In this document: in pieces, positions 1 through 64,000 of the stretch | How the letters are laid out: each line of letters begins with the position of its first letter | How positions within the stretch are numbered: the stretch's first letter is position 1 | From: Macrostomum lignano | Taxonomy: Eukaryota | Length of the DNA: 64,000 nt | Assembly: GCA_002269645.1 (NCBI GenBank) | Contig: NIVC01002206.1 | Coordinates: 62,001 to 126,000 of the forward strand | Reading direction: 5' to 3' | Made by a program: the position numbers and the translations under genes | The notes under the pieces: model-generated | Seen by the model: only the letters and a program-made list of their open reading frames with translations | Databases searched by the model: none | Told to the model about the DNA's origin: nothing

Positions 1-1676
<1,676 letters not shown>

Positions 1677-3504
1677 AGCAAATTGGGGAAGTTCAGTTGC
1701 TCCGCTTCGAGTCCAGGTGTTCAGACGTCCTGGGCTGGGAGCACGCGCGCCAGCCAAGCAAATCAAACATTCCCATTCTGGCTATCAGGGCCGGACCGCT
1801 GGCCCCCCGCTGAGCTCCGAAGTTCAGACGCGGAATTGCAGATTCCTTCAAGGCGGCATAGGCGGGCACACTGAAAGTGTGTGTTTGCGCTTCATCAAGC
1901 CGGCCCCCAATTTCCCCTTCACCTGTCACTCAGCGTGCAAGTCCGCACACCATACTTAGAGCTGACTCATTGCCCCAAAGACTACAGCAGCTCGATTTCT
2001 ATATTTGGAGCCAGCAACTCCTTCCTTGGTGTCTTTTACTGTTTGTTTTTTGTCGCAAGCCCGCGTTCTACTAAGACTAGCTGTATATGCATAGGCCTGT
2101 CTGTTGCAACACCTGTGCAGACAGCAGAAAGGTAAGCAAATACGCGGACAGGGCCAGCAGGGAATTAGGCTTCTGTTAAAACAAATAGCTAATCAAGACG
2201 GGCCTGATCGGACTTGAAAGCGGAGGGGATATTTGTCCCCAGACTTTATTGCGGCCCGTTGGGATTTTTCGGGGGAAAAACGTTTTTTTTCACTTTTCTT
2301 TTATAAACAAACAATAGAGACAAAAATTTGGACAGGTTTTAGAAGCAACGGAAGATGGAAACAGGGGGCGCCGTGACATTTTGGTGATCCACACTTTTTC
2401 AGCTGTCATTTTTAATGTGTTTTACATGTTTGCTGAGGAGTGTCGCGGTCCCACAGTTGAAGGAACTCGGTGCATCGGGTCGCTGAGGATGTAGAAGTGT
2501 CCCACGCCACTGCTGAATACTTTTTACCCCAATAAACTTATCTTGAACCTTCAAGTTCACGGCTCACTTGAACTTTTATGAAGCTAACTAAGGGTGAAAA
2601 TGTTTACAGTGAATTACTTCTGCACCGAATAGGGACAAAGATTCCAGTACAAAGACTGCTCCAGATCCTGCCCCTCACGGTACTTCACAATTGAAGATAA
2701 GCGCCTTCCGTGGAAATGAGAGTTTCAAAGACTCTGTCTGTCCTATTGTGCGAGACCTTATATTTTTTCTCAATATTTCTGAGTGGAGCATAAGCCGAGG
2801 ACAGTCGGTGGGGGAGGGGTGATTGAGAAGGCTCAAAATCTTTGTGAAGTTATCGGCAAAATGACAAACAGTGACGTGACGTGACAGCACAGTAGGTAGA
2901 TCAGGTAGATGGGGGCTGGGGGACCGGACCCCCGCCAACAGGAATTCTCGGGGATAATTTCGTGAATTCAATTTGAAGTGGATGATGGAGATTCTTCCGA
3001 GCCCCGCTGTTTACCTTTTAGCAATTTGGTTAAGCCTCATCTAAGTAAAGTAGAAATAATGCTCTGTATCCAAGGCACAAGTCCGTCAGAGTTCTAGCTT
3101 TTTTTCGGGGGGGGGGGTTTGACGGTGGGATTTTAATGCAAAGCAAACAATCTGATGACAGCAAGAGCCGAGCCGATTGACGGTTGACTCCCTCAGCGGA
3201 TTGAAAATATGAGATGAGCTGCGTGCGTGAAGTATATTTTTTTATGATTAGAAATAAAAAACTTCGTTTTTTTTGTCGAAGCCGGTCCCGTCAAAGTCGT
3301 GCGGACAGATCCGGGGGGGGGGGGAGTTGCCAGGCAGCGACTGACTGGCTGCTCTGCGGCTTAGTTAAAGGGGATCAGAATGGCGGTTTCTTTTTATTGG
3401 GATCATATTTGCTTTTGGCAGCCTGGTTGAAGTTTGACTGTCTCAAATATTCGCTATATGTTGCAATTGAAGCCAGTGTTATCGCTCAAATGGTAATCGG
3501 CCCA

Positions 3505-4292
3505 TCTTGACGGAAATCCTTAAATCACAAATCGAATTTCGGTCAGTAAAGATTCGGGTTGGTGAAGATTCGGGTTGGGGAAGATTCGGGTTGGCGAAGA
3601 TTCGGGTTGGTGAAGATTCGGGTTGGTGAAGATTCGGGTTGGTGAAGATTCGGGTTGGTAAATATTTTGGATGGTGAAGATTCAGGTTGGGGAAGATTCG
3701 GGTTAAGGAAGATTCGGGTTGGCGAAGATTCGGGTTGGTGAAGCTTCGGGTTGGTGAAGATTCGGGTCTTGACGGAAATCCTTAAATCACAAATCGAATT
3801 TCGGTCAGTAAAGATTCGGGTTGGTGAAGATTCGGGTTGGGGAAGATTCGGGTTGGCGAAGATTCGGGTTGGTGAAGATTCGGGTTGGTGAAGATTCGGG
3901 TTGGTGAAGATTCGGGTTGGTAAATATTTTGGATGGTGAAGATTCAGGTTGAGGAAGATTCGGGTTAAGGAAGATTCGGGTTGGCGAAGATTCGGGTTGG
4001 TGAAGCTTCGGGTTGGTGAAGATTCGGGTTGGTGAAGATTCGGGTTGGTGAAGATTCGGGTTGGTGAAGATTCGGGTTGGTGAAGATTCGGGTTGGTGAA
4101 GATTCGGGTTGGTGAAGACTCGGGTTGGTGAAGATTCTGGATGGGAAAGATTAGGGTTGGTGAAGATTCGGGTTGTTGAAGATTCGGGTTGGTGAATATT
4201 TTGGATGGTGAAGATTCTGTTTGGTTGTAGATTCTGTTTAGTGAATATTCGGGTTGGTGAACCCTCGGGTTGGTGACGATTCGGGTTGTAAT
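3505..4292. repeat. 16-bp minisatellite (GAAGATTCGGGTTGGT)n with a 262-bp duplication including the unique flank
   Basis: Unit read directly. The flank TCTTGACGGAAATCCTTAAATCACAAATCGAATTTCGGTCAGTAAA occurs at 3505 and again at 3767. Confidence 0.95.
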
Positions 4293-4907
4293 AAAACAGT
4301 TTTAAGAATCGCATGCTACCAAGGAGCATATGGCCCGAGTTCCCTGCGCGCCCATTGCACAGCCAAAGGATTTTTACAATTTACATATATTATAATTGGG
4401 ATTCTGAGTTTCTCTTAGAATCCCAAAGCAAACACAGGTCCGGGCTCCGCGCCACCCCACCATGCCGTTTGACAGTTGGGATTTAGACCCCTTCGAAGAT
4501 CTATTTGGGAGTCAAGGCAAAGGCTTATATATTCATATAACATAGATTCCGTGAGAATTCTGGTTGCCAGATGGCGGACCAGCCCCCTACAGCTGCAGAG
4601 CAATGGGTACCATTAAAATAACTATATGGTATTTCTTCAGCTTGGAGATGGCCGCTCTATAAAAACACGTAGCTGCAATGGGCTTTGAAATTCTATAGAG
4701 GCACATCGAGTTTCGGTTTCAATTAGTTATATACGACATCCCAGTGTGAGACGCTGGGAAGCTGCGGATGAAGCTGCGGAGATATTGACTGCCACACTGC
4801 GGTGCGCTTGCACCCTACTGGTTCGAACTTTTAGCGAACTCTGAAACTGAGGAACCAGCTAGTCGTGAATATCCCTTCTCTCTGTTCTTTTCTCTCCCAC
4901 TGACTCC

Positions 4908-6058
4908 CACTGACACTTTCACTAATATTCTCACTGACTCTCTCACTGACTCTCTCACTGACTCTCTCACTGACTCTCTCACTGACTATCTCACTGACTC
5001 TCTCACTGACTCTCTCACTGACTCTCCCACTGACTCTCTCACTGACTCTCTCACTGACTCTCTCACTGACTCTCTTACTGACTCTCTCACTGACTCTCTC
5101 ACTGACTCTCTCACTGACTCTCTCACTGACTCTCTCACTGACTCTCTCACTGACTCTCTTACTGACTCTCTCACTGACTCTCTCACTGACTCTCTCACTG
5201 ACTCTCTCACTGACTCTCTCACTGACTCTCTCACTGACTCTCTTACTGACTCTCTCACTGACTCTCTCACTGACTCTCTCACTGACTCTCTCACTGACTC
5301 TCTCACTGACTCTCTCACTGACTCTCTCACTGACTCTCTCACTGACTCTCCCACTGACTCTCTCACTGACTCTCTCACTGACTCTCACTGACTCTCTCAC
5401 TGACTCTCTCACTGACTCTCTCACTGACTCTCTCACTGACTCTCTCACTGACTCTCTCACTGACTCTCTCACTGACTCTCTCACTGACTCTCTCACTGAC
5501 TCTCTCACTGACTCTCTCACTGACTCTCTCACTGACTCTCTCACTGACTCTCTCACTGACTCTCTCACTGACTCTCTCACTGACTCTCTCACTGACTCTC
5601 TCACTGACTCTCTCACTGACTCTCTCACTGACTCTCCCACTGACTCTCTCACTGACTCTCTCACTGACTCTCTCACTGACTCTCTCACTGACTCTCACTG
5701 ACTCTCTCACTGACTCTCTCACTGACTCTCTCACTGACTCTCTCACTGACTCTCTCACTGACTCTCTCACTGACTCTCTCACTGACTCTCTCACTGACTC
5801 TCTCACTGACTCTCTCACTGACTCTCTCACTGACTCTCTCACTGACTCTCTCACTGACTCTCCCACTGACTCTCTCACTGACTCTCCCACTGACTCTCTC
5901 ACTGACTCTCTCACTGACTCTCTCACTGACTCTCTCACTGACTCTCCCACTGACTCTCTCACTGACTCTCTCACTGACTCTCTCACTGACTCTCTCACTG
6001 ACTCTCTCACTGACTCTCCCACTGACTCTCTCACTGACTCTCTCTCTCTCTCTCTTAC
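4908..6058. repeat. 12-bp minisatellite (CACTGACTCTCT)n
   Basis: About 95 near-identical units, with two shortened units near 5385 and 5695 that shift the phase. Confidence 0.98.
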
Positions 6059-6596
6059 TGAGCCCCATGTCTCACTTTCACCGAATGCTGCAGTGAAACG
6101 CAGTCCATCCGTACCGAACGCAAAAGCGCACAAAATAATACGCTTGGATTTGTATACACATCCAAGCCCAAACACATTCAGTTCAGACTGTAAAACCGCA
6201 GAGACAGGTTTGATACAATACTGTATAAGCCTCCAACAATATAAACAATCCTGACTCCACAAGTGCGCGCTAAATTGTAGCAACACATCCGTAAATCCTG
6301 CAGACTACCTATAGTGTGTAATGCATGATGTCTGACTATCAGAAATCTGAGCAAGACCTTGAAACACCTGCTAACTCTACCAAGCAGCGCGCAGTTGGTA
6401 AAATGTTTAGACAGCCTCCCCTTCCTCAGTGAGTTGTGTTGTAGTGGAATTAACCATAGAGCTGATTAAACAGAACTTAAAATATTGGATTGCAATCCCT
6501 ATTCTACCTAGAATATGCTTTCAGCCTTCTTAGTCTCAGTAGGAGTGGCATTGTGACAAGCAGCTAATTGCAGCCGGCATACAAAACCAGTCGTCT

Positions 6597-8270
6597 GTAG
6601 CTGTAGCTGGTAGCCCTTCTGTAGCTGGCGCCTCCTCAGTAGCTGGCGCCCTCTCGGTAGCTGGCGCCCTCTCTTACACTGGCGCCCTCTCTTACACTGG
6701 CGCCCTCTCTTACACTGGCGCCCTCTCTTACACTGGCGCCCTCTCTTACACTGGCGCCCTCTCTTACACTGGCGCCCTCTCGGTAGCTGGCGCCCTCTCT
6801 TACACTGGCGCCCTATCTTACACTGGCGCCCTCTCTTACACTGGCGCCCTCTCTTACACTGGCGCCCCCTCAGTAGCTGGCGCCCCCTCAGTAGCTGGCG
6901 CCCCCTCTGTAGCTGGCGCCCCCTCTGTAGCCCGCGCCCTCTCTGTAGCTGGCGCCCTTTCTACAGCTGGCGCCCTCTCTGTAGCTGGCGCCCTCTCTGT
7001 AGCTGGCGCCCTCTCTGTAGCTGGGGCCCTCTCTGTAGCTGGCGCCCCTCTGTAGCTGGCGCCCCCTCTGTAGCTGGCACCCCCTCTGTAGCTCGCGCCC
7101 TCTCGGTAGCTGGCGCCCTCTCTTACACTGGCGCCCCCTCTGTAGCTGGCGCCCCCTCTGTAGCTCGAACCCTCTCTGTAGCTGGCGCCCCTCTGTAGCT
7201 GGCGTCCCCTCTGTAGCTGGCACCCCCTCTGTAGCTCGCGCCCTCTCGGTAGCTGGCGCCCTCTCTTACACTGGCGCCCCCCCTGTAGCTGGCGCCCCCT
7301 CTGTAGCTCGAACCCTCTCTGTAGCTGGCGCCCCTCTGTAGCTGGCGTCCCCTCTGTAGCTGGCACCCCCTCTGTAGCTCGCGCCCTCTCGGTAGCTGGC
7401 GCCCTCTCTTACACTGGCGCCCTCTCTTACACTGGCGCCCTCTCTTACACTGGCGCCCTCTCTGTGGCTGGCGCCCCCTCTGTAGCTGGCGCCCCCTCTG
7501 TAGCCCGCGCCCTCTCTGTAGCTGGCACCCCCTCTGTAGCTCGCGCCCTCTCGGTAGCTGGCGCCCTCTCTTACACTGGCGCCCTCTCTTACACTGGCGC
7601 CCTCTCTTACACTGGCGCCCCCTCTGTAGCCCGCGCCCTCTCTGTAGCTGGCGCCCTCTCTACAGCTGGCGCCCTCTCTGTAGCTGGCGCCCTCTCTGTA
7701 GCTGGCGCCCTCTCTGTAGCTGGCGCCCTCTCTGTAGCTGGCGCCCTCTCTTACACTGGCGCCCTCTCTTACACTGGCGCCCCCTCTGTAGCCCGCGCCC
7801 TCTCTGTAGCTGGCGCCCTCTCTACAGCTGGCGCCCTCTCTGTAGCTGGCGCCCTCTCTGTAGCTGGCGCCCTCTCTGTAGCTGGGGCCCTCTCTGTAGC
7901 TGGCGCCCCTCTGTAGCTGGCGCCCCCTCTGTAGCTGGCACCCCCTCTGTAGCTCGCGCCCTCTCGGTAGCTGGCGCCCTCTCTTACACTGGCGCCCCCT
8001 CTGTAGCTGGCGCCCCCTCTGTAGCTCGAACCCTCTCTGTAGCTGGCGCCCCTCTGTAGCTGGCGCCCCCTCTGTAGCTGGCACCCCCTCTGTAGCTCGC
8101 GCCCTCTCGGTAGCTGGCGCCCTCTCTTACACTGGCGCCCCCTCTGTAGCTGGTGCCCCCTCTGTAGCTCGCGCCCTCTCTGTGGCTGGCGCCCCCTCTG
8201 TAGCTGGCGCCCCCTCTGTAGCTGGCGCCCCCTCTGTAGCTGGCGCCCCCTCTGTAGCTGGCGCCCTCTC
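6597..8270. repeat. 17-18-bp GC-rich minisatellite (TGTAGCTGGCGCCCTCTC and variants) with higher-order structure
   Basis: Variant units (TTACACTGGCG, GTAGCTCGAAC, GTAGCCCGCG) recur in blocks. The rare TAGCTCGAAC marker occurs at 7161, 7304 and 8022. Confidence 0.97.
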
Positions 8271-8911
8271 ATGAGAAATGAGGACTGGAATCTAGATATT
8301 CCAGCTCCTGCTTCAAGGCACCTCCTTGATCAGATTGACCATCAGAAACCGTTCCAAGAGACGCCACCACACCATTTGTATATTTGTCTTTTCTCCTGAC
8401 AGCCAAGAACTGAGGAAAACCCTACACCTCAGTATACTAGCTTCATCTGCAGCTTCCATCTTGACAATCCTTGCATATAAACGAAGTTTTTTTTCGCTCT
8501 CTACAACCTCACCTTGACATTTTTGTGACAGTTGCAGAAGTCCCAGAAATTCGGTTAGGAAAAAATAGTTGAAAGAGGGGGCCGTTGTGAAAACAAAAGA
8601 AGCCCAAAATGGCCCGGCTCGGGAGCTCGGATTCTGCTGGACGACTGACTTCCCGATCCTGTCCGATGGAGAGTCCCCGCCGTTCACAGCTGGAGACCGC
8701 GGGACACTGCTGTAGTGGATGCATTCGGTTTAGAACCAGCAGCTTAGCTTCATTATGCAGTCGTCTCATTTCAACTCAAGAGAGGGGGGGCGATCGCTCC
8801 GTTTATGTTGCAGTTGAAACAATAAACTGACAGCAGCGAGAGGCGAAACTGATTTCTGAATGACTGAAAATTCCAAAAGCCTATTTGATTTTTAGGCAAG
8901 CATTGCATCAG

Positions 8912-9400
<489 letters not shown>

Positions 9401-11007
9401 GCTTTTCTAAGGCCGCTACCATGACTCAAATAGGAGAATATTCAAATTTCCAGTATGAGCAAACACTGGCGGTAATTTCCGGACAGCCCCAGTAGTTCGA
9501 GAGTCTCGTCTTCGCTTAGTTTTTTCTACAGATGTCTGGCCGCCTGCCAACTCAAGCCCGGGCTAGCAGCGGGTGAGTGGAGCGGCCGGATTCCAGGGCT
9601 GGGGCGGCCTGGGAAACCCGGGGGTCGCCACTGCTGCTGGCCGCAGCCTGACTCGGTAGCCACCCCCCCCCCTGCCAAGAGAAAACTGAAGAAACTGAGA
9701 AGAGCAAAAAACGTACGAAACAGAAATTTGCAGCTGCCCTGACCGACTCCGACCCACCGCCCCCTGTGTGTGTTTTTATTTGCGAGTTCACGCATGCTCT
9801 GTTTCCGGTTGAGTTGAGCAACAGCCACAGCATTCCGCTCAGGAAAAAACTGGCTATTGACTGACAGATCGGGTCAGGTGCTGTCGCTATATGAGTTGAT
9901 GTATTATTGTTATTATTACTCAAGGTGGCTCTGTGACTCGATCGCAGTCCTGGAAACTGGAGCAGACCGGTATGCAGGGTTAGGCTGCCTGGTGAACGAT
10001 TTGATGGACATCTCAGAGGCGCCATCAACAAGACCATTCTCTCTCTCTGAGAGTGAGCGCTTAGGTCTAGGGGGGGGGGGAGTTATATATGGGGAAGTTT
10101 TTTCAGCCTAATTTTATTCGCACACGACAAGAAAAGGTGCTAAAAAACCGAAGCCTCAGTTGGTGCAACTCCGCCCTCAAAGCCAGTCTTTATACCATAG
10201 ACGTCTGTCTATGCAGAGCTGCCTCTCGAGAGTCTATTTCTACGAGTATGCAGTTCGATAAAAATTCTACTTGAAAATTCCACGCCGAAGCACCTGCGCC
10301 CGCCCGGTCGGCCAGTGCCTCCCGGGTTGCGCGACTGTGCTCATCTGAGTTCGAGAGTAGTTTGGAGAGTTTTCACGTCGCTCTCCCGACTTGAAACTCG
10401 GCGACCAACCCCATCTGAGGATTGGCCCATAAACTAACTGTCTGGCCGGGTCGCGGCGGCAATTCCTTCCTTCCTTAACTGGCGGTTGCCATGGCTCGGC
10501 ATCGCCCGCCTGTGTCGGCTTTCCTTCAGACTCAAAGGTTTTGTTTGACTGTCGGTGAGGCGGGTGGGGGGGGGGTCAATTATTCGCTGTGTTGGCGCCC
10601 TGGCTGCCTGCCGGAGTCTCCATATGCTTCGCTGACTCTTCCTTGGCCTGGGCCACCGCCCCGCCGTGGCAGATAGCGGCAGCCCAAAACCCGAGCCGGG
10701 GCAGACGGGACACTCGACGCACTAATTTAAATATCGATTCGCTGGAGTTGGTCCTCAGGCGCGGGGCACGCGCCACCGCCCTTTTTAGTTGGGGCTGTCA
10801 GCGAGCGGAGGGAACACCCGATCGGCGACCGCCTGTGCAAGGTGTTGGTACCCGCCTGTCCTGCGCTGGGTGGCAACTAACGCCTAATTATGGAATCGAT
10901 TGCTGAGAGACTGATCAAGTCAAGACTAAAGAGATAGCGAGATTGACTGTCTGACACTGCTGGATACCCACCTCCATCAGTTGGGGCTGACGGATCTATG
11001 AATTTAT

Positions 11008-11031
11008 TGACAGGCAGGCAGACAGACAGAG

Positions 11032-11071
<40 letters not shown>

Positions 11072-11262
11072 TGACAGACAGACAGACAGACAGGCAGGCA
11101 GGCAGACAGACAGACAGACAGACAGACAGATAGACAGGCAAGCAGACAGACAGACAGACAAACAGACACTAAGACAGACACAAAGACAGACAGGCAGACA
11201 GACAGGCAAGCAGGCAGGCAGGCAGGCAGGCAGGCAGACAGACAGACAGACAGACAGACAGA
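11008..11262. repeat. (GACA)n/(GGCA)n microsatellite
   Basis: Direct inspection. Confidence 0.95.
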
Positions 11263-12733
11263 GAAAATGCTCAACGTCCTCAATCGGAAACTAACTCAAA
11301 TCTGCTGAAAAAAGGTAAATTCATAGTTGCCAAAGCAACAGTAATTAAATAAACAGGATAAAAGACTCTCAGGTCTGGTCTGCGCAATCAGAAACGGCAA
11401 CTAAATAATAAGACGCAGGAGTTGCGCAAACAGTTCGTTTTTCTTCTTTTTCGACTCCGCCACCCTGCGGCTGCCCCAGCAACCCTTCTGCATTGTTCTC
11501 CGTATCTCTGCCCTTTCAGTCCTAATCGTTCTCAAACTGCGGACTTTCTTGCGCAAGCAGAGTTTGCCAGTAGGCATTGACGCAATCAAAATTGCGTTGA
11601 TCATTCTCTGTCTCCGTCTGATTCTCTCAAGCCAGTTGGTGACAAAACCTGCGCGTTATCAATCTCCAGCCGCCCCTGCTGAGTACGATGGAGCAGGTGC
11701 AGGGTCGTCTTCATAGCACTTTTTTCCGCCCTCATCACAGCCCTCCCGCTAAGAGCTGTCAAAGGCTCGGCAGTCTAATTCTCTTCGAGCTCTTGCTCCA
11801 ATACCCAATTTTCCCCAATTAACGCGCAGCAGTAGGAAGCCAGTGAAAGGGTTTTGGTTTTAGAGGGGTTCGAGGGGAAACCCCGCCTCAGGGAACACCT
11901 GTTACTTTCAGATTTCTTTCACTTATAATATATAAATTTGGGCGCCTTTTAGCCTGTGTCTGGGCGCCTGACAGGGAGCCTCTGTGCCCTCTCTGGCCTG
12001 GGACTGGCAATGGGAGACCCCAGATGGGAGGCGGCGAAGGTTCAAGCGGAAGGAAGCACAATCAGGCTCGGGGGGCTCAGAGACGACAGAAAGGACGGGG
12101 CAACCCCCTCATCCCAAGCCCGCCCAGCCCGGCCAAAAACCCCTAATTGGTATCAGGTTATTTTCGCCGCGATTGTCTATGGTCTGAGGGGGCTGAGGGG
12201 GGGGGCGACGATTTTTTCGGTCCCATTAATACCATAGACAGACAGACAGACAGCCTTTTTCTCTCTCGCTCGCTATCTATTCAGCAGGAAATGGGGGGGC
12301 CCATTTTCCTCTTTTAGTCCCGTCTCCTATTTCTGTATTTGCCACCTTCGGTGGGGAGGGAGGCGGAGGGGGAGTGGCACGCACGCGCGTCTGTCCGCTG
12401 AGAGACCACCTGCTGCGCTGCTGTGCCCCCCCCCCCGGGCTGGCAGGTGTCCCCTCAGGCAACTTTCGGGACTTCGGAGCTGTTGCACGAGGCGTGAGAA
12501 ATTCGATAATTATTATATATTCTTAGAGGCATAATGAAATGATAAGAATTAGAAATTTTATAAGCAAACGAAATCAGAGGAGACTGTTGACTGACGAATA
12601 AGATTTTAAAATGAGCTTCTCTCGCAAGGGCTGACAGAAATTTTGACGAAAATTGATTGACTTGACTGACAGTTAGTGGCTGGAATGAGCGATAGTTCTG
12701 AACAGCAGATATCAGACTGCGTACATGTCAGTG

Positions 12734-13540
12734 TGTCAGATGCTACTGTGTCAGGAAGTTATAGGTGACGCAATAAAATGTGTCAGATGCTACTGTGTCA
12801 GGAAGTTATAGGTGACGCAATAAAATGTGTCAGATGCTACTGTGTCAGGAAGTTATAGGTGACGCAATAAAATGTGTCAGATGCTACTGTGTCAGGAAGT
12901 TATAGGTGACGCAATAAAATGTGTCAGATGCTACTGTGTCAGGAAGTTATAGGTGACGCAATAAAATGTGTCAGATGCTACTGTGTCAGGAAGTTCTAGG
13001 TAACGCAATAAAATGTGTCAGATGCTACTGTGTCAGGAAGTTATAGGTGACGCAATAAAATGTGTCAGATGCTACTGTGTCAGGAAGTTATAGGTGACGC
13101 AATAAAATGTGTCAGATGCTACTGTGTCAGGAAGTTATAGGTGACGCAATAAAATGTGTCAGATGCTACTGTGTCAGGAAGTTATAGGTGACGCAATAAA
13201 ATGTGTCAGATGCTACTGTGTCAGGAAGTTATAGGTGACGCAATAAAATGTGTCAGATGCTACTGTGTCAGGAAGTTATAGGTGACGCAATAAAATGTGT
13301 CAGATGCTACTGTGTCAGGAAGTTATAGGTGACGCAATAAAATGTGTCAGATGCTACTGTGTCAGGAAGTTATAGGCGACGCAATAAAATGTGTCAGGTA
13401 ATATTGTGTCAGGAAGTTCTACATGACGCGATAGAATGTGTCAGGTAATATTGTGTCAGGAAGTTCTACATGACGCGATAGAATGTGTCAGGTAATATTG
13501 TGTCAGGAAGTTCTACATGACGCGATAGAATGTGTCAGGT
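12734..13540. repeat. 47-bp tandem repeat, 17 units (14 type A followed by 3 type B)
   Basis: Type A is TGTCAGATGCTACTGTGTCAGGAAGTTATAGGTGACGCAATAAAATG. Type B, from 13392, is TGTCAGGTAATATTGTGTCAGGAAGTTCTACATGACGCGATAGAATG. Confidence 0.98.
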
Positions 13541-14021
13541 AGAAGACACAAGAGATGGTGCGAGACAATAAAGATTAGAAAATCCTTCTCAAGTCACGGA
13601 TCCAAGTCCAACGCGCTAACTACAAGCACTAATTCTGTGGACTGCAGGGGAAACCAGCAAGTTTCACCCAGACCGGACGAAGCGCTTCTCCATTGAAAGT
13701 ATCAAATTTCTATTAATAGCAATACACATAAAAAAGTCGAAATGTATTGAGGACGTGACAAATGCAGAGTTGCAGAATTTGATACACCACCAGCTGCTGA
13801 GCACTATAACATTTTTAGGGATAAGATCTGCATCAGTTCTAGCCCGAACAAATTAGCTAAGCAGTATTTTCATGCACGACTGGCTGCAGATTTGGTGTAA
13901 TCAGATAGCGCAGAGCAGTTTGTAGAAATTCAAATTTGTGCATTGATTGACATTGTAGGTGGAGTTAAGTTAAAAAACAAATATGCAGAAATTTATTCGT
14001 TTTTGCAATATCAGCTTACCA

Positions 14022-14787
<766 letters not shown>

Positions 14788-16574
14788 TTTTTTCAAGAAA
14801 TATTCAGCCCTATTAATCATATTTCATAATTATGTTAAAAGTAAAACATTAGGGACGGAGAACAATCGAGCAAACAGGTCTTCTGTTTGACAGCAATTAG
14901 ATTTGCTCCTAGTCAAAGCAATTGAGCCCATTCGTTTACTGTTCGAGAGGGCAGCCACCTTCTCGCAATAGTGAGGTGCTCAGGTTGAGCAGAGCAAATT
15001 GAGAAATTAAAATGAAAATCCAGTTTAACAGCTCCCAATTCTCTTTGACCAACCCTTCGGGTCCGCCATTATCCGCGACGCTTTTCTCCTTCCTCTCTTG
15101 TTCTGCTCTCTGCTTTTAGAAGAGGGCCACAGCCACCAATTGGTCTGATTTTGTCCCGCTACGACAGGCACCGAAGTGCTTTTGCCGGCCACTCAAACCG
15201 GCCACTCAGCGCTAAGGCCCGCCCGCGCCATGTTTGCCTCCTGCTTTCGCTCGGACTAAAGGGTCACTCTTCTAATAGCAGAAGCAGCAAAAGCAGTTTA
15301 AGCATACAGAAGCCTCTTATACAATTCTGGTTTGGCGGGTTTTTGAAGCTTCGAGTGTATAAGTTCCATTGTTTAACGCATTGTACCTGGCTTTAATGAG
15401 CGTCTGCAGCGCAGTCAGGCACTCGCGGGAGGGGGGGGGGTTCAACCGTGACCGGCGAGTTTAACCCGCAGGCGTTTGACTGTAAATGATTGCGCAATCA
15501 AGAGACTTAACAGTATATACACACACATACGACTATAGGCATACATTCGCATAAGGTTTGCGCAAGCCCAAAGGCGGCCAAAGTTCCGCCCAGGTCTTGC
15601 ATGCAATTAATTATCAGAGAGCATTTTAAGCCCGTGCGGAGGAGGAGGAGGACTGAGAGCTTGGAGTCCGATTACCATTGACGCCGGCAGCAGCTGGGAT
15701 TTCTCCCATGTCTGCCCCCCCATCGAAAAGCTGACACTTCAATAACTTCGGGTACGCAGATTTCTAAAGCTTCAAAATAATATTGGAGAAAAAATCTAGT
15801 AGCAGACATGCTTGGAAGAATTATTGCTTGCTTGTCTGCTTTTAGTTGTAAAACACCTTGGAACCTTGAAAGTAAATTACATTCTCACACTGCCAGGTGC
15901 TTCTTGACAGAAAAAGCAGACACCCATGCCCAACTGAGTGTGTGTCGATTCTTAGACAATAAAGTTTCTGTTACAGCTGCTGCTGCTGCTGCTGCTGCTT
16001 CCTCTCCACTATCTGGGTCACCGCATGACCGGTCTGTGCTCAGAATTTGGAAACCATGTTTCTCCCTCTGTGCTTGTCTGTCTGTCTGCCCCTGCCCAGC
16101 GCCCCTCCACTGGCCTTCTCTCGTGTCGTCTGGTCTCCTCTAATCTCTCCGCTCGTCGTTCGCTTCCGCATTTCCTTTTTAATCTTCTGCTTCGGGGAGT
16201 GGGGGGGGGCATCCGAAAGCGAGCAGGCTGATTTCAGTTCAGGCTTTATCCCAAGGCACGGCACGCGCACACATTAATCACTTCCGATTGAATTGCTAAT
16301 GAGGGGGGAGCCACGGAGGGCCCCAAATCCTCCCATCTCTGCACCCTGAAACTCGCTCGATTTTATTGCTGTGGAACACTGGCTGGGCGGCCTCATCGTC
16401 CAGGATCTCTAGGATAGCCCTAATCGACATTAAAAGCCGTCTTGCGCTGGCCTGAATGCCGTGTTTCCTTATCCAACAATGCTGGAGGTGATTCACGAAT
16501 TCACAATCTCCAATAGCCCCTAATTTACAAGCCCCGAAGTTAACGTTTGGAAAAAACATTAAAATCTCCGAGCT

Positions 16575-17245
16575 TCAGATTCTCCAGCCTTCACGTTCCT
16601 CGATCTTCACATTCTTAAATCTTCACATTTCTCAACCTTTACATTCCCCAACCTTCACATTCTTCAACCCTAATGTTAATACATTCCCTAATGTTTACAT
16701 TTCCCTATCTTCACATTCCCCAATCTCCACATTCCCCAATCTTCACATTCCCCAATCTTCATATTCCTCAATGTTCACATTCCCCAATCTCCACATTCCC
16801 CAATCTTCACATTCCCCAATCTTAACATTCCTCAATGTTCACATTCCCCAAGCTTCACATTCCCCAATCTTCACATTCCGCAATCTTCACATTCCCCAAT
16901 CTTCACATTCCCCAATCTTCACATTCCCCAATCTTCACATTCCCCAATCTTCATATTCCTCAATGTTCACATTCCCCAATCTCCACATTCCCCAATCTTC
17001 ACATTCCCCAATCTTCACATTCCTCAATGTTCACATTCCCCAATCTTCACATTCCCCAGTCTTCACATTCCCCAATCTTCACATTCCCCAATCTTAACAT
17101 TCCTCAATGTTCACATTCCCCAATCTTCACATTCCCCAATCTTCACATTCTCCAATCTTCACATTCCCCAATCTTCACATTCCCCAATCTTCACATTCCT
17201 CAATCTTCATATTCCCCAATCTTAACATTCCCCAAACTTTCACAT
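16575..17245. repeat. 16-bp minisatellite (CTTCACATTCCCCAAT)n
   Basis: Period 16. The reverse complement of the 3.5-kb unit matches at 12 of 16 positions. Confidence 0.95.
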
Positions 17246-17957
17246 TCTCCAAACAAATACCTACCAATGCTTTGAGCATTTCAATTCTGTGAAGTTTCTA
17301 GTCTGTGAACTTTAGTGAAGCGATCCGATATGAAGTTTGGCGAATCTCTGAACAAGGAATTGTGAATTGGGGATTTCAACATCACTCTGAAAGCGAGCCA
17401 GCCTCCTTAAACTATTTCCTCTCCGCTCAATAGATACTTCAATTTTAAACTAAGATTAAATTTATTGTGTTTAGACTGTAAAATAATTTGTTTATCCCGG
17501 TGCGGGCAGAAAAACAAAAGAAACTTTGATACATTATCGAAAGAGAAACAGACTGAACCTCGAATATTCGTGCAATTTGTGCGCAGTAATCCGACATCAT
17601 CTTGGAAACTGGGACAACTTGAAAAGGGTGCCACAGAGGTGCCACAGGCTCGGGCAGTGTTCGAAATGCAAATTTTTAGATCGCACGCGTAAAATAGGCA
17701 GCTAATCTCTATGATCCTAAAATACTGTGCAGGTCGCCCTTATAAACACAAAAAATAGTCAAACGGCACCAATAAAAACAGTCTTGGACGGCATTCTTCA
17801 GCAGAGAAAAGGCGGACACCTACGAGTCAGCCTGTGTCGGATTTGTGCCCAATTTATGATCTCATTTTGTTGCAATTACGAACTGTGCCAAGTCATTAAG
17901 GCTTTCTTGGCTAAGTTAAGTCTCCAGTGAGGCGGGTTGGCTATTTTGGAATTCGTG

Positions 17958-18170
17958 CATGAAATTCTTTCCTGGGGAATTCCTACCTGGAGAATTCTAT
18001 TCAGGGGAATTCTTTTCTGGGGAACTCTTTTCTGGCCTTCTGGGGAATTCTTTCCTATGGCAATTCTACGCTGGGAAATTTTTCCTAGACAATTCCTTTC
18101 AGGGGAACATTTTCCTGGGCAATTCTTTCCTGGGGAATTCTTTCTGGCAAAATTCTCTCCTGGAAATTCT
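17958..18170. repeat. Degenerate 15-bp minisatellite (GGGGAATTCTTTTCT-like)
   Basis: About 14 degenerate units, each with a GGG(G)AA(T/A)T..CC core. Confidence 0.85.
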
Positions 18171-18989
18171 CTTACTTAATAAATCAATAAAATAATGAAT
18201 TTTATTGGTTATATTTCCTTAGTTTCAGAGACGTATTCGTGTAACTGAAATCCTAAGGAAATTTGCTAATTCCCTGGGGAATTGATTGAACTTTTTTGCA
18301 GCTTATTCTGTCCAAGGGGGAATTTCTAATAGATTCTAGAAAATGTTGGCATCAGACTAGGCTAACAACCATCTCTCTTAAAACGAGAATTCTGGCAACT
18401 TGGCCTCAATGAGCCTGTCTGCAGCACAATTGTCATTGTTAAAAATGTGCGATGAGTGCCCTCCGCCACCGCTGCTCCTGTCTCAGACTGAATGAGCGAG
18501 TCCTGGGAAACGATGAGAGGAAAAGCAGGTGTTGAGAAATTTTTTCGGCAGCTGCTATTAGTAGCTCTTGATGGGATAATTCTCCTTCCGCCTCCCCTGG
18601 AAGCAGCGACCCGAGGGCGGCAGGGTCAGTCGGGCGTGAAGGTCTCAAGGGCTGAGTGCTGATGAAGCGAGCGGGGGTCCTGCTGTGGGCAGTTTTTTTT
18701 CAAATTCGTTCTCAAATTTTCAGGACGCTCTGCTAGACCGGAAATGAGCTCAGTGGGAGGCGGGCGCCAGCCTCGATGAGGCTGGATGGGGTTGATTTGA
18801 CTGCTGGGGAGGGAAGGAGAAGCATTGACTCAGCCGAAGGGATGGAGAAGTCCATGGAGGCTTTGTACGGAGAATCTGGAATTAGCATCTCTTTCACAAA
18901 TCGACACTTTTGATGGAAGCAATTCATAGCAGAAAATACTAGCAACCGGAAGTGATTCACAATCCCAAAGTTTAACATGCCTTAGTTGC

Positions 18990-19260
18990 CGTCCCCCGAA
19001 ATTTCATGTTCCCTAAAGCATCACATCCCCCAAGCTTCACATTCCTCAAGCTTCACATTCCCCAAGCATCACATTCTCCAAGCTTCACATTCTCCAAGCT
19101 TCACATTCCCCAATCTTCACATTCCTCAAGCTTCACATTCCCCAAGCATCACATTCTCCAAGCTTCACATTCTCCAAGCTTCACATTCTCCAATCTTTAA
19201 ATTCCTCATTTTTCACATTCTTCAAATTTCCAATCTTACTCAAAAATTCACAATCCCAAC
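18990..19260. repeat. 16-bp minisatellite (CTTCACATTCCCCAAG)n, same family and orientation as 16575-17245
   Basis: Direct inspection. Confidence 0.93.
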
Positions 19261-20463
19261 TTGATTAGCAGCATTTCCCTCTCAGCAGACCGCAGTTGCT
19301 GCTAAGAAAATCATCGTCACTCCAGATCGATCCTTCCAGACCTCCTTGGAAATTCTCCCCCACACTTGCTGCGCTGGGAGACTTTTTCTGACCTAAATAA
19401 TATAGAAGGCCAATAGGTCTGTTTAGATCCCAAGGGGAGTTTTTTTCTATTCCCCAGGCTATAGAATCTCCCCAAATCCACAGCCTGATAGGGTATCCGC
19501 AAATTTGGGATTCATAATAATGGAAAAAAGTGTGCAAGGGGCCCACCGCTCCTGCACCTGTCCCTTATTTAGCCGCCTCCCCCCCCCCTGCGCTAAACAG
19601 ATGAAGCGTGAGAAGCTGAAATGAGGGCTTCGAAGCGGATTAAGGGATGCGGAATCGATCTGTGGGATAAAAACAACAGCGGGGATTTTCTCATCTAATG
19701 AACGAACTGCAGACAGGTCGATACAAAAGCGACCGACTCGGGACATTTTCCCTATCAGTATCAGCGGCTCAGGCGCTACATTGAATTTAGTTGTATCAAA
19801 ATTTCGTTGCACGGATTGGGGAGAAAGGATTTGAACAGATGGGGTCAATAGTGGAATTGATAATTTAATAAGCATAGTTAATCCGATCTTCAAGATTTCC
19901 TATCCCCGCCTTTTTGAGACCCGGTCATTTTCCCCTTCTCTCGGCGCATAAGACAGATCCCAATCTCGGTAGTTATTTATCCTGCCCTCCCAGTTCTCTA
20001 ACGTAATCATGAGCTGAAGCGAGAATGGGCTTGTCGGGTCCTCTCACGTCTTCGTGTCTTGTAACCTGTCAGGGCTGCACCCAGTGTCTGCTTCCTGTCC
20101 TGAAGGGAAAGCCTCCAGGGGGTCCGCACGGGGCCGCCGGCTGATGCCGGTTCGATAATAGCAGAGCTTTCACAAATGGAAACTTGTCTGTCTGTCCGCC
20201 TGTCTGCCTGCCTGTCTAACCCCTCACGCCCTATAGATCATCCATCATTAAGGCTTGAAGGGTTGGAGTTCGAAATTCTTGTTGTCCGAGTGGGCATCGG
20301 GTTTGTGTGGGCTTGAGCTCAATTTTCAGTCTCGGCATTTGAAATGTTTTTCAATCCATTTTCGACAAGAAAATAGCTATGCATGTTGATATTTATAATA
20401 GGTAGTGACCACCTGTTCAATGGTTTTAATTTAAATATATTTGGATTCTGAACAAACATTTCA

Positions 20464-21050
20464 GAATGTGAAGATTGGGGAGATGTGAAGATTGGGGAGA
20501 TGTGAAGATTGGGGAGATGGGAAGATTGGGTGAATGTGAAGATTGGGTGAATGAGAAGATAGATAAATGCGAAGATTATTGAATTGAAGAGTGGGGAAGT
20601 CTGAGATTGGGTGAATGTGAAGATTGGGTAAATGAGAAGATTGATGAATGTGAAGATCGATGAATGTGAAGAGTGGGGAAGTGTGGGATTGGGGGAATGT
20701 GAAGATTGGTGAATCTGAAGGCGGGTGAATGTGAAGATTGATGAATGTGAAGAGTGGGGAAGTGTGGGATTAGGGGAATGTGAAGATTGGTGAATGTGAA
20801 TGTGAAGATTGGTGAATGTGAAGGCGGGTGAATGTGAAGATTAGTGAATGTGAAGATTGGTGAATGTGAAGGCGGGTGAATGTGAAGATTGATGAATGTG
20901 AAGAGTGGGGAAGTGTGGGATTGGGGAATGTGAAGATTAGTGAATGTGAAGGCGGGTGAATGTGAAGATTAGTGAATGTGAAGATTAGTGAATGTGAAGA
21001 TTGGTGAATGTGAAGATTGGTGAATGTGAAGGCGGGTTAATGTTAGGAGA
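20464..21050. repeat. 14-16-bp minisatellite (GAATGTGAAGATTGG..)n, an inverted copy of the 16.6 and 19.0 kb family
   Basis: The unit is the reverse complement of CTTCACATTC-CCCAAT. Confidence 0.93.
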
Positions 21051-22119
21051 ATGCCTAACATTAGGAGAATTCGAAAACCGCGGAGATTTTAATTAGGGAT
21101 AATTTCGATCACTACAACTTTTCAGTGACCAAACTGATAAGCTAAGAGCAAGTTTCCAATTTCTGGGCCATGAAAGCCCTAAAAGAGGGGAGCCAGAAGT
21201 CATCAGGAAAGGCAAAAGAAGCAACAGCAGCAATCAGGGGGGAGGGGTGCTTATACTGCACGAGGCTATAGTACCTTAGCGGCGCAAAAATTTCTTGTTG
21301 CTAAGGCCCTGGCCGATCTCCCTGCAGTGCAGAGACCCAAGTGCCAAGGTGGAAGGAAGAAGTCCCACCGCCAGCACCCCCTCCCCCCCGAGGGACTATG
21401 CGGGAGCCATGGCAGCAGTTCGAGTGACGCTGTTACGCTGTACCATAACTGCAGCCAAAAATCTGGATGCATAGGAAATGTGTATGCGCGGACAGTTCCG
21501 GGCACTAATATGTGTTTGCTCCATCCTTGCATTGCCCCCCCCCCGGGTTCCAATTCCAGCGGACCATAGTGAGCGCCTCGAGTGTTTGTTCAAGTCCGCC
21601 TCGCTTCTTTCCTTCCCTCAGTCGCGTGTCTCCAAGCGGCACCCCCAAACAGGCCGTGCGATGCCACTTATTTTTTTCACTCTCTGGCCTGGCCGAGGTT
21701 GAGGGAAGTAGCGAAGGAGGGATGGGGGTGGCACAGGGGGAGGAATTTGTCGAATATCAGCGGCTCGGATCGGGATTGATTGATGATGAGGAATCTGGGA
21801 AGCTGGGGGGAGCTGTGGGAAGTATAGAAAGTGACACCCGCCATGGCTGCACCGGTCCCAGCAGCCTTCCTGGGATTCTGCCGCTCCTCATCTGTCCGGT
21901 CACTGGCTGGGCCGGACCCCCTGCCAAGGGCTGAGATTCAAGGGGCTGGTTGTTGGGTGCAGGGAGCCCATTTCGAACCGAGCCTGACCTGTTTCCTGTC
22001 TTCTTTTAGAACCGATAGATGGATAGATAGATAGGCTGTAAAAAGTGGAATATCCTGTCAGCCTGTCTCGGAGAAGGAAAAAGTTTGAAACAAAATCTTA
22101 GAAAATGAATCGTTAAGCA

Positions 22120-23135
22120 CAGCGAGGTGTAGAGGGGGTCACACTTTACCGCAACACAGGGGTAGAGGGGGTCACACTTTACCGCAACACAGGGGTAGAG
22201 GGGGTCACACTTTTCCACCAACACAGGGGTAGAGAGGGGGTCACACTTTTCCACAAACACAGGGGTAGAGGGGGTCACACTTTTCCACCAACACAGGGGT
22301 AGAGAGGGGGTCACACTTTTCCACCAACACAGGGGTAGAGGGGGTCACACTTTTCCACAAACACAGGGGTAGAGAGGGGGTCACACTTTTCCACAAACAC
22401 AGGGGTAGAGGGGGTCACACTTTTTCCACCAACACAGGGGTAGAGAGGGGGTCACACTTTTTCACCAACACAGGGGTAGAGAGGGGGTCACACTTTTCCA
22501 CAAACACAGGGGTAGAGAGGGGGTCACACTTTTCCACCAACACAGGGGTAGAGGGGGTCACACTTTTTCCACCAACACAGGGGTAGAGAGGGGTCACACT
22601 TTTCCACAAACACAGGGGTAGAGGGGGTCACACTTTTCCACCAACACAGGGGTAGAGAGGGGGTCACACTTTTCCACCAACACAGGGGTAGAGGGGGTCA
22701 CACTTTTCCACAAACACAGGGGTAGAGAGGGGGTCACACTTTTCCACAAACACAGGGGTAGAGGGGGTCACACTTTTCCACCAACACAGGGGTAGAGAGG
22801 GGGTCACACTTTTCCACCAACACAGGGGTAGAGAAGGGGTCACACTTTTCCACCAACACAGGGGTAGAGAGGGGGTCACACTTTTCCACCAACACAGGGG
22901 TAGAGGGGGGGTCACACTTTTCCACCAACACAGGGGTAGAGGGGGTCACACTTTTCCACCAACACAGGGGTAGAGGGGGTCACACTTTTCCACCAACACA
23001 GGGGTAGAGGGGGTCACACCTTTCCAAAAACACAGGGGTGGAGGGGATCACACTTTACCGTGTGAAGGTGAAGGTGACACAGGGGTAGAGGGGGTCACAC
23101 AGTCACACTTTTCCACCAACACAGGGGTAGAGAGG
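22120..23135. repeat. 33-36-bp minisatellite (CACAGGGGTAGAGGGGGTCACACTTTTCCACCAA)n
   Basis: Direct inspection, about 29 units. Confidence 0.97.
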
Positions 23136-24289
23136 GTCATACTGAATGAGTCTATGACTGACGAGTTACTCATGTTAGAGGTTTACTGTAATTTAGACAA
23201 GCCGGTCTACATCAAATCCCAAAGCATAAAAATGGCCTGAAGTATTAAATAACTCACGATGACTCACAAAACGCCCAGAGTATACCGGAAGCAGCAGCCA
23301 GTTAGCAACTAGCTGACAAATGCCAAAATCTAACTCCTATAGTAATCTTGCCAACGATAAGAATTCTATTCAAAAAACTCCAAATATATTTTCAGCTTCC
23401 GGGAGGTCAGTCAACGCGTCATCAACCGAGAGAGAGAGAGAGGAGATCGAACTTTCGGTTGCCCACCGGAAGTGATGCATTGCGCCGGAAGTTAACTTAG
23501 GAGAAGAGGTGCCAGAGTTCTATTTAGCCTCTGTGCTCGCACTTCCGTTCATTATCAAGGCTGAGTGTATGATGTAGGTGAGTAAATTGAGGAAACTGCT
23601 GCTCGCATCTGTCATAGCAACTGGCCTGGCCAAGTGCTCGCAGAGTGGGTCCCTGAGATGAAGGATGGAGAGTGCTCTGGCCCAGACTCCTCAACGAATT
23701 ATGCTTCTCAACCCTTCCCCTTCCCCCCTGGGGCCACGTGTCAGGTTGGTGAGGGAAAGTGATGTTATCGGGGTCGAGCTCGGGGACCGGCAAGGTCGAG
23801 GCTGTTCCAATTCGGGAGATTGGGAGGGAGACCCTCTGTTTGGCTTGAGTTGCGGGGAAAAGTAAGAAGGGGATTGGGAATCTGGAGGCGGAAAAAATCT
23901 CATGATCGGAGAGAAGGGGAGCGACTCGACCCGCCTTGACAACCAGGTGCGTGCCGCTTGGGATTTGGGATCTGTATAGCGGTCTCGCAACACACAGCTA
24001 GAATCAGGTTCACTTCTTGCCTGATCGGTAACTTTTTTCTTCGTTGCACGAATTCAATTCGATTTCACGCTCTAATTGAGCCGAAAAACAGCCCCCCCCA
24101 CCGCTGTCAACAAGTTTTCTATAGGCTCATTATTGGCCTGAGATTCCAATCTGAAATGGTTGCTATAGGCACAGGGCTCGAGTATTCGGTTTCAGGTTAG
24201 TCAGGAGGGAAAATGTGAAGGTGAAAGTATAGGCAGGAACCGGGATCTGCTATGCAGGTAGTTCGCTGCTTTTTTGCTTTTATGAGACA

Positions 24290-25743
24290 GAGGCAGACCC
24301 TATCTTATAAAGGCAGACCCAATCTTATAAAGGCAGACCCAATCTTATAGAGAAGACCCAAGAAATACAAGAAATAGAAGGAGAGACACGAGAGATAGAG
24401 GGATAGACATGAGAGATACAGAGACACGAGAGATAGAAGGAGAGACACGAGAGATAGAGGGATAGACATGAGAGATACAGAGACACGAGAGATAGAAGGA
24501 GAGACACGAGAGATAGAGGGATAGACATGAGAGATACAGAGACACGAGAGATAGAAGGAGAGACACGAGAGATAGAAGGAGAGACATGAGAGATAGAAGG
24601 AGAGACACGAGAGATAGGAGAGACACGAGAGATAGAAGGAGAGATATGAGAGATAGAAGGAGAGACACGAGAGATAGAAGGAGAGACACGAGAAATAGAA
24701 GGAGAGACACGAGAGATAGAAGGAGAGACACGAGAGATAGAAGGAGAGACACGAGAGATAGAAGGAGAGACACGAGAGATAGAAGGAGAGACACGAGAGA
24801 TAGAAGGAGAGACATGAGAGATAGAAGGAGAGACACGAGAGATAGGAGAGACACGAGAGATAGAAGGAGAGACATGAGAGATAGAAGGAGAGACACGAGA
24901 GATAGAAGGAGAGACACGAGAGATAGAAGGAGAGACACGAGAGATAGAAGGAGAGACACGAGAGATAGAAGGAGAGACACGAGAGATAGAGGGATAGACA
25001 TGAGAGATAGAAGGAGAGACACGAGAGATAGAAGGAGAGACACGAGAGATAGAAGGAGAGACACGAGAGATAGAAGGAGAGACACGAGAGATAGAAGGAG
25101 AGACACGAGAGATAGAAGGAGAGACACGAGAGATAGAAGGAGAGACACGAGAGATAGAAGGAGAGACACGAGAGATAGAAGGAGAGACACGAGAGATAGA
25201 AGGAGAGACACGAGAGATAGAAGGAGAGACACGAGAGATAGAAGGAGAGACACGAGAGATAGAAGGAGAGACACGAGAGATAGAAGGAGAGACACGAGAG
25301 ATAGAAGGAGAGACACGAGAGATAGAAGGAGAGACACGAGAGATAGAAGGAGAGACACGAGAGATAGAAGGAGAGACACGAGAGATAGAAGGAGAGACAC
25401 GAGAGATAGAAGGAGAGACACGAGAGATAGAAGGAGAGACACGAGAGATAGAAGGAGAGACACGAGAGATAGAAGGAGAGACACGAGAGATAGAAGGAGA
25501 GACACGAGAGATAGAAGGAGAGACACGAGAGATAGAAGGAGAGACACGAGAGATAGAAGGAGAGACACGAGAGATAGAAGGAGAGACACGAGAGATAGAA
25601 GGAGAGACACGAGAGATAGAAGGAGAGACACGAGAGATAGAAGGAGAGACACGAGAGATAGAAGGAGAGACACGAGAGATAGAAGGAGAGACACGAGAGA
25701 TAGAAGGAGAGACACGAGAGATAGAAGGAGAGACACGAGAGAT
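24290..25743. repeat. 21-bp purine-rich minisatellite (GAGACACGAGAGATAGAAGGA)n, preceded by three 20-bp units (AGGCAGACCCAATCTTATAA)
   Basis: Direct inspection. The array is homogeneous from about 25.0 kb and more variable at its left end. Confidence 0.98.
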
Positions 25744-26746
25744 ACGAGCTAGCAGACGAGATAAGGACTGGCCATATACTTCTTGAGCCGGATGAGACGG
25801 CACGTGACTCCATTCTCCAGCCTTCCGCCTGATTACAACCTACGGTAGCTTTACAAGTGCCCATTACAGCCTATTACAGCCCATTACAGCCTATTACAGC
25901 CCAGCCCATCTAATTCGATCCCAACCTAAAATTCTTATCAGCTCCGGTCAGGGGTCGAACAGAAATTAATGCCCAAAAATTTTAATGCTTGCCCCATCCT
26001 AACCTGCTCAGAAGAGCTATTCCTTCCCTATATTATCCTAATTCCCCCCTCTCTCCCTGATAAGCATAAGCTGCATATGGGAGGCGCGTGAGGATCTGCC
26101 AGTGGCAGCGGCAGCAGCAGCGACAGAGAGTTGCGACAGTGAGGGGAGGGGTTGGGGTCCGGGTTGAACCGGTTGGGCCCACGAATTAGGGGGTTTAGCC
26201 GCCATTTTTCAACTCCATCTTATTATATAGATGACGGTGCCGATTTCAGGATGCGATAAGACAGAATCGAGGCGCTCGGCGCCAGGCGGAGATTGGGGCA
26301 GAGATCTGGAAACTGGAATGGCTGGGTTTTTACCCCGTTGCAGGCCATAATTGCTTGCTTTTAATGCCGCCATCGGGATATGGGGGGAGTGATTTGAAGG
26401 AGTGCTGTCAGACTGGGAGACTGGGGATCCCCAGGAGATTTCTCTCTCTGACTATGACCACCCAGCAGATCCTGACAGCAGGGATGAGGTCCCCCGCAGA
26501 TGGCCCGCCTCTACTGGCCTGTGGGAGGAGGGGGTGAGGCAGGCAGGAAGGGCTGGCGACATCGTAAAAGGAAGCTGCATGCAGCGCAGCAGCCTCTCGA
26601 TATAAGGCTCAACAATAAGCAAGCTTTTCGAGACCGCCGACCCTGCCGCCAAACCCACCAATTCCAATTCTTTTAATTAAAGGCCTTTTCCTATACAGTA
26701 ATGGGCTATGGTGTCCTATGGGTCTCCCGTGCCCATGATTTAGTGG

Positions 26747-26748
<2 letters not shown>

Positions 26749-26820
<72 letters not shown>
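26749..26820. repeat. (GA)n microsatellite
   Basis: Direct inspection. Confidence 0.98.
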
Positions 26821-26822
<2 letters not shown>

Positions 26823-26964
26823 AACTCCGCCTGTCGAAGTCCCTGGGGGTTTCCAGCACGTCGGGTTTTTCAATTCGGGGACCAATTTATTTCAAGAGGG
26901 AATGAATTCTAGAAAAAGTATAAATTGCCGAGCTAATTTTGACAGTTTATTACTCATGACAACC

Positions 26965-27075
26965 TGTTTGATGATCGGAAGAGCGTCGGGGTTCACGGCT
27001 CGAAGGTCGGGGGTTCGATTCCCAATCCCACTGGAACGATTTGTGTCCTTGAGCATCAAGCTTTTCCTCTATCTT
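26965..27075 (+). mobile_element. Degenerate tRNA-derived SINE head (family B)
   Basis: AGAGCGTCGGGGTTCACGGCTCGAAGGTCGGGGGTTCGATTCCC is tRNA-like, with the B-box at 27012-27023. It is followed by TTGTGTCCTTGAGCA, a motif typical after the tRNA head in many SINE2 families. No acceptor stem is present. Confidence 0.5.
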
Positions 27076-28179
27076 TTCCTGCCTAATCTTCTTCCACCGC
27101 CTACAAGTTAAGCAAACAGTTACAGCAACCAGAATTGGTTCCGATCGCACGGATTGCTTAAGAACTTCTCTTATCACTAAGCACACACGGACCTGTATTT
27201 GCAGGCGTGACTCAAATGAGTTCATCAACAACTGTTAACTTTAACAGACGCAGCGTCACCTCTGATTCATTCATTCATCATCAATCGGAAATCTGAAGGG
27301 CAGGATAGGAGGAAGGTGTCAGACCTGACTGATAAAAGCAGATATTGTGGCTTTTGCTTTACGCCTAATTATCGTAGATTGCGAGGCAATCCGCCATATA
27401 AACACGGTCAAAGTTACTCCGGCCGTTCACCTCTCTACACCCAACCATAAAGAGTTCGATGAGGTTGTTAATGATGGAATTGCCCAACGAACTTTATCCT
27501 GTGCAGTTTCCATCATTCCAGCTTAGACGAAAACTATATGTAATAAAAGATTTCCCAAATTGCTTTCTGTTTACGCCAAGATCGCCATCTTCCAGCCTCC
27601 TCTTCATCTCCTCTTATCAGTTCTTAACTGACGCGGCACAACTGAAGTGGCGAATTCTGCCCCAGCAATAGTCATATAGAAGATGTAAAAACTCCAATTT
27701 ATATTTCGCTTCCCATTACACCCGAACCATTTGTACCTCTCCCAATACTCGCTAACCCCAAGCCATAACTTTGCACACAGAATTCCAATATTCGAGTGGA
27801 AATCAGCTCGCACTTCCTTCTCTCTCTCTCTCTCTCTCTCTCTCTTGGTTGTTGGTCGAAGTTCAAGGTGCTGTTAGATGTAAACTCGCAGTTAGAAAAT
27901 AGCATTCCTTTTTTTTCAGTTTTCATCATACCAATGCGATAGCATATCTCCGATAAATATTTATAATTTGAGCCAGTTGTTTGTGCTACAGTGCTGATTG
28001 CTTCCTCACAGTGATAAAATCTCTGTCCGACAGGGAACCCGATTGATTACAGAACTTCTGCTTGCTATTGCAATGCGTTATTTGTTATATGGCTTTGCTG
28101 GGTCATTCTGTTCGTTGTACTACTGTGTCTCTCTGCAGCCCTAGCTGTTCTATACTGATCAGCTTGTAGTCCACCCTCC

Positions 28180-28775
28180 CATCTTATCTCATCTCTAATC
28201 TCCTTATCTCATCTCTAATCTCCTTCTCTCATCTCTAATCTCCTTCTCTCATCTCTACTTTCCTTCTCTCCTCTCTCTCCTCTCCTTATCTCCTCTCTCC
28301 TCTCCTTATCTTCTCTCTCTACTCTCCTTATCTTCTCTCTCTACTCTCCTTCTTTCCTCTCCTTCTCTCCTCTCTCTTCTCTCCTTATCTTCTCTCTCTA
28401 CTCTTCTTATCTCCTCTCTATCTCCTCTCCTTATTTTCTCTCTCTACTCTTCTTATCTCATCTCTACTCTCCTTCTCTCCTCTCTCTACTCTCCTTCTCT
28501 CCTCTCTCTTCTCTCCTTATCTTCTCTCTCTACTCATCTTATCTCCTCTCTCTCTCCTCTCCTTATTTTCTCTCTCTACTCTTCTTATCTCCTCTCTCTC
28601 TCCTCTCCTTATTTTCTCTCTCTACTCTTCTTATCTCCTCTCTCTCTCCTCTCCTTATTCTCTCTCTACTCTTCTTACCTTCTCTCTCTACTCTTCTTAT
28701 CTCATCTCTACTCTCCTTCTCTCCTCTCTCTCCTCTTCTTATCTTCTCTGTCTACTCTCCCTTTCTTCCACTCTG
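28180..28775. repeat. Degenerate pyrimidine-rich (CT/CTT/CTA) low-complexity array
   Basis: Direct inspection. Confidence 0.92.
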
Positions 28776-29487
28776 CTCTCCCACTGCTACAGTTATACGA
28801 GTGAAAGAGTGCTTTGTTGCTAGTAATTAGGTTGTATTATGCACTCGTAGTTAAATAGTAATAGTTTTATAAAAATAAGTCAAATGAGAAAATTTACCTG
28901 ACAAAGTTACGCCTAAGCAATCCTTATATCCAGCCAATTGAATAGCAGTTACAAAATATACATTTGTGGCAAGTTAATTCAATAAAGAGTTGCCCAACAA
29001 TATGCTTCATATAATCTATTCGACAATATGACAGATTTAAAATGAGGTGCTAATTATCGAAAAATGTTATACTGCAATGGCATCATACGAGTATCTTTTT
29101 TACTGTACACGCAACAACAACAATACCTAAGGCCTTTTTTATAATTGAAAAGAAGTCGATCTATTTAACTGGGGGTAACACCTTTGGTTTATTTTAAGCA
29201 TCAGTCTCGGTCAATCCCATTTTTACGCTAGTCTGGCTATGGATGTTGACATTTCCATTACACTATTATATAACAGAACGGTTTTTCAATCAAAAATAAT
29301 TATGGATGGAAACTCGATGCCTTCATCATTATTATAGCTCGCCTGTTCCGCCAGTGCCTAATGTTGTTTGTTCTAGGCAAATTTATTTGGAAATAAACAG
29401 AGAAACCAAACCATTGCGCTTCCTATATATTGTGTGTACTATTTCTAAGAAAAAGAATGAGGTCGGATAATTTAAATATATATATTA

Positions 29488-29827
29488 CTGTGGCGTATCC
29501 CGGATTTTTTCCCGGGGATTTTTCTCAGTGGGTCAAGCGACCTTCTCTTGGATCCAAGACCTTTCCCGGGGGGTCATGACTCCCCTAATTTTCTCTAGGG
29601 CGGGGGTTTCGATCGACCCCTTGACCCCCGTGGATTCAGGTTAATTCCCGAGGGAACCAAGGGCAGCTTAGGGGAAGGCCAAGGGAAGGGGGAATTTTTT
29701 TGAGAGGAGGGGAGAGGGGCACTGGTACCTATCATGGTGTCCTTGGAACCGGGGTCATGAACAGCCGAGTTTTCTCGGAGGAGGGTCAGCCAACCCCTTA
29801 AACCCTCTCCCCCTGGATCCGTCAGTG
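29488..29827. mobile_element. Possible decayed MITE with imperfect 16-bp terminal inverted repeats
   Basis: GC-rich island in AT-rich DNA. The left end CTGTGGCGTATCCCGG matches the reverse complement of the right end (CACTGACGGATCCAGG) at 11 of 16 positions. No clear TSD. Confidence 0.3.
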
Positions 29828-30431
29828 CAATATATAAATTGTTCAAGTCGGTCAAATTTTTAAATTAGTTATTTTGCACCATTTACACCATAATTTACAC
29901 CATGCAAGGAAGGGGCGAATTTTGTATTAATATGGTTTCTCGGCTCGGTAAGAATTACGAGTATACAGGTTTTAGTTTTAGGTAACGCGAACGAAGAGCT
30001 GAGTATTCGTCACTTCAAGTTGGTTCCGGGCCACGCTCATTGGTCCGCCCACTTTTACCCCCCCCCCGTCCACCCCTGGTTCCTTCCCTTTCTCGATGGA
30101 CGGGATGGGGAGGTGGGTCACTCCAGAGAGGGGACGGACGGGGTGGGTGGCGAGAGCAACCCCCATTCCCTTATTCCAGCTTTATAACATAGGGGGCCCC
30201 CAGTCCGACTAAGACAGAGGAGAGGCCCTCAGCTCACCTTCTTCAGCCAGCCAGAGAGATATAATAGAAAGCAGCAAAACTGAGATCCAGTCCGTACAAG
30301 TCAGTCAGTCATTTATGGCCCGTACTTAAACGTCGTAATTATTATTTACCTACAATAACGCGACTGACTCCCTTTGATCCAGTAGACTCTGAAAAACTTA
30401 AACATCAACTTCCAACACAGCTAACACAACT

Positions 30432-32854
30432 ATGAGCAGCAGCAATAGCCAGGTGTCCGGCCATCAGCACCAGCAGAAGCGCAACAACAGCGGAGGCGCC
30501 AACAACAACAACACGAATAAGCCTACCAACGATCTGGCCCAGATAGAGAAGATCAAGCGCATTGTTCAACGCGAGATTCTCGACAATCGTCGGCACCTGT
30601 TCCCCGAAGGCCGATGGCCATCTGACGGCGTCGCCGAGCCGCTGAAGCACCCAGAGCCGTACACGGCCGCTATGAAGTTCGGCGGCCGAGACCCGAATAG
30701 TAAGAAAAGGCCTGGCCTCACTAAACGGCCGCCGAATATGTGGATGGTAAGTCTTTGGAACTTTTACTTACAATTAGATTAGTTCACGCAAAATTTTTTT
30801 AAATTTGCGCCAGTATTTTTGTTAAAAATGAAACCATTCGTTTTTACCCACTGGCAATGCCGCGATGGTAGATAATTTCTGAAAAAATTAGCTTATGCTC
30901 ACGAAACAGTTTAGCTATCATAGTCCTGATGCTCGTGTTTCATTTCCAAGAAATAACGTAAAAGTATAACAAAAAGACATTTCTTGTTTACGAAAACTAA
31001 AGTCTACACAATGTTGGTGGCTACTGATTATTTGTGGCGATTTGTGGCAGTATCACCTTTTGCAGTTTTATAATGCTCAACATTAATTAGAATTGAATAA
31101 ATAAATCTTATGGTTAACATAAAGTAATTAAAATGCCTTCAAATTTGTTTAAACAAATCAAAGAACGAAGCTTGCGATTACATTTATAAAAAATAAGTAA
31201 TAACAGTCGATAAACAATTAGGTCCATGAGAATATCTAGAATTATACGCTCGTAATTTTCTATTCTTTCTTGTTTTTTTTAATGAAACATTTTATCGATC
31301 TAGTATCATTTAAACAATGTTAACTGTGACCAGTGGAAACAAGTTAAAGTAAAAGTGCAAATGAAAAGGTTCGAGACTTGCCCAGGCAGGCTATCTAAAA
31401 TTCTTTCTATTTAACCATTTCAATGAGAGTCTCGCGCCAGCACAGCGGTCTGCAAAAGACTCCATACACATATTTTATGTTCATATTGCTATACTGCGCA
31501 TCCATCGTGCAATCAGTGAATCACTCTGCTAACAAACTAAGTCACATATATAAATCTTATACTTATATTATTATTACTCGCTATATGGGCCCTATTTTAA
31601 AATCTAGAGCCACTCAACGCTACTTGAAATTCCTCCATACCAGAGCGAGGAGGGAGACACAATACCCCCCTTATCACATTCCCTGTCTGTTCGGTACTTA
31701 CACAGCCTCCCAGCGTGCCATACAGAGGCTGAATTATTGATGAAGAATCTGGGAGACCAGACACAGCTGACAGAATTTCTAATAAAATTATTTATTTATT
31801 TCTTGATTTCTAAGATCGACTAATTCAAAATTGAATAGTTTAAGTTTATTTTAAAGCGGAGTTTTAAAATGTCCATATTTCTACTTTGAGTAGACTACGC
31901 GCATAGTATAAACTTAATTAACAATTCATTAAAAAAATCCGCTTTACTCCGGCAGATATTCCGCATGCACGCGGCCTCAGTTGTTATGGAGGACTTCCCG
32001 GAGGTGAACCAGGCGGCCCTGACCTCAGTGCTGGCGCCGATCTGGCAGAGCGTCATCACCCCGGAGGAGAAGGATCTGGTGCGCGAGGAAAGCGAACGAT
32101 TAAAAGAGTTCCACAAGCTGCAGTTTCCCGAGTGGAAGTACAAGCCGCGACAGAAGAAGCGAGCCAGTCAACAGCAGCAGCAACGCCAGGAAGAGGATCT
32201 GGAAGTCGAGGAACCCGACGAGGCGCCAGTGGCTAAGGTTAGTTGCTAAGGCTTCGACCCTCGCACCAAAGTTCTCCTTGTCCCGTATTAATCAACTACC
32301 TAAGAAGAATACTTGAGAGATAATTTGAGTAAAGATGTACTGTACACCCAAAACTTTGAGTCTGGTTCCGGCTTACTCATTCTGCATGCATGCTTAGGGG
32401 TTTCAGCGCTCAACAGGGCCTTAGCCTAATAGTTACTTTCTTGCAACCCCCTTCACTTTAGCGCGAATGTCACCATGACAACAGCAGCAACAACAATAAC
32501 AACCGGTATGCAGCCCGTCAGCGGCAGTTTAATCATCATCAGCAGCAGCAGCTTCAGCCATATCAGCAGCTTCATCACCCGATGCCACAGTCGGTGTCGC
32601 CGTATCTCAGCGCCGAGTCACCCGACGTTGACAACATTGATGGCCTGCAGCTGCCGCTTAGCGTAGAGACTTCGCCGCAGGCTGCGGCAGCGGCAGCGGC
32701 AGTCTCCATGAGCGCCAATTGCTTGCCGTTTGGCTCGGTGTGGACCACCCCGCAGCAGCAGCAGCGGCAGCAGATTCCAGTGTCACTATCGGAAGCTGCT
32801 TCGTATTCTGCAGCTCCGTCTTCGACTGGTCTGCCAGCTCTGTCTCCGCCGCTA

Positions 32855-32892
<38 letters not shown>

Positions 32893-33220
32893 ACTGCAAC
32901 AGCAGCAACAGCAGCAGCATCAACTAGCTATAAAAGACCCGGCATTGCGCAGCATCCTGGCTTCATCATCGGCGCCTTCCACTGCGCTGTCAACTGCGGC
33001 CGGCGAGCTGCCCTGCCTGCCGGACCTGCTGCCATGCGATTACTTCACCGACTTTGGCACCCTGCCAGATCTGGAGGCCTACCTGTCGCCGGAGGGCTGC
33101 TCGGGCGGCCTGGTGACAGAGCCGGCTCCGCTGTCAAGTCAGCAGCAGGCCTTCGACTTCCCGGATCTCACGGATATTCGGCGATCTGTGAAGCAAGAAT
33201 TTCGCTACGCCGTGATCTAA
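30432..33220 (+). CDS. Divergent Sox-like HMG-box transcription factor, 451 aa, 3 exons: 30432-30746, 31956-32237, 32462-33220
   Basis: Phase-0 GT-AG introns join KRPPNMWM|IFRMHAASVVMEDFPEVNQAALTSVLAPIWQSVITPEEKDLVREESERLKEFHKLQFPEWKYKPRQKKR. This is a complete HMG box ending in the Sox-type P.xKYKPR plus basic tail. The C-terminus has poly-Q/poly-A tracts and an acidic segment. Confidence 0.88.
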
Positions 33221-34217
33221 GAGTGCACACTTCTTGACAGAGACGCAGAGACTCCACAGATCCTGCAGCTAGTCCTAGCAAATTAACAAAACAAAAAGCC
33301 CGTCTCGTTAAACACAAAATCAACGCTTTGGATTTGATGAATGGAATAGTCATAGCAGTCTCTATTTTTCTCCCATCTCCCACGATCCCGCTGGCCTGCA
33401 CAGCATGTACACTTTTCCGGTTTTGCTGTCAGGCGCGGTTTGTTTGTAGCAACGATACTCCCATATAAGCATATTTACGATATATATATGTGTAGCAATG
33501 CTTTGTTATTAGTAATTAATCATCATTGATTCATTAGTTGCATCTGAATGCGTGTCTAATCCTGTTCATAATGCTACGCATTAAATCAACGATTTGCCAG
33601 TCTGTCTGTGTACATTCTCCTAACTTTAACTATCAGTAGCTGTATGCCATCTCTTTCAGTTGGTGTTGAGGTTGGCAATGAAACCAAATAACTGTCCACT
33701 GTCATGCAGTTGTTTATTTTCTAAGCTGTTTATTTTCTAAGCCAATTTTTTTTGAAATTTTATTGGGCATTTATTGAATCTGCATCTTAAGCTCTCCCAA
33801 ACATTTCTGCCGTCATTAATTATTAAAAGGTAAATTTGTTTCTCAAATCAAGCTGCTCAATTTACTAAGTATGTCTCAAATATTGCCAGTCCCAACCATT
33901 TTTTCGAACTTCCGATGGTTCCACGTGTTTGCTGCGATTTTAATCAACTTTTAATTTTTATATTACTCTTGGTGCCCCGAATTTCACTGCCAAACAGCCA
34001 TTGTTTTATATGTGCTGGCGTGTCTTAAGGTTTCCATAGCAATCTGTAGCTTGTCAATATGTGAAATTTGCCTTCAGCCTGCTTATGTACATATTTAATA
34101 TACTGTATGAGGATTTCAATTGAAATTATTGCCTGTCTGTGCAAAATTCAATCAATTAGCCTGGTTTTCCACTTCAATTAATCTGTTATACGACTTCGAT
34201 CCTACAGTGTATTTTTG

Positions 34218-35848
<1,631 letters not shown>

Positions 35849-36009
35849 TATCGGCCCTCGAGGTAAAGAATCTTGCCGACCATAGGCATACTTGATTTGG
35901 TAAGATTAGTTAGCAAGCACTAACTTGCCCAGAGATTGCGCCTGTCTATGGTCCGAACTGCCACACACAGCATTGTAGCGAATTATAATACATGTAGTGC
36001 AAATTAACA

Positions 36010-36047
36010 GACGTCAAATATCCAGCAAGCACAACAGAAGTATAAAA
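36010..36047 (+). promoter_or_regulatory. Candidate core promoter of the 36.1-kb gene
   Basis: TATAAAA at 36041-36047, about 60 bp upstream of ATG 36103, and CRE-like GACGTCA at 36010-36016. This is a motif match only. Confidence 0.25.
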
Positions 36048-36102
36048 AAGCCAGGGCAGACAGACACGCTCAACAATAGGTAACCAGGCTGTTAAACAGG
36101 AC

Positions 36103-38483
36103 ATGACCGAGCCGGGCACAGCTGGCGAGCCCAGCATCACATCGGCGAAGTCATCAGTAGCGGATGCTGATGAGGCATCGCGGCTATCCGCGTCATCTTC
36201 GCCGCCTCCACAGTCGGCGATATCGTCCACGACAGCGGCGACAGACCGTGAGGAGAGCCTCGGTCAGGCTGCAAATCAGCGTCTGCCCCAGCACATTGCG
36301 CACCACGGATTCGATCTGCTGTACATCGGCAAGCTGGACCTGCCGTACCATCCGGTGAGGATGCGGCACCTGCCCTATTCGGGGTTGCGGTATCTGCTGT
36401 ACGGCAAGAACGGCTTCCAGGAGATGACAGTCTGCCAGGATTCTGAGCTGTACAGTCTGCAGGTGGGGATATGCTGACTGTTGTGCGCTTTAGATTCTGA
36501 TGTCAACGTTTGACCTATGACCTATGCAGACTACTTACCGTACTGTGATGTAGTCAGCATCCCCATCTACTCAACAAGCAGTGGGTCATCAGAATTGGGT
36601 CATTTAAAAATGTGTCATTCAGCAGTGGGTCATTCAGCAGTGTGTCATTCAGCAGTGGGTCATTCAGCAGTAGGTCATTCAGCAGTGGGTCATTCAGCAG
36701 TAGGTCATTCAGCAGTGTGTCATTCAGCAGTGTGTCATTCAGCAGTGTGTCATTCAGCAGTGTGTCATTCAGCAGTGTGTCATTCAGCAGTGGGTCATTC
36801 AGCAGTGTGTCATTCAGCAGTGGGTCATTCAGTAGTGGGTCATTCAGCAGTGTGTCATTCAGTAGTGGGTCACTCAGCAGTGGGGTCATTCAGCAGTGGG
36901 TCATTCAGCAGTGGGTCATTCAGCAGTGGGTCATTCAGCAGTGGGTTATTCAGCAGTGGGTCATTCAGCAGTGGGTCACTCAGCAGTAAGTCATTCAGTA
37001 GTGGGTCATTCAGCAGTGGGTCATTCAGCAGTGGGTCATTCAGCAGTGTGTCATTCAGCAGTGGGTCACTCAGCAGTGAGTCATTCAGCAGTGGGTCACT
37101 CAGCAGTGGGTCATTCAGCAGTGGGTCATTCAGCAGTGGGTCATTCAGCAGTCTAATCCCACACACCAGGAGATCTCCTGGGAGACCCTGGGCTGCGACT
37201 GTGTCCAGACCAAGGATTTAAATTTCTACGTGATCGCCCGCTGTCACACGTCGTCTGTCCTGGCTGTCTACGACGAGTTCATGTTCGTCCGCGAGATGGC
37301 CGAAGTCTCCTACCCGCAGGGCTGTCTGTCGTCGGTGACAGCCGACAGAGCCTGCCAGTACCTGTACGGCACCAACCAGGAGATGAACTGCGTGCTGAGG
37401 TTTTCGGTGAGACGCTTTGACCTTCCAGCTGATTCTGATTCATAGGCGACAGCAAGTAAAAGAATGGAAGGATTGAAAGCATGTACACGAATATGCTTCA
37501 TCTGATAGCATGTAAAATCTATCTAAATAATGTAAGATACATCTTAAAGCATTCAGTTTCATCTTAGAGCACATAAACTCCATCTTAGCAGGTAAGCTCC
37601 CACTAAATCATGCAAGATCCGTCTTAGAGCATGTAAGGTCCATCTTACGGCATTTAAGCTCCATCTTACAGCATGTAAGCTCCATCTTACAGCATGTAAG
37701 CTCCATCTTACAGCATGTAAGCTCCATCTTACAGCATGTAAGGTCCATCTTACAGCATGTAAGCTCCATCTTACAGCATGTAAGGTCCATCTTACAGCAT
37801 GTAAGGTCCATCTTACAGCATGTAAGGTCCATCTTACAGCATGTAAGCTCCATCTTACAGCATGTAGGCTCCATCTTACAGCATGTAGGCTCCATCTTAC
37901 AGCATGTAAGCTCCATCTTACAGCATGTAAGCTCCATCTTACAGCATGTAAGCTCCATCTTACAGCATGTAAGCTCCATCTTACAGCATGTAGGCTCCAT
38001 CTTACAGCATCCATCAAATTATAGCATGTAAGCTCAAATTATAGCATGTAAGCTCAAATTATAGCGTGTAAGCTCAAATTATAGCATGTAAGCTCCATCT
38101 TACAGCATGTAAGCTCCATATAAATCATAAAAGTTCCATCTTACAGCATGTAAGCTCCATCTTACAGCATGTAAGCTCCATCTTACAGCATGTAAGCTCC
38201 ATCTTACAGCATGTAAAGCAAGTAACTCCACAGCTGCACTCTGATACTCCCGACCCGCTCACCCGACTCCACGCCCGCCGCTCAGACTCGCGATCCCTTC
38301 CTGGACAATCCTCAACGCTTCGGCGCACTGTGGCGGCCGTTCGACTGCTGTACCAGCCAGGCCTTCAATGACGGCGCGGTGCAGTACCTGTTCGTGTCCA
38401 ACCTCGACGCCGGCATCTGCGTGTTCGAATTGTCCACAATGAAAATCGTGGCCGAATGCGGTCGGTTACCAATTTATAACTGA
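36103..38483 (+). CDS. Uncharacterised protein with NHL/beta-propeller-like motifs. Exons: 36103-36462, 37170 to 37399 or 37406, and 38234 or 38286 to 38460 or 38483. A possible last exon lies near 39055-39110
   Basis: GC3-rich coding-like blocks sit between minisatellite-filled introns. CAG|GTGGGG (36462) joins in frame to CCAG|GAGATC (37170). The third block reads LWRPFDCCTSQAFNDGAVQYLFVSNLDAGICVFEL, resembling an NHL blade. The 3' junctions are ambiguous. Confidence 0.62.
36583..37152. repeat. 15-bp intronic minisatellite (TCATTCAGCAGTGGG)n
   Basis: Direct inspection. Confidence 0.97.
37560..38215. repeat. 21-bp intronic minisatellite (ATCTTACAGCATGTAAGCTCC)n
   Basis: Direct inspection. 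Each unit contains the mini-hairpin TTACA-GCA-TGTAA. Confidence 0.96.
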
Positions 38484-38684
38484 AAAAATGGTTGCTGTGG
38501 GAACCTGTCTTTTATAAAAACAAAAAAACCGGCTTACTTATTAGATTAGCTTCACTGGCGACAGTAGTTTTAGCAAGATGTTTTAGTTGCTATGGTGACA
38601 GTAGCCTCGGTGGAATTTCTAGTTGCCGTGGTGGCCAGTAGCTCCTGTGTGATTTTTAGTTGCTATGGTAACAACAGCTTCAGA

Positions 38685-38965
38685 TTCCAGCATTACACAG
38701 CTTCAGATTCCATAATTACACAGCTTCCGATTCCATAATTACACAGCTTCAGATTCCATAATTACACAGCTTCAGGTTCCATCATTACACAGCTTCAGGT
38801 TCCAGCATTACACAGCTTCAGATTCCATAATTACACAGCTTCAGATTCCATAATTACACAGCTTCAGATTCCATAATTACACAGCTTCAGATTCCATCAT
38901 TACACAGCTTCAGGTTCCAGCATTACACAGCTTCAGATTCCATAATTACACAGCTTCAGATTCCA
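38685..38965. repeat. 23-bp minisatellite (ATTACACAGCTTCAGATTCCATA)n
   Basis: Direct inspection. Confidence 0.95.
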
Positions 38966-39489
38966 GCATCCATCACAATATCCATAGCCAAGTCCAGTTG
39001 GCTACACAGACTCCTCTCTCTACTCCAGTTCATGCAAATTAATCACATTTCAGACCCGCCGTCCTTGACAACCGAGGCTGTTACCCCATGCTCATGCGTA
39101 CATTAAGCTCCACAGCCAAGCATCAGCGAGCACTCAGACTGGTTGCATGCATGCATTAATCTAATATGGATGGCGTTGCGCTTTCGCATAAGCTTTCGCT
39201 GGGCTAATTTATAGCGAAAGATATACGTGAAAGAGTGCACGGCTAATTATAATCGTAGATCCATTATCCCGCACTGCTCTCCCCTATAATGCGGCAGCAG
39301 AAGACTCGCGTACATTTCACGGACTCAAAAAACACTCTGATATACATTATTTAACTTTTCAATATTTGAGTACCTACTCAAAGAAATTAACGATAGTAGT
39401 CTCGAGTTAGAAAATTTTATGATTGGATGAGCCGCAGAGAAATTAGCAGGTAGCTGAAACATCATTAGTGAGTACTCCATTAGGGCCTC

Positions 39490-40640
39490 CACTGCGCTTC
39501 AACCCCAACCCACTTATTTTTATGGTCTCCACTGCCCTTCAACCCCCACCCACTTATTTTTATGGCTTCCAATGCCCCTCAGCCCCCCACCCACTTATTT
39601 TTATGGCTTCCAATGCCCCTCAGCCCCCCACCCACTTATTTTTATGGCTTCCAATGCCCCTCAGCCCCCACCCACTTATTTTTATGGCTTCCAATGCCCC
39701 TCAGCCCCCCACCCACTTATTTTTATGGCTTCCAATGCCCCTCAGCCCCCCACCCACTTATTTTTATGGCTTCCAATGCCCCTCAGCCCCCCACCCACTT
39801 ATTTTTATGGCTTCCAATGCCCCTCAGCCCCCACCCACTTATTTTTATGGCTTCCAATGCCCCTCAGCCCCCCACCCACTTATTTTTATGGCTTCCAATG
39901 CCCCTCAGCCCCCACCCACTTATTTTTATGGCCTCCACTGCCCTCAGCCCCCCACCCACTTATTTTTATGGCTTCCAATGCCCCTCAGCCCCCACCCACT
40001 TATTTTTATGGTCTCCACTGCCCCTCAGCCCCCCACCCACTTATTTTTATGGCTTCCAATGCCCCTCAGCTCCCCACCCACTTATTTTTATGGCTTCCAA
40101 TGCCTCTCAGCTCCCCACCCACTTATTTTTATGGCTTCCAATGCCTCTCAGCTCCCCACCCACTTATTTTTATGGCTTCCAATGCCTCTCAGCTCCCCAC
40201 CCACTTATTTTTATGGCCTCCACTGCCCTTCAACCCCAACCCACTCACTTATTTTAATGGCCTCCACTGCCCTTCAACCCCCACCTACTTATTTTTATGG
40301 CTTCCAATGCCCCTCAGCCCCCACCCACTTACTTTTATGGCCTCCACTGCCCTTCAACCCCCACCCACCCACTTATTTTTATGGCCTCTACTGCCTCTCA
40401 ACCCTGGGGACCCACTTATTTTAATGGCCTTTACTGTCCCTTAACGCCCCCCACCCACAATTATTTCATGGCTTCCAATGCCCCTCAACCCCCACCCACA
40501 TTTTTATGGCCTCCACTACCCCTCCAACCTCCATCCCACTCACATCCCACCCACATACCCGCACCAACTTAGATATTTTTATGGCCTCCACTGCCCCCAA
40601 CCCCCACCAACTTATTTTAATGGCATCCAGTGCAAACCCA
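39490..40640. repeat. 40-41-bp minisatellite (CCACCCACTTATTTTTATGGCTTCCAATGCCCCTCAGCCC)n, decaying rightwards
   Basis: Direct inspection. Confidence 0.96.
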
Positions 40641-41159
40641 CTTCATATGGCCTTTGCTGCCCCTCCACCGCAAGCCTACTTGTTTTTCATGGCCTCTAAT
40701 GCCTCTACCTATCTACCAAATCATCTACCCCCACTCCCAACCCACTCCATAACCTCCGATGTCCCTCTACCCCTCACTCACCCCACTTCTACCCCACAGT
40801 GCCTTAATCCTCAATGTCCTCCGCCCCTACCAATCCTATTGGGCAGTGAGCCAATACCAACCCCTGGCCTATTCCTCCCTTAGAGCCTTCCTCTCCTCCG
40901 AGGTTATTAATATCCCTTTCAGGCGAGACTCTGTACTTGAACATGACCCCTACCCAAGGCCTCAATCGGTCGCATTTTTGTCCCAATTCTGCTAGCGAAA
41001 CTTCCCGCCAGTAATTCTTCTGCATCAGCAGTTGTCAATAATATTTTTAATGAACAGGCCGGGATCGCAACTGACTCAGAGGTGAGTTATGAGACCTTTG
41101 AGCACTATAAATTGCTTTGGTATTCGAAACTCTCAGAACAGTTAAGGGGAATTCTATAC

Positions 41160-41590
41160 ATGGGGTTTGATAGATGGGATTTGATAGACGGCATTTGATG
41201 GATTGGATTCAACAAGAGGGATCTCGTGAATGGGATTCAATAGATGGGATTCAATAGATGGGATTCAATAGATGGGATTCAACAGATGGGATTCAATAGA
41301 TGGGATTCAATAGTTGGGATTCAAAAGATGGGATTCAATAGATGGGATTCAACAAGAGGGATCTCGTGAATGGGATTCAATAGATGGGATTCAATAGATG
41401 GGATTCAATAGATGGGATTCAATAGATTGGATTTGATGGACGGGATTTGATGGATTGAATTCAACAAGAGGGATCTCGTGGATGGGATTTAATAGATGGG
41501 ATTCAATAGATGGGATTCAATAGATGGGATTCAATAGATGGGATTCAATAGATGGGATTCAATAGATGGGATTCAATAGATGGGATTCGA
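41160..41590. repeat. 14-bp minisatellite (GATGGGATTCAATA)n
   Basis: Direct inspection. Confidence 0.94.
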
Positions 41591-42222
41591 TAAATGGGGA
41601 TTAAATTCGCACAGCCTAGATGGGATATTTATGATACATTTCAGCCCAGCAAATACCGTTATGAGGGCAAATAGAAGTCAAGCTAAGATGTAGTGAAAGT
41701 TTCGCCAAAGTAGCAGAATCCAATTTGCAACCTTGCTGATACTTGCTGACTTGCTGTATGCTTTGCCTCAATTCCCAGAGAGGCTCCCCAGTGCAATTCG
41801 GGCCATGGCAAGCCCGGGTCAGGCGGCAGCTGCTGTAGCCTTCAGTTCTTTTTGTATCTGAAAAATTTCACAGTTTTTCTCTCTCGCCTATTTGACCTTC
41901 GTTCGACTTCTATCTTCGCCGTTTCGCCAGCTGTGTATTCTGTGTATTAGAAGCTGAAAATCCTTTTAGAGCTTTTGGGGTCCCTTGAAGGCTGATATTT
42001 TATGCCAACAGCTTTCTGGCTTGTGTTGCTAATGGGGACGTGGGTGGACATATTGAGTGTGCACTTTTAGCACTACATGTGGGCAAAATTGACCTTTAAC
42101 TTCTTTTCTACTGTCCAAGGGTGCTGCTTAACATCTGTTCAAAATTTCATGTCAACAGGAACTTTTTGAAAACTCACAAGCTCTTGTCTACATAAAGAAT
42201 CTAATTATAATCAACTCGAGGG

Positions 42223-42882
<660 letters not shown>

Positions 42883-42979
42883 CTAATAAAATGGCATCTG
42901 GGATCTTAATAGAAGCCATAATATAGACACTTTATAACAAATGTAATTCTACACTTTGTGCCACCGTCAAAAGTTCAAG

Positions 42980-43160
42980 GGTAGAGTAGAGTCTGAGAAA
43001 GGTAGAGTAGAGTGCGGTGAAGCTAAAATAGAGTCTGGGGAAGGTAGAGTAGAGTGTGGGGAAGGTAGAGTAGACTCTGGGGAAGGTAGAGTAGAGTGTG
43101 GAGAAAGTAGAGTAGAGTCTGGAGAAGGTAGAGTAGAGTGTGGAGAAGGTAGAGTAGAGC
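42980..43160. repeat. 21-bp minisatellite (GGGGAAGGTAGAGTAGAGTCT)n
   Basis: Direct inspection. Confidence 0.9.
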
Positions 43161-43751
43161 TCAGAGAGATACAAAGCAGATAAGAGCACGTCCTTGACCA
43201 TTCGGCAAAAGTACCGATTTGATTTATATTCCGTGGGTCTCTCCTAGGCAGTTAAGGCGAGTCAGTCAGATTTTTATCTCGAGACCAGGAAGGGCAGAAG
43301 GATAGAGACATGAGGGGGAGTAGAAGCGAGGGAACAAATATTCCAACCCTTCGCGCGCGGATCAACAAATCAATCATTCAATCAGGAGAAGGGCCGAACA
43401 GAAAGCCCAATTTCTTGCGGCGACTTTCCGACTGCAGGCGGCCACCGCTGCTCTCCATCCTCTCTGAGCTGCCCGCCCCGATCGCTGACTGCCAGCTGCT
43501 GATTGAGCCGCTTCGGCAGGAACCGAAAAAATCAGATGTGTTTGCGTGAGCCGAGGTCGAAGCAGTTGCTGTCTGCTGCCCCCATGGGCTGGAAATGAAG
43601 TGCAGCGATTATATATATTGGTATATATACTGGTGGGACAGGCGCCCGTGCCGGCCAGGAAATATGGGGTGCGACTGTTGTTGGATGCACTCTAAACTTT
43701 GGACTGTGCGGCTTTGCACGTCCGGACTCCGAACTGATGAGATAAAAGTAG

Positions 43752-44231
<480 letters not shown>

Positions 44232-44904
44232 TTGTCTGCAGGGCCTTGTTCTATTACTGGGATGAGGCCTGTTCCGTCCCGGATGTTAGGAGGGCTGGTG
44301 AAGACTTGCTGGCTTTGAAACGGAAGGAAGTAGTATAGCTATTATTTTTAGTCTAGAATCCGTTATTATCATAATGGCAAATGGGAAGTACATGGCAAAA
44401 TAATTTTGTCTCACCGAAAGTAGGAGCAGAACATAACCATAAATTCTTTTAAAACTTTTCTGCTAACATAGTTGAGATGAAATTGCGCTATTGTGCAGCA
44501 ATTATAACACATGGAAATAGTTGAGGTGAACTAAGGCTTAAACAGAGATTTAGTGCCTGCATGATCAGCTGACACCTGCAGCCAGACCAGGTAGTGTCAC
44601 GTGACACGATAATTTCGATCAGCTAAAAGCAGCGCCCAAGAAAAGTTTGCTGATCGTCACAAATTTGGGGTTGCAGGATGGAGATAAGGATATGCTAGTT
44701 GGAGTTGTCACGACTGGATGTGCCTCGTTCTCTGTTTTGGAAAGAAATGCTATATTTGATTAGTCACTAATTAACCAAAAAGTTTTTTTGGCGTAGAAGT
44801 TACAGATACTCAAATTTCGTTGTTTGCTTGATTTTGCAAAGATAATTTTTTTAACAAGCACCAAAATTGGTTTCATTGGACGTCACTCAATAAGAGCTTA
44901 TATT

Positions 44905-45215
44905 GGCGATTAAAATGGGCTTATATACTACAAAACAGGATTATGTACACGCTAAATTGGGCTTATAGACTACAAAATAGGATTATGTACACGCTAAATT
45001 GGGCTTATATACTACAAAACAGGATTATGTACACGCTAAATTGGGCTTATATACTACAAAACAGGATTATGTACACGCTAAATTGGGCTTATATACTACA
45101 AAATAGGATTATGTACACGCTAAATTGGGCTTATATACTACAGAATAGGATTATTTACACGTTAAATTGGGCTTATATACTACAGAATAGGATTATTTAC
45201 ACACTAAACTGGGCT
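44905..45215. repeat. 42-bp tandem repeat (TAAATTGGGCTTATATACTACAAAATAGGATTATGTACACGC)n, about 7 units
   Basis: Direct inspection. Confidence 0.96.
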
Positions 45216-45653
45216 TACCATACCTCGTATAGCAGCAGAATGGGAGCCGTAACAGTCTAGACAATGCATGAATAAGGGTATTATAACTTCTAGTCGGCCC
45301 TTTGATGTTTCAAGCCTCAAAGTAGTTCGTGTTCGTCGTGCTGAACAACAAAAATATTGAATTTTCAGCTCCTTCCAAATATCGAATATTCAAGAAAGAA
45401 TCCTGCAACTCAGCGACTTTGCTAACCGTCTTTAAAATGCCTTACATGTAGGCGATAGCAGCTGCACGATACAGCGATATGTTTCGAGTGTGAAAAGGAC
45501 ACGAATTTTAGACGTTTGGAAAAGTTGGACTAGTACACTCGCTCCCTTGAGGGGTCTGAATAAAGACTGACAGATAAAATTTCAGTATTTAAACACTGGT
45601 AAACAATGAAAATGCAGAAGTGACTTTCCACTCAGACACACTAAGACAGACAC

Positions 45654-47315
45654 ACAACAACAACAACAACAAAATACGCTGTCAGGATGGCAAAAGTCAG
45701 CGTCACAGGGCGCGCTTCATGGCTTGGGCGCGAACAAAGGCCGCACCACCGGCAGTGTCCGGGGCGCCGGCGTCAGCCACCAGACAGTCGACGTAACGCC
45801 GAGTTCGCGCTTGACCTCACCGGTAGGGTGCCTGCAGCGTGAGCAGCAGCACCTCCTGCACCGGCTGTGGGCAGTACGACTCGGCGCGGATGAGATGGCC
45901 TGCGAGCTGGAGTCGCCGACGGCGCAGTAGATCGCTTGGACGTGGCAGGCCAGCGCGGCGATAGAGTGCCGTGTTGTTGACTCGCTCGACGCCGATGTTG
46001 AAGGCGCAGGCCAGCGTGCGCCGCATCGACTTGCTGTTCGAGTGAGTCCGTCAGCGTCCAGGTCTCGGCGTTGTAGAGCCCTCTGGCGGTCCGGTAGGGC
46101 CTCGGACTGCAGGACTGCCCTCACAGAACGAAAGGCAGCCGAGGCAAGCCCGCGGCGGCGTCGCAGGTCCTCGCGAGCGTCTGGAACCAGACCGCCGAGG
46201 TAGACGAACTGCTGACATTGCGGGAGCTCGGTCGCCTGCCCGTCAGCGCCTCGGCAGAATATTGCAGCCTCGATGTCGTCCGGCACGCAGAGCACAACGG
46301 TCTTCTGCGTGTTGACCACCAGGCCGACGCTCGCCGCAACGGCAACTAGCCTGTCCAGCTGCCGTTGGGCGCCCTCGACGGTCGAGGACAGCAGGGCGAG
46401 GTCGTCGGCGTAGCCAAGCACGCTGAGCCGCTTCTCCGGTTGACGTCGACCCACGCGTCGCCGCAGCAGAAAGCCGTCGTCGTTGGTAGGAAGAGCTTAG
46501 CTGCAGGGCGTTCCTAAAACGCAGCGGGGAGGCGAGCGTCGCACATTCCGCTAGGTAGGAAGAGCAGTCCGCAGCACCCAGTCAAGCACCAGGACGAACA
46601 GGAACGGCGCCAGCGTATCTCCCTGAAGCACTCCGGAGGATGTCTCAAAGGACTCCGATAGACCGTCCGGTGTTGTCACAGCAGCTGTCGTATCACGGTA
46701 CATCGCCATGACGGCGGAGATCAGCTGCTCAGGCACGTTGTACGCGCGGAGCACCATTGGAAGCACGGCTCTGACAACCGAGTCGAATGCCTTCTTGAAA
46801 TCAATAAAGATTAGAATCAGGATCGACTGGCGAATCCGCGCCTCCTCGATGACTCGGCGAAGAGCCAGGATCTGCGCCACTGTGCAGCGATGGGGCCGGA
46901 ACCCGTTCTGCTCTGGGCGCAGGTACGGATCCAGCACGGGCTGCAACCGCGAAAGCAGCATCCGGTTGAACAGCTTCGCTGCACAGGACTGAAGGCAGAT
47001 GCCTCGATGGTCTTCAAGCCTAGTGGTGCCCGGCTTCTTTGGAACAGCGACGATGTGCGTCGTGGTCCATTCGTTGGGCGCCGCCTCACCGAAGAGCACG
47101 CGGTTCATCACTCTGGCGACCTCAGCGGCCACACAGGGGATGCGCAGCGCCTCGATGGGCACCTCGTCCGGACCCAGCGCTTTCCCGCCCGGTGACTGCT
47201 GGGCGAGCTTGACAACGTCGGCTGCGTTGACTGGGGCTACGCTGAAACTCTCCTCTGCCGGCAACGGCGTCTCCGGCGGCAGTGTCAGACTGTCTGGCAG
47301 CGGGGGTGGCGGCGC
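45654..47315 (-). mobile_element. 5'-truncated, inactivated non-LTR retrotransposon (RTE-type reverse transcriptase pseudogene)
   Basis: RT motifs KALGPD, HRGICL, EQNGFRP, FIDFKKAFDSV, GVLQGDTLAP and YADD, then FVYLG and LYNAETWT. It is disrupted by a 69-bp insertion, two small deletions with frameshift and an in-frame stop at 45817. It has a (TTG)n tail at 45673-45654 and a 9-bp direct repeat GACAGACAC at 45645-45653 and 47316-47324. No endonuclease domain remains. Confidence 0.92.
46485..46565. mobile_element. 57-bp insertion with a 12-bp target-site duplication inside the RT gene
   Basis: GGTAGGAAGAGC occurs at 46485-46496 and 46554-46565. Removing 69 bp restores LRTALPT-NDDGFLLRRRVGRR. 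Confidence 0.85.
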
Positions 47316-47537
47316 GACAGACACTCAGACCCACAAGACAGACGCTAAGACACACTAAGACAGACAGACACACTGAGACAGACACTCAGACACACTAAGA
47401 CAGACACTAAGACCCACAAGACAGACACTCAGACAAACAAGACAGACACTCAGAACCACAAGACAGACACTCAGACACACTAAGACAGACACTCAGACCC
47501 ACAAGACAGACACTCAGACACACTAAGACAGACACTA
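47316..47537. repeat. GACA-derived satellite (CACTAAGACAGA / CACTCAGACCCACAAGACAGA)
   Basis: The same motif also flanks the other end of the retroelement (45629-45653) and occurs at about 11165 and 59080-59310. Confidence 0.9.
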
Positions 47538-47829
47538 TAGAACACTTACTAAGAATGAATGCATAGTCCAGATTGATCCGCAAAAACTCATCCTGCTTCC
47601 AGTCCAGGTGCTACCTGAGTCCTGCAAGGTACATATAATGCTCGTAAAACATGATAAAAAACTGTAATTAAAACACCGAATCAGCGAGCATTTTCCAGTC
47701 GACATAACATTTAGAAGCAATAATCTTGTTTTCAGGCATTATGGAAACAAAAGATATAGTTGTAGACCAACCAAGAAAGCAGTTTAACATTTCAGTCCCT
47801 ATCCGTTAATGTCTTGCCAGTAAGTGTGT

Positions 47830-48512
47830 CAGCCAGTGTCTGTGTCAGCTATTGTCTATGTCAGTGAGTGTTTGTGTCAGTATCTGTGTCAGCTAGTGCA
47901 TATGTCAGTGAGTGTTTGTGTCAGTATCTGTGTCAGCTAGTGCATATGTCAGTGAGTGTTTGTGTCAGTATCTATGTCAGCTAGTGCATATGTCAGTGAG
48001 TGTTTGTGTCAGTATCTATGTCAGCTAGTGCATATGTCAGTGAGTGTTTGTGTCAGTATCTATGTCAGCTAGTGCATATGTCAGTGAGTGTTTGTGTCAG
48101 TATCTGTGTCAGCTAGTGCATATGTCAGTGAGTGTTTGTGTCAGTATCTATGTCAGCTAGTGCATATGTCAGTGAGTGTTTGTGTCAGTATCTGTGTCAG
48201 CTAGTGCATATGTCAGTGACTGTTTGTGTCAGTATCTGTGTCAGCTAGTGCATATGTCAGTGAGTGTTTGTGTCAGTATCTGTGTCAGCTAGTGCATATG
48301 TCAGTGAGTGTTTGTGTCAGTATCTGTGTCAGCTAGTGCATATGTCAGTGAGTGTTTGTGTCAGTATCTGTGTCAGCTAGTGCATATGTCAGTGAGTGTT
48401 TGTGTCAGTATCTATGTCAGCTAGTGCATATGTCAGTGAGTGTTTGTGTCAGTATCTATGTCAGCTAGTGCATATGTCAGTGAGTGTTTGTGTCAGTATC
48501 TGTGTCAGCTAG
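47830..48512. repeat. 44-bp tandem repeat (GTCAGTGAGTGTTTGTGTCAGTATCTGTGTCAGCTAGTGCATAT)n
   Basis: Period 44. The array ends about 80 bp upstream of the GPCR ATG. Confidence 0.97.
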
Positions 48513-48590
48513 TGGCAGTAATAACAGTGCATTTCATCTTAACTGCCATAATGCCTGCTCCTAACACCCCAGCAACCGAAGTAAATCACC

Positions 48591-50315
48591 ATGACAACCA
48601 ATCTCAGCGTCAATGGCAGCAATGCGTCGGTATCCATGGAGGACGTCCAGCAAAAGTACATGGGCACGTTGACCTATCCAATTTTGCAAGCGTTCCTCGC
48701 CTACAGTATGCCAATTGTGGTCCTACTAGGCCTCTTTGGTGAGTGAAAATTGCAACATAATTTGCTTTCCACCTACTATCAGTAGCGTTCGTTAACTTGT
48801 TTTTTTTTCACACTATTGCTACTAAAGTCTATAATGTTTCGTCATCGACGCTAGATAAAAAAGTTAGTGCAAATCCTTTTTGTAAAAAAAAAGTAATTTT
48901 GATTTCGTAAAGTAATTTGATGCCTGACGATTAGACAGTCAGGGCCGCTGTACACTCTGTGTGAGCGTGTGCATGAGTGCCGTGCCTGAGTACAGTACTG
49001 GCGCGCTTGTGTGTGCTCAGGAGTCAGCCGGATGGGCAGAATTGCCTCAGCGGATGATGTCGCCGAAGGCGTTTCGCCAGGTTGTTTACAACCTAAAGTA
49101 AATTGAAGTTACTTTCTATGAATTTGCAAATAAATTGTCCCACCGGACATTTTCCCGACTAATTTTCTCTTAGGCAACTTCGTAGCATTCGTGTTGCTCA
49201 AAAACTCGGCACTGCGCAGCACTGCTCATTTCTACCTGTGCGCCCTGACCGTGTGCGACTCACTCACCCTGCTCAGCATGCTCAGCTCCATCTGGGTCGG
49301 AGCAGTGCTCAAGGGTCATTTGTATCAGATGGGCTGGCAGGTCGACTGGCTGCAGGCCGGAACCCGCCAGATCAGCCTGTGCCGCGCCCGCCTCTACGCC
49401 ACCTTCGTCTGTCGGACTGTCAGCACCTGGACGGTGGCCGTGTTCTCCTGGGAGCGCTGCCTGGCCGTCTGGCGCCCAATGCGCTTCGAAGGCGCCGCGG
49501 TAGGCTGGCGCTCCGGCCTGGTGCTACTCGGCCTGGTGGCCACTGCAGCGGCCGTCAACTCTTACGTCATCCCGGGTCTCCAGCCCAACGACGCCGGCCT
49601 CTGCCGAGCCAACCGGCTGTTCCGCATTGGCCGCAACGTCTCCTTGCTGATGCAGTCGCTGGCGCCCTGGCTTCTGGTGCTCGTCAGCAACTGCCTCATC
49701 GTCTGCACTCTGCGCAGAGGGCGGGCGGCCGCCTCGGCTGCCACCGCTGCCGACGCCGCAGTCACCACTACCGCCACCGCGGCTTCTCCGGGCAGCAGCG
49801 AGGAGGCTGTGCTGATGCGCACTCTCCAGCCACATCGTCAACGGCACCGCAGGCACCAGCGTGGCGTCACCTACCGTCTGGTAGCCGTCTCCTTCGCTTT
49901 CTTGGTGAACACCTCGCTGCTGACCGTGTGCACCGTGTGGACGACAGTCGCTGAGCTGATTGAGCCTGACAGCCAAACGGAGCGGAATCTCCTTCGCGAC
50001 ACCTTCTGGCTGATCAGCTTTCTGCCGTTTACAGCGAATTTCGCGTCTACCTGCCCGCTCTACTGCTTGGCTGGGCGGAAGTTCCGGCGCGCGGCCCGGC
50101 TGCTGGTCACCTGCCGGCTGCAGCAGATGCGCCTCGCCCGCCAACTGCTGGATCCAAGCCGGCCGACGTCCGGCCTGCGGGCCACCGCGGTGACCAACGC
50201 GAGAGCAAGACCGCGTTCAGATTCGAGCCAGACCGCGGCAGAAAGTCTGAGGCATCAGCAGCAGCAGACAGCGTCACAGTCGAGAGGGTACGGTCAATTG
50301 ACGATGCATTCTTAA
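48591..50315 (+). CDS. Class A (rhodopsin-like) GPCR, peptide-receptor type, 429 aa, 2 exons: 48591-48738 and 49174-50315
   Basis: Exon 1 is MTTNLSVNGSNAS...MPIVVLLGLFG, with three N-glycosylation sequons. A phase-1 GT-AG intron joins G|NFVAF (TM1 GN). Further motifs are TM2 LCALTVCD, Cys at the TM3 start, FSWERCLAVWRP (E/DRY equivalent), TM5 LAPW and TM7-helix 8 PLYCLAGRKFR. Confidence 0.92.
48921..49093 (+). mobile_element. 5'-truncated SINE (family A, copy 2) in the GPCR intron, with a 13-bp TSD
   Basis: Body TAGACAGTCAGGGCCGCTGTACACTCTGTGTGAGCG...ATGGGCAGAATTGCC...ATGTCGCCGAAGGCG. Flanked by TAAAGTAATTTGA (48908-48920) and TAAAGTAAATTGA (49094-49106). Confidence 0.8.
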
Positions 50316-50384
50316 CGAATCCTCTTTCGAAAACTTGGGATGGTCTTAAACCTATCCATCCGGAAAGTCTGTGGCCTTTGGAGC

Positions 50385-51705
50385 GGATTGTCATCAGGAC
50401 AGTCTATGGTTTAGGGGGATTGTCATCAGGACAGTCTATGGTCTGGGGGGATTGTCATCAGGACAGTCTATGGTCTGGGGGATTGTCATCAGGACAGTCT
50501 ATGGTCTGGGGGATTGTCATCAGGACAGTCTATGGTCTGGGGGATTGTCATCAGGACACAGTCTATGGTCTGGGGGGATTGTCATCAGGACAGTCTATGG
50601 TCTGACGGGATTGTCATTGGGACACAGTCTATGGTCTGGGGGATTGTCATCAGGACAGTCTATGGTCTGGGGGATTGTCATCAGTACAGTCTATGGTCTG
50701 ACGTGATTGTCATCAGGACAGTCTATGGTCTGGGCGGATTGTCATCAGGACAGTATGGTCTGGGCGGATTGTCATCAGGACAGTCTATGGTCTGGGCGGA
50801 TTGTCATCAGGACAGTCTATGGTCTGGGGGGATTGTCATCAGGACAGTCTATGGTCTGGGGGGATTGTCATCAGGACAGTCTATGGTCTGACGTGACTGT
50901 CATCAGGACAGTCTATGGTCTGGGCGGATTGTCATCAGGACAGTCTATGGTCTGGGCGGATTGTCATCAGGACAGTATGGTCTGGGCGGATTGTCATCAG
51001 GACAGTCTATGGTCTGACGTGATTGTCATCAGGACAGTCTATGGTCTGACGTGATTGTCATCAGGACAGTCTATGGTCTGACGTGATTGTCATCAGGACA
51101 GTCTATGGTCTGGGCGGATTGTCATCAGGACAGTCTATGGTCTGACCGGATTGTCATCAAAACAGTCTATGGTCTGACGGGATTGTCATCAGGACAGTCT
51201 ATGGTCTGGGGGGATTGTCATCAGGACAGTATGGTGTGGGCGGATTGTCATCAGGACAGTCTATGGTCTGGGGGGATTGTCATCAGGACAGTCTATGGTC
51301 TGGGGGGATTGTCATCAGGACAGTCTATGGTCTGGGCGGGGATTGTCATCAGGACAGTCTATGGTCTGGGGGGATTGTCATCAGGACAGTATGGTGTGGG
51401 CGGATATGGTGTGGGCGGATTGTCATCAGGACAGTATATGGTCTGGGGGGATTGTCATCAGGACAGTCTATGGTCTGAGGGGATTGTCATCAGGACAGTC
51501 TATGGTCTGAGGGGATTGTCATCAGGACAGTCTATGGTCTGGGGGGATTGTCATCAGGACAGTCTATGGTCTGAGGGGATTGTCATCAGGACAGTCTATG
51601 GTCTGGGCGGGGATTGTCATCAGGACAGTCTATGGTCTGGGCGGGGATTGTCATCAGGACAGTCTATGGTCTGGGCGGGGATTGTCATCAGGACAGCTAG
51701 TCTAT
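50385..51705. repeat. 31-33-bp minisatellite (GATTGTCATCAGGACAGTCTATGGTCTGGGG)n
   Basis: Direct inspection. The array starts about 70 bp after the GPCR stop codon. Confidence 0.98.
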
Positions 51706-53247
51706 GGTGATGGTTAGAGCCGCTGCAGAATCAATATCAGAACTTGGCTACTGCATTTAAATTCTTAACTTAATTCTTAGACTTTCATCTTAAACAGCCA
51801 CCAACCAACCGCTCCGACAGATCCTTATCTGGCAGCATGTATTCCGGCTGTCAACAACGACAGAAACAGCTGTTGTCAAGTCGTTCAAAAAGTGCAGCAA
51901 CAGCGGACGAGCTCGAATTTTTGAGTCCGAAACAGCAAGCAGCTTAACAAGAGCACATGGATGCAACAGTATGAATTTAGGCAAATTTTCATTTTAATTA
52001 ATTTCAAAATAAATAAGATACAAAGGCAATTACTGTTTGCTTTGACAAGATCAAGTTTGATGCAGTTTCTTCTCTTATTTTCCGAAGAGAAAATAAAATA
52101 GAAAATGGAAAACCAATGTTTTATGCTGTTTATATTACTATTATTAAGTAGGCGTGCTAGCAAAATAATTTAAATTTATCTATAAAGCAACAGGGGAAAT
52201 ACCTATTAGATTTTCTTGTCTGAATTTTCATATGGGACAGAGAGGGACACGGGGAACAGTAGGCAAAAGGCGAAAATTTCGACTGCAACCTGCACTCGTA
52301 GATTTGATTTAAAAATAAGCTGGAGACCAAAATTTCCAGCATGTGCTGGATTATATTACTTAATTAGTAGAAAAAAGCGGACATGAACGGTATAAATTAT
52401 TTTGTTTCCGAAATATGGATTGGGTTTTATTGGCTTGTTTTGGCAAATGGCAGCACTACTTCTTGATCGTATATACACTACTACTGAAGTAGTTCAGCAG
52501 AACATGATTAACTGACAAGAACAAATTCTAACACACAATTAGCATCCCTATGAAAATAGTACTGCTTTGTAACCTGACAATTTTGGGGTGAGAGAAAGAG
52601 GAACAAGCATATTAACTGTCTAACACGATGTAATTATCTCAAGGCACAATTAAAACGTCAGTTTTTTCCAAAGGATGTTAGGCTAAAATATGTATATGTA
52701 TGCATGTGTATATTGTTTTTGATCATTTAAAATAGACACGCATTCAAACGGCGTATTATCAGCATGCAAATTTATGCGGGGCATGGAAACACAAGGGTAA
52801 CAGGGGAGGCAGTTTATGTATATATATATATATATTAGGCAACAATTTTTATTCAACATTGTATAATGAACCGCTCCGCAGCTCACGAACTCGAGTGTGC
52901 ATTAGTATGATTATATTCTCGAGTGCAGAAAAACAAGTAAGACCTGATTGATTAAATTAATTTTATTGATAAATTAGCTTAACAAAGCAGAGTTTAGGAA
53001 AAAAATAGGGGATGTATGTTTAGTGAAGCACCCAGACTTATGGCTTGAAAAAGAGTGACTTTCCTGGGGGCCAACAACAATCGTAATTGCTTGTGAATCA
53101 ACTAATTTATTTATAGTTATTTTGATAATAGAGTATTAAGTTAGGCCTCGCTCCAGAGCAGGAAAGTGCACTTCCAACTGTAATCTATGTATGCTTAAAA
53201 CAAGATGGCGCGGGCTATCAGTTAAAAAAAGTACATTGTGCTCGGGT

Positions 53248-56200
53248 TCAAAACGTCTGCGACGAATTGCCTGGGCTGGTCGACTCTCCGACCCGCCGCT
53301 GCGGCTCGGCCTCGTCCGCCTCGTCTCTGTCGGCCATGACCTGGTCCTCCTGACAGGCGGCAGCAATAGCGGCGGCCCGCTCGGTGCCAACTAGGCCGGC
53401 CGCCATCTGCAGAGTGGCCTGGGCCGACGTTGTCCGCTGGAATCCGCGGCCGCTAAGCGCCGTCTCGTTGCTAGTAGATTTGGCTGTGGGAGCCGCCGCA
53501 GCGTCCAGCTTGCCCTGCAGTCCGGCCACCGCTTCCGCCCACCTGTTGTAATAATAATAATAAACTTTTACAACAATAATAATAGGCGATTCTGCCCATT
53601 GCACTGCTCACACAGGGTGTACAGTTGACCCTCATGGCCCCAAATGAATGTGGCCGCGCTCGGAATCGAACCAGGGTCCTACGAGTCTACCGTTAAGCCC
53701 TCAGCCCACCTGTCCGGACAGTCTAGCATCCGTTCTCGGACGTCCGGACACTGAGAGCTGGCCTCTACTAGCAGTTTAACGCAGCGATAGGCCCGTCTGG
53801 GGTCGAGCTGAGCGCCGGAGCTGATCAAGCCGAGCAGGCCGCCGTCGGACACGACGGTGTCGTCGACATTTTCAACGCCGTAGAGCAGCAGACGGAGCCG
53901 GTCGGACTGCAGCTGGTCGCGAATCAGGAACAGCTCCTTCATCAGGTCTAGCAGCGGTCTCAGCTCGTTAACAGCCGTGTGAGCCAGCTGGGCTAGCAGT
54001 GCGGTAGTCATATTGCGCGAGGCTATTATATTAGCATTGCAGGCGTGCCGCAGCAGGCCGCTCATCGCTGGCAGGAGGCCGGCAGAATCGGCGCACACGG
54101 CGGCGCACAGCTGGCCAAGTAGGGCGGCGCTCCGATCCGAGTCGCTTAGCAACCAGCGTTCCATACTAGGCGACAGGCGTAGCAAAGTCTGCTGCTGTTG
54201 CTGCTGGGCGAAACTGCAATAAGTTGGCAGGGCGCACAGCAGGCGATACAGCGGAGCCAATTCTCGATAGCTGGGCGCGCTCAACGGCTTGAGACTGTCC
54301 GGCTGTTCTGGAAACAGAAACTCGGCCAGACGGCCGAATGCATCCCGGCTGTACAGCACTGAGCAGGCGCGCAGTCGGTGCTCGTCAACGAAGCCGCAGA
54401 GCAGTTGAAAGAAGGCGCCGCACTGGCCCAGATGGCTGGCCGCGGTGCCCAACTGATGGAGCAGGTGATCCACGAACTGCTGCAGCTGAGGAGCGCCGAT
54501 TTGATTGGCGCGAACTTGAAGGTCAAGCGACTCGCCTGCGGAGCGGAGGGAGGTTTAGGGGCGGTTTTTAGGTTTTAGGGGTAATTTTTGAGGTTTTAGG
54601 GGCGATTTTAGTAAGGTTTAGGGGCGATCTGTAGTTACATCTATAGGCGATTTTTAGTGAGGCTTAGGGGCGATTGTTAGTTACATCTATAGGCGATTTT
54701 TAGTGAGGCTTTAGGGCGATCGTTAGTTACATCTATAGGCGATTGTTAGTGAGGTTTAAGGGCGATTTTTAGTGAGGTTTGGAGCGATTTTTAGTGGGCG
54801 CTTATGGGTGATGTTTAGTGAGGCTTAGGGGCGATATTTAGTGAAGTTTAAGGACGATTTTTAGTGATATTTTAGGGGCGACTCTGAGGATGATATTGGG
54901 CTATTCAAAGGGCATGTTAGGAGCAATTGTAAATCAGTTCAATAACAGTCTGTCCCACCTAGAAGCCTGGCTACAGTTTTCCTCTGCTCAGGCATCGGGC
55001 ACACGATGAGATGCTCAGCCAGGTGTCCGGCCTGGCAAAAGAAATCCAAGAAAGCGGCATTAGCCTGGGCCGGGCTGGCAGTGAGCAGGCGCATCAACAG
55101 CCGGTCCCAGGCGGCGTTCAGTTGCGGTGGCTGGCGCAAGCGCTTCTCGGTGCGCAGGAACACCTCGAATAGGAACATCATCAGCAGGCCGGCGGCTTGC
55201 TCGGCCAGCTCCGAGTTCGACGAAGACGCCGCCGCGGCAGCCAAGGGAGCCGACGTGGCCGGCGACGCTGACAGAGTGAAAACTCCGGCTCCGCCCGACG
55301 CCGAAGCGGACGGAGACGAGGCGGCAACGGCAGCTGAAGCAACAGACGATGAGGCGGCCGATTGAACCTGCTGCTGCTCTGAGCTGGGCGGAGCTGCTCG
55401 ATCCAGCACGGACTCGCACAGCCGGTGGATGAAGGTAAAATGAGCCTCATTAAGCAGGTCAGTCTGCCGATAGAAGGTGAGATTGGACTCTCTCACTGCG
55501 GCGGCAATGTGCGCCGGCATAGCGTCTGAGAACAGGCCGCGCTGTTCGCCTCGCTGCACCAGGGCGCTCAACTCGGCGATGCTGTCCCGCTGATGACGAA
55601 AGCTGCTGCCGCCGCCGCTGCGCCTGTTCATCGGCGTCTTCTGCTGCTGCTTCGGCATTGGCGGCGGCGGCGGCGGCGACGCCGGATCTTCTAGTAGAAG
55701 CGACTGAGTGCCACCGCTGGACTGCTGTTGAGACGACTGCGACGGGCTGTCCCGTTCGTAAAACAGCATATAGGCGCTCCAGTACCGCTTGCGCTCCTCC
55801 GGCAGAAAGTTCTCCGTGCTCTGGAAGGTGCCGCCGAAGGCTTCGGATTCCAGCAGCTGGTCGGTGAGGTCGATCTGCTCAATGGTCTGGTCGTTCATCT
55901 TGAACCAGGCGTCCGGCTTGTCTGCAGGCGGGATTGAAACGAAATGGATTATCTAGGGGAATTAATTACTTATAGGTTTATCACTAAACATCAGTAATCC
56001 TCATGAGTGAACGATTTAGACATCCATAATGGAAACTACTTATCAATAATCTAAATAAATCAGTTACTGATGATAATCAGACGGATTATTAACTACTCCG
56101 ACAATACAGATGGATTACCTACTCATCAATAATGCAGATGGATTAAATACTTAACGATAATCCAAATGGATTACCTACTAATCGATAATCTAGATGGATT

Positions 56201-59200
56201 AACTATATATCGATAATCCAGAAGGATTAACTACTAATCGATAATCCAGAAGGATTAACTACTAATCGATAATCCAGAAGGATTAACTACTAATCGATCA
56301 TCTAGACGGATTAACTTCTCATCGATAATCCAGATGGATTAACTACTTATCGATAACCCAGATGGATTAACTACTCATCGATAATCCAGATGGATTAACT
56401 ACTTATCGATAACCCAGATGGATTAACTACTCATCGATAATCCAGATGGATTAACTAATTAACCAGTTATCTGGGTGGACAAATTACTAATTATGGTTAA
56501 CACAATTGGATTAACTATATTTATCGATAATCTCATTGAAAAAAGTTAGCCCAACTCACCGGGCCGACGCTCCCGAACTAGGCTATAATAATGACCAGCG
56601 CTGGCCTTGCCAGAATGAATAACAACACCAACTAAATTGTAGTTAGATGGCTGCTGCTGCTCCTGCATCTCCTGCTCTTTCTGCTGCTGCTGTTGCGGCC
56701 CGTCTGAGGCGCTGTCGCCGCTCGACGCGCCAGCAGCGCTAGCCATAAAAGGCCCCAATTCCACTCGCCTAGGAAAGCTAAAATATAAATCGGATTTCAG
56801 CGGCTGGCCGCGCAGCCAATCGTAGTCGAATCGTTTCAAATGAAAGCACAGCACCGGAGGCAGGCTGGCTATTCTAGTTCGCCTGAGCGCTGTGACCTTC
56901 CGATTGCCGCAGCGTTCGCACGAATAGGCGTTATCAGCTTGCATCGTTTCTCCGCGTACAAAAGCGTGCAGAGCGGCTTCCAGACTGCCGGATTGAACTG
57001 GCAGATGCAGGCCGTAGAAATCTTCTTCAAGTTCGCAGCGATGCTCGCACTGTTCGCTCTCGATCAGGTGCTTGAATCGGCCGCGAAAGAAGGCGCTTAG
57101 TAGGGGGCGCTTAGCCTGCTCGTCTGTTTGGTCAATCAGCGCCTGTTGGGTTGTTGGGGGTTCGGGACGATTAGCGAAGATAGGAGCGATTCTTGTGGGG
57201 CTATGGAGGCGATTCTTGTGGGGCTATGAAGGCGATTCTTGTGGGGCTATGGAGGCGATTCTTGTGGGGCTATGCAGGGCGATTCTTGTGGGGCTATGGA
57301 GGCAATTCTTGTGGGGCTATGGAGGCGATTCTTGTGGGGCTATGGAGGCGATTCTTGTGGGGCTATGGAGGCGATTCTTGTGGGGCTATGGAGGCGATTC
57401 TTGTGGGGCTATGGAAGGCAATTCTTGTATGGAGGGCAATTCTTGTAGGGCTATGGAGGCAATTCTTGTGGGGCTATGGAGGGCAATTCTTGTAGGGCTA
57501 TGGAGGCGATTCTTGTGGGGCTATGGAGGCGATTCTTGTGGGGCTATGGAGGCAATTCTTGTGGGGCTATGGAGGGCAATTCTTGTGGGGCTATGGAGGC
57601 AATTCTTGTGGGGCTATGGAGGGCAATTCTTGTAGGGCTATGGAGGCAATTCTTGTGGGGCTATGGAGGGCAATTCTTGTGGGGCTATGGAGGGCAATTC
57701 TTGTGGGGCTATGGAGGCAATTCTTGTGGGGCTATGGAGGGCAATTCTTGTAGGGCTATGGAGGCAATTCTTGTGGGGCTATGGAGGCGATTCTTGTGGG
57801 GCTATGTAGGTGCAGCATATTTAAAGGCGATTCGCAAGGATATACCTGAAAGAACGCGAACGCGTCCTGCTGCTCTCTCGGATTGACTTTCTCGCCCCAC
57901 AGTGAGAAATTGGCCCACAATTGATCTGGCACGTAGTACTGCTGCTGCAGCTCCAACAGGTGCGCCAGCACCAGCTGCAGCTGGTAGAGGGCACCGTCGC
58001 CCGACTCGCTGCTGCCTCCGCCGTCAACGGAGCTGCCAGAGGCGGCGGTAGCGACAGTCGTTGCCGCCGTCGCAGTGTTCTGCTCGTCGCCAGCAGTCGC
58101 AGTAGGATCCGGCGTTGACAGTACAGCAGCTGCCAGGCCTGGCACCATAAACAGCTGTTGCAGCACCGAATTCATATAGCAGGTGGCACCGCCATTTTTT
58201 AGGCCAACTAAACCGCATTGACCGCGCGGTTCGGGCGGCGCCGGCACCTCCCAGCCGTGGATTCGGTGCAGCGGCCGCAGGGCCAAGCTAAGCGCTCGAA
58301 GGCATCGGCAATTGCTGGCGCACAGCTGCAATAGCAGGTCGTAGATGGCTGGCCGGGACAGTGGCCCGGCACGGCAGTGCGAGTCGGCCGGCATCAGGAA
58401 GGCGCCAATCAGCTGAGGCAGCAGCCGCTCGCCGGCCGAAGGGTCGGGCGGATCCGCCTGCCAGGCCGCTGCCAGCAGGCGCAGGTGACCGGCTAGCAGG
58501 GCGTCCTCCTCCTGCTGGCACTGGCAGGCCGCTGTCTGGCTTAGCTGAAAACCGGTTAGCCAGTCCTGCTCCACGCTGGCTACTCGCCTGAGTGAGTAGT
58601 GCAGTTGGGGCGCGAGTTTAGATAATGAGAAAGAAAAAATAAAAAGCAAAATGAAATAAACAGTCCGACAGACAAACAGGCATACAAACAGGAGGACAGA
58701 CACACAGTTTATGGGGAGCCCAGTGGTCTAGCGCGGCGCTCTGATGTGCCAGCTGCCCAGGCTAGATTCCAAGTGCAGTCACATTAATTTGGGGCTAAAT
58801 TGGAATCTCGACTTGGGTTTTTTTTCGTGAAATTAACGGCCTTGAGGCCAAATCCCCAAGGCAGAGTGAAGTGTACATGACTAACGATAAATAAAGTTAG
58901 GGCCGCTGTACACTCCTGTGTGAGTGTGTGCCTGTGCGTAAGACTGCGTACGAGTCTGTGGAATGGGCAGTAATGCCTCTCGCCGGTTGTGTGACAATGT
59001 CGCCTAAATTGCGCCGGGGTGTACACAGCCCCTGCGTCTAAGAAAAAAGACACACAGACAAGACACACAGACAGACACACATACACTAAGACAGGCAGAC
59101 AGACAGACAGAAAAAAAGACACACAGACAAGACAGACAGACAGACACACATACACTAAGACAGGCAGACAGACAGACAGACAAAAAGACAGACAGACAGA

Positions 59201-62200
59201 CAGACACACATACACTAAGACAGACAGACGGACACTAAGACAGACAGACAGCCACTAAGACAGACAGACACAGACAGACAGACAGACAGACAGCCACTAA
59301 GACAGACAGACACAGACAGACAGACAGACAGCAACTATAACTAACTCACTTAGCCAGTTCAGCCTGTGCAGGCGGAGCGGATCTCAACAGCAGGGCCGCT
59401 CTCAAGTCGAAATACTCAGCGCAGTTGCAGAGCAGATGCAGACTGGCCTGCCGCACCCCGGTTACGCTGGAATGCCAATAGGGCAGCGGCAGGCCCTCCA
59501 GCAGACTGTGCAGAGTCGGCACCAGTTCCGGACAGTCGGGCGTAGCGACTCGCTGCAGCAGCAGCTGGCTGAGCGTCTGGCGAACCCGCTGACTGGGACA
59601 GGCAACCAGCAGGTCCAGCAGGGCGGATTGGAAGCCCGACAGAGAAACGACGTCAGCTGGACGGAAGCCGGGCAAGCCGAACAGGGTGTTGAGAAGGATG
59701 GCGCAGGCGGCCTGGCCGACGGGCTCGCGGGTGTCTCTACGGGGGGTGCGATTGAAGGGTAATATTGGAATAAGAATCAAGGAATACGAAAACTAAAATT
59801 CTGGATTGCTGACACACTAAACTCAGGGATTGCTGACACACTAAACTCAGGGATTGCTGACACACTAAACTCATGGATTGCTGACACACTAAACTCAGGG
59901 ATTGCTGACACACTAACATCAGGGATTGCTGACACACTAAACTCAGGGATTGCTGACACACTAAACTCAGGGATTGCTGACACACTAAATTCAGGGATTG
60001 CTGACACACTAAACTCAGGGATTGCTGACACACTAAACTCAGGGATTGCTGACACACTAAACTCAGGGATTGCTGACACACTAACATCAGGGATTGCTGA
60101 CACACTAAACTCAGGGATTGCTGACACACTAAACTCAGGGATTGCTGACACACTAAACTCATGGATTGCTGATACACTAAACTCATGGATTTCTGACACA
60201 CTAAACTCATGGATTGCTGATACACTAAACTCATGGATTGCTGACACACTAAATCAGGGATTGCTGACACACTAAACTCAGGGATTGCTGACACACTAAA
60301 CTCAGGGATTGCTGACACACTAACATCAGGGATTGCTGATACACTAAACTCAGGGATTGCTGACACACTAAAATCCTAGATTGCTCATGATGGTATGCTC
60401 ATAATAAGCATTGCTACTGAAATTTAAGATCTAAATTCCATTAAAAATCATGAAGCATGAATCTGTCAAACCTCAGAGACGCGGCGCAGGCCAACAGATG
60501 GGCAGCCAATCCGTCTGGAAGGCGCTGCTGCTGAGGATCGCAAGCGCTAACAGACTTGGATACCAGGTGGCCAACCAGGTACAGCTGGCGCGGGGTCAGC
60601 CGCTCCGGAGCCAATTGGACCAGCCTGGTCGCGTGCTGCTCGGCGCACTCGGGCATGGAGAACAGGCACTGCAGAGAGTAGGTTAGCAGCGGCGAATCCG
60701 CGGACAGATCGTCTGCCAGCACCGGATCGGGGCAGGTGGGCAGCAGGTCCAGCACTGCGGCGGCTTCGTAGACGCCCTGGAAATTATTAAAAGGCGTTTT
60801 TAATATCCGGGTTTCCCCGACACATTATCGAGATTCCCCTACACATCAGGGGTTCCCCGGCCTATCATCAGGGATTCCCCTACACATTATCAGGGATTCC
60901 CCGGCACATTATCAGGGATTCCCCTACACATTATCAGGGATTCCCCTACACATTATCAGGGATTCCCCGGCACATTATCAGGGATTCCCCTACACATTAT
61001 CAGGGATTCCCCGGCACATTATCAGGGATTCCCGACATCGGGAGTTCCAGACACCTAATAATATCTTATTAATTAAAGTAATAACAATATATAATAATAA
61101 TATAATTAAAAATAACCTACCTGTCGTAGGCAGCGCTTCAACAGCGGATAGGTGCGCGAATCGTCGGCCAGCAGATTGCTGGGCAGCGCCCGTTCGAGAG
61201 CGGAACAGGCGTCGCTAGACGGAGACTTGACATCGGCAAGTCTGGCGTGGGCGTCAATCGGCTTGTCTGGCTGGGTCGGGTCTGGGCGCAGGCCGAGCAG
61301 GAACAGAGGCCGCCATTCGTGCACAGCGCCTAGTAGGCGTTCGGTGCCGTCGACTGTTACGGCTAGGCCGACTCTGCGAGCATCAAGATGGGGAATGTTA
61401 ACCAGGATTTACAGGTTTGGGATCGGACTTGGCAGGTTTGGGAACACGGGATTGACAGGTTTGGGATCACGGGACTGACAGGTTTGGGATCACGGGACTG
61501 ACAGGTTTGGGATCATGGGATTGACAGGTTTGGGATCACGGGACTGACAGGTTTGGGATCACGGGACTGACAGGTGTGGGATCATGGGACTGACAGGTTT
61601 GGGAACACAGGACTGACAGGTTTGGGATCACGGAATTGGCAGGTCAAGATCAAAGGGAAGTGATATTGGGATAAAGCCGACAGGTTGGAGTTCATGAATC
61701 CAACAGAGAGATATCATAGCACCTCACCTAGAAGCGGAATCGCAATTAAGCGCAATAGCCAGTTCCTCGCGCAGTTTGCCAAACGTTAGATGACTGTGCA
61801 CAGCCAATTGAAAAGCGGCCCGTTTAGGCCTGTCGCAGTCGACTCTGAGCTGCATCTCCTCGCCGGGATAGGTGGCGCAGTGCAACGGCCTCAATCGTTT
61901 GTGCTGATAGTCAGATTCGGCAGTTTGCAAATAGAATTCTAATAGGCGAAGCACGCCGCTAGTGCCTTTAGAGCCGGAATCGTTCAAATGACCGAAACAG
62001 TCGTTTAAGAATCGTTTGTGCAAATCGTTAGCCGCCGAGCCCGCTTTAAGCCGAATGCTGACGCACCGATAATAACAATCCATTAAGCAGTCGAGTGCCG
62101 CGCGGAACACGGCCGGCCGATCCGAGCGCAGGTACAATGACCACAGATAGGACGAGCCGAATAGTTCGAGTTTTTCAACTGTCAATTTGCGCTCCGAGTT

Positions 62201-63865
62201 AAACGAGGTTGGCTGGACAATGGTCAGATTGCCGGCGGCTTGGTTGATCCGCTCGAAGAAGTATTTGAAGCAGGAAAATCCATTTGGCGTCACCTGGGCG
62301 GAGAGTTTATTGAAATTGATGTGAGCTTATTAGACTACTGATGAAGTATAGTAAGTAGCATATCCAAAATTTCATGAAAGATCTGATAACGGAGACACCA
62401 TTAATTTAAGGATTGTTAATCCGTTAATTTAGGGATTGTTAACCCGTTAATTTAAGAACTGTTCATCCGTTAATTTAGGGATTGTTACCCGTTAATTTAG
62501 GGATTGTTAATCCGTTAATTTAGGAATTGTTAATCCGTTAATTTAGGGATTTTTAATCCAGTAATTAAAAGTATTGTTGATCCGTTAATTAAAAGGATTT
62601 TAATCCGTTAATTTCAGGATTGTTAATCCGCTAATTTAGGAATTGTAAATCCATTAATTAAAATGATTGTTACTCCGTTAATTTAGGGATCGTTACTCCT
62701 TTAATTTACACCTGTTAATCCATTAATTTAAGGATTTCTAATCGGTTAATTAACGAACGGCTCTGCTTACACTTACCTTGGCAATATCCAACTGCAGAAA
62801 ATGGTTCTCAAACAGTTCCTTCCTAGTCTTATCCTCTAAGTCATCGAACGATCGAACCAACCAATTAAAGAAGGCATCCCGATCGGTCTCAGTGGAACTG
62901 TCGCCCGAGATTAGCGCTGTCCACATCTCTAACACTCGAATTTTAGTCAAATACAGGTCGGCATTCCTCAGAATGTAGTGTATGAGATCCAAATGTAGTC
63001 GCAGATACTCTTCGTGAGTATAATTACCATCTAGAGACGAGATGGCGCACAGATGCTGACCAAATTGTTTATAACAATCGCGCTGATGATCTTTAATAGA
63101 CGTAACCAGCACTAGTACCAGTTCGTGGCCTTGGTTCCATTCGTTCAATGTATTTTTAGCATCGTTCTTATAGCCGTTAGACAAGGAAGAGCAGAGCTGG
63201 TACAGATAGCTAACAGACGGATAGACCAGCTGCTTAGCTTTGATATTAGCCACACACTTGGTGAGATACTGCCGACGCAGGTTATCCTTTGCGTAGTCTT
63301 TCAACAGTGCCAGGTGTTGCTGCAACACGCAATCAATCTGCTGCCTACCTAGGCCAGACTCGTGCGCCATCTCCCACAGAATCTGCAGCGCCTTCTCTTT
63401 AGCTGCTAAGCCAACTAATTCCACTAGTTTGGACCAATTATCCGATCGGCCTTTGGCCGCTTTCCAATCGGCTTGAACCAGTTGCAACAGGTGGCCAAGG
63501 GTGTCCTCGGGTAGGCGCGATGCGGCAGCGGCCAGCACTGGGAACAGAGCCGGCGACGAGTGCGCCATGTGCCACAGCTTGGTGACGTCACTCACTGACA
63601 GCTTGGCCCCGATGAATTCTACAATCTCTTTCACTCCGTCGCACATTTGCATATTGTCTAGTGAGTGACCGTCGCCCAGAGCCAGGCTGAGAACTTCTTT
63701 CTCTTGCATCCATTGGAGCAGCGGCTCCAGGCCGATGCTCTGACGCTTCTTAGCCGAGCTGGGGTCCTTAGCCGTGGCCATCATGCAGCCAAGCTCCTTT
63801 AGGCCGTTCATTCGACTATTGAACCGGCCGCTGCCTAGCATAGCTTGCACCAGGTTTGTGCGGGC
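53248..63865 (-). CDS. USP24: USP24-like ubiquitin carboxyl-terminal hydrolase, 5'-partial, 2002 aa within the window. Exons (minus strand): 63865-62777, 62293-61728, 61373-61121, 60776-60472, 59736-59350, 58587-57846, 57142-56560, 55921-54959, 54535-53710, 53542-53248
   Basis: All nine introns are GT-AG with consistent phases (6009 nt in total, divisible by 3). The Cys box [28 protein letters not shown], His box [12 protein letters not shown] and WFKMND are intact. Segments I recognise as USP24-type rather than USP9X or USP34 include [39 protein letters not shown] and [11 protein letters not shown]. Confidence 0.93.
53543..53709 (-). mobile_element. SINE (family A, copy 3) that constitutes the entire last USP24 intron
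   Basis: The 152-bp element (53698-53547) has an A-box-like GGCTTAACGG, B-box GGTTCGATTCC, family motifs CACATTCATTTGGGGC, CTGTACACCCTGTGTGAGC and AATGGGCAGAAT, and a (TTA)n tail. It is flanked by a 15-bp direct repeat (13 of 15 identical, first 10 perfect) that contains both splice sites. Confidence 0.85.
54555..54890. repeat. Intronic minisatellite of about 22-23 bp (GGGCGATTTTTAGTGAGGCTTTA-like)
   Basis: USP24 intron 54958-54536. Confidence 0.9.
56080..56530. repeat. Intronic 28-bp minisatellite (ATCGATAATCCAGATGGATTAACTACTC)n
   Basis: USP24 intron 56559-55922. Confidence 0.92.
57180..57810. repeat. Intronic 23-bp minisatellite (GGAGGCGATTCTTGTGGGGCTAT)n
   Basis: USP24 intron 57845-57143. 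Confidence 0.97.
58714..59040 (+). mobile_element. Apparently full-length tRNA-derived SINE (family A, copy 4), antisense within a USP24 intron
   Basis: Head GGGAGCCCAGTGGTCTAGCG (A-box-like), degenerate B-box GGCTAGATTCC (58760-58770) and GTCACATTAATTTGGGGC. A unique middle of about 100 bp is followed by the body TTAGGGCCGCTGTACACTCCTGTGTGAG...AATGGGCAG...ATGTCGCC. Confidence 0.75.
59041..59335. repeat. GACA-type satellite
   Basis: Direct inspection. It abuts the 3' end of SINE copy 4. Confidence 0.93.
59805..60370. repeat. Intronic 24-bp minisatellite (GGATTGCTGACACACTAAACTCAG)n
   Basis: USP24 intron 60471-59737. Confidence 0.97.
60805..61045. repeat. Intronic 22-bp minisatellite (CATTATCAGGGATTCCCCTACA)n
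   Basis: USP24 intron 61120-60777. Confidence 0.94.
61405..61640. repeat. Intronic 23-bp minisatellite (GGGACTGACAGGTTTGGGATCAC)n
   Basis: USP24 intron 61727-61374. Confidence 0.94.
62400..62750. repeat. Intronic 23-bp minisatellite (ATCCGTTAATTTAGGGATTGTTA)n
   Basis: USP24 intron 62776-62294. Confidence 0.92.
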
Positions 63866-64000
63866 CTGGATGGGTTGGAGCGAAGGCTTGCTTTGTTATA
63901 ACAGAATCGCCGGGGATTACAGATTTTGAGCATGAACTGCTAAAGCCGTTATCAGAATTAGGATTGAGATTAAAAATGGGACTGACATTTTGGGAATGGA

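Follow-up and report, generated by a model that had tools for sequence, protein, structure and literature searches.

The window analysed here, a stretch of 64,000 nucleotides from the flatworm Macrostomum lignano, carries on its minus strand a gene that we modelled in ten hand-picked exons, which together form a single 6006-nt ORF without a stop codon; all nine of the introns in the model are GT-AG. Pfam matches to ARM_UBP24_USP9X-Y (PF25010, 1.6e-59) and UCH (PF00443), as well as vertebrate matches from a homology search that carry the name USP24, bear out the identity that a prior, sequence-only reading of this DNA had given the gene. The USP24/USP9X ARM repeat, the UCH catalytic domain and the conserved C-terminal region are all present, and the C-terminus matches proteins of 2,400-2,600 aa that combine UBA, ARM, UCH and DUF3517. 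A homologue search with the spliced C-terminus gave no match, and one with the ARM region gave a single UniRef entry, which is a frameshifted Macrostomum lignano model of the same locus. Exon 9 (53710..54535, minus strand) follows the acceptor CCGCTCCGCAG|GCGAGTCG and ends with ...TGT CCG GAC AG at the donor GGACAG|GTGGGC, while exon 10, the last exon (53248..53542, minus strand), starts with the arginine at the junction and ends with GNSSQTF and the stop codon. Homology to USP24 runs over the junction of these two exons to approximately query residue 650.

Between them lies a putative spliceosomal intron of 167 nt (53543..53709, minus strand) with GT..AG boundaries, in phase 2, splitting an Arg codon as AG|G. 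On the minus strand the donor side reads ...TGTCCGGACAG|GTGGGCTGAGGGCTTAACGG... and the acceptor side ...TTATTATTACAACAG|GTGGGCGGAAGCGG... When 53709-53543 is removed, the frame stays open to the stop at 53250-53248. When the intron is retained, the frame ends after WAEGLTVDS, nine codons into the insert, and 97 residues are lost, the conserved C-terminal segment included. Among the in-frame GT..AG pairs that were compared, 53709-53543 is the sole one that yields a product colinear with the orthologues. The length and boundaries of the intron, the premature stop with its loss of about 97 aa, and the restoration of the protein by excision had each been proposed from the letters alone, and translation and alignment agree with all three. 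The donor CAG|GTGGGC is a credible one, given that a comparable donor, TAG|GTGGGA, serves intron 8 of USP24; the acceptor ACAACAG|G resembles that of intron 6, CCCAACAG|G. The acceptor is preceded by a U-rich tract, and a branch-like TTTAT motif was read by eye about 19 nt upstream of the AG.

The interior of this intron is a short interspersed element. Its body, which measures 157 nt if the target-site duplication (TSD) is taken as 10 bp (53547..53703, minus strand, sense to the gene), matches three further family copies of the window in blastn and nhmmer searches. A tRNA-like head is followed by two core blocks, and these by a tail of simple repeats. The head carries an exact match, GGTTCGATTCC (53662..53672, minus strand), to the Pol III B-box consensus GGTTCGANNCC, a consensus that occurs three times in the window against 0.27 expected, each time within a SINE-like head. 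Upstream of it, the motif GGCTTAACGG (53690..53699, minus strand), read from the sequence rather than by a statistical test, agrees with the trailing 10 positions of a common A-box variant, GGCNNAGTGG, at 6 of 8 specified positions. The Pol III motifs that had been reported for the insert are thus present, forming the internal promoter expected of a tRNA-derived SINE, with an exact B box and an A box that is only A-box-like. ARAGORN and Rfam, the latter at its gathering and E-value thresholds, found neither a tRNA nor another RNA family in the head, and RNA folding gave no cloverleaf (z = 0.24). The head is a degenerate relic of a tRNA, not a gene. Core block 1, CTGTACACCCTGTGTGAG (53607..53624, minus strand), is identical to copy B at 18 of 18 positions and to copy D at 17 of 18, and core block 2, AATGGGCAGAATCGCCT (53584..53600, minus strand), matches copy D at 15 of 17 positions and copy C at 14 of 17. 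The 3' tail, ATTATTATTGTTGTAAAAGTTTATTATTATTATTACA (53547..53583, minus strand), is a (TTA)n or (TTG)-like repeat, T-rich rather than A-rich, and serves upstream of the acceptor as U-rich tract and, probably, as branch region. A LINE with reverse transcriptase is present within the same window, and the SINE tail is weakly similar to the (TTG)n that forms the 3' end of the LINE at ~45.66 kb, with 21 of 500 shuffles scoring as well.

In all, four copies in 64 kb have three blocks in common, in the same order, which upholds the earlier count of three further family members. Copy B (14029..14803, minus strand) is of the full-length type, contains an internal (GACA)n array and is intergenic. Copy C (58700..59040, plus strand), likewise of the full-length type, lies antisense inside USP24 intron 5 and makes up only part of that larger intron. 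Copy D (48908..49094, plus strand) is 5'-truncated and intergenic, and is flanked by a 13-bp TSD, TAAAGTAA(T/A)TTGA (12/13), which shows that the family generates such duplications. For copies B and C no TSD was found, since their flanks are microsatellite. nhmmer searches of the window with the family profile and with the intron element alone revealed no further copies, and two SINE-motif scans of metagenome contigs returned either no match or only chance matches of 19-24 nt in bacterial coding DNA. The intron copy is a shorter variant with two internal gaps relative to B, C and D. The absence of the 3' ~70 nt that those copies share, the T-rich tail, and the fact that no master copy or second copy of the short subtype is seen in the 64-kb window sit uneasily with a target-primed model.

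The insert is bracketed by a perfect 10-bp direct repeat, ACAGGTGGGC, of which the upstream copy (53704..53713, minus strand) contains ACAG, the end of the exon, together with the GT of the donor, and the downstream copy (53537..53546, minus strand; 10/10 identical) contains the AG of the acceptor together with GTGGGC, the first bases of the next exon. Such a repeat is not rare by itself in this window, where isolated 10-bp direct-repeat pairs 60-1000 bp apart number 45, compared to ~170 in shuffles; it is significant because it brackets the SINE exactly, and because excision restores an ORF colinear with the orthologues. The repeat had been put at 15 bp. The 15-mers 53713-53699 and 53546-53532 are indeed identical at 13 positions, with a perfect 10-bp core, but the length of 15 does not stand: past the first ten bases the copies agree at 3 of 5 positions, which is not significant (p~0.16, our own estimate), and therefore a 15-bp TSD with two synonymous mismatches is not established. 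A body of 157 nt plus 10 bp fits the intron length as well as 152 plus 15. With it falls the argument built on the two mismatches both being at third codon positions, since neither mismatch falls within the secure repeat and, in any case, two third positions would come up by chance with a probability of ~0.11.

Even within the ten secure bases, 4-7 may belong to the 5' end of the SINE or reflect microhomology. Numbering the tRNA-like head from the A-box-like motif, together with copy B, suggests that the element may start at GGGCTGA, in which case the true TSD would come to 6-10 bp, with microhomology besides. Furthermore, MAFFT aligned GGTGGGCTGAGGG of the intron copy with the 5' start of copy C, GGGGAGCCCAGTGG, and this, together with the tRNA numbering, suggests that GGGC or even GGTGGGC is part of the SINE. 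In that case the secure TSD could shrink to as little as ACA-ACAGGT, and the element might be the source of the GT. The duplication at the intron copy is thus best given as 6-10 bp.

Whether other animals have an intron here had been set beforehand as the test that could refute an insertion origin. None of six USP24 orthologue loci, all from distant taxa (trout, the amphioxus Branchiostoma floridae, the sea spider Pycnogonum litorale, the amphipod Trinorchestia longiramus, GCA_964355755.1 and an intronless metagenomic eukaryote contig), has an intron at this codon; the closest introns lie 11-14 codons from the insertion codon. The spliced product aligns without gaps over the junction with the orthologue motif xxKWQWAVxWLKKKM, in which the W directly after the junction is near-invariant, and FQRTxSAQxTL is conserved downstream. 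Mapping the nine window introns onto those of the orthologues was approximate, as tblastn missed small exons, and was used only for intron 9, where orthologue positions are sharp. Nothing in the intron lies beyond the SINE and the repeat. As these make up the entire interval, sliding of an ancestral KK|M intron, located 11-13 codons downstream, is ruled out.

Because the intron is absent from all six orthologues and has no sequence outside the SINE and its repeats, it is most likely lineage-specific and was made by the insertion, rather than being an old intron into which a SINE later fell. We consider it probable, on the strength of the sequence, that a SINE landing on an AG|GT in a conserved USP24 coding exon created the intron outright. 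The target would have been contiguous coding DNA, since the repeat has exon bases on both sides and no intron sequence exists outside the SINE and the repeat. A short member of the tRNA-derived SINE family would have retroposed, in sense orientation, into the continuous exon at ...CCGGAC AG|GT GGGCGGAAG..., where the empty site presumably read ...CCGGACAGGTGGGCGGAAGCGG... Target-primed insertion would duplicate 6-10 bp of target, ACAGGT(GGGC), and thereby place one AG|GT at either end of the insert, so that the upstream repeat copy would become the 5' splice site CAG|GTGGGC and the downstream copy the 3' splice site ACAACAG|G, with the (TTA)n tail providing the U-rich tract and the branch region. 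The spliceosome would then excise the SINE together with one repeat copy, 167 nt in total, restoring the pre-insertion mRNA exactly, and the conserved C-terminal 97 residues would still be made. Target priming, actual splicing, and an origin of the splice sites in the target and not in the 5' end of the SINE are what we infer from this arrangement. A SINE on an AG|GT of a conserved USP24 exon, with the duplicated target supplying both splice sites, was also the central claim of the sequence-only reading, and it passed every test that was run.

It could also be that the insertion is real, and that splicing is absent or poor, so that this locus represents a disrupted, C-terminally truncated allele or redundant duplicate of USP24 whose downstream ORF is intact only through its youth. 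The retained-intron frame does stop nine codons into the insert, and the perfect 10-bp repeat is compatible with a very recent event, although calling the insertion recent, as had been done, over-reads the evidence. Line DV1 of M. lignano moreover has large recent duplications, with 180 Mb of duplicated blocks at least 95% identical (PMC5730564), and a disrupted extra copy of USP24 could therefore be tolerated. However, both splice sites, the U-rich tract and the branch-like motif are located exactly where they are needed, the remaining gene is an uninterrupted 6-kb ORF, and donors of the type GTGGGN are in use elsewhere in USP24. We regard an unspliced or poorly spliced insertion as unlikely. 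The same intron gain could alternatively have come about by filler capture, in which a staggered double-strand break takes up a SINE-derived fragment of DNA or cDNA while it is being repaired, and the short direct repeat arises as the overhangs are filled in. Capture of filler at staggered breaks has been proposed for new Daphnia introns, and the missing canonical 3' end, the two internal gaps relative to B, C and D, the tail that is not A-rich and the single occurrence of the short type would suit it. Yet the insert begins at or near the tRNA-like 5' head, its simple-repeat tail directly adjoins the repeat, and the block order of the family is kept, as it would be if a short subfamily retroposed as an intact unit; the window's LINE likewise ends in a (TTG)n-type tail. 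This makes capture rather improbable.

That an older intron existed at this position and was later filled by a SINE draws on copy C, whose residence in another USP24 intron means that such insertions do happen in this gene. With nothing of the intron remaining outside the SINE and repeat, exon bases in the direct repeat at both ends, and a same-codon intron in none of the six orthologues, this is close to refuted. What, then, of a true introner family? Introners consist of many similar copies that each form an intron, derive mostly from DNA transposons and are on record from very few groups of animals (Gozashti et al. 2022, PMC9860276; 2025, PMC12130899; review PMC11282704); non-LTR retrotransposons account for ~5% of the classified families (PMC9860276, PMC12130899, PMC11282704). 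Under this reading, the element would bring a native 5' GT (GGTGGGC...) and would have created many introns genome-wide. The pairing of the 5' ends of the intron copy and copy C fits this, as does the existence of non-LTR-derived introners elsewhere (PMC12130899), and in the USP24 intron the GT and AG do lie in the two repeat copies, so that the element, its TSD or both would provide the splice sites. Conversely, none of the three other copies in the 64-kb window forms a whole intron, B and D being intergenic and C sitting within a larger intron; those three belong to the longer subtype. No second short copy was found in the window, and the scans of metagenome collections gave nothing related. 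Such a family is very improbable, and the label of candidate introner that the element had been given over-reads what the window shows. A further possibility, for which we would give only slim chances, is that the short subtype with its (TTA)n tail acts as a retroposon introner in Macrostomum, active and preferentially landing on, or surviving at, AG|GT sites, possibly with a 5' GT of its own, and has seeded many coding introns in an otherwise intron-poor flatworm genome. If true, this would extend introner biology to animal SINEs, and no SINE-type family of introners would have been described in an animal before it.

Insertion-made introns from retroposons are not as unusual as had been supposed, as introners of non-LTR origin are on record (PMC12130899), and so is an intron in the coding sequence of rice CatA that derives from a SINE, reported in 1998 and cited in Sela et al. 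2007 (PMC2394776). Going by that citation, the rice case is alike in that a SINE inserted in a coding sequence became a spliceosomal intron, as a single, gene-specific gain; it differs in that the host there is a plant and here a flatworm. In USP24 the duplicated target appears to supply both GT and AG, so that splicing would restore the original mRNA exactly. Intronization of Alu elements likewise starts with a SINE in an exon that activates a new intron. However, the four human cases of Sela et al. 2007 (PMC2394776) lie in 3' UTRs of last exons, are alternative (of the retention type), and draw their splice sites from the old exon or from inside the Alu, whereas the USP24 sites are at the TSD and the intron lies in conserved coding sequence, where its removal is needed for the frame. 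With introners, the USP24 intron shares an origin in a transposable element and a splice site co-opted from the target-site duplication (PMC9860276, PMC12130899), but one copy here is an intron and three others in the window are not. A further known route is tandem duplication of an AGGT-containing segment (cited in PMC2394776; potato RdRp, PMC4974935). There too, two AG|GT copies serve as donor and acceptor, and one repeat unit is spliced out with restoration of the frame; the interior, however, is duplicated exon, while in USP24 only a 6-10-bp TSD is duplicated and the interior is a foreign SINE.

The route is therefore already known from the rice SINE intron, Alu intronization and non-LTR-derived introners; it is rarely documented, and USP24 is a clean animal example. 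Intron origins that are legible from sequence are few, and very rare in animal coding regions: no more than two origins of introns counted as known in Sela et al. 2007 (PMC2394776), and in Gozashti et al. 2022 (PMC9860276) introners turned up in just two groups of animals. Here 182 bases contain the entire event, from the proto-splice site and the retroposon to the duplication of the target and the exact restoration of a conserved protein. Macrostomum lignano is a laboratory model for which RNA-seq data are public, several lines are kept and congeners have been sequenced, and its genome carries recent duplications; the empty site, the time of insertion and the efficiency of splicing can all be measured in it.

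The alternative donor ACG|GTAGAC that the sequence-only reading had named was rejected, as it is out of frame with the 53542 acceptor and its in-frame acceptors delete conserved residues. The donor CTC|GTAGGA at 53683 keeps the frame and adds nine residues, and may, judging from its sequence, give rise to a minor isoform.

A USP24 gene occupies 63865-53248 of the minus strand, and its product carries the Pfam domains ARM_UBP24_USP9X-Y (1.6e-59) and UCH. We chose the nine GT-AG introns of the gene model by eye, and joining the ten exons gives a single 6006-nt ORF without a stop, which validates the junction set, including that of intron 9, the SINE intron. Around it the minus strand reads ...GAC TGT CCG GAC AG/GTGGGCTGAGGGCTTAACGGTAGACTCGTAGGACCCTGGTTCGATTCCGAGCGCGGCCACATTCATTTGGGGCCATGAGGGTCAACTGTACACCCTGTGTGAGCAGTGCAATGGGCAGAATCGCCTATTATTATTGTTGTAAAAGTTTATTATTATTATTACAACAG/GTGGGCGGAAGCGGTG... 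(slashes mark boundaries), the interval 53709-53543 being 167 nt long with GT at its 5' and AG at its 3' end. Upon excision the translated frame remains open through ...GNSSQTF and its stop codon, and upon retention it stops after WAEGLTVDS. The 15-mers at 53713-53699 and 53546-53532 are identical at 13/15 positions, and their first ten bases, the direct repeat ACAGGTGGGC, at 10/10. These coordinates and sequence facts had been given correctly by the sequence-only reading.

The donor CAG/GTGGGC is comparable to TAG/GTGGGA of USP24 intron 8, and the acceptor ACAACAG/G to CCCAACAG/G of intron 6; within the SINE tail lie a stretch rich in U and, ~19 nt upstream of the acceptor, a branch-like TTTAT motif. 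The region's in-frame GT..AG pairs were all compared, and only 53710/53542 gave an orthologue-colinear product. Another in-frame donor, CTC/GTAGGA, lies at 53683(-) within the SINE head; joined to the same acceptor it adds the nine residues WAEGLTVDS ahead of the conserved W, and its use in a minor alternative isoform is possible.

An exhaustive HMMER search with the 694 C-terminal residues retrieved 201 relatives, the long ones aligning through the junction near query residue 597 (P0002 over 237-647, P0005 over 245-654). In a 12-sequence alignment the spliced product is gap-free on ...ANKCPVAKDYLVSIMAK/WQWAIIWLKKKM..., with a nearly invariant W after the junction and then an SNE...FQRTxSAQxTL motif. 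An intron at the same position in distant orthologues had been named as the main evidence that would speak against a gain; exon mapping in six genomic USP24 loci placed none (0/6) at the R/W codon, the loci being those of rainbow trout (L001), the amphioxus Branchiostoma floridae (L008; PMC10796407), an animal with assembly GCA_964355755.1 (L009), the sea spider Pycnogonum litorale (L010; PMC12220506), the amphipod Trinorchestia longiramus (L011; PMC7062882) and an intronless, metagenome-derived eukaryotic contig (L012). An intron 13-14 codons upstream of R/W (AxK/C) is present in trout and sea spider, and another (KK(M)/xEH), 11-13 codons on the downstream side, in trout, amphioxus and GCA_964355755.1; in the amphipod and L012 the final 155-170 residues are free of introns. 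Neither of these ancestral introns is present in the Macrostomum exon. The position of the SINE intron is lineage-specific.

Macrostomum USP24 has nine introns in 2001 codons, and L008-L011 have at least 32-41 across full proteins of 2,458-3,180 residues, a difference that points to heavy intron loss plus one SINE-borne gain. Intron 3, at least, seems position-matched with two orthologues; several other window introns were not placed against the orthologues, small exons being missed by tblastn. The M. lignano genome is reported to have ~5 introns per gene, a low number (PMC5730564). Seven of the nine USP24 introns (54550-54881, 56065-56457, 57189-57810, 59803-60372, 60804-61037, 61411-61644 and 62401-62751) are each dominated by their own minisatellite, all different, with units of 21-28 bp, 10-27 copies and 71-94% matches, the SINE intron being the one without an array; the window is rich in simple and tandem repeats. 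A search of the databases with the ARM region gave a single protein, UniRef A0A1I8FIP6 (M. lignano). It shares identical residue runs of 27/27 and 30/30 with several window frames, and its sequence marks it as a frameshifted gene model made from this very locus. The window accordingly comes from M. lignano or a very close relative, in keeping with the repeat richness and low intron number given above. The comparison also shows that the public annotation of this USP24 locus is wrong; A0A1I8FIP6 is publicly named 'Alba domain-containing protein' and matches 60440-63900(-).

Judged by its motifs, the insert in intron 9 is a SINE. In this target copy a perfect match to the Pol III B box (GGTTCGATTCC) lies downstream of an A-box-like GGCTTAACGG; the B-box consensus is matched exactly at three window sites (0.27 expected), 3/3 in tRNA-like heads, and the head of the target copy no longer scores as a tRNA. 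Three blocks, GGTTCGATTCC..GCGGYCACATTNATTTGGGG, CTGTACACCCTGTGTGAG and AATGGGCAGAATCGCCT, are common, in unchanged order, to the target copy and three other elements found by alignment and nhmmer (family E-values in the window 1e-34 to 1e-83): copies B (14803-14029, minus), C (58700-59040, plus) and D (48908-49094, plus). Their length is ~330 nt. At 157 nt, the target copy is a shorter variant: relative to the long form it shows two gaps in its interior, is missing the final ~70 nt and ends in a (TTA)n/(TTG) tail of its own. A 13-bp target-site duplication (TSD) flanks copy D, and thus the family inserts with TSDs. This copy is 5'-truncated and ends ~40 bp upstream of a rhodopsin-family GPCR ORF. 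In copy B a ~430-bp (GACA)n microsatellite (14240-14670, minus) separates head from core, and long tetranucleotide arrays adjoin copy C and occupy 42.2-44.3 kb. A tRNA-like head of a different SINE family, with an exact B box (GGGGTTCGATTCCC), lies at 26975-27080(+). Furthermore, a LINE remnant at 47324-45720(-), in a region reaching 45655, encodes a non-LTR reverse transcriptase in two ORF pieces (RVT_1, 5.9e-20 and 5.7e-06) and has a short 3' UTR terminating in (TTG)5; this is a possible partner type for (TTR)n-tailed SINEs, the likeness of the two tails being weak.

Since exon bases lie inside the direct repeat on both sides (ACAG upstream, GTGGGC downstream) and only the SINE lies between the repeat copies, the target was continuous coding sequence. 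Had a SINE entered a pre-existing intron, parts of that intron would still flank its TSDs; given the observed arrangement, and with R/W intron-free in the six loci, such an entry is hardly credible. Instead, the target would have been CCGGACAG/GTGGGCGGAAG, a MAG/GT proto-splice site, whose duplication would place one AG/GT at either end of the insert. The upstream GT would then act as donor and the downstream AG as acceptor, the tail would supply the U-rich stretch and branch-like motif, and splicing would excise the SINE with one repeat unit, restoring the old mRNA. The best explanation, and a probable one, is that SINE insertion into a USP24 coding exon created an intron removed by predicted splicing. 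The earlier interpretation is thus supported in part: orthologue comparison and the structure of the locus speak strongly for its central claim, the intron gain, and its TSD length and its extension to an introner family are unsupported.

The window contains many direct repeats of ten bases with a spacing of 60-1000 bp (45 isolated pairs, versus ~170 in block shuffles), so that the repeat alone proves little. We estimate the chance of a repeat match at the exact ends of the family segment at ~1e-4 (±5 bp each end), and that of the informative matches beyond splice consensus (GGGC at +3..+6, AC at -4..-3) at ~6e-4 per intron, or <0.01 over the nine inspected introns. The weight lies in three coincidences jointly: a repeat at the exact ends, a restored colinear frame and a position that is intron-free elsewhere.

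A TSD of 15 bp had been proposed; the five bases past the ten perfect ones match at 3/5, which is not significant, with no similarity beyond, and the placement of the two mismatches at third codon positions is uninformative. Counting back from the A-box-like motif, tRNA position 1 falls at GGGCTGA; GGGCTGAA precedes the head of copy B, and MAFFT aligns GGTGGGCTGAGGG to the 5' start of copy C, GGGGAGCCCAGTGG. For these reasons, 4-7 of the ten repeat bases may be the SINE 5' end, joined by microhomology, and the secure TSD is 6-10 bp long, or perhaps shorter still. Calling the gain 'recent' was an over-reading, as the insertion is not datable. The same gain could also stem from a SINE fragment captured in break repair rather than from target-primed retroposition; the target copy has neither the canonical 3' end nor an A tail, which hints at this route, one that we hold to be improbable. 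That the insertion is unspliced or poorly spliced, marking a damaged allele or redundant duplicate, is made plausible by large recent duplications in DV1 (PMC5730564), and we regard it as rather unlikely. A true SINE introner family, which the sequence-only reading had put forward as a candidate, implies many intron-forming copies, but 0/3 other window copies form introns, and its probability is very low.

Creation of an intron by a SINE insertion is a known mechanism, given earlier SINE-, Alu- and non-LTR-derived introns: Sela et al. 2007 (PMC2394776) cite a SINE-made coding intron in rice catalase A and describe four cases of Alu 'intronization', which lie in 3' UTRs of human genes, and ~5% of typed introner families derive from non-LTR retrotransposons (Gozashti et al. 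2025, PMC12130899). Introners are reported in only two animal groups (Gozashti et al. 2022, PMC9860276), and our literature search found no paper connecting Macrostomum, SINEs and intron gain. The USP24 case is a new, unusually clean instance of this mechanism, in an animal coding exon.

Elsewhere in the window, 49134-50312(+) holds an ORF of 393 codons that has no introns and encodes a rhodopsin-family GPCR (7tm_1, 4.3e-11). At 31890-32246(+) lies an ORF, possibly a single exon of a Sox-like gene, whose HMG-box match is weak and stays below threshold (E = 0.008; 17 bits, cut-off 25.4); long poly-Q/poly-A coding-like repeats adjoin it.
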